Assembly: GCA_024679065.1 (NCBI GenBank) | Contig: JAGIQG010000001.1 | Coordinates: 162,750,001-162,814,000, forward strand | Source: Sphyrna mokarran | Lineage: Eukaryota | Length of the DNA stretch: 64,000 bases | Direction of reading: 5' to 3' | Part shown: in pieces, positions 1 to 64,000 of the stretch | How the letters are laid out: each line of letters starts with the position of its first letter | Numbering within the stretch: position 1 is the first letter of the stretch | Program-made: the position numbers and the translations under genes | The notes under the pieces: generated by a model | What the model saw: the letters and a program-made list of their open reading frames with translations, nothing else | What the model was told of the DNA's origin: nothing | The model's database searches: none

Positions 1-985
1 CTTGATTTCATTTATTGCAGGAATTGCTGGTGATGTAAGGCAAGATCGTCAGTATCCAAAACAGAGAAAAGATTTGATGTTTTGGGTTGGCAGAAGGGGT
101 ACAATCAGAAAACTAGTTTCTTATCAAAGAGGTGGAACTAAATCCTCACTGATGAACCCCATTCCCTTTTTAGGCTGGGACACCTGCTGCACTTCGTGAG
201 CATCTATTTTCAACTTTGTTCCAATTTGAAAGTGGATTCCCACATTTTGAGTTTTTCATCTCTTCCACCTTAGCTTTAGGCCTGCCACAGTCTCAGCAAT
301 TTACAAGACATCTATTTCTGTAATGTGCTTTACTTCTTTGATACATTGAGTGAAGTGAAACCACTAAGCTAACTTCAACAGCACCAAATGCCCTTAAGAC
401 TTCTGCCATTAAGAAGAACAAAATCCCAAAGAATATCAACTACAAACCCCCTCAAGTTCTACATTATAATAACTTGAATGTATATTAGTTTTACATCATT
501 GAAGAAGCAATAAACAGATAATAACTTGCATAATTATATTGAATGGGACTATAAGCAGAAAGCAGCCATCCACTATCTTCTTATGGTAATGAGGGATGGG
601 CACTAGGTTTAGCTTCAGCAACATCAGTCACAGCCAAGAATAAATTAAAAACAATTATACATTTTATGTATCTGCTTGACTATCTCCCCCCATCTCATTT
701 CTAACATTATTAAAATATCAATTTATCTTCTATTTTTTAGTCGTCTTGTAGAATGAAACAAACGCATAATTTATGATTATTACGATTAATACAGACCAAC
801 CAGTGTTTGTTCCACTCTTTTCTGTTTCCAGCATTATACTGCGGTTTCTTGTTATTACTAGAATTACCTGGATCTTGCCAAGAACGTTATCTCTTTAATG
901 TGCTGTACTGCTTCAGATATATTTGCTTAATGTATAGTTAAAAGCACAATATAAATTCCTTCAATGTTATTCAGTAATTTCATAC

Positions 986-1187
986 CTGTCTCTTGTAGGT
1001 TTCCAGCTGTGCTCGTGCAGCATTTGCCTTCCGTAACTCCTCCTCCAGACTGACTGTGTTCTGCATGTACATTGTATTCTTTTCCTCAAGGAGCTTCACC
1101 TGTCGACGCAAGTCGCCCAGATCCTCTAGTTTCTTTTTGTACGATTCTACCATGCCCTCCAATTTACTCACTTTATCAGAAGAATGC
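986..1187 (-). CDS. HOOK3: HOOK3 exon 11 (HSSDKVSKLEGMVESYKKKLEDLGDLRRQVKLLEEKNTMYMQNTVSLEEELRKANAARAQLETYKRQ); gene continues left of the window
   Basis: 202 nt; acceptor tttattgtag, donor gtatga; overlaps ORF-track entry 980..1171. Confidence 0.97.
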
Positions 1188-2045
1188 CTACAATAAAAAG
1201 AACTTTATGTAGAAAGCATCTTTATAATTGGCCTCAAGCCAATTAATTGTGTTAAAATATCGTCATCTCAACAAATACCAATTATTGCTTAATCTGACAA
1301 CAGTTTAATAAAATAGGAAAATAAGGAAAATACAATAGTGCTGTTCAAATCGTTAAATAAAAAATGTGATGGCACCAGATAAATGATACAGGGTAACAGA
1401 ATGTCAACCTCCAAAGTAGAACATAATCGTAGCTTAAACCATTTAGACAAAAATAAAATGCGTACAAGAAAGAAACTTTAACTCTGATTATGCTAATACT
1501 CAGAGGATGAACTGATCCAAGTGATATCACCAATCATTTAGGTGCAAAAGAGCTGTGAAGTATTAAATTTTGTTAACTGAGGTTTCAACAGTTCCAAAAC
1601 AACTTCAAAGGAGATATGGAAGTGCAAACAGGCAGTCATATTTTAAACAAGTTGTTCAAGTCATAGGGCTATTGGAATCTAGCAACCCACCAAAGGATTT
1701 TGATGAGCACCACAGGAGTATCAATCATTGTAATCCAGGAATTGACTGTTATGAATAAGACTGCGTACGACTGAATAGGAAAGTTAAATATATTTAAAAT
1801 TGAGTGAAGAGTGGATATTCTTCTAAAAAGACCAAAGCAAAAGGTTAACAAAGGAACAGTTTTCATTTATAAAATTCCACTGAAGTTACTAAAGGTTAGG
1901 AGAAACATTTAAATATGTAAATATATAAGGGAACTAAAACAAAGGATTGAAATTCTTATTAAAGGTAACTAAAGCACTAAAACACATTAGAAAAACTCAG
2001 GTGTAAATCAAAGAAATGAGAAGGAGAATGCAAAGCTTTAATTAC

Positions 2046-2186
2046 CTAAGGACATCCATCTCATCCTTTAAAGACTGGGCTTCTTCCGCCAGGCTGGTAA
2101 GCTCCTCATTCTGCTGTCGGAGTTCTAAGACTTCTTTCTCGAGTTCCTCACATCGAATCCGATAATCATCCTTTGCTGCTTCCAAT
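2046..2186 (-). CDS. HOOK3: HOOK3 exon 10 (LEAAKDDYRIRCEELEKEVLELRQQNEELTSLAEEAQSLKDEMDVLR)
   Basis: 141 nt; acceptor aatttcag, donor gtaatt. Confidence 0.97.
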
Positions 2187-2504
2187 CTGAAATTCATAAT
2201 TTTATTAAATTATTATATACCAGAAATTTTAAATAATTAAATCCATCCAGGTAAAATACTGCAACAATTTAATGTTACTACAAATTATTAATTGATATGT
2301 CTTGCCACGACAACTGAACATAGCCCTGAATTACATACAGAGGTGCTAGTTGAGTTCGAGGATATTAAGTTTGAAAGAATGGACCACTTCTACTCTCTAG
2401 TGACAACACCAATGCACATCCCTTTTACCAATAACTTAGTGAATACGTTTCTACCTGATAATATGTCACAGTTTCAGATTTAATCACTCATCTATACCAA
2501 ATTT

Positions 2505-2846
2505 GGGCAGCAGAGTAGCATAGCGGTTTGCACTGCTGCTTCACAGCTCAAGGGACCTGGGTTCAATTCCTGGTTTGGGTCACTGTGGAGTTTGTATATT
2601 CTCCTCATTTCTGCATGGGTTTCCTTCAGGTGCTCTGCTTTCCTCGCATAGTCCAAAGATGTGAAAGATAGGTTGATTGGCTATGCTAAAAATTGTCCCT
2701 TAGAGTCCTGAGATGCTTAGGTTAGAGGGATTAGCAGGTAAACGTGTAGGGATATAGGACTGGGACCTGGATGGGATTGTGGTCGATGCAGACTCAATGG
2801 GCCAAATGGCCTCTTTCTGCACTGTAGGGTTTCTATGATTCTATGA
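2505..2846 (+). mobile_element. tRNA-derived V-SINE (HE1-like), full length
   Basis: tRNA-like head with A box and B box (ggttcaattcc), V-domain (tgtggagtttg..ttctcc..gggtttcc..ggtgctc), CR1-type tail gggccaaatggcct...ttctatgattctatga. Confidence 0.85.
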
Positions 2847-3091
2847 AGTTAGGCCACTGCACCTAGGCTGGAAACAGAGACATTATTGGGCCACGGAGAT
2901 GGGAATAGCCCAAGTTGTTTGGTCAAGTTTATTGTGATCATTCTCCTATAGTTTTGTTTTTCATAACAATGCAAACATAATAAGGAGTATCCACAGAGAT
3001 ACTGACTTACTGGCAATGAGGATGACCATAGGATCATTTAGAAAGGAGCTTGACACTTCACATTTGTAAAGCAATGGAATTTTATTAATAC

Positions 3092-3255
3092 CTAAAGGTC
3101 TCTTCTTGTAGTTGTTCCAACTGAGTTTGTAATTGAAGGTGTCTACGTCCTGCTGGGCTGTTGGGATCTTCAATTGAATCAGAATGATTGAGACGTTCCA
3201 TAAGACTTTGATTTTCTACTAATAAACTGCCCTTTTCTTCTTGTAGAGCTGCAAC
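3092..3255 (-). CDS. HOOK3: HOOK3 exon 9 (VAALQEEKGSLLVENQSLMERLNHSDSIEDPNSPAGRRHLQLQTQLEQLQEETFR)
   Basis: 164 nt; acceptor tttatacag, donor gtatta; SDSIEDPNSPAGRRHLQLQTQLEQLQEETFR is characteristic of HOOK3. Confidence 0.97.
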
Positions 3256-5209
3256 CTGTATAAATTTAATAGAAAAAAATGACAATCGTTCTTTGATAAA
3301 GACTATACAGAAAATCCTAGGTCTAGTAAGTATTTCCTTCAAACATATCTGTTATTAAAATGGATAAATTAATAACAACTTGCACTTACAGAGTGTCTTT
3401 AACATTGGAAAAAGTCCTGAGACCCTTCCCAGAAGCATAAGACAAGAAGAAGATAAAAAGGGATTAGGACTGGTGACTATTTTGTCAAAGGTTAGGATTT
3501 AAAGGGCGTTACGAAGGAAGAGAAATCACAAGGTTTTTGGAGAGAAATCTTGAGCTTAGGGCCTCAGTGGCTAAAGGCATGTCTGCCAAACAAATTGCTA
3601 AAGTATTTTTTATGTAAATTGTGACCACAATCTTTTCACATTTAAAATTACCAGTGATATGTAGAAGTAACACTCTTAGTAGCATTTTCTAATTTAGTGC
3701 GCTATCAATTTTTGACTGAAAATCTTTCCATTAAAATGATGGGTTTCAATCTGTCTGGTTCAACAGCAAGTCCACTGTGGTGAACATTTCAATGAAAGAT
3801 GATTTGAATGTTTCTTCAATTTTTTTTGTGTACCCAAAAGTCTTTGATTTTTTTGCCATAATGTTTCCAATAAATGTTTGTCAACCTCAAACAAGGTTCC
3901 CAAAACTCAAACAAATTTTGCTCTCCACAAACTATTTTGTCTCCCCTGATAACATGATCTATTTTTCTCTCTAGAACTTCATTCCCATTTCATGTTAGGA
4001 GCTAACTTGATCAATGGCCAGCCTGTAATTAACACCGTAATCTCTCACTAAATATGGAACAGCATTTCTAGTAGTCTCTGACAAACACCTACGACACCAT
4101 TGCAATTTCCTTAGCAATCCTATAATAAATTTCACTTGTCCTGAAATTGAAAGCTATAGTGCATCCAAGCCAGCATCATGTCATACCATTTGGAAATTGA
4201 AACTTTTTAATGTAATTTCCTTCCAAAGCCTTAGCCCCTCTTCCCCTTGAATACACAACTTAAAAGTCAGCAATTTGACAAGACTAATGAAAGTCTTCTT
4301 TGGTTTGGCTTCAGTTTTTGACTCATTAGCTTCCTGTGAAGCACCTTGTAACATTTAACTATGTTAAAGGCACCAAATGAATGCAAATTCCTATTACTCC
4401 AGTTCTCCATTTCTCTGCTGTCCCACTAGCACCGATACTTGACTGCATGTTCCTGAGACTCCTTATCTGCAATAGCCATGCAAGATCAACTGGTAATATA
4501 TTCAAAATCTTACAGCTGCATATACTTCCTATCTGCACAACTTGACTTCTCGTTGTCAAACTGTTTCCTATTATGACTTCTCACATCCACATTTGCACGG
4601 TCCCTACCTCTGTAAACTCAATGATTGCAACAATACACACTGGTCTCCACAAATCACTCAATGATTTTTGAAAAAATTGTTAGGTGTCATTTTTCTCAAA
4701 TTTTTGATATTCATAATAAGGCTTTAAACAAAATAAACACATTTAAGAATATTGCAATTTGCAAAGTAATATCTAGTGAATTCACTTTTGTGATGCTTTT
4801 TCTTAAGACATCAGCCTCTCCAAAGACCCTAGACTTGCAATTGATGTTTTTGCCAAAAGCTATGACAGTTTTGAGTTGAATTTGAATTGTCCAGTCTGAG
4901 AATCTGCAATACATCTAATTTAGCAGGATGTGACAGTAATAGTCAATCAGATTTTGTGATGAAGTATTCTTTAGTTACTACTAAAAAGTCTTTCAAAGTT
5001 ATTTGTAAAAAAGCTAATGGACAAATTTCAAAAACATTACTAAGATAAAATTCATGCTGAACTTTAATTCCTGTATTCATACAAGTATAAAATGATTACT
5101 AATCGATTGTATTTTCTTGCTTTGCATTATACCAGCTGGCAAAAGCAAAAGTTCTGCCAAATAATGGCTTTGATGTTTGTGTTTACATGACACAGATGAA
5201 TAAAAACGT

Positions 5210-8150
5210 AAGAAATAAGAGGAGAAGGCCAATCAACCCTTTACAATTGCTCTGCCACTAAAAGATAATCATGGTTGATCTATCACAATTATTTTCCTGC
5301 ACTCTCTCCATTTCCCACAATTTCTTTCATTCTCAAATTTCTATTGATCTGTCTTTAACGTATTCAATAATACAGCTTTCTGAAGCAAAAAATTCCAAAG
5401 ACCCACAATCCTTTGAGTGAAAACTTCTCATTAGTTTGAAAACACCAACTGTAACCTGTAAGAACCTGCAAGGATCAGTGCTTATGCCTCAGTTACTTAC
5501 CATATGTATCAAATGGCTGAGATTACCACCTTTTATTAATCAAACTTCAGTCCATGGTAATATCATAATTGTTTATTCTAAGACTATGACCCCACCAACC
5601 CTGCATCCCAGTTCTAGACTCCACATTTACGGTAAATTTCCTCCTGGCATCCACTGACAAATTAAAAGTTCTATATGTTTCAATTAGATCATCCCTAATT
5701 CTTCTAAATTATAGGAAATATAGATCCAGTCAAACACTACCTCCTCGTCAGAACTCCTTTCATCCCAGAATCAGTTAATGAACTCTGGTTGTACTTTGTC
5801 AAAGGTGAGTTATCCTTCCTTAGACAAGAAGGGTAAAATTGTGCACCCGTACTTCAGAAGTAATCTCATTATGGCCCTATATATAAGATATATATATATA
5901 TCTTATACTCCAATTCCTTTGTAATAAAGGCGAACATCTAATTGCTTTTCTAACTGGAAACGTATGTTTTCACTTTATCTGATTCATGCACTAAAATGCC
6001 ACTGTCCCGCTAAATACTAGGAATCTTCTTCCCTTTTTTTTTTAAATTTCCCCATGTTCTATTCCTTTAGTCACATACTTGCCCACTCACTGAACCTGAC
6101 TAAATTTCTTCGCATCTTCCTCAGGGTTTAGTTTTCCACCTGCATATAGTTAGCAAATTTAGAAATATTACATTCTGTCTACTCATTGAAGTCATCGATA
6201 CAGATTGTAAACAGGTGAGGTCTGAGCACTAATCCTTGTAGTATCCCATTATTACAGCTCGTCAACTTGAAAATGACCTATTTATTTTTACTCTGTGTCC
6301 TGGAACCAGTCCTCATTCCACACTAAGATCTAATAATACTTTGCAAATAATCCCAATCCCATGATTTTTAATTTTGTATAGCATGATAATATAAAGTGTG
6401 CCATCTTATCAAAAGCTTTTTCAAAATATAAATACATTATACAATTGCCCATATCTACTTTGCACTTATAACCTCAAAGAAGTCCCAAGAGAATTTTTTC
6501 TTGTCATGAATTCATATTGATACTGCCTAATAATATTATAATTCTCTAACTACTCCAATTGGAGTATTTAGAATTTGGCAAAGAGTGACTAAGAAATTGA
6601 AAAAGATAAAGTAGTTTACAACAGCAAACTAGCAAGAGACACAAAAATAAATAGTAAAAGTTTATATAGGTGCATAAAAAGAAATTAGCAAAAGTAAATA
6701 TGTTTCCCTTACAGCAGAGACAGAAGACATTGCAAATTACCTTATCTCTAATAATAGGTTCAAGCATTTTCCCAAACTATTAATGCCAGGCTAATTGATC
6801 CACAGATCCCTGTTTTTCTCTCTTTTTCCTTTCATGAATAATCACTACCTTCTGATGCATGGAGATTTTTCTAGAATCTAGGGAATTCTGGAAGGTCAAA
6901 ACAAATGCATACACAATTTCTGTAGCTTACTCTACATGCAGCTAATCTTAGCACGTAGAACATGGAGTTCAGGGGATTTGTTAACTTGAAATACTACTAA
7001 CTTCTGCAATATTAGTTATTTACTTTTAATATCCCCAAGTTCCTCATTTGCACTATAGTTTTGAATCCTATTTCTTTGTGAAAACAGATACAAAATATTA
7101 AACATTTCTTTATTCTTAGCATTACCTCATCCATCTATATACGTAAGGGACCCTCATTTACTCTTGGTACTCTCTTTTTACATTCCCACATCATATTTCA
7201 CAATCTGTTCTTATGTTTCTTGTTGGTTTGCTTTATATGCATTTTCTCTTTCAATTTCTTGGTCATTTTTTTCTAAATTCTGAAAAACTCCCAATCCTAA
7301 GGTGTATTACACTTATTTTTAAGCAACAACCTTCAGTCTTATATTTTCCTTAACTTCTCTTAGTTACAGAGGCATCACTTTTCCCTTTTTTTGGGAAATA
7401 TACCGTCATATCTTGTAATCTAACTTCCCATTCTATCTCAGCTAACCTGCCCTCATACCTATGTAGTTTGCTGTATTAGATTAAAGACCCTAGTTTTGGA
7501 CAGAATTAAAGCCATCTCAAACACAAAAAAAACTATCAGATTATGAATACTGTTCTCTGGAGGTTCCTATAAGATTAATAAATAATCTTTCATTGTTTTG
7601 GACCTAGTATAGCACAGTCTGTTCTCCAGTCGTTTTCTCAACATACTAATCTAGAAAATTACCTTATATACAATCCATGAACACATCCTCCAAACTTATT
7701 AACTGCAAACTTTGATTTTCCAAGTCCAAATAAAAATTCAAGTCCCTTATGGTTTACCATCATTCACCTCTAATTTTCTGACTAATGTTTTACCAAACAA
7801 TACAAATACTATGAGACAGATTATAAACTACTCCAACCAGTGGTCTCCATTCCTCGCTATTTAGTGAGTCTTTCCAAATTGAATCTGTACCTTGATTTTC
7901 CAAGCCAATGTCTTTTCACGCTGCTGCCTTTATCCCATCCTTCATTATCAAGATCACCTTCCTGGTCCCCTTTTCCATTATGCTCATCTCTTCTGAAAAT
8001 CAGGTATCCTGGAATCTTTAGTTCCCAATTTGGCCACTCTGTAGCCACATCTTCCTTGTGGCTATTAGATAAAACCAATTCATTTCTATCTCTGCAAATA
8101 AAACAGCAACGTTGCTGCAGATCTTTGCACGTTCAGATTAAATGTCTTTA
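5210..8150 (-). mobile_element. Old, highly decayed CR1 LINE (endonuclease to 3' tail)
   Basis: ORF 7857..8078 WELKIPGYLIFRRD (endonuclease); RT-like segments at 6200-6900; CR1-type tail near 5210-5280. Confidence 0.7.
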
Positions 8151-9231
8151 GCTTTATCTTTTTCCTGATCTTATTTTGAAGCCGTTTGGAGGTAAAGAGA
8201 AAGGTTTAAAACTGTTTGAAGGTAAAGGGGAAGGTTTACTTGTGGAAAGAACTGATATTTAGAATAAATTATTTTCTATGGTTATTGATACCTAGATTAT
8301 AAAAATTGCAAACACTCTGATTCAGGAGAAATACCAAAAAAACCTAATCTACTTTTAAATTCAGTCAATCTATCATGTCCTCTCTGAAAGTTCCCACAGA
8401 ATCACCTCCCTGTGATATCCTATTTTAAATATGTTCACACTTACCATTAGGTTTTTATTACATTGATTTTATATTAATAGGATTTTTCAATTAATGTCAA
8501 TGAGCCTAGAATATTTACTGCAGCAATCACGTAAAATACTATATACTGAGCCAATGTCTTGCCTATTGTTGTTAATTTGTTGGGTCAGGGCAATTAAATG
8601 GGATCACAAGTTTAAAGCTTGGAGACAAAGGAATTTCATTGTTAATGCATGGAAGCCACTACTTCACGGGTAGAATGAATGCTAACAATGCAAAAGGCGC
8701 CTCCAGACAACAGATGCACTGAACCTGCAGATACTGACAGTGAACTGAAATTGTAACACTCTCCTTTGCTGCTTTATGTTTTTTTTAAAATTTTCTTTCC
8801 TGAACTTCGTAAATAACCCCCTCTATTTCCCATGTCGACACTTTGTCTAAGTTCCTCACTTGCCATCTTGTCATGTCTCTCTTCATATTTCTTATTTTAG
8901 TGTTCACATTCTGTTCATTATTCCATATCCGACAATACTAACAACAAACAATACTTATATAGTATCTTTGGAATAGTAAAATATTCCATGGAACATCTCT
9001 GGTGTATAATCAGACAAAACTGACATTGAGTCAATGAAGGATACATTAGAATAGTGACCAAAAGCTTGATCAGAGACGTAAATTTTAAGGAGCATTTTAA
9101 AGGAGTGATGAGGGAGAAGCAGAGAGTTCTGCACAGGAAATTGCAGAACTTAGGGCTTAGACAACTAAAGGTATGCTCACCAGTGGCAGAATGAAAAAAA
9201 TAACCGTCATAAAGCAAAAGATAATGAATGA

Positions 9232-10938
9232 ACAAAGAACAAAGAACAAAATAGCACGGGAAACAAGCCATTCGGCCCAACGAGCCCGCACCGCCACCCC
9301 GATGTTCCCACCTCTACCCATAATCCCTGTCTATGTTTATAGATCTATGGATTAAAAACCAAATTTGAGACAATTTAGGGAGAATTTGTTTTGCCAATTA
9401 GCCTAAGAGCACGTCTTTGGGATGTGGGAGGAAACCAGAATACCTGGAGAAAACCCACGCAAGCACAGGGAGAATGTGCAAACTCCCACAGACACAGGTC
9501 CAAATCCATGCATCTGCACAGCACAGCGATAGTCACTGAGCTGTCGTGTTGCTCAAATGGTCCAGGTCAAGCGTACACTAACGATGTGAAGCACTAGGAT
9601 ACTCTCGGAAAAAAAATCCAAGAGCAGCCCTCTCAAGACCCATCACGTGTATGCTTCTTGTTAGGGAACAAGGTGGACCAAAGCATCTGTAGGATAAAAA
9701 CAAGTACATCAATATCATCATCTATTTACACACTTGCCAGGGACTCCCAAGGCTCATGATCCCTATTTTAAATCGGTTTTCTATACCCCTCCATTCCCAT
9801 TCTGCTCACGTGCCCATCTAAGTATTTTTTAAATAACTCCAGAGTGCCTGCCTCCACCACTTTACTTGGCAGCGCATTCCATACACCTACCATGTACATA
9901 TTACAAATAGAAGAGGTCCTAGTACCCAGTACCACCCTCTGTGTGAAAAAACTCCCTCTAGCATCCAAATTATACCTTACCCCCCTCACCCTAAGCCCTT
10001 GACCCCTCATGCTATTCGAGTCCATCCTAGGAAAAAGCTTAACCCTATTTAGTCTATCGATACCCCTCAGAATCTTGTACACCTCTATTAGATCTCCTCA
10101 AAGTCCACATCTTTCTAAGGAAAATAGTCCCAATTTGTCTAACCTCTCCTTGTAACTCAGACTTTCCATACCAGGCAGCATCCTGGTAAACCTCCTCTGC
10201 ACTCTCTCCAGAGTCTCCACGTCCTTCCGGTAGTAAGGCGACCAGAACTGGACGCAGTATTCCAAATGAGGTCTAACCAACATATTATACAATTGCAACA
10301 TTAAAGGCCAGCTCTTGTGTTCTATACCCCTTCCTATAAAGGCTAGCATATCATATGCTTTCTTCACAACCTTCTCCACTTGCTCTGCCACCTTCAGAGA
10401 CTTGTGCACCTGCACCCCCAGGTCCCTTTGCGTTTCTATACTCTTAATAGGTCTACCCTTTATCACATACCTCCCCCCTATATTCTCTTTCTCCCAAAAT
10501 GCATCACCTCACATTTATCAGAATTGAATTCCATCTGCCATCTATCTGCCCAAGCTACCAGCCTACGTCCTGCTGCATCGCCTGACAATGCTCTCACTAT
10601 CCGCAAGTCCAGCCATCTTTGTATCATCTGCAAACTTGCTGATCACTCCACTTACTCCCTCTTCCAAGTCGAGCCCTGCGGCACACCACTAGTGACCGAC
10701 CTCCAGCTAGAAAAACACCCTTCCACTATACTCTGACTCCTATTACTAAGCCAGTTATTCATCCATTTAACTATCTGTCCTTGTATCCCATGAGCCTTGA
10801 CCTTCTCAACTAACCTCCCATGAGGGACTTTGTCAAATGCCTTACTGAAATCCATATAGACGACATCAACGGCTCACCCTTCGTCAACCATTTCTGTCAC
10901 CTCCTCAAAAAATTCTACCAGATTTGTAAGGCACGACC
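9232..10938 (-). mobile_element. Young CR1-clade LINE, copy A (5'-truncated, disrupted RT + long 3' UTR)
   Basis: RT motifs DFSKAFDKVPH, GVPQGS, KFADD and LVRPHLEYCVQFWSP; (TTCTTTG)n tail; flanking GAATGA duplication at 9226-9231 and 10939-10944. Confidence 0.93.
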
Positions 10939-12119
10939 GAATGACTGGGATTTTTGGTGAGGAAAAGATAATTCAAGACTGGAGTTTAACAACTTTTCAT
11001 TCAAGGTAATAAAGAAATGGAGTTTGGCACATACTTGACCAGCAGGGAGAAAAACCAGAGCAAAACCTGATATATACTGAAATTTAAGCACCCCTGGATT
11101 TAGGGTTAGGTGTAAGCAGATCAGTGCTAATGGTCAGTGCTGAGGCAGAACTTGTACTTTCTTATTCCCCTGGCACTGAAGTCAAAATGATAAATTTGAC
11201 TTTGCTTTAAAAACTATTGAAAACAGAATCACTGACATTTAGATCAGGGGCTCTCAATCAAAGGCTTGCAGCCTTTTAGGTCCACATGAAGATTTCAGTG
11301 GGACCACTGCCTTTGGCCCACAGCTTCTTTCAACACTAATCTAGTTCTTGGACAGATTCAGCTTTTACTTACTGCTAAATTAAGCCAATCAGTACCATGT
11401 CATCCATGAGGCTCACCTAATCTCTCATCTCTCTTTGTAAGAAAGCATTTCAAATACAAAGTTCAACATGAAAACAGAACTGCTGACAATATTTAACACA
11501 GTTTCACCATTTAGATCTAATAATGTTATTTCATGACTGAGATGTTTAATTCACCATTCTCTTCTAATGTTCCTCCTCCTACACACTCACCCAATCCATG
11601 CTTCTGCATAACGGACTAACCATTCTGTTTGAAATGTCAGGTCTCAGTGGGGTACAGTGAGGGTCCCAGTACAAATGGTCTGGGGAATGTAGCACTCCTT
11701 CTTCAGCAGCACTGAAAGTGTTGCCCTCATTTTTTATACAGTATATTAATCAAATCATATTTTCAACAATTAATGAAATCAAAGAAAATAAAGAGTGGAG
11801 CCATGCTCAACATTGACCGTGACATGCATTTTATCATCCAAGATATCTCCATATCTTAACAAAATTGTTTAGCACAGGTTTTGCATTAAGTAAAACAAAA
11901 ATAATAAAACATATGTTGCATTGTATAACTAATTTTTATCTAGAGAAAATACTTGTGCTACTAACGTCCAGAGAATTCTTATAACACGAGCAGGAACTTC
12001 AGAAACAAAAGGAGAGCCGCTAATTTAAAGAATGATCAAGACTCCACGTGATGGTTACGTATGTTTAGTCACAAAAGGTTAGATGGGTTTTAGTTAAGAA
12101 GTGATTGAGGGAAAACATG

Positions 12120-13030
12120 AAAAAGAAGAAGAATAAACCAAATGACTGCGAGCTTGCTCCTCCAATCATTACTGATCTTTTTACCTGAAATACACTTTAC
12201 CACCTGTTCCCCATATTCCCTCATTTAAAGGTAAAAAAATCTATCTCAACCTAACTACCAAGGGGCATCCGTTGTGTTCTCGACACCAGAGAATTCCAAA
12301 GATTCTCAAGTCAGAGTGAAGCAATTTTTTCTCATCTCAGTCCTAAATGACCCCTTATTTTTGAGATTGTTTAATGTTCCAGATTTCAAACAACCTTCCA
12401 GCATCTATCCTGTCGAGCCCTTATGCTTCACTGAGATCACCTCCCATTCTTCCAAACTCCAGATTTACTCAAGCATTCATTATAGGACAACCCCTTCATC
12501 TAGGAACCTATCTAATTTTCAATAAATTGTCTCCAAGGCACGTGTATTCTTCCTTAAATATGGAGACCAAAACTGTGCACTATTTAAATATGATTGTAGC
12601 CTGTACAATCTTCCTAATTCTTGTACATCAGTCCAGTTGCAATTTGGTAGACATTTCATTAGCCTTCCTAATTACTTATTGTACCTACATGCCAATTTTC
12701 TGCATTCTTATAAGTACAACTACACCCTCTGAACATCAACATTTAAAAGGTTTACACTTCAAAAAATTTCTGCTTTTCTCCTCTTATTATCAAAGTGAAT
12801 AACATCACACTTTCACCTGCCACTTTAATGTTAATTTATTTAACGTGTCTATGTCTCTTTGAATCCGCCTCATAGCTTGAAAGTCCTATCTTTCCATCTA
12901 TCATCAGCAAACTTTGATATAATACTCTTGGTCTTTTAGAAAGTAGTGTTGAATTGAGTGTGATTGGAGGGAAAGGCATTGGGCCCTGTGGACATTTCCT
13001 GCCATTGCTCAGTAACAGCAAACATTGCTC
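12120..13030 (-). mobile_element. Old CR1 3' fragment
   Basis: Reverse complement of CR1 RT C-terminus motifs (gagaccaaaactgtgcac, tcatcagcaaacttt); similar decayed minus-strand pieces at ~15850-16900, 18220-18700, 19860-20340, 34670-35450, 39900-40500 and 54230-54660. Confidence 0.65.
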
Positions 13031-13229
13031 CATATTCCACTGTTTACGATTGATGTTAATTTTGTTGTGCTAAATCACAGTCAGTCAGCAAACTGAAAAT
13101 TTGAACCAAATTCCCTCACTATAGATTTTATCTTCCTTCCTATCTACCATTAGAGACTGAACCAGATTATTCTCTGGGACCATGAGTTGCTAACCCAACA
13201 GCTTCGCAATCGAAAGGTCTGCCTACTTT

Positions 13230-13935
13230 CACATCAGTATCTTTGCTCTTGTTTTAGCCCAGCTGCTGCTGAATCACTCACCTATGATTTTGTTGGCTCC
13301 AAGCTCAAGCATTTTAAAGCTCACCTGACTAGTCTTCCATTCTCCATACACTCAAGCTCACCCACAACTCAGCTGCCAATTTCTTAATTCATACCAAGTC
13401 CCACTCACTCAGCAATTTGTGCTCACTGACCAACACTGGCTTTGAGTTAGAAATGCCTTGGATTTAAAATTCACAACCTAGGCTTCAAATACCTCCTTGG
13501 CCTTGCTCCTTCTGTCTCTAACACTTAGGCTTCAAATACCTCCTTGGCCTTGCTCCTTCTATCTCTAACACTTAGGCTTCAAATACCTCCTTGGCCTTGC
13601 TCCTTCTATCTCTAATTTTTTTTGCCCTCAAACCCTCAGATATTTCTGTCCCTCCAATATGACCCCTTACACATTCCTGATTTACAGCACGACCATTGGC
13701 AGCTATGACTTCATTGTCTAGCCCCAAACTGTGGTAATTTCATTCTGAACCTCAGAATTCCCCCTGTGTCCTCTGGTAAGATATTTCTTAAAACTTAACT
13801 TTTTGACCAAAATTTTGGTTATTTGTCTAATATCTCCATGAGGCTCTGTGTCAATTTTTGTCTGATAATGTTCCTGTAAATGTTATGGAACATTTTACTG
13901 GTCTTTGAAGGTGCTACATAAATGCAAGTTGTTAT
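13230..13935 (+). mobile_element. Old L2-like LINE 3' end
   Basis: gctcactgacc..cactggc, tttaaaatt and terminal gtgctacataaatgcaagttgtt; related pieces at ~3380-3590 (-), ~8940-9190 (-), ~42960-43210 (-) and ~48800-49550 (+). Confidence 0.55.
13474..13615. repeat. 47-bp tandem triplication inside an old LINE 3' fragment
   Basis: taggcttcaaatacctccttggccttgctccttct(g/a)tctcta at 13479, 13526 and 13573. Confidence 0.95.
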
Positions 13936-15150
13936 TCTTGTCTTTATCATATTTCAGTGCTCCAGAAAGTACAACATTCTGTTAATGGCTGTCTTTCAAT
14001 TTCATTCCTCCTTCCTGTGCCAGCATTTCACTCTTAACTACATTAAACTTCATCTGCCATTATTATATCCCACTTACTTGGTATTCCAAGTGTGGTCTTA
14101 CTAATGTCTTGTACATCTTCAACAAGATGTCCTTATTGCTGAAATCAAGCATGCTAATGCCTTCTTCACTACTCTGTCCATCTGTGGCTCCACTTTCAAG
14201 GAGCTATGAACCTGTATCCCTAGATCTTTGTTCTATAACTCTCCCCAATGTCCTATCATTAAGTAAATCCTGCCCTAATTTGATCTTACATAATATTTAA
14301 ACCATATTTTAATTTATGATACAGGAAAAAGATTTGGAAATGAGACTGTTTCGAGCCCTTTCAGACAACAGAAGTGAAGTGGACCCAAACGCCTTCTTTA
14401 AAAACTGTGTAGCCTCCATGTTAACTTTCTCCCAACAGGCAGCAGAGGGCAAAAAGGGAATTTACAAAATGTTAATACTGGAAACATATCCCCAACCCAC
14501 CACATATACACACACATCCGTCAGCATTTTCACAATGATAAACTTAATGTCATGTAAGTAGCTCGACTTGGATAGTCATTCTTTCCAGAGCCATTCAAAC
14601 TCTCTGCCACTTGGCTGCCCTCTTCTTCCCTCCTTCCATTCTCCCCCAACTTCTTGTAATGGTGACCTTGCAAGCCCCAATTTTTACCTCATTCTCTCCT
14701 GCAGTGGTTCATTTGTCAAGCCTTGATTTTTATTTCTCTCCACCTCTTCCCCCTTTTCTCCACCACCAGGCAGTGTCCTGATGGTTTCCTCTATTTTTGC
14801 CCTTGTGCCATCAATTTTCTTGCTTGCCAACCTGTCGACGTGGTTGACTCCTGGGTGAGACATGGCCAAAAAGTATTTATAATGAGATCCTACCATTATA
14901 GTCAGCAAACTTCTGCAACCCTGGCCTTACTGGGTTTCCTCAATACTCCCTTGCATCCTTCCTACTTTCTCATAATAAATGTTTAAGATGCTGCCAATTG
15001 TTAAAAGTCATGTCCAATAATTTTTGGGAAAGACAAAATGCAAACACACAAACAACCAAAGCAGTATTAGTTAGCAATCTGATAAGGATAGTATTAATAC
15101 ATTGCTCCAGCTGCATGCTACAAATGAAGAAAGATAAATAGTAGATTTAC

Positions 15151-15213
15151 CCTTTCTTCTAGTTCACTGCACTCTAATCTCAGTCTAGCAATCACATCCC
15201 GAGAAAGGTATGC
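15151..15213 (-). CDS. HOOK3: Candidate alternative HOOK3 cassette exon (AYLSRDVIARLRLECSELEER) between exons 8 and 9
   Basis: 63 nt, phase 0/0, no stop codon; branch-like ttttaac plus pyrimidine tract ending ccttgctttgaag; donor AGG|gtaaat; peptide is coiled-coil-like. No transcript evidence. Confidence 0.6.
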
Positions 15214-18200
15214 CTTCAAAGCAAGGCAAAGTTGAAGGATGTTAAAATTTAATCTCAAACAAGACACAGAAGAGGAAAAATGAGCGAATAAGTAAAACTA
15301 TACATGATAGAGAATTTAGGGACAAAGCATCCAAACCTTGCTGAAATCAAGGAAAATTAGAGTTATGTGAAAGCTCCCTTTGTCATTACGCACTTCAACA
15401 AGAAAGCATCATTGTATCTGCAGTTGCACTGTTGAAAGGAGAAATACAAGGAAGGAAGCTTAGTGTATAAATGTCATCTGAACTTGCAGATTAAACCACT
15501 ACATTAAATTTACTCATGTATTTGCTATTCTCAATATTAAAGATCCACACTTATAAAATGGCATTGGATTAAGTAACTGATACAATGAGAAAGGCAAAGA
15601 TAGATTACTTTTGATAGCAAGGTTGAGATATGAAACATGACTTCACTGACCACTATAATACTAGAATTTTTCTGAAGCAGAAAACTGCATTTTACAATGA
15701 AAACTGAATGTGAGTAAACTATTGGATTTGGAAATGCATTTATCAAATAATTACTGGGATATCCACAGACTACCACAGTCAGATTTATTGCAGTTCTCTG
15801 CAATAAATAATTGAACGTTTACTTCAAGATTTTCAAACCATCATGTAGAATTACCTAGAAGTTACAGAACAGAAAAGAGCTGTTAGGTATGTGTTTATGT
15901 TGATTACCCAAAAGAGAATGAAGTTTAATTTACATGCTTGCCCTATTCCCTGATCCTTTATTATTTAACCTCTTAAAATGTTCATGTGATCTGTACTTCA
16001 AATCACTAACTGTAGCACATTCCACAATCCCATGGCTGCCCATGTAATAAAAGGTTTTGGTGCTTTGTTTTTTTTATTTATTTGTGTAACAATGTTACTG
16101 CATTCTACACCCTTCTATCATTGGAAATAGACCTTTCCTATATATTTTGCTTTTTACTTTACTTTCTCAAATTAAGCAGCACCCAAATGAATCAAGGCTG
16201 CACCTTCTATTTTGCTGCAATATCTTTCTAATAGTATGGAGCACAAAACAGCACAGGTATTCAAGGTTTTATTGAGCCATTACATTTCATTTTTTAATGT
16301 TACATACTTGTCACAAAGTATTACTTAAACAACACCTCATGTTTGTTGATTGAATTCCATTTGAGATTTTTCACCCATTCCACCATCTTGGCAAACCTAT
16401 GTGCATTTTCTTTTGGTCTGCAAAACTATTTATTGTGCCCTCACCTTTTAATATTGTCCACAAATCTGGACACCATTTCCTCTGGTCTAATATTTAAATC
16501 ATTGGTGTGTAACCAACACAAGTGGGATCACCTCAACACCTACTCATTTCCTAACTAGTTTTTAATCTAATTTTCTACCCTCCCTCTAATTCTGTAATAC
16601 TTTGTCAAAAGATTTCTGAAACTTTATACAGATCATATGAATAACATTCCTCCTTATGTCACTTCCCAGACACACCATGTACTGCTTCCTTCCTAAAACT
16701 TACATAACCCATTTCTAATTATTTTCTTGTCATCTAGACACTTAACATTTTCAAAATTTTCCCTATCACATTAAAGTAATTGGTTTGTAATTATCCTTTT
16801 TGAAAATGTGTAGTACATGAACCAATTTACAGTCATCCAACATTTAACCACTCAATTACATCATGAAATATAGCAGTGAGAAGCACGTGAAGTGCTGCCA
16901 CCTTATTATCCTTAGCTTACCTAACATCTTTAATATCTTTCAATTAATTTTTTTAATTAATTCAGCATTGACCGACATCATGGTATTCTTCAGGTAAAAT
17001 AAAAACATTGAAAATAAGATCTCACCGGCAAGCAAGTAAGATTGTGAAATGTTACGGGTCAGAGCGGTTCAATAAATATACAAAATGTACATTCATGAAA
17101 TCCAATCTAAAAGATGTTCACAAGACTAATTCCTGGCAGTAGGCTGGAGACAAAGAATGGTAATTTGTGATATCATATAACAGTTTTCAAATATGTTCAA
17201 TCAAATTTCATCATATTTCCGTGGCATGGAGAGTTTGAGAAAAGAATGACAATAAATACATCAAGAGGAACAAAATAGAAACTTCGGGTACCATTCATCA
17301 CTGATCTTCTATTTGAGAGTCTCTCACAAAGAGGCATTTGCTAACTATCATTAAAAACTGTGTTCTCATGTAAGATACTGAAAATCAGCACTCATAAACC
17401 AAAAGATTTTTTTCTTTCTGTCTCCCTTTCATGTTAAGAGTCAAAGGGCTTGGTGGCATGATAGAAAAGTGTATGATTCTTTCTCTTTTAAGACCCTAGC
17501 TTGGGTCTAGCCCAACCAATAGAACAAATGTCTCCTCTTTATGCTGACTGCCAGAATCTTATATGCAATCAGTCTGACCACGCTCAATCTGTATTTAACA
17601 CGCACAACTCCACTCTCACAATTTGACAAAACAAGACATCATCTGATGTTTCTAACGCATCTGGCAACAACATCTGAATACAGGAATGTCATTCAATTGT
17701 GAAAACGGATGTGAAATTTGTGAAAAAGATTGACTCGTCCCCGTGCACTCCATGCTTCTGTTTCATACTTGTGTTGTTATCCTGCTTCGTCACTGATCTT
17801 CCCTCAATCAATGCTGCTTATGAAACTCATTCTAGATCAAACCTCTGCTGCAATGCATTTAATGTTCTTCTGAACGCAGCTTTATAAGTCCAAATTAGAT
17901 GCAACTCAAGTATAACAACAACCACGTCAACAGTATATATAATCCAAGTCTCTTAATTTTATCAAAGAATCATGAAAACTGAAGCATTGCAGAAATTAAT
18001 TTGCCGCATTAAGGTTGTGTCAGTACAAGCTATTCAAGTAGAGTTGTCTGCTCTCATTCCCAATTTTCTGGGCTCTCCATGTCCTTTTACATTTTTCTTC
18101 TCCAAAGATATACAATTCCCTTTGAAACTAATTGCAATCTGCACTTTACTACCTACATGCAGCAAAACAACTCCACAATAAGCTAACATGAAGAAGTTTT

Positions 18201-19636
18201 TATAATTTTCCCTCTGTTTTTCCAGTAATAATTCTGATCTACGAAACTGATTTACCATTCTGTAAAAACAAGCCGCAACTCTCAAAATTCTTAATTTTCA
18301 AACAACTTTATTGGATCCATATCAAACCTCTTAATGAAAAAGGTGTCCATTTTGCAGCCTTCTCCCATAACTTTAATCCTAGTCGATCTTTGCTGTACTT
18401 CCAAGGCTGACATCATTTCTATAATAAAATGCATAGAACTGTGTGCAACTCACTAAATATGACCTCACCAATGTCCTGTACAAATTCAACATTTTTTCTT
18501 CAATATTTAAGGCACTACACATAAAATTCAGAATCTTAATTGCATTTATGGTCTTTTCAGTGTATATTTTCCACATTTAAAGATGCATGCATTGCTGGTT
18601 TTCCTCCACCAACTTAAGGATCTTAAAATTTAGGGCATATTTCCTATGACAACCCTTTTTTCTCAAAATTAACTTTCATTTTTGTGCATTGAGTAACATA
18701 ATGAGTAAAATATGTTTTCTTCTGTCCTTCTTTAGTCTAGCCATAGCCATGTTCCTACTCTAAGCCTTCATCCGCTGGTCTTTTCAAAGATAAAGTTGCT
18801 GGTCGGCCATTTCTTTACACAAAGTAATCTACGCTTCACAAACTTCAAGAAATTTCTTCAAAATTTTTTCCTCACTCGGGATAGGTGGAGAATAAAACAG
18901 TAACTGTTTTTCGCCGAGATTACTCTGGTGAACCAACATTATATCATTTCTACTGCTTAAATGTCCCATATATCTTGCAGAACGTGGTCTGCTGACCTTG
19001 GAACTCAGTTTAAGCAACCTTCTAACATGTAATAGATAGATATTTCATCTAGATATTCTGCAGATCCCAGACTCTTACAATGGACATATCATACTTAGCA
19101 TTAGCCTAGATCTAATCCTGCCATGCTGCTCTTACATTTCCTTGCAACCCTGGACTCTATCAGCCAGAAAAGTTCTCAATAATCTTGCTCTTGCTATCGC
19201 AACACAGAAATCTTACTTAAACTAAACCAACTCCTTTATTTCCTTTTATTAAATCTTGAAAGCACAAGAAACCAATACAATATGCAATATTTCAATGGTC
19301 TGCTCATGGCCTGTACTATCAAGCAAGTTTAGAGCATCATCGTTACCTGTATAAATCCGGACAGTATGTGAAATTATGAACATTACTCTAGGTCACTACA
19401 CTAAAGGTGCTTTCTATTTTTAAATTCATCTTCATTTACTGGGTGACACTAGTATGCCTATTACTAGTTGCCCTGAAAAAGTTGTGGTTGGATACCTTCT
19501 TGAATTGCTGCAGTCTTGCGAACAAAGGCTGTACTTAAATACAATGTTAAAACGGATCTCAGAAAACCAATCCATTTCAGAAACTAACTGGGGAACAAAG
19601 TCAAATTCGAAGTCCAATTGAATGGTGGAAATATAC

Positions 19637-19720
19637 CTGCATATCTAGTTCATGGCATCTTTGTGAAATTTCCTCCTTGGCAGCCAAAGCTTCATTTAGC
19701 TCTTCACTGGTTTTCTTCAA
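19637..19720 (-). CDS. HOOK3: HOOK3 exon 8 (LKKTSEELNEALAAKEEISQRCHELDMQ)
   Basis: 84 nt; acceptor tctttcttag, donor gtatat; coiled coil. Confidence 0.96.
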
Positions 19721-20774
19721 CTAAGAAAGAATACAAATGAAAAAAAAAATATTGTTTAAGTACCATGATGCAAGGATTCATAGCATGTGTGCATAGATGA
19801 TGTACACAAGAGTTTCCATAAGCCTGAAAAATATTATAAATCTATCCAACAACATTTAAAGATCATTTAGTCCATTGTGTCCATGTAGACTGAAATGGAG
19901 TTATCCAACTTAATTTCAGCCTCCAGCTCTTGGACTATAATCTTATATGTAAAGGCACTCCAAGTGTATATCCAAGTGATTTTTCATTTACATGCAACAA
20001 TTTTTTCTGCCCCTATCACCTTTTAAGCAGCAGGTTTCAGATCCTCACTACACCCTCTGAATGAAAAAAAAACCTCAAATCTCCTCTAATCCTTCTACCA
20101 CTTACTTTAGATCAATGCTTTCAGGTTATTGACATCTCTGTTAATGGAAATAGGTTCTTCCTATTGAGGCTCTTCCATACATCAATTGAATCTCCTTCAG
20201 CATCTTTTGTTCCAAAGAAAATGACTACAACCAATCAACATTTTGTAATCTGCTTTACATTGCCTCTAGTATGATGACATCATTCCTATAAGTAGTGACC
20301 AGAATTGTACAGTACCCTAACTACAGCTTAGCTTCTGTTCTTTACCAGGGTGTCCACCTTTTTTTTGCAAAAGAATCCACTTTACAATTTTCTTTTCACT
20401 CAAGAGGCCAATGACTATGTTTCAGAAAGCTAAGATATGGGACATTACACATGAACATCAAAAAAATTCAAAGTCAATGCAATAAATTGTTAATTTGAAA
20501 ATTAACAAAAATGGCTATTCAAAAGTGCCAAAGAAGCAGCATTAGCTAATAAAATCTTTTTTGCCATTTTGCTGAAGAAGCAGAGCTCCAGAGCCTCAAG
20601 TCCTGGTCAGCTGAGAAAAGGAGGCGACTGGAGCCAAGCTAAGAAATTAGGTTTAATTAATACTGTCCTTGCAAGCTCTCTGACGGCACACATTCTGAGC
20701 TGATCTCAGTGGGGGTCAGAAGCGAACTGCCCTTCAGCCTGGGCTTTCTTCCTTTCCTGGCCTGCTTTTGCGCA

Positions 20775-21150
20775 AGTCCCACTCCAGGTATTGAACACAA
20801 AAATCAACCTTCACACATCAATGCAGTGTTGAGAGAGCACTGCATCCTTGGAGGTGCTGTCCTTGACCTGAAGTCCAATCTGCCTGCGGGGGAGGACATA
20901 ACAGACCTCATGGCACTATTTTGAAAAGGAGCAAGGGAATTATTTCCAGTGTCCTGGACAATATTTATTTTTCGATCAATGTCACAAAAAACATGATCTA
21001 GTCATCATCACATTGCTTTTCATGTGAGCTTACTGAATGCATATTAGCAGTTTGTTGCATTACAACAGCATTACACGTTAAAAAATACTTCAGTGGCTAC
21101 AAAATGTTTTGAGGAATCTGTAAAAGCACAATAAAAATGCAAGTTTTTCT
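20775..21150 (+). mobile_element. Deu-domain SINE remnant (SacSINE1/AmnSINE-like)
   Basis: gtgtcctggacaatatttat...tcacattgct...cattacaacag...aaatgcaagt resembles the recalled Deu-domain and tail; related, more degenerate copies near 39250-39610 (+), 25960-26290 (-) and 47000-47400 (-). Confidence 0.65.
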
Positions 21151-21849
21151 TTTTTTCCCCAATGTGCCTACATTCAAAATATATACCCTATCCAACTCCT
21201 TACACATTAACCAGTCCATTCTAAGTTCTTTGCAATGACGCATGGCTTAGTTTTTCCTGAAAAGGCTTTTGTTTTTGTTGTCAAAGATAATTCAGAATTT
21301 TTCTGTGTTTGGGACGAGAAGCAACAGGATTTAACTGTCCATGTTGAAAAATCACAAAACTAGCACATAAATTTAAAAAAGAATTCAAAATGCTAAGAGA
21401 ATGTCAGCTGTTATTTTAAATAATCAAAATTGAGGAAATGCTGTTTGTGCACTTCTTTGATTAGACTCCATTAGCTTTAGGCACGGAATTGTCAGAAAAA
21501 AGGCAAGTTGACTAGCTTACCCGTTTCAAAAAAATTACATGAAAAAGTGGTTTGCATAAATTTGGTTTATCAACCCTTTGAGTTTAGAACATTGAGGGAA
21601 TGATCTGAAAAGGTATTTCAGATGACTGAAAATTTCAATAGGGTAGATATAAAAAAGTTAACATCTGCAATGTCATTTAGGAACGTAACCAGAAATCACT
21701 TGAAATATACTTTGCAAAAGGCTTTGGGTGCTGGGTCAAAGTTTAAAACCAAATTTGATATCAAGGATATAGAACGAATGCTTATAAATGAAGCTGAATG
21801 CCAAAATAAACTCCAAGTTTAGTAGCTACTCATTTTATTACGTTCCTAC

Positions 21850-21912
21850 CTGGCGATCAAGGTCCAGATAAGCATCATTCCCAACTGACGCTGGAGTTTC
21901 TTTACTCATAAG
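21850..21912 (-). CDS. HOOK3: HOOK3 exon 7 (LMSKETPASVGNDAYLDLDRQ)
   Basis: 63 nt; acceptor tgtttttgcag, donor gtagga. Confidence 0.95.
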
Positions 21913-22608
21913 CTGCAAAAACAGAGTGAATTAATCTGTGCCAAAAACAAAGAACAAAACAGCACGGGAAACAGGCCCTTTGGCCCAACGAGCCTCTGCC
22001 GCCACTTTGATGTTCCCAGTTCTCCCCATGATCTCTGTCTATGTTTATAGACCTACGCATTAGAACCAAATTTGAGACAATTTAGGGAGAATTTGTTCTG
22101 CCAATTAGCCTAAGAGCACATCTTTGGGATGTGGAAGGAAACTGGAGCACCCGGAGAAAACCCATGCAAGCATAGGGAGAATGCGCAAGCTCCCTCAGAC
22201 ACAGGCCCAAATCCATGTATTTGCACTGCACAGCAATAGTCATTCAGCTGTCGTGTTGCCCATCAAATGGTCCAGGTCAAGCGTACACAAACGATGTGAA
22301 GCCCTAGGCTACTCTCGAAAAATATAAGAGCAGCCCTCTCACGACCCATCGCGTGTATGCCTCTTGTCAGACAACAAGTCGGACCAAAGCACCTGTAGGA
22401 TAAAACAATTACATCAATAGCATCAACAATTTACACACTTCCCAGGGAACTCCCAAGGCTTATGATCCTTATTTTAAATCAGTTTTCTATATCCCTTCAT
22501 TCCCATTCTGTTCATGTGCCCATCCAAGTATCTCTTAAATAACTCCAGAGTGCCTGCCTCCATCACTTTACTTGGCAGCGTGTTCCATACCCCCCCACTC
22601 TCTTTCAA

Positions 22609-24358
22609 CTAACCTCCCATAAGGGACTTTGTCAAATGCATTACTGAAATCCATATAGATGACATCAACAGCTCGCCCTTTGTCACCTCCTCAAAAAATT
22701 CTACCAGATTCGTAAGGCACGACCTCCCCTTAACAAAGCCATGCTGCATATCCCTAATCAGATCGCAACTCTCTAAGTGCCTATACATTCTATCTCTAAG
22801 AATTCCCTCCAACAGCTTCCCTACCACTGACGTCAAACTCACTGGCCTATAATTTCCAGGGTTATCCCTACCACCCTTTTTAAACAACGGTACAACATTA
22901 GCTATTCTCCAGTCCTCTGGGGCCTCACCTGTGTCCAAAGAAGAGACAAAGATTTGTGTCAGAGGCCCAGCAATTTCACCTCACACCTCCCTAAGCAGTC
23001 TGGATAAATGCCATCAGGCCCTGGAGATTTATCAGTTTTAATGCTACCTAGAAGCTCTGACACTTCCTCCCTCGGTACGGATATTTCTCTCAACTGATCT
23101 ACCGCTCCCTCAGAGACCGGTCAACAAGCCCCTCTCCTTCGTGAATACTGATGCAAAGTATTCATTCAGGATCTCCCCCATTCCCTTGGGCTCTAAGTGC
23201 AGTTCCCCTCCTCCGTTCTTAAGAAGTCCGATTTTTCCTCTAACCACCCTTTTATTCCTAACATAGAAGTAAAAAACCTTTGGATTTTCCTTAATCCTAT
23301 CTGCCAAAACCATTTCATGCCCCCTTTTTGTCCTAACTCTCCGTTTGAGCTCCCTCCTACTCTCTCTATATTCCTCCATCGCTCTCTCCATTCCCAGCTG
23401 CTTTGACCTAACATACGGCTCTCTTTTCTTCCTAACCAAGTCCTCAATATCCCTAGTAATCCACGGCTCTCGAATCCTACCTTTCCCATCCTTCCACTTA
23501 GCCGGCACATATCTTTCTTGCAACATTTTCAGTATTCCCTTGAAAGGATCCCACATGCCTAGCGTGGACTTACCCTCAAACAACCGTTCCCAATCAGTTT
23601 CCATAAGTTCCTGCCTAATCCGACTGTAGTTAGCCTTCCCCCCATTCAGTACCCTTCCCCTAGGGCAATAAGCATCCTTTTCCATTTGTATCCTAAGGTA
23701 GACAGAATTGTGGTCACTGTTCGCCACATATTCCCCTACTACAACCTCAACCACCTGACCTGGCTCATTACTCAGAACTAAATCCAATATTGCCCCCTCT
23801 CTAGTCGGACTAGCTACATACTGCTCCAATGAATTTACAAATTCCTCCCCATCCGAACCCCCAGCTCTAGGTACCTACCAATCCACCCAAGGGGATTAAA
23901 ATCTCCCACTACGACAACTCTGTTCTTTCTGCACCTATCCAAAACGTCTTTACGTGGGCTGTTGGGTGGCCTAGCATAGTAATTGCCCCCTTCCTATTCC
24001 TCAACTCCACCCACAGCGACGCAACTCATAACTCCTCTATATTGTCCTCCCTCTGCACTGCTGTGATGCTCTCCCTAACAAACAACGCCACTCCCCCACC
24101 TCTTCTGAACCCTCCTCTGTCACACCTGAAACACTTATACCCAGGAATATTCAGCTGCCACTGCTCCCCTTCCTTTAACCACATCTCTGTCACTGCAACC
24201 ACATCCAAGTTCCTTGCAAACATTAACGCCCTAAGTTCATCTGTTTTTCCTGTTATGCTCCTCACATTGAAACAGACACACTCCAGACCTCCAAGCACAC
24301 TCGGAACCTCCTTCTCCCTGGTGTATTTCCTCTCATCCAAGCTTACTCTATCTCCCAT
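22609..24358 (-). pseudogene. CR1 ORF2 remnant (APE endonuclease + N-terminal RT), frameshifted
   Basis: ORF-track pieces 24026..24358, 23110..23829 and 22609..22938. Confidence 0.9.
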
Positions 24359-24410
24359 CTCGCTCCCTACCGAGCTATTGGTCTCATCCCCTCCCCACTT
24401 CCAGATTAGT

Positions 24411-25320
24411 TTAAACCCTACCGAAACACTCCAGCAACACTCCAGCTAACCTCCCAGCTAAGATATTCACACCTTTCCCATTTAAGTGTTCCCCATTCCT
24501 TCTATACAGGTGCCCTTCTTTCACAAATACTTCCCAGTTATCCACAAATATAAAACCCTCTGCCCTACACCAATCGTTTAGCCATGCATTCAGCTGTAGG
24601 ATCTCATTTCTCCTGGCCCTACCGTTACCTGGCCCTGGTGGCAGCCCTAGGATCGCCACCTTGGAGGCCCTGCTCTTCAGCCTACCCCCAACTCCCTGAA
24701 CTGCCTTCATATATCCTCCCTGCTCTTCCTTCCTACATCCTTCTCTCCTACGTGGATAATCACATCCGCCTGGGTCCCCTCACCATTCAAAATGCCCTCT
24801 ATCCTGTCAGACACATCTTGCACCCCTTTTCCAGGGAGGCAAACTACCATCCTGGAGTCCTGCTTTTGACCACAGAACCGCCTATCTATTCTTTTAACCC
24901 TCCCATCCCCCACCACCATCTCCCTTCTAGCCCCCTTCCTCTCTGAGGTACTCTGGTCCTCCTGCCTTACCTTTTTTACCCCTCTGCCTCGATATTTTGG
25001 GGGACTGCCAACAGGGAAGTCTTTGGACTATTGTCCCTCTCCTTTTTCCCCTTCCTTACAGTAACCCACCTGTAAGGGTCAAGTTCCCCCCACTCAGGCT
25101 CTGGGTTCACCACCTTACTATGCCTCCCTTCCATGATTGCCTCGTTCTTCCTGACTAAAAATACATCTTCCAATCGCTGCTCTAGATGCTTGGCCCGAGC
25201 CCTCAGGCACTGCAGCTCCAAACATTTGACGCATATGTGGACTTTTGGGAGACACCTTGCCTCCAGGAACTCCCACGTGACACCGTACCAGGTGAGGCTT
25301 CTTCCCGTAATACCTGCCAT
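24411..25320 (-). pseudogene. CR1 ORF1 remnant (zinc-finger/leucine zipper + SGNH esterase-like domain), frameshifted
   Basis: ORF-track pieces 24976..25443, 24707..24919 and 24411..24710: HICVKCLELQCLRARAKHLEQRL, VVGDG..RFCG..SRMVVCLPG, VIIHVG, LNAWLNDWCRAEGFIF. Confidence 0.85.
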
Positions 25321-27042
25321 TGTCCTGAACATCTTTGGAGGTGTGAACGCAATTGGAAAACCAGCAACACCTTGCCTAAGCCTGCTCTCGCCTAAGCCCA
25401 GAGAGCCAAAGCTCTCAAATCTCTCAATCTGCTGCCTGCTCACTCCACTGCTGCTTTCTTTTTATACTCCCCCACTCCCTTCCCAGCTACCCCCATGCCT
25501 AACTACAGCAGCAAAAAGCAATCAAAAAACCCGCCAACCAGAAATAGAGAAAAAAAGCAAATTAAAAATTTTTTCACACTCAGCCAACAGCACTTCCAAA
25601 CACACAGTTCCAGAGAAGAACAATAAAAAGAAGCCCAAAATTGTTCCCAACAATATTCCTTTAGAATAAAATGGCAAAAGTAAACAAGTTGGATAATGGA
25701 GATAATACAAAAAAATTACAAAAACAAAATTCAAAAGCCTCAAAGCTAGAGAAATTGTTAGAGATCAAAAGCTTCAACGCTCCACAACTCCCCTGTCCCA
25801 TCAGTACTGGAAATCATTTTGAACTAGTATTTTTTTAAAAGCATAATCAAGTAAAATTATCAATATTTTTTTAAAAATAAATGGGCTGAGAGAGAATAAA
25901 ATTAACCATATACTAATTACACATATTCATAACTCTTGCTTTGTATTTGAACACGCATAATCACGTTACTGCTTTAGAAGTACTTTTGAAGTGTTATTGC
26001 TACTGTAGGGAATCCTGACTGCAAATTTGCACAAGCAAAGTTCCGAGAACAGCAGTGGTATAAATTACAAAATAAACCTCTTTTTTTCAAAAAGCAATAG
26101 CGGTCAAGGGATCAGTTTCCCAGAACAATAGAGAACTCTCCCGCTCGTCTTCCTATTATGCCTCAAATGTTTTTTAATCACCAAGTGGGTAGAGAGATTG
26201 TGTGTTTAACATTTGATCCAAAAGATAACATCAAACACTTCAGTGTCCCCTCTGAAGTCAGTTTGGTGAATGTTGTTGAATCTTAAAGGTGGAGCTTCAA
26301 CTTCCATTTCGGAAAACACTGAATGATACTGACAGCAATTTAATTTTGATTATTTTTTATCTAATTTACACATAAGATGTTTTAATTACGTAGAGTAAAA
26401 CTCTAGACTTTTTTAAAAAAATATATGGTTTATTAATGAACCAAAGATGAAATGTTTTCATACAAGTTAACCATTATCAAGTATTGCTCTGTTCAGATTA
26501 GTTTTCCATTGACTTGTTCAGATTGGAATTTCCCTTTTGCAAATAATTATATAGTTACTTCCCATTGTAAACATAATCAACTCATTCCTCAGGTTGATTT
26601 TTTTGAGTGGAGTGGTGATGAGGACAGTTTTAGAAAAAGTGAGATAATGCTTAAGAAGTGAGTATAATTTACAATGCAGTTGGGGGTTAGGAAAGGTAAA
26701 TCAGAAAGTTCATCTTCCACTTCTTTGCTCGGACAACAAAATGTCAGTCTATAGCTAAACATATCATCTTGAATGGCATTTAGATTCACCTGTCCTGAAA
26801 AGAACATTTTTCAGGATTTCATGATTTGATTTCTAGACAATGGAAATACAAGATAATTTGCCATAATTGAAAAAGAAACTGCCAGCATTTAAATTCATGT
26901 CGTAGAAACACCCTCTAATAATTAAATAATAATGGTTAATAATTTAAAAATATCTGTATAGGTAGAAAAATTAAGGAGCGTAGCAATCTGAGATACACAA
27001 CGATAACATAGAAGTGGAAGGCAGCATGCATAAACAACCCAC

Positions 27043-27110
27043 CTCCTGAATGGCAGCCATGACAACATGCTGAACTGACTCTTCCATCATCATAATAGTT
27101 TGAATTTGTT
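27043..27110 (-). CDS. HOOK3: HOOK3 exon 6 (EQIQTIMMMEESVQHVVMAAIQE)
   Basis: 68 nt; acceptor tattttgcag, donor gtgggt; end of the Hook domain. Confidence 0.96.
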
Positions 27111-27659
27111 CTGCAAAATAAATTAACATAAATTTTTGCTACTTATCTAAAAAGTACATATGCAATATACAATTTATTTGTATATAAATTAAATTGTAAG
27201 TCTTTTCCAATACATATGAGCCCAAAGATTTGGAGTATGGTGTATTGTGCATAGAAATGATTGTATCTATAATTAAAACTCAGGCAAACACTGTTGGCGT
27301 AGTACCAAAGAAACGAACAACCAACTGATAAAAAGAAATGTCACTATCGAAAATAACTTTTTAGGTCACAAGTTTAGTGACAAGAAGTTCCGGCAGCACA
27401 ATCTTGACAACAAGTTTTTCACCCATTTCTACATAGAGCAACTCCTGCAAACATTGGCATATTTCTGTAAAAGTGTTTCGTTCAGAATTTTCTTTTACTG
27501 TACAATGGAAAAATCAAAGACATCAAGAAACTCATCAGAAACTCACTGATGCCTCCAAATTAAAAATAAACTACGCTCTGGGCTGAAATTCCAAAGTTGC
27601 ACTGAGAATGTCAGGAAAGTCATTAAATAAAGAGAAATAAGCAAGGTATTTTCTAGTTG

Positions 27660-28640
27660 ATAAGCTGTTACTGGGCACCCGAAGGATCAGTACCTAGACC
27701 TCAGTTATTTCCAATACTTTACAATATTAATGACATAGATGAGGGCACTGAATATAACTTTTACAAATTTGCTGGTGATACAAAGTTAGATGGGAAAGTA
27801 AATGGTTAGAAGGATGCAAAGAGAATGGAGAGGGATACAGTCAGGTTGAGCAAGTTGGCAAGACAATGGCAGATGTAAAATTGTGCATGTTGGTAGAAAA
27901 AAAATGAAAAAGCAGAATGCTTGATGTGAATGATTAGCAACTGGGAAATATTTCCATCAAAATGACCTGGGTGGTCTTGTACATGAATCACAAAAAGTTA
28001 ATTTTCAGTTACTCTAAGTGATTAAGAAGGCAAATTGCATGTTACCCTTAGTAACAAAAGTTTGGGAGATAAGAGTGAAGAGGTCTTACAATAATTATGC
28101 AAGGCACAGGTAAGACTAAACCTGATGATTGTATGCAGTTTTTCTCTTCGGAGCCAAGGGGGACATATTTACTCTCGAAGAAATGCAACAAAGGTTTACC
28201 ACACAGGTTCCTGGGATGAGTACGTTATTCTATGAGGAAAAATTAAGCGGAATAGATTTATATTCCCTGAAGTTGAAAAGAATGAGAGGTGATACAACTG
28301 AAGCAGATAAAATTCTTTAGTGCGTAACAGGGTAGATGCTGAGAAAATATTTTCCGAGTTGGGGAATCTAAAACGTGGGGTCATAATCTCAGAATAAGGA
28401 GTAAACCATGAAGAGATTTTTTTCCATTCTTGTCAATCTTCAAAATTCTCCACCACAGAACCACCAGTGTGCTCCATTGTTGAGCACATTCGAGACAAGG
28501 TGAACTAAGAAAATGAAGGAATAAGGAAATCATGCAGGATGGCAGAATGGGGATAGATCTGCCATGAACTTGTTAAATGGCAAGAAAGCTCAAAGAGCCA
28601 AATGGCATCCCCCTGCTTCTACTTTGTATATTTTATGTTA
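27660..28640 (+). mobile_element. Old CR1 RT/3' fragment
   Basis: aaatttgctggtgatacaaag (KFADD-like) and LKRMRGD; 3' tail. Confidence 0.75.
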
Positions 28641-28878
28641 TTTACCTATTGTTTTCATATTTATTAAATCTTTGATCATTTTCCATTGCATTTGGTTTCA
28701 TACAAGTTATCTAGTTGGTTTCTCATCTATATTCTATACACACATAAATATTTATAATTTTGTTTTTGTCTCTATTATTAGTCCTCAATGTTTTCACCAA
28801 CATTAAAATCATATACCCAAAGTAGCCCAAAGAAAGATCTTGCATTTATATAGTACATCAGCATGTCTTCAGGACATA

Positions 28879-29873
28879 AACAAAGAACAAAACATCACGG
28901 GAAACAGGTCATTCAGCCCAACAAGCCCACGCCGCCACTCTGATGTTCCCACCTCTACCCGCAATCCCTGTCCATGTTTATAGATCTATGGATTAAAAAC
29001 CAAATTTGAGACAATTTAGGGAGAATTTGTTCTGCCAATTGGCCTAAGAGCACATCTTTGGGATGCAGGAGGAAACCAGAGCACCCAGAGAAAACCCACG
29101 CAAGCACGGGGAGAATGCGCAAACTCCCACAGACACAGGCCCAAATCCATGTATCTGCACAGCACAGCGATAGTGACTGAGCTGTCGTGTTGCCCATCAA
29201 ATGGTCAAGGTCAAGCGTACACTAACGATGTGAAGTACTAGGATACTCTTGAAAAAAAAAAGTCCAAGAGCAGCCCTCTCACGCCCCATCGCGTGTATGC
29301 CCCTCGTTAGACAACAAGGTGGACCAAAGCACCTGTAGGATATAAACAAGTACATCAATATCATCATCTATTTACACACTTCCCAGGGACTCCCAAGGCT
29401 CATGATCCCCATTTTAAATCAGTTTTCTACACCCTTCCATTCCCATTCTGTTCATGTGCCCATCTAAGTATTTCTTAAATAACTCCAGAGTGCCTGCCTC
29501 CACCACTTTACTTGGCAACGCATTCCATACCCCCACCACCCTCTGTGTGAAAAAACTCCCTCTAGCATCCAAATTATACTTTACCTCCCTCACCCTAAGC
29601 CCGTGACCCCTCGTGCTATTCGAGTCCATCCTAGGAAAAAGCTTAACCCTGTTTACTCTATCTATTCCCCTCATAATCTTGTACACCTCTATTAGATCTC
29701 CTCTAAGTCTACGTCTTTCTAAGGAAAACAGTCCCAATTTGCCTAACCTCTCCTCGTAACTCGGACCTTCCATACCAGGCAGCATCCTGGTAAACATCCT
29801 CTGCAGTCTCTCCAGAGTCTCCACGTCCTTCCAGTAGTAGGGCGACCAGAACTGGACGCAGTATTCCAAATGA
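28879..29873 (-). mobile_element. Young CR1-clade LINE, copy C (5'-truncated)
   Basis: Open RT C-terminus (29414..29869; EYCVQFWSP...LRGDLIEVYKIM...FFTQRVVGVWNALP) followed by the shared 3' UTR. Confidence 0.93.
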
Positions 29874-29995
29874 TCTTAAAATATTTTACAATCAAGAATT
29901 ATCTTTTGATGTGCAGCCACTGTTTTAAAAAAACTGCTTATGCATAGGAGAGGTCCCACAAATAGGATACCATTGAGTATCTTGTCTAACTTTAC

Positions 29996-30128
29996 CTTGT
30001 TTTTGTTCACAGTTGACAGCACAGCCAAGAATAAGCTGAAGCATTCGCCCAAGTTCTGCTGCATCCGAGTGTTCTCCTATTAAATTAACATCTGGCAGAG
30101 GGAAGTCAGTAATCTGTTGTCCCAGGAC
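29996..30128 (-). CDS. HOOK3: HOOK3 exon 5 (VLGQQITDFPLPDVNLIGEHSDAAELGRMLQLILGCAVNCEQKQ)
   Basis: 133 nt; acceptor tgtttatag, donor gtaaag; conserved ELGRMLQLILGCAVNC. Confidence 0.97.
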
Positions 30129-31321
30129 CTATAAACAGATTGAAATAAAACGCAACAATATAATTTACACGTATGAAATCAGAAGTCCTACTAGCATTGT
30201 GATGCACCAAAGATTTTGCTTGGAATGTAATCCATGTTAATGAACTTCAGTTTTGTGCGTGTAATTGTCTTGGAAGAGCCAATTCGAGAAAAAATATCTT
30301 CTGGAACATAAGTTGCGCTGTCCAAATTACTTTTTCCTTCTAAGTCTTTCTGAAGTTTGTGACACAGGTGAAATGCTTTTGGTGCAAAGGAATCCACAGA
30401 TGATTGCAATCATAATATTCAGGATCAATTTGTGGAGGTATTTCATTAATTTATCCACAGAAAGAACATAATTAACCTCCTCAAAATTAAAGATTTAGCT
30501 GTGACTATTATAATTCTAGTCTTTAAATCATATGTTTCAGATACAATAAGGCAAATATTTTTGTTTAAATTCTTTATATTCTCAACATTTGTGTGCTAAA
30601 CCTATTGCAGGATTGTTTTTAGGTTTTGTCTGCAGAGCTTCATAACAGACATAGAATGAAGACTTCAATGCAGTTGCATCATGCGAGAGCAGAAACCTAA
30701 AGAATTTTGCCATTAAAATATAAAAACATTGGGCTTGTGTTTTTTTTAAAAGTGCAAAAGACATTGTCTAGCAGAAAATGTGAATTCAGCATTCATACAA
30801 AAAGATAAGATGGTAAACAAATGTTATGTTTAGTTTAAATTCATTCTGTGTACTTTGGTTAAAGGCTGAAGTTGAACATACAAGTCTCAAAGACTGTAAA
30901 TGAGATTAGTTTGAGTTAACAAGGCTGATTTCACTTATTTTCTGTTGGCTTTTTACCAGTTTATTTTAAATGAGGTTTTATTCTTTTTTGCATTCAGTTT
31001 TCCAGAAACTTTGGAAAGCATAAACTACTTTATTACAGACCAATGTCAGAAGTATATGCTTGTTCAGAAGGAATTCATTCAGGTGTTTCATAGAAAGTGG
31101 AATACAAACACTAAGGCATATAGCATCAGAGGAAATTATGCTGCAAGGAGAGAGGGAGGAAGAACTATAGAATAACAAGGCCTTCACCAGACTGCTACAG
31201 TTCAAGGGAAAAGGCCATCATAATCTTCTATTGGCAACTAGGTATGGAAATAAATAATTTGTACAGGGGCACCAAAATCTCAAGAACAAGAACAATAAGC
31301 AAAAACACTGGATGCCACTAT

Positions 31322-31632
31322 TAGAATTCCTACTGTGCAGAAGGAGGCTATTCAGCCCATCGAGTCTGTACCAACAATAATTTCACCCATGCCCTACTCT
31401 TATAACCCCTCATACTGATCCTGCTAATCCATCCAACACTAAAGATCAATTTAGCATGGTCAATCCACTTAACATACACATCTTTGGACTGTGGGAGGAA
31501 ACCAGAGCATCTGGAGGAAACCCATACAGACATGGGAAGAACATGCAAACTCCACACAGACAGTTACTTGAAGCTAGAATTGAACTCATGCTCCTGGCAC
31601 TGAGAGACAGCAATGCTAACCACTGCGCCATT
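31322..31632 (-). mobile_element. tRNA-derived V-SINE (HE1-like)
   Basis: Reverse complement of the same head, V-domain and tail as 2505-2846. Confidence 0.85.
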
Positions 31633-32208
31633 CAAATATGCATCATCATATGATACCTGCATAATAATAACTTTGGTATAGTGTGTGTACACGCTAGTGT
31701 GTCTGAAATGTATAGAATCTGAAACAATGCAGTGTTATTTGGTAGTTTTTCCCATATTCAACAACCTGCAAGAGGTCTTCTAGAATCCATTTACTTCCAT
31801 ATATTTATAAAGCTTAATGATCTGGCAACTGTCAACTGAACAATAGGAAGTGTCGCTATGGAAGGGTGAAGAATGAGTACAAATAAAATATAAAAGCAAT
31901 ATCAATTTTAATTGGGAGAACATTACACAATGGCACTCTGATCTTGTTTCAAAAAAAAAAAAGCCCCCATGTCAGTTGGACAGAAATTAGAAAACAGCAG
32001 CTCAGCAACTCTCGTCACTACCATACATATAGTACAAGAACTGAGATTCCCTTTGGTTTCAGTCATCACTGCAAACAGAGAACCTGAGAAATGTTTGATA
32101 ATCAGTCATCTTTTATGTCAGGGGTAGCCATGTTCTACAGATAAGACTAAACCTTAAACTGTATATATAGTGATTACTTCCAAATGGATTTAAGCAAAAA
32201 CATCTCAC

Positions 32209-32259
32209 CTCATGGTAGTAATCCAGAATTCCTTTTAAAATTTTCTTCAAATTGCTGAC
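32209..32259 (-). CDS. HOOK3: HOOK3 exon 4 (VSNLKKILKGILDYYHE)
   Basis: 51 nt; acceptor ttcttttgcag, donor gtgaga. Confidence 0.95.
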
Positions 32260-33327
32260 CTGCAAAAGAAAAAGATGTATAAACATGGTACAACAAAGCA
32301 GGCTGACAATTCAACAATTCAAACAACAAACAATTCTCTAAATAGAGGAAATAGATGAAAGACTGACCATGTCTAATGGTGCTGATTTTTTTTTGCCAGT
32401 GTTTTCAACACCATGATGCATTGTACCAGGCTTTTACCATGAACAGTGAAGCTTTGCAAAAGAGATACGAGACAACTTCAGGTGCCTGAAATTCAGCCAA
32501 ATTACTTGAGGTTGCACATAACCGACAAATTTGTTATTCAGTTCAATACTTAACTGATTTCAAATATTGTATTACAATTAATCAATCATTCAACAAGTTT
32601 TGCATATCTTGAGCATCTGTAAAGGAGATTTCTGGTGTCACTACTGAAGAAGCAGCAAGGAAACTAGGAAGTTTACTGTGGTAACAGATTATATTTTTAT
32701 TTGAAATTAAGAGGCAAATTAGTTTCATTTTCCAGAGCACTAGATTGCATAGCTTGAGGTATCATATTATTCACTCTTTGAAAAAAATAACTTCTACCAC
32801 AAACAATATTGCAAATTGCTTTTGTGCTGAACAGTCAAATTAGCTTTCATCACCACCGTATTAGCTTTATTCTGGGACATGCAATTTGTTCTGTTGCTGG
32901 ATGAGGCAGCACTAAAACCTTATGTAGAGAAAGGCACTAAAAATAAAATGAAGTAAACTAAGCTCCAAACTACAGCAAAAGCAAACTACTGCGAATGTTA
33001 AAATCTGAAATAAAAGCAATGGGAAAAAAAAGTGCTGGAAATATTGAGGTTAGACAGCACCTGTGGAAAGAAACAGAGTAAATGCTCCAAGTCAATGAGA
33101 GTGGTTCAACTCTTCACAAATGCTGTCTGACCTGCTGAATATTTCCAAAACTTCCTGCTTTATTCCAAACTATGAGTCTGAAAAAGAAATTAAAGATGGT
33201 GCCAGAAGGGGTTTTGCATGTGGATGGCAAACCTTTTCCACAGAACTTGCTGGGTACTAAAAATGAATTAGTGCTGCAGAAGAACATCTTAAATTCAGTT
33301 CCATGCTTGAGAGACTTTGATTGACGT

Positions 33328-33632
33328 ATAGAACCACAGAAGGATGCCATTCAGCCCATTGAGTCTGCACCAACCACAATCCCACCAGGCCCTATTCCTG
33401 TAAACCTTCATAGTAACCCTTATCCCCCTGATACTAAGGTTAATTTAGTGTGGCCAATGAACCTAACAGACATATCTCTGGACTGATGGGGAAAATTGAA
33501 GCACCCAGAGGAAACACACGCAGACACGGGAAGAATGTACAGAGTACACATGAACAGTAACCTGAGGTTGGAATTGAAACCGGGTCCCTGGTGCTCGGAG
33601 GCAGCAGTGTTAACCACTGTGCCATCGTGCTG
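33328..33632 (-). mobile_element. tRNA-derived V-SINE (HE1-like)
   Basis: Head gcacgatggcacagtggttaacactgctgcc, B box ggtttcaattcc, V-domain, CR1-type tail. Confidence 0.85.
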
Positions 33633-33639
33633 TGGATAT

Positions 33640-34460
33640 CCTTATTGCAAAAGTGTAAGTGGAAAAACTACATCTGAATTCTATTGGATAATCCTGATGC
33701 ATATCTCTCTCTGGGAGCTCCTTTCTTCATCTGGGTGGATGGGATATTGATACAGGCACTGATTTGCTGTAATTCATCCTAGAGAATTTTCTTTGTTTTG
33801 TTGGGAGAAGGAGGGTGTCTCTCTCTCTCTCTGAGATACCCTGGATTTCTTGATGATGATTCTTCTCGTTCGTAGTTGGGGTTCCTTGGTGGAAAATTGT
33901 TTAAGTTTTCCAGTGATGGGGAACCTAATCAGTGCTTCTGATATGGCTATAGAGGAGGTAGGTTTGTAACACTGCAAGCCTAGACGAGGTGTATGAATCC
34001 TTAGCTTATTGGTTCCTATACACAAGTATATGCTGACATGCCACATACTGTGCTGAAGGTAGTATCCCGATTCCTCCTTTTTCTGGGTTATCCTTTCATT
34101 GCTTAGAAGTCCTGAGAAGTTGACTTAGACCCAGGTTGGTTATATATTATCCCACAAGGGATCTCTGTATTGCCTAAGTTATTCTGCGGAGAAGAGCGTA
34201 CAATATTAGGCCATATGTTCATCATTGTATCCTTTTATCCCCATTCTTCTTTGCAGACCTTCTTTATCTGTATGAGAGGAGATGTCAACTATAACAATTG
34301 CAATGCTTGATAACTGGAATCATTTGTATGAATATTTCCTTGCCTTTTCTGTATGTTTTTGTAGAATAATAGTCATACCATACTGATGATTTTATAGATT
34401 TGGGGAATTTGTTGGATTTTGTGGCCATTGTAGAATGGAAAACTTTAATAAAAAGTCTTC
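33640..34460 (+). mobile_element. Possible decayed L1/Tx1-like LINE 3' end
   Basis: Coding-like composition ending in a T-rich UTR with aataaaaag..caaaaaa; no diagnostic motif could be read confidently. Confidence 0.35.
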
Positions 34461-35519
34461 AAAAAATCTCAGGGATCCAAACACTGGCTGTGGGAGCTGT
34501 GCACATACCCTCAAAACTTTATATTGCCAAGTATGATCTGTACTTAGTTCTTTAACATTACAGAATGAATTTCTCGCATATCCATTTTGATAATGCGTCA
34601 GTCCTGGAATGTCTGCTAGTGATATGCCCCACTTTTATTCAAGGTTTACTAATTGCATGAAATCAGCATGGGCATAGGAACAGAAGTAGGTCATTCAGCT
34701 CCTTGAACCTGTATTGTCATTCAATTACATCACTGATTATCTGTAGCTCAACTCCATTTAGATGCCTTTATTCCTATCCCTTGATGTCGTTACCTAACAA
34801 AATTCTAGCCATTTTCATCTTGAAAACAGATCTGATATTCATGTCTTCTGACAGTCAAGAGTTTCAGGTTTCCACTAATATTTGTGAAAAAAATAAATCC
34901 TAACTTCGCTCTTAACTGGGCCAGTTCTAATGCTATTATGCCTTGTTCTGGATTCCCCAGCAGAAAAAATAGTTTATTTGCACCCCATTAAATCCTTTTA
35001 TAATTTTAAATATATTGATTATCTCTCAATCTTCTAAAACAATACAAGATAGATAAATGCAACTAATCCTCACAATTTAAGTTCTACTATAATTCTTGCT
35101 GTGTACCCCAATATATTTTCCCGACATCTGGTACTCAAATAGTTTATTGTGCAGAACCTTAACAGAAATCTTTTGGGAGTCTAAATGGGCAACGTGTATC
35201 GACACTTCTTTACCCACCTAATAAAATTTCAAAAAATTTCAATTAAATTACTCAGACATGATCAAACTTGACTATTGCAGTCTGACTCACTTTGATCTGC
35301 GCATGCGTGTCCAAGTCCTTAGTTACGGGTCCCTGATGATTCATTCCAGTAATCTCCCCACCATTATGGTGATAAATTAAAACTGTAATTACCTGGCTGC
35401 TCCCTTTCTCACATTAGCTGATAATCTAATTGTAAGAGAATCCTGGGAAAGAGTGACCAAAATAAGATAGAATTATTAATCAAGGTGGACAGTGAGGTGG
35501 TTGAATTTGAGACCAGGGT

Positions 35520-36740
35520 CCTAAATCTCAACGAAGGTAACAATGATGGTATGAGTTGGCAATGATGGTCCGGAAAACATCACTGAAAGGAAGACTACTG
35601 GATAGACAATGGCGGGCATTCAAGGAACAAGTAAATGAACAACAAAAGTTGTTTATTCCTAATTGGTGCGAGAGTGGAAAGGGAACTGTGGCCAACCAAT
35701 GGCTTAGAAGGGAAATTAGAGATAGCATTAGGTTCGAAGAAGCAGCATACAAATTGGCAAGAAAGAGCAATAGACCCGAGAATTGAGAGCAGTTTAAAAT
35801 TCAGTAAAGATGGACCAAAGGATTGATTAAGTAGGGGAATATAGTGTATGAAAATAAGCAAGCAAAGAACATTAAAAACTAACTGTAAAAGTTTCCATTG
35901 GTATGTAAAGAAAAAAAGAATGCAGGCTCCTTACAGTCATAAACAGGAGAACTTATAACAGAGAACAAAGAAATAGCTGAGGAACTAAATTTGCACTTTG
36001 CTTCTATCATCATAAAGGAAGACAAATAATGTATCAAAAGTTCTGAGAAATACAAGTTTTAGTGAGGAACTGAAGGAAATGGGCATTAGTAGAAAAATAG
36101 TTTTGGGGAAATGAATAGGATTGAAGGCGGATAAATCTCCAGGGCCTGATAATCTTCTTCCCAGTCCTTTAAGGAAGTGGCCCTAGAAATAGATCCATTG
36201 GAGGACACTGTGCAAATTCTTTGGACTCCGGACTGGTTCCTATAGATTGGAGAGTAGCTAACGTAAGCCCATTGTTCAAAAATGGAACTGGAGAGAAAAG
36301 AAGGAACTGTAGACCAGTGAGCCTAATGTCGGCCATAGAGAATTGCTCAAGTTTATTATCAAACATTTCATAGCACTGCATTTAGAAACCATTGGTATAA
36401 TCAAAGTCAGCATGGATTTAAAAAAGGAAAATCAGGCTTCACAAATTTACTGGAATTCTTTGAGGATATAACTAGTAGAATTAACCAGGGAGAACAGGAG
36501 TCATAGTTTGAGGATCAGGGGTAAATCTTTTAGATCTGAGGTGAGGAGAAATTTCTTTACCCAGAATATGTTGAATCTATGGAATTCAAAGTAGTTGAGG
36601 ACAAAACATTGTGTGATGTGTGCTTTGCCTTTGGGGCTAAAGGAATCAAGGGATATGGGAAAAGCGGGATCAGGGTATTGAATTTGAGCAACAGCCATCA
36701 TCATAATGAATGGTGGAGCAGAGTCAAAGGGCTGAATGTT
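35520..36740 (+). mobile_element. CR1 ORF2 fragment with a large internal deletion, plus 3' tail
   Basis: KSPGPD- and NCRPVSL-like segments joined near 36497 to the GHSLRIRG/RRNFFTQ region and tail. Confidence 0.75.
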
Positions 36741-39700
36741 TCTGTGTAAATAATAAAGACAAATTTGCAATTCCCAACCCACAGACAAAATTCAAGAGCT
36801 GAGATTTAGAAAATTATACGAAATAGCCTCCAGATGCATAAAATGTCTCATTAACAGATCAATTTTTCAAATCTCAAACTATCCTCAAACTATGATCCAT
36901 ATAAGATTAATAATATTTATAGTTTAAAACTTGTTGAAAGAATTTGGATGCTTAAGGAAGAAAAAAATGGACATAGTAACAGAGCAGAACATGGTTAAAA
37001 GAATGAATAATAAAGGAAAGAACACAAGCTTGTCCCAAATTAGAATGCATGAAGGTCTTTGGTTACTGTCTGGTATGTTTAAGAGAAAGCACAATCAAGA
37101 TAACTGATTGGAGCCTTTAATAACTACAAGGCCAGAACAAAAAAACTATTAACTGCAACAAAGAAATCAAGCTCGAGAAACTTCAATGTCAGAATTAAAA
37201 ACAAACCCAAATATTTCTATGTCCATAGCAGACCAAGAAAACAAACAAAAAAAACTTATGAGTATTGGCAGAACTACATGTTTCATTAGGATAAAATGGC
37301 ATCGGTGAGGAGCTTCTTAGCTCTTATGAATAAAGATTTGGTAACTCAGTTATTCTTGTGCTGAATTCACAATAAAAGTTATTTGAGAAGCTATAGTTTC
37401 CTTCTGATAAATACTGCCATGTATAAAAATAAAATATAAATTTTCAGTATCAGAAAAAGGTTCTTGATTTTTCAAATCCTGAACTAGATTGAGAGAGAAA
37501 TCACTTTGTTTCCTGGCAAATTGAGAATAAGCGTTGATAGGTATCAGCCAACCGTCAATAGTTGGTAATGCTTAGTCCACATCCCACATCAGCTAAAGAT
37601 TGAAGGACTATCCCTTCATGACAGTTAGGTAAGTTGTGAGGTCAGGAGTTGAAATAATCATATCCTGGTGCAACTGCCTTAACTAACATTCTGGAAAATT
37701 AATTTTAATCTACAGGCTGTGTGCAGCAATTCCACACACTCCAGATTACAAGCAGGGCTGGAATTTAAACTGAAATCATTGATGCAAGGCAACCAAAGTA
37801 ACAAGAGCACTTTGAGGACTTTGAACCACACGCAAACTCTCAGTTTGAGGAAATAAGTTTTGGAAGTTTAGAGAGCTCAGTAAGTTTATAAAAGTGGAGT
37901 TTTCCACCTTTATTCCCAAATGGGGACAAATAATTTGTGGACACAAATCATTACCCCTCTGGAATTCCAGTCAGGAAGCCAAAGTAGAGAAAAGAAACTC
38001 AAGTATGGAAACTGCTTCAAATTCTATAGACATTTGGTCAAATAATAACATTCCTGAATATAATGCTTTATAAGAGCATTGTATTTTCAACTGTTTCCTT
38101 AATTTAAGGTAAAATGGTGTAAAGAAGAAAGATATGTGATCTGCTGCCATTTTTGTCCGATGACAAGTGTGTATAGAAATGGAACACATGGAAATTTACA
38201 AACTCAAGATCCATTCTGTTGTGGTTGAGGGAACGAATCACTGAAGCGAGCCATGTTGCTGGAGATTGGTTTGTGATTTTTAAGATTGAAGGGAAGGATC
38301 CTCAGAGGTCACTTTACAGCAGTCATGAAATTCATGCTTCTTTGGATTAATGTTTAAAACAACATTATTCATATTATATACTGAACCTGATTCTTGGCTT
38401 TATGAAGAAGACCATATTGATCCTGATCAATTGATTTGCAGATAAAATCCATATTTATCTGTTGAGATCCATGTTAAAAAGATCTCCCATTCCAATTGCC
38501 CTTTATTATTTGCTCTTTTAAGATACTAGATTCCTCCCAAATATTTATTTTTTCTATCTGTACAAAAATAGCAAATACGGAGCTGCATGACCAGGATATC
38601 TTCTGAAGCAAAAATAAGAGATAACCAGGCCTCAATGATAAAAAATTGTTTAAAGTTTGCTTTACCACATTATAGTTCAAGCTATTGGATGTAATTGGAA
38701 CAGCATGATTAACTGAATGTTAGGCTGATTACAGTATGACTGTATTTTCTTAAAATCATTTAGAAGTAATCTTATCAAATAAGAAATGTTCTGATCCTAT
38801 ACCCTGCCCAGGCCCGACTGTCAAAACATGGAGGAAACTCTGAAACAGTTAATTCCTCCATCACTCATGCTAAGATGGAGAAGTCTCTTGCCCCAGTAAC
38901 TTAATAGAAACCATATTTTTTTCCTCATACTGGGTTCTGTTATAAACTGATTACTTTAGCAGGTCTGAAATCATGCACTACAGGTTGCATTCTACAAGCA
39001 AAAAGAAAAGATATCTTAAAACTGATAATCCAATCCTTCTCTAAGATGCTTTTTCATGCACAGTCCAAAAATGTACATCTCCAGCACCCGACATTATTTG
39101 ATGTCTATTTCTGCAATTTTCATGTATGTCTTCCACATATCCAAGTTCACATCTTCAATGTTCTCTTAACTGCTTTCGTGAGTTCAACTAAACGCAACCT
39201 CCATTGTATTTAAACTCTGTCACCCACAACACAGTTGTTCAGCTCTGACTTAGTTGTCCAAGAGTCAGAATGTTATGGGCTCATTCCTTATCAAGAGAGC
39301 GCAGCACAATCTTACTGGACATCTCACTGCTGTGCTGATGCTCTGTTAGAGCTGCTGTCATTCAGATTGGAAGTCAACTCAAAGTTAAAGATCCATTGAT
39401 GCTATTCAAGTAAAAGCAGAGAAGTTCTCCTGGTTTCCTGGTCAATTCACAATCCAGATTTTAAACAGTTGATTTTTTCCACTGCATTGGTAACTTGCTG
39501 TTCACAAATTGGGTACTAGGTATCAAGTGTTAAAATGTATCACTTCAAAGAACTTAATTAGATGTCAAAATGTTTTCAAACTACAGAAAGCACTATTTAA
39601 ATGTGCCTATGTGCTTCTTTCTTAACTTGCACTCAATTTTTGTCCTTCACTTCCACAGCCTCTGAAGTTGTTCAACACTGAATTCATACGTTTACGATGC

Positions 39701-40870
39701 CCCAGCTCAAACTGCAATTCCAACCACTTCTACGCCCCAATGCTGTTGCATCATCAGGGACAATCTTCAAGCCATTACCTTGCATACAGGAACTGATTTT
39801 CCTTAAGCCTCTCCATCTTATATTTTTCCTGTGTTTTGGAAGACACTCAACTTCCTTTTGATGTGATGGTTCAAGTTTTCAATGCCTGATTTATTGGCGA
39901 AGTTCTTATTCATAGAATCATTCAACAAGGGCTATTCATCCCAGCATGCCTGTACCAGGCCTTTGAAAGAGAAATGCAATGGCCCCCATTTTGATGCTGT
40001 TTTCCCAACAGTCTTGTAATTTTCTCCTTTTTAGGTATATATTTAATTCCCTTTAGGAAGTTAGCATTGAATTTGCTTCCACCACTCTTTCTCATTGTGC
40101 GTTCCAAACTGAGTAATTTAAAAAAAATCTCATTTGTCTTCTGGACCTCCTTTTGCCAATTGCCTCCTCTAGTTACTGATCCTAAGCCACTGAAGACAAC
40201 TTTTCCATTTCTACTCTACCAAAATCCTTCACAATTTTGAACTCATCTGTTAAACATTTCTGCTCCAAGAAGAAAAATCAAATTTCTCTGGTCTCTCCAC
40301 ACAAAGCAACTCATCCCCGGTAAACTGCTTCTGCACCTGCTCAAAGCTCTTAACATCGTTCCTGAATTCTGGTGCCCAGAATTGGAAAACAGTCTATTAG
40401 AGGCCTAACCAGTGATATATAAAAATTTGCTTTTTTCAACCTGTCCCTTTATTTATACATGCAAAGAAGCTACATTTTTTTGACCATCTTCACTACAGGG
40501 CCTCAAATTTATTCACTCTCTTTACAAAGGGTTATTATTATTGTCAGTGAATAAATTCTATGCTTTCAAATTACACTGTAGGGCTACCTCATTGAGGACA
40601 GAAATAAGCTAATAGTCATACTACTGGGCAAATTTATGGGCTTGGTTGATTTGTGGTTGATCTTGGAGGAGACTACATGAAGTCCTCTCGCTGGCAAATT
40701 AATTCATTTTCTTGAATAATTTTTCTTCTCAAAATAGCCTTATATCCAATTCTTAATTGCATCAAAATTTTCTATGATAAATTAAATGTTAATTGTCCTT
40801 CACTCTTGATTTTCTTCTGTAGGGGATTTTTAAATGAACAATGGTAAATAGATGCTATAAGGATAAATAC

Positions 40871-40943
40871 CCTCAGTCGCCAGTTATCCCCCACTTCCGT
40901 CTTGATACGACTCATCCATGTATCATCAAACCATGACTGATCT
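40871..40943 (-). CDS. HOOK3: HOOK3 exon 3 (DQSWFDDTWMSRIKTEVGDNWRLR)
   Basis: 73 nt; acceptor catttgcag, donor gtattt; RIKTEVGDNWRL motif; phase continues exon 2. Confidence 0.95.
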
Positions 40944-52694: not shown

Positions 52695-55600
52695 CAATCT
52701 TCAGAGGATTTTGTAGTACCAGGAAAGAGTATACCCTGAACGTTTACGTTTACTTCTCCGTCGTGCAGTCTTGTCAACATTTCAACGTTTAGTTACTTTC
52801 AACCGCACTAACTGAATTTAGATTATGTCGTGTTGTGTTAATTTTCAACAACAGCAAACAAAACAACTTGCACTTTAAAGTAAGAAATTAGTTAATGAAT
52901 TGAATTGCGTTGGGATGAAAAAGTTTGACTAAACGAGAATACTTGCAATGTTTCATACTTCATTTGTTATTGTCACATGTATTAGTATGTAGTAAAAAGT
53001 AATATTTAACACTGGTGTAATTTCTTGCCTTGCTGCATGTTCTTTGTACCAAAAATAACCCTCAACATTAAAAGAATACCCTGTTGTACCAGTATATATT
53101 TTTTTCTCATTGGCCTGCATGGTAACTTCAAGAGGGTGTCAGTTTTTCAAACTATTGACTTAACAAACAGGGCAATGATGAACTCTGTCCACTGAATTGA
53201 TTAGTTGTGGTTTTGGAAAATGCAAGAGCTCATTTTGTGTATTGCAATTTAGATTTGTGCACAAAATTGTCACATTTATGTTGGAAATTGCTGGACTTAA
53301 GTTTTTTAGGTAAGCATGCTTCTATTTTTGTTAGCCAGCAGACAAAATACTGGTTTTTAGTTGGGTCCTAAATTACCATAAGAATTGCTAAACATAAAGA
53401 TCAAAGTTCATGTATTTGCTTTCTACTATCCTGGTTGTTGCAGGTTCAAATGATAGTTGAGCAGTCCTGGCAATCAAGCTCTATCAATTTATCTTCAGTT
53501 AATCTTCAAACATGAAGGGAACGGTTCATAGACACTATCCAGGAGGTCTATGAATGGAGCTTGTTGCTAGGATGATGCAGATCCAGTGCACACTCCACAT
53601 CCTGTTAAGAGTGGTGTCCCAAAAGCAGAAATGCCAGCAATCAGACAATCTCCTGATACCAGTACTCCAGTGCTGACAGACTGGTAAACAGCAGTATGAG
53701 AGAGAGAACCTGTACAATGAGTAGGCAGATGGCGAAAGGTTACAACTGAAAAAATGCTCATATGTTCCCAACAAAAGTCATCTAGCTAATTAGAGCAGGA
53801 AGATGTGTGGTAAAATATTCAACAGGAATATTATCAAATTTGTAGGATTGCCTTTCAGCTGAACATAAGAACTAGCAACAGGAGTAGACCCATCTGGCCT
53901 CAAGCCTGCTCTGCCATTCAATAAGGTAATGGCTGATCTTTCTGTGGACTCAGCTTCACTTGCCTGCATGCTCATCATAATCCTTAATTCCTCCTCTGTT
54001 CAAAAATGTATTTATCTGTGCCTTAAAAACATTCAATGAAGAAAAGATAAAAGTTTGCAATCGCTGATCACATCAGTATTCACGATAATGGATAGCTCTG
54101 GCAAAGTTAAATGCAAGTTCCTTTCACCAATGTTATGTTAACTTTACACTCAAAAATGTAAGTGTGCGCAAAGTTTATTGTATGTGGAGAGGCAATGCTT
54201 GTCTCATTAGAAATCCATTTGGAAAGGGTCCCTCACTGTGTAAGAAAATAGTGTTTCTTCTGCTTCTCTGTCATTCTTTTACCAATTATCTCAATCTGCC
54301 AACTGTCCTCCTGTCAGAGTAAACAATTGGCCTCTGTCTACTTTATCTAACATTTCATAATTCTGGTCACCTCTGTTGAATCTCTAACGTTCTGGGCCCA
54401 CGGAGAACAAACCTAGCTGCTTTTGTTTCTCCATGTAACTAACTTTTTCAAATACCATTTTCAAATACCATTCCAGTCAATCCTGTCTATAAACTCATCA
54501 AGGTCTTGAAGCCCTTCCAAAAGTGTGGTGTCCAGATTTGAATGTAAATTCCAGCTGATGTGTAACCAATGACAATTGTTTAGCATTACTTCCTTTTTTT
54601 GTGTTTTATGCCTCTATTTATAAAGCCTGTATTTTTTTGTACTTGTCAGGCCATCTTGAAATCGCATTTATTCACATCAGTCCTGTCTCACCAAGTGTCT
54701 ACTTAATCCACCTTCAAAGAGGTTGAAAATATGTTAACCCATCGAATCATAAGTGGATGCAATTGTTAAATCTCTAAAATAGCCTTAAGGCAGTGAGTTA
54801 ACTCCCATGAAACTAAGATGCCAGGCTACTTAAGGAGGTAACTGATACTACTGAATCTAAAAGGTATCTGTGACAGGCACACATTCATTTGGCACTAGGG
54901 CTGTAGTGAGATATCCCCTTTGAATAAAGGTGTTGTATCTCTCTGAATGTGTGAAGTAATAGAGTATTGTGGAGTTTTCTCAAACAATTAAATTGGAAGC
55001 ATTACTTCTTCAAGTCAACAGATCACAATGTGACCTAAACCACCTAACAACAGATTAGCTACCATTGCTGGTTTTCTTCAGCAATGTTATCAAAAATTCT
55101 TATTGCTATTTTTCACACCCTTGTTTCAATTTGCCATCAAAAGAGATCCATTCATCACCTATAATAAATGCAGAAGTGAGACAATTCGTAAGGGAGAGAG
55201 TCAATTGAGATTTTATAATATAAACCTTTAAGGAATTGATGAGCAAGCTTATTTTGCTTCCTGTTTTCTTGAGACAAAGATGGTGGTGTTAAAATTCTTC
55301 TGGGTGCAAATGTATTGTGTGATTTAGTAATAATACTTATATTTCAAGTTAGATAGAATTGCCTTGTTTAGCAGAGACCTGTGCTCACGTTATGATTTCA
55401 TATTCCTGGCTGGGAGGCAGTCCTAATGGAAATGAACACAAATTGTAGCACGTGTTTGTAACATTCTTCAACTGTTTTAATAAAATCTTAGTAATGCAGA
55501 ACACGTTTGAATTTTCAGTATTTACATTAAGGGTTTTGTCTGGAAACAAAATAGGAATTGCAGATTCTGTTATGGATGTTTTTGGTAACTTTTGTATGCT

Positions 55601-56239
55601 GTGTACTGCTACTGTAACTCAGATTTAGTAATCAGCCTCTTATGGGAATATGTTTTTCTACAATTGCATTGGATTTTCACAGTAGGCTCTAGTCTGCTCC
55701 CATGGCTAAAACACTGTTCAATTTAAAACTACAAGTTGGATTTATTTACGAGATTTAAATGTAGACAGAAATAAAGAAAACAGTAAGGAATGAATTGTGC
55801 AATCCTTGCGCACAATTATGCATATTTAAATTCCTTCTCTTTTAGTTAGAGTAAGTGACAATGGGTCATCAATTTAAAATCCTCAGTGGAAAGAAATTAG
55901 GAGACAGTTCTTTGGGCAGAATTGGAGGAAGGAGTAGTCTGCCAGTGGAGAAAGTAAATAACGGAGATTTCTTCAAGGGGCAAAATGGATAAAGGATGAA
56001 GCAAAGGAGAACGGAGCTTGAACGGGGTTGAGGGGGGGATTGAAGTGGCTTTGGATTACCAAGGGAAAAGTCACCGCAGACTTGACGCATCTTCTGTGCT
56101 GTAAGCTTCTATATTTCTAAGAATTTAATGTCTTTGCATAAAATCATGGTCATACAATGGTAATACACATATGGTTTCTGCCTGGCTCTCTGAAATCCTC
56201 ATCCTTTAAGGCCCATCTTGCTGCCTTGGAAGTCCCTGT

Positions 56240-56835
56240 TCAAGATTTTCTTAAGGTTAACATGCAGGTTCAGTCAGCAGTTAGGAAGGCAAATGCAATA
56301 TTAGCATTCGTGTTGAGAAGGCTAGAATACAAAAGCAGGGATGTTTCTGAGGCTTAAAAAGCTTTGGTCAGACCCCATTTGGAGCATTGGTGAGCAATTT
56401 TGGGCCCTCTATCTAAAGAAGGATGTGATGGCCTCAAAGGATCCAGTGGAGGTTCACAAGAATGATCCCTGGAATGAAGAGCTTGTCATATGGGGAATGG
56501 TTGAGGACCCTGGGTCTGTGCTTGGAGTTTAGAAGGATGAGTGGGGGAATCTTGTTGAAACTTACAGGATACTGGGAAGCTTGGATAGAGTGGACGTGGA
56601 AAGGACATTTAAAAACCAGAACCAAAGGGCACAACTTCAGGTTAAAGGGACGATCCCTTAAAATAGAGATGAGGAATTTCTTCAGCCTGAGAATGGTGAA
56701 TCTGTGGAGCCAGGTCATTGAGTATCTTGACAGAGGGGAAAAGGCAAGAGGATGGGGATTCAGTCAGCAATGATTGAATGGCAGAGCAGACTCAATGGGC
56801 CGAGTAACCTAATTCTGCTACTGTCTCATGATCTT
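56240..56835 (+). mobile_element. CR1 3' fragment
   Basis: ORFs 56157..56357 and 56462..56773 (AVRKANAILAF, RNFFSLRMVNLW); tail. Confidence 0.8.
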
Positions 56836-57363
56836 AATCCATCCTTTCATATTTGATAGTTTATGTACCTGAATCCTTAATTTTCCTTTATCACTGATGT
56901 TTCGCATATTGTGTTGCATGCCCTCCCCTTACTCTTTGCAAACGTATCTCCTTACTGTTCTTTATATTAAACTTGATCTGATGTTTTGACATCAATGTGC
57001 TCTCATGGTTTAGAACTCTGGCCATTTTTCTCCAGCAATGAATTGAAGATGATTTTTAATCAGTCTTTAACTGAAAGGGGATAGCTTCCCCTGAGCCCCA
57101 TGGTCAGTTGGCCATCCACAGGCAGACAGGACTGATTGTATGTAGTGACATCACTACTCGAGACACAAGCAATTAAAAAAAACTGAAAATTATTTGAAAC
57201 ATTTGATTTTAAAGTAACTTCTTCTGAAATGTTCTGTTGCAGCAATAAAATACACCAGGCAAATATTTTTATATTTTTAAAATTTGGCCATGGAATGTGA
57301 GCATTACTAAATTGTCCTTGTGTTACACTCAGATTTTACAACATTACCCAATTGATCAAGTTG

Positions 57364-59314
57364 AATATCCATACCGAGGGAGGAAGTGTTAGAGCTTCTA
57401 GGTAGCATTAAAACTGATAAATCTCCAGGGCCTGATGGCATTTATCCCAGGTTGCTTAGGGAGGTGTGAGGCGAAATTGCTGGACCTCTGACGCAAATCT
57501 TTGTCTCTTCTTTGGACACAGTTGAGGTCCCAGAGGACTGGAGAATAGCTAATGTTGTACCATTGCTTAAAAAAGGTAGTAGGGATAACCCTGGAAATTA
57601 TAGGCTGGTGAGTTTGACGTCAGTGGTAGGGAAGCTGTTGGAGGGGATTCTTAGAGATAGGACGTAAAGGCACTTAGAGAGTTGTGATCTGATTAGGGAT
57701 ATGCAGCATAGCTTTGTCAAGGGGAGGTCGTGCCTTACAAATGTGGTAGAATTTTTTGAGGAGGTGACGGAAATGGTCGACAAGGGGTGAGCCGTTGATG
57801 TCGTCTATATGGATTTCAGTAAGGCATTTGACAAAGTCCCTCATGGGAGGTTAGTTGAGAAGGTTAAGGCTCATGGGATACAAGGACAGGTAGAGGGTGT
57901 TTTTCTAGCTGGAGGTCGGCAGATGATACAAAGATGGCTGGACTTGCGGATAGTGAGGAGCGTTGTCAGGCAATGCAGCAGGACATAGGCTGGTAGCTTG
58001 GGCAGATAGATGGCAGATGGAATTCAATCCTGATAAATGTGAGGTGATGCATCTCGGGAGAAAGAGAATGTAGGGGAGAGGTATGTGATAAAGGGTAGAC
58101 CTATTTAGAGTATAGAAATACAGAGGGACCTGGGGGTGCAGGTGCACAAGTCTCTGAAGGTGGCAGAGCAAGTGGAGAAGGCTGTGAAGAAAGCAAATGG
58201 TATGCTAGTCGTTATAGGAAGGGGTATAGAATACATCAGCTGGCCTTTAATGTTGCAATTGTATAAAACGTTCTTTAGACGTCATTTGGAATACTGCGTC
58301 CAGTTCTGGTCGCCTTACTACCGGAAGGACTTGGAGACTCTGGAGAGAGTGCAGAAGAGGTTTACCAGGATGCTGCCTGGTATGGAAAGTCTGAGTTACG
58401 AGGAGAGGTTAGGCAAATTGGAACTGTTTTCCTTAGAAAGAAGTGGACTTAGAGGAGATCTAATAGAGGTGTACAAGATTGATGGGTATAGATAGAGTAA
58501 ACAGGGTTAAGCTTTTTCCTAGGATGGACTCAAATAGCATGAGGGGTCATGGGCTTAGGGTGTGGGGGGGTTAAGGTATAATTTGGATGCTAGAGGGAGT
58601 TTTTTCACAGAGGGTAATACTGGGTACTAGGACCTCTTCTATTTGTAATATATATATATATATATGGTAGGTGTATGGAATGCGCTGCCAAGTAAAGTGG
58701 TGGAGGTAGGCACTCTGGAGTTATTGAAGAAATATTTAGATGGGCATATGAACAGAATGGGAATGGAGGGGTATAGAAAACTGATTTAAAATAGGGATCA
58801 TGAGCCTTGGGAGTCCCTGGGAAGAGTGTAAATAGGTGATGATATTGATGTACTTGTTTTTATCCTACAGGTGCTTTGGTCCACCTTGTTGCCTAACAAG
58901 GGGCATACACGTGATGGGTTGTGAGGGGGCTGCTCTTGGATTTTTTTTTTTGAGAATATCCTAGTGCTTCACGTCGTTAGTGTATGCTTGACCTGGACCA
59001 TTTGGGCAACACGACAGCTCAGTGACTATCACTGTGCTGTGCAGATACATGGATTTGGGCCTGTCTGTGGGAGTTTGCACATTCTCCCTGTGTTTGCGTG
59101 GCTTTTCTCCAGGTGCTCCGGTTTCCTCCCACATCCAAAGACGTGCTCTTAGGCTAATTGGCAAAACAAGTTCTCCCTAAATTGTCTCAAATTTGGTTTT
59201 TAATCCATAGATCTATAAACATACAGGGATTGTGGGTAGGGGTGGGAACATCGAGGTGGCGGTGCGGGCTCATTGGGCCGAATGGCCTGTTTCCCGTGCT
59301 GTTTTGTTCTTTGT
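57364..59314 (+). mobile_element. Young CR1-clade LINE, copy E (5'-truncated, internal deletions)
   Basis: Reverse complement of the copy A/B sequence; ORF 58136..58495; ORF2 stop at 58787-58789; tail gtgctgttttgttctttgt. Confidence 0.93.
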
Positions 59315-59799
59315 ACTTTTAATATGAAGAAAAGGAGAGAAGTTCCAATGTTTTAACGCCTTTCTTGACCACATGTTAAAAATCTGAAAGTGTGCCAAAA
59401 ATGCACCATAATTCCCTTAACATTGGAAAATTAGGACTCTGGCAAAGTCAAAATAATTGACAGAGTAAAAGTTTTGCGAAGAAAGTACTTTCACTCTGGA
59501 TGGTTAGAGTCTGGAATGATCTTCCTGAGAGAGTGATTCGGAAATTTTAATTGAGATATTTAAAACAATTGGATTGCTACCTGGAAATAAATGTGCAAGG
59601 TTACAAATGTGAAAGGGAAAGATGACTTAGTCGAATGATCTTGCAGAGAGGCAGTGCAGAGTCAATGGGCTGAATGGCCTCTTTCTGCACTAAGATTCTG
59701 TGACTCAGAACCTTGCAATGTAAAACATTAACTTGCTTTTTCACTTCAACACTTGAAAAAAATCGCCGTGATTAGGGAGAATCAACATTTTTATGCAAG

Positions 59800-60860
59800 A
59801 AATATTATGCTTGATCAATCTATAAGGATTTTTGAGTATTCATGTGGATAAGTGGATCTTCATGAATCTAGTGTGCTTGGATTTTCAGAAGACATTCGAT
59901 AAGATGCAACACATTAGATTTAAGGTTTATTAAATTGGGCATAAAACATTAGTATGGATTGATTAATGGACAAAAGAGAGTTCAGTAGTGTAATTAGCAA
60001 AATGCTACAGGGTCAATGTTTGAATCTGAGCAATTTACAATCTGTGTCAGACTTTTACAGTATAGCCATATTACTGATAATATAAAGCTGGTTGGCTAAG
60101 TAAACCGAGGAGAATATAAAGAAGCTGCAAAGAGATATAAGTTAGCAAAGTGTTTGGGCAAAATAGTTGTAGATGGAAAATATTATTCGTAAATGTTGTT
60201 CAGATGAACTTGGGAGCCTTTGTCCACAAATTACCGAACGTTATCATACAGTTGCAGTTAGGAAAGTAAATGGTTATGTTCACTTTATTGCAAGAGGATT
60301 GGAATATAGAAGTAAAAGGTCTTATAATTATATAAGGCTTTGGTGAGACCACATTGGAATACTGTATACAATTCTGATCTCTGTGCCAAAAGAAGAATAT
60401 ACTTGTCTTACAGGAGATATTTGAAAGTTCACTAGATTAATTCTTGGGATAGGAGGACAGTCTGAAAAATTGAGTGGAGTGGACTGGTATTTTCTGGGGA
60501 TTAGAAGAATGAGAAGTACTAAAATTCCTAAAGGACTTGACAGGCAGATGCTGAGATGCTATTTCCTGTGGCTGAATATTGTAGCACTAGGAGTCACAGA
60601 CTACGAATAAGGGGTCAACTATTTAGTACAGCGATGAGAAGAAATTTCTTCACAAATTTTTAGAAATCCCAATCAGAGCTTGAGCATACTCGATAATGAA
60701 GCTTACTCAGGACTAAAATTGATGGATTTTGGGCACAAGGGGAATTGGGCTACGCAGAAACTGTAGGAAAGTGAAACTGATGTGGAAGCTCTTATGAATT
60801 TATTGAATGGTGGAGCAAGTCCAAGGGGCTGTATGGCCTAACTCTGCTCCTGTTTTTTAC
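59800..60860 (+). mobile_element. Old decayed CR1 RT/3' fragment
   Basis: ttggattttcagaagacattcgataag (DFQKxFDK) and ttggtgagaccacattggaatactgt; tail. Confidence 0.75.
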
Positions 60861-61097
60861 GTTGATAAATTATAACACTATGCACGGAACTATTTTGTTG
60901 CTGGTGATGAAACATAAATTAATCATAGAATTAAGAATAAACTTCATAGGTTTAAAAATTGAGCTCTCTCTCCCAGCTAAGTAAGTTGCAATTGTTGTCC
61001 CTTCAGCTGTAAATTTAAATGCAGTGATCACAAAGTGTTTCTTATCCTGGTATCTGTTGAAACATCTGTTTTCTTCCATAGGCATCTGTCTTCTGGA

Positions 61098-61234
61098 ATG
61101 GAACAACACCCAGATCAATTACTTGGAACAAGAATTGATGAATCTTCACTAATTGAAGGAGTAAGCAACCAAGTACTTCTGACATTAGTTATCACCATTA
61201 CAATGTTGGGTGGTTTGGCAACATTCTTGTATAG
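61098..61234 (+). CDS. RNF170: RNF170 (ER membrane RING E3 ligase) first coding exon: MEQHPDQLLGTRIDESSLIEGVSNQVLLTLVITITMLGGLATFLYR
   Basis: Acceptor ttttcttccatag ending at 61081, ATG at 61098, donor AG|gtgaga; IEGVSNQVL plus a transmembrane helix resembles the RNF170 N-terminus (IEGVSDQVL); head-to-head with HOOK3, as in mammals. Confidence 0.88.
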
Positions 61235-63296
61235 GTGAGATAATACACTTCCAAAGCAATTTAATTTTAGAGTTTGTTGGACGTAGTTTTATTCAATTTT
61301 TAAACTGCTGCCTATTTTTACCACATTTTACAAACATTAAGGCATAATTGCAGTCTAATAATTTGTAAAGCAAAGTCACCAGTTGACCCAGATTGTACAA
61401 TTGAACTTAAGCTTACATATACACTTTCCTTTATAGATATGATTTTGTCTTAATACTGCAGCTCCTGACTTTGCCCAGCAATCTTGGCTCCGTCCCTTAT
61501 TTGGACCCCTCGCTTCTCTTCACCCCAACTCCTGAGCCCCTCCAATATCAGAAACAGCCGTCCATGGAGGAGAAAATCCTATCCAAGTGCCGTTCCTGAC
61601 ATTGGCAGGATTAGGATGCCAAGGGTGGGGTGGAAGGAAGCTGCAATTTTTAAAAAATTTACTCATGGGATGTGGGCATCGCTGGCTGAGCCAACACTTA
61701 TTAGCCATCCCTGAGGGCAGTTGAGACAACCACATTGCTAAGGATCTGGAGTCACATGTAGGTCAGACTAAATACGGACAACTGATTTCCTTTCCTAAAG
61801 GACGTTAGTGAACCAGATGGATTTTTATGACAAATCGACAATGGTTTCACAGTCATCAACAGATTTTTTTGATTCCAGGTTTACACAGCTATGTTGTCAC
61901 ATCAGGTTTCAAAGAATCAAAAAAAAACCTGCTTGACTGCCATTGAGCTGGCCTTACAGGGTGTGTCTTCAGCTGGTGATGTTAAATTCATTGGTAATGC
62001 ACCAGGGCCTTTCCACGTTGGGGCTGTGCTGCGGTTCTGTGATTAAGCTGCCACTGCAGCCTGGGATCGTACTACTTCACACAGTGAGGCAGCAAATACC
62101 ATTGCTTTATTGGTGACAGTAACATCTAAACTATTGATTTTAAACTATGCAAATAATGTGAGAGAATGTTGTGAAATTTGAGGTGGAAACGTGAATGGAG
62201 TGTAAGCTGTTGCCAAGTATTAAGTCTAAGTGGTGATGATGGGAAGTAGTTGAATAAATGGATAGTGGGAAACTTCTAATTTCTTAAGCTGGAGGAAATG
62301 ATTTTATGTTGATGTGTATAAATATTTATATTAGAATTGGCAGCCTTTTGGGTACTGTGTGCCATATCTACAGAAGTAAACTTTTATGCATTTATGCTAT
62401 TTTATCACATTTGCAATGATGGTGGAATTTTGAGGAGGCTTTTGTGACTTCAACATAACATACAGCTAAGATTTTATTAAAATATTGGCAGAAGGAATGC
62501 TAGACAAAATAAATTTATTTTTAATGAAGATGTGGAGCCAAGGGGAACTTTTGTTATTCAGATATTGGCAATAGAAGCGGTGCAGTAGGATTAGATAGAA
62601 GATCAGCACAGTGATTTTTTTTTGAAAAGATAAATTGGAGCTTGAGTGAGTAGGGTAAAGTGAGCAGAAATACAAAAAGATATGTATCTACAATAAAAAT
62701 CAAGGGAATAATAACGTAGCTATAGTTCATGAATCCAAATCCTACCATAGCATGTTATGAGATAAAATTCCACAAACTTTGTCATTTGTGGAGCGGGCAA
62801 GTGAGTAATGAATCTGAAAGATGATGAATTGTCATAAAAATTCAACTGAGTCACTCAGCTTCTCTGTTACCCTTAGCTGGTCTGGTCTACTTTGACTCCA
62901 GTTGGCAACTCTTAAAACAATAAGAATAAATGTAATCCTGTCAGCTTTTCCCGTCTAACAAGAACAACAGTGTTTTCTTTAGCAAAGTGATCACTGAAAC
63001 AATTATTCAGAATAGGGTCTGTGCTATATCAAGCACAACTAAAATCAATATGATTAAAATAGTATTTGCAATGTAAAGAGAAATAATGGGCGTGAAATCA
63101 AATTAGCAGTGGCAGGATGAAGCAAATCAGACATATTACACATAGAAATAAATTTATAGCTCACAGTGACCAACCAACGTAACTAATCTATGCAGCTGAC
63201 TACCACCTATGTAAGCAGATAATCCTAATCATATTTACTTTCCCTGAGCCCTTTAATTCTTTTCTTTCATCCATCTATATATATAATCAAATCTTG

Positions 63297-63810
63297 AATG
63301 AATTTTACCAGGCTGATACTGGAGATGAGGGGGTTAGCTTATGAGGAGATATTAAATAGACCCGGCCTGTACTCGGAGTTTAGAAGGCTGAGGGGGGATC
63401 TTATAGAGACTTACAAGATAATGAAGGGGCTAATTAGGGTAGAGGTAGAGAGATTCTTTCTGCTTAGAAGGAAACCACACCTAGAGGGCACAGCCTCAAA
63501 AAATAAAGGTTGGGGGGGCGAGTGGGTGGAGGGGGGTTGCGGGGGGAGCGGTGGTCGACAGTTTAGAACAGATTTGAGGAGGAACTTCACCCAAAGGATG
63601 GTGAATCTCTGGAATTCTCTGCCCATTGAAGTGGTGGAGGCTACCTTGTTGATTATATTTAAGTCACAAGTAGATAGTTCTGGTAGACAAGGGAATTAAG
63701 GATTATGGGGAAAGTGGAACTGATCCACTTCAGATCAACCATGATCTTATTGAATGACGGGGCGGGCTAGATGACCTACTTCTGCTCCTATTTCTTATGT
63801 TCTTATGTTA
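63297..63810 (+). mobile_element. CR1 3' fragment
   Basis: ORF 63298..63699 RRLRGDLIETYKIM...RMVNLWNSLP; tail (ttcttatg)n. Confidence 0.85.
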
Positions 63811-64000
63811 GCATAATTTCTGTTTAACCACTGACCTTGGCTGCTCTCTAGAAAGAGGTTTCTCTTGTCTCTGTTCCAAAGCGCGCTCATTTGATGTTTT
63901 GCTAGTAGTCCCTTCCTTTTGATCACTTATCCATAGGAAAGTGTCTGCTTTTGGGCACCTTGCCCTATATTTACATAATCTTCACCTGACGAAGAAGCAG

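Follow-up and report, generated by a model that had tools for sequence, protein, structure and literature searches.

The 3′ UTR of a CR1 LINE family of Sphyrna mokarran holds a V-SINE head and V domain, likely captured once and likely kept by selection

One clade of CR1 LINEs in the Sphyrna mokarran genome carries within its 3′ UTR the head and V domain of a V-SINE, minus the B box. This piece was likely captured once and has likely been kept by selection as a help to the LINE RNA; we place the probability of this reading at roughly 70%. From 5′ to 3′, the element consists of an ORF1 esterase, an ORF2 with endonuclease and reverse transcriptase (EN-RT), a spacer, a hairpin, the head remnant, the V core, a linker and a CR1 tail. 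Coordinates refer to the window, the whole stretch of 64,000 nucleotides that was analysed (contig JAGIQG010000001.1, positions 162,750,001 to 162,814,000), and are collected in Table 1.

Table 1. Positions in the window of the LINE copies, the parts of the 3′ UTR of copy E and the free V-SINEs
Feature	Position	Strand	Remarks
Copy A, subfamily F1	9234..10938	-	within-window comparison
Copy B, F1 variant, internal ORF2 deletion	21947..23085	-	within-window comparison
Copy C, subfamily F1	28879..29892	-	within-window comparison
Copy D, F1 variant	44390..45223	-	within-window comparison
Copy E, 5′-truncated CR1 ORF2 (RT and C-terminus)	57364..58789	+	frameshifts, rearrangements; stop TAA 58787-58789
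UTR spacer, mostly F1-specific	58790..58871	+	~60 nt shorter in F2/F3; ends in pyrimidine tract and CAG
~132-nt segment, predicted long stem-loop, kept in F1, F2 and F3	58872..59003	+	fold z-scores
Decayed tRNA-derived SINE head	59004..59061	+	from SINE base 1 onward; A-box region changed, B box lost
V domain core	59062..59145	+	77/86 to free SINE majority
SINE post-core block	59146..59182	+	SINE homology ends there; shuffle P <=0.007, six of six comparisons
Fast-changing linker	59183..59257	+	barely alignable between subfamilies; SINE homology undetected
CR1-type terminal stem-loop and TTCTTTG repeat	59258..59320	+	tail comparisons
Free V-SINE with tRNA head and B box	2520..2835	+	within-window comparison
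Free V-SINE with tRNA head and B box	31322..31631	-	within-window comparison
Free V-SINE with tRNA head and B box	33337..33625	-	within-window comparison

Results

The carrier is a canonical vertebrate-type CR1 LINE with an esterase ORF1 and an EN-RT ORF2, ~4.5 kb long as measured on copies fetched around endonuclease matches. Endonuclease (PF03372/PF14529) and reverse transcriptase (PF00078) domains were found in ORF2 of copy L261, RVT_1 (PF00078) was present in the sister copy L120, and a GDSL-esterase in ORF1 (PF13472) scored above the cut-off in copy L252. The family was assigned to CR1 since this layout agrees with the canonical vertebrate CR1, which the relevant passages of PMC13343379 describe as having an esterase ORF1 and an ORF2 with APE and RT, and as plentiful in elasmobranchs. 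Other CR1 traits are present as well, namely a 3′ stem-loop, a short tandem repeat and frequent 5′ truncation. Subfamily F3 (L098:8270-8780 and L142-L170) has the same stem-loop, followed by poly(A) in place of the TTCTTTG repeat; a poly-A tail is called unique to Zenon among CR1-group elements in a passage of PMC13343379. No unbroken ORF2 was seen in the 20 copies fetched around matches to the ORF2 5′ end, the longest pieces measuring 749-813 aa.

As the earlier note had it, five copies in the window share a ~525-nt 3′ UTR (58790-59314), at 86-93% identity. The note's view that LINE and SINE are copied as one chimeric unit was also supported. Breakpoints that differ from copy to copy, which would have spoken against it, did not appear: the junctions are identical in 5/5 window copies, and 5′ truncation varies genome-wide. 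Copy E itself lacks ~180 nt of ORF2 near 57893-57919 (site noted at 57894-57918), and a 40-nt piece that other copies place there is found at 58620-58659, beside an (AT)n run. Just downstream, at 59400-59700 on the same strand, lies the 3′ end of an older, unrelated short-UTR CR1. Elsewhere in the window are an ~80-nt tandem repeat and a pair of ~150-nt inverted repeats (51553-51811 and 6561-7291).

Querying the genome with the UTR turned up 9,843 first-look candidates; the 40 that were scored, the window copy itself aside, matched over the full length at 92-93% identity. Among loci chosen by similarity, 29/29 non-self loci adjoin an ORF2 end and the 29 locus ends read, of 30, all carry a TTCTTTG-type tail. 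Exact matches to a 22-nt mid-UTR pattern numbered 33,888 genome-wide (control, 0), so that the family has at least 33,888 copies. The first 30 of these head-remnant matches in contig order all lay inside the LINE family, with varied 5′ truncation; they comprised 20 F1, 9 F2 and 1 F3 copies, and the V core was reached in 29, the remaining one being cut within the UTR on its 5′ side. Four copies with the core were present in 400 kb sampled without selection. By word shares alone, a search of sequencing runs returned 19 runs from 12 studies, with more than half of the words in one run and shares of 0.41 and 0.32 in two other organisms; we do not take these shares as evidence of range or expression.

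We identify the core of the embedded piece as a V domain because it matches the majority sequence of 30 free SINE loci at 77/86 positions and, by eye, the frog V-SINE Racla consensus (PMC5804259 supplement) at 66/77. Within the window, its matches to free SINEs, which the earlier note had already pointed out, reach E values down to 7e-18. The same note had described the insert as lacking a tRNA head, which was not borne out. Immediately 5′ to the core there is an alignment with SINE bases 1-51, beginning with the SINE's first base, at 33/51 identity (shuffle P 0.001-0.002 for F1 and 0.001-0.02 for F2; not significant for F3, 0.08-0.44). What the LINE-borne head does lack is the B box, which was removed by a deletion of 18-19 nt. 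Using a consensus motif with one mismatch allowed, we found a B box upstream of the core in 0/161 LINE-borne matches (128 distinct sequences), compared with 91/109 free SINEs. The embedded piece is therefore SINE-derived but is not a working SINE. Nor does it occur as an independent short unit, 30/30 ordered matches being inside the LINE. ARAGORN reported 0 tRNAs in the window. Searches for a parent SINE combining the LINE-type head with a B box, and for a pre-insertion LINE with a short UTR, each gave 0 matches to one exact pattern, variants being outside its reach. On the 3′ side, SINE homology stops at ~59182, where two free V-SINE families also part from each other.

The second of these families, S2 (e.g. 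L037:673, L071, L052), has head and V domain in common with the CR1-tailed family and differs in its tail, which has an AATAAA-rich run at the end. Its partner LINE may be L2-like. One of the free SINEs in the window (2520-2835) has an insertion of ~15 nt past the post-core block relative to the other two, and probably belongs to another subfamily. Free SINE copies have a median identity of 83% to their majority (best, 92.5%) and LINE copies one of 91-99%, and by this measure the free SINE copies are the older.

Downstream of the insert, the UTR departs from the SINE. The 30-80 nt of linker beyond the end of homology match neither free SINE family (P 0.33-0.95). At the terminal stem-loop, 37/53 positions agree with the free SINE tail, and 43/53 and 42/49 with the best short-UTR CR1 tails; the margin is modest, and several CR1 tails score below the SINE tail against the LINE stem-loop. 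The alignment of the UTR with the SINE tail that the note had reported was not confirmed: homology ends ~37 nt past the core, and the stem-loop is generic and CR1-like. A CR1-type tail follows the SINE fragment, and the SINE is therefore probably not the LINE's own terminus, contrary to one of the note's proposals.

Upstream of the insert, 199/207 matches to the ~132-nt hairpin segment continue into the head remnant, and the remainder are cut, decayed or weak. Neither free-standing copies nor a source of this segment were found in 1.32 Mb, and Rfam gave a single chance match (E 3.1) on 58700-59340. The conserved UTR block opens with a pyrimidine tract followed by CAG/G (58857-58871) that resembles a splice acceptor and is kept in F1-F3. 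A short-UTR CR1 (L086:8302) has a comparable motif, so it may be ancestral; in copies that land within introns it could exonize. A spliced non-autonomous derivative joined at this motif is unsupported, as recurring foreign upstream sequence was absent; the pattern used, with 293 matches, discriminates poorly, many of the matches carrying a family variant (30 loci were read and 100 listed ones checked by eye).

The family comprises three subfamilies, F1, F2 and F3, all with the same insert and the same lesions; F2 and F3 have at least 40 copies each, at 95-98% identity to the query. Further linker variants (L202, L206, L226, L225 and window copies B and D), among them a longer F2 linker, an F3 copy without poly(A) and an F1 variant, suggest more than three subfamilies. 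Trees of LINE copies were built from copies of this genome only, and their roots are not fixed. At the ORF2 end (22 of 59 family copies and 27 short-UTR CR1 copies), F1, F2 and F3 form one clade (98/98) apart from the short-UTR CR1s. The tree of LINE-borne versus free V domains that the earlier note had called for (24/128 LINE and 48/109 free sequences, 126 columns) likewise places all LINE-borne V domains in one clade (100/100), with the root again not fixed; it is star-like and does not say whether that clade is nested among the SINEs or basal to them. Both trees give the branching (F1,(F2,F3)). LINE-borne V domains also have near-fixed diagnostic bases that few free copies show; position 34 of the V domain, for example, is T in 161/161 LINE matches and in 3/101 free SINEs (S1+S2).

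The long UTR is limited to this one CR1 clade, the 27 other CR1 copies in the tree being short-UTR. In ~0.86 Mb, non-family CR1 ORF2 ends with a recognisable tail nearby have it within ~70 nt. The V domain occurs in vertebrates, molluscs and cnidarians, according to passages of PMC4824008 and PMC5804259, and is therefore far older than the long-UTR clade. Together with the common insert, the single clades on ORF2 and V with the same branching, and the head remnant, this wide range of V-SINEs points to a single capture by the LINE and not to donation. Altogether, the earlier note stands with regard to the shared UTR, the V-like core, co-amplification and capture, and is not supported with regard to a head-less insert, a SINE tail as LINE end and a LINE donor.

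The insert has changed more slowly than its surroundings since the subfamilies split: head and V domain differ by 5-12%, ORF2 silent sites by 16-39% and the adjacent UTR hairpin by 20-34%. For F1-F2, we counted 7/145 differences in head and V against 62/170 at fourfold sites of ORF2 (P 1e-12), alongside 72/497 amino acid differences in ORF2 and 1/54 in the tail. The corresponding values are 18/145 and 63/160 for F1-F3 (P 7e-8), and 11/146 and 31/194 for F2-F3 (P 0.02). The UTR segment just upstream also changes more than head and V in all three pairs (P 4e-5 to 6e-4). Constraint looks weaker on the F3 branch, where the head alone gives P 0.3 (F2-F3), and all rate tests rest on three subfamily majorities. 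The head's 35% divergence from the SINE accrued before the subfamily split. Among polarised derived sites, 3 join F2 with F3 and 0 join either other pair. This agreement with the ORF2 tree and the patchwork of rates leave a recent UTR swap unsupported by the sequence comparisons. Its slower change relative to both ORF2 silent sites and the adjacent hairpin suggests that the head and V piece is likely under selection.

Both conserved parts of the UTR are predicted to fold. The 132-nt segment forms a long predicted stem-loop in F1, F2 and F3 (z -3.9, -5.5 and -3.3). Fewer of its pairs are broken than random placement of the observed substitutions would break (P 0.0006-0.03), so that pairing is kept at 20-34% divergence; two-sided changes are not in excess there. 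The minimum free energy (MFE) folds of head and V are alike in F1-F3 (40-42 of 43 pairs common) and, computed independently, have 31-33 of 43-44 pairs in common with the free SINE S2; the MFE fold of the free SINE S1 has 12-13 pairs only in common with the LINE fold. Covariation between LINE and SINE is weak, with 3-4 two-sided changes (P 0.03-0.14, uncorrected). Matched changes in head and V are G-C to A-U at 5:112 and U-A to C-G at 8:108. These predictions are suggestive of a common head and V RNA fold, not proof of it.

Discussion

We propose that the UTR of an active master copy received a V-SINE in sense orientation, through insertion or template switch. The insert would then have lost its B box and its own 3′ part, and so would give rise to no Pol III RNA and be transcribed within the LINE RNA only. 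On master copies, the SINE piece has likely been held under purifying selection. The 5′ end of the head is predicted to pair with bases midway along the V domain, giving a multi-hairpin fold that resembles the free SINE, with the B-box hairpin shortened at its tip, and the putative folded element could raise RNA stability, RNP assembly or the rate of retrotransposition. The insert is not required for CR1 success, since other, short-UTR CR1 lineages are also abundant and young. That the head and V domain of its own parasite now serve an autonomous LINE as a domesticated, structured RNA element working outside Pol III transcription is a reading we put forward tentatively, at somewhat under even odds.

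Where the V domain came from and how it spread leave little room for other explanations. Had SINEs inserted independently beside LINE copies, as their density in the genome might allow, the junctions and lesions would not be held in common across 5/5 window copies and 30/30 ordered matches; this is refuted, and we give it next to no credence. Donation of the V domain by the LINE lineage to the SINEs has a parallel in SINE bodies that arose from LINE parts in the RTE and Vingi clades, as set out in passages of PMC5786205, and the V tree is unrooted, yet donation is very improbable. The earlier note had offered it beside capture, but the LINE holds a remnant of a Pol III tRNA head that only a SINE could supply, all other sampled CR1 lineages have short UTRs, free SINE copies appear older than LINE copies, and V-SINEs are traced back to cnidarians in PMC4824008. 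Capture by the LINE, the note's other option, is supported by the head remnant, the clade-limited long UTR and the age of the V domain.

More weight attaches to what has kept the insert. After a single capture it may simply have hitch-hiked, neutral and little diverged through chance, low local mutability or conversion among master copies. This would suit the small number of subfamily majorities, the weaker signal on the F3 branch and the success of short-UTR CR1s that do without the insert. It is nonetheless unlikely, given a conserved island with faster sequence on both flanks in three of three pairwise comparisons, LINE-specific diagnostic bases that exclude conversion by free SINEs, and a V tree that agrees with the ORF2 tree. 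Alternatively, selection may act on DNA or on a primary-sequence protein-binding site, such as an enhancer, an antisense promoter or a recombination or template-switch site, and not on an RNA fold. Near base-for-base conservation of the V core and a shortage of two-sided covariation are in its favour, and domains of this kind have been suggested to act in enhancers and in recombination (PMC4824008, section 13; a passage of PMC5804259). Against it, some head changes have counterparts in the V core (5:112 and 8:108), and the adjacent hairpin retains its pairing although its sequence has diverged. We regard such a site as a possibility worth keeping in mind, with the odds clearly against it, and favour selection for help to the LINE RNA.

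Why the central domains of SINEs are conserved is an open question, on which the chimera bears; passages of PMC5499810 and PMC11481361 treat their role as open. The V domain has been conserved for hundreds of millions of years without a known function. In an autonomous-type LINE it still changes slowly with no promoter of its own, which suggests that the benefit is to the element's own RNA, and not to the host or to Pol III transcription. This places the V domain in a cis context, where its effect would be measurable with a standard retrotransposition reporter. If domestication is the true explanation, the V domain would be a portable cis-acting booster of retrotransposon RNA, and in this genome it would now be spread mainly by a LINE and less by SINEs. 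Unless repeat annotation models the chimera, it will take tens of thousands of LINE ends for SINEs.

Fragments of SINEs within BovB or L1 consensus sequences would be precedents for such chimeras; a literature search did not confirm them. The literature surveyed, at the level of listings and the openings of abstracts, describes no CR1 whose 3′ UTR contains a V-SINE. Among known systems, the HE1 SINE and HER1 LINE are alike in that a V-SINE with a tRNA head and a CR1-type LINE have related 3′ tails in the same kind of genome. The HER1 LINE reportedly shares only its tail with HE1, whereas here the LINE itself holds a head remnant and the V domain, a distinction drawn from descriptions of the two families. 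HE1 and the CR1-type HER1 are listed as a pair of sharks and rays in a passage of PMC3747384. A statement from 2016 in PMC5804259 has it that such domains were not found in LINEs. From canonical CR1s the family differs in its UTR of 380-530 nt, SINE remnant included; the UTR passage in PMC13343379 concerns 5′ UTRs. MER6/MER6A is similar in that a V-SINE was taken up by a mobile element of another class, which then spread the V domain as its passenger; as described in passages of PMC6887750, MER6 is a long inactive, non-autonomous DNA transposon with SINE body and tail but no head, whereas the carrier here is an autonomous-type retrotransposon that has the domain in its RNA, with slowed change between subfamilies. 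The Ceph domain and the SINE bodies derived from bipartite LINEs likewise exemplify the exchange of modules between LINEs and SINEs, but the passages of PMC5786205 that describe them, in RTE and Vingi, have it run from LINE 5′ UTR to SINE, opposite to the capture here. Ingi-3_AC, with a Ceph-like piece in its 5′ UTR, is the sole suggestion of SINE-to-LINE transfer in those passages; their comparison of Repbase LINEs and SINEs, from which pairs matching at their 3′ termini were filtered out, reports no CR1 with a V domain. The exchange of modules between LINEs and SINEs is thus itself known, and the present family represents its rare direction, from SINE to LINE.
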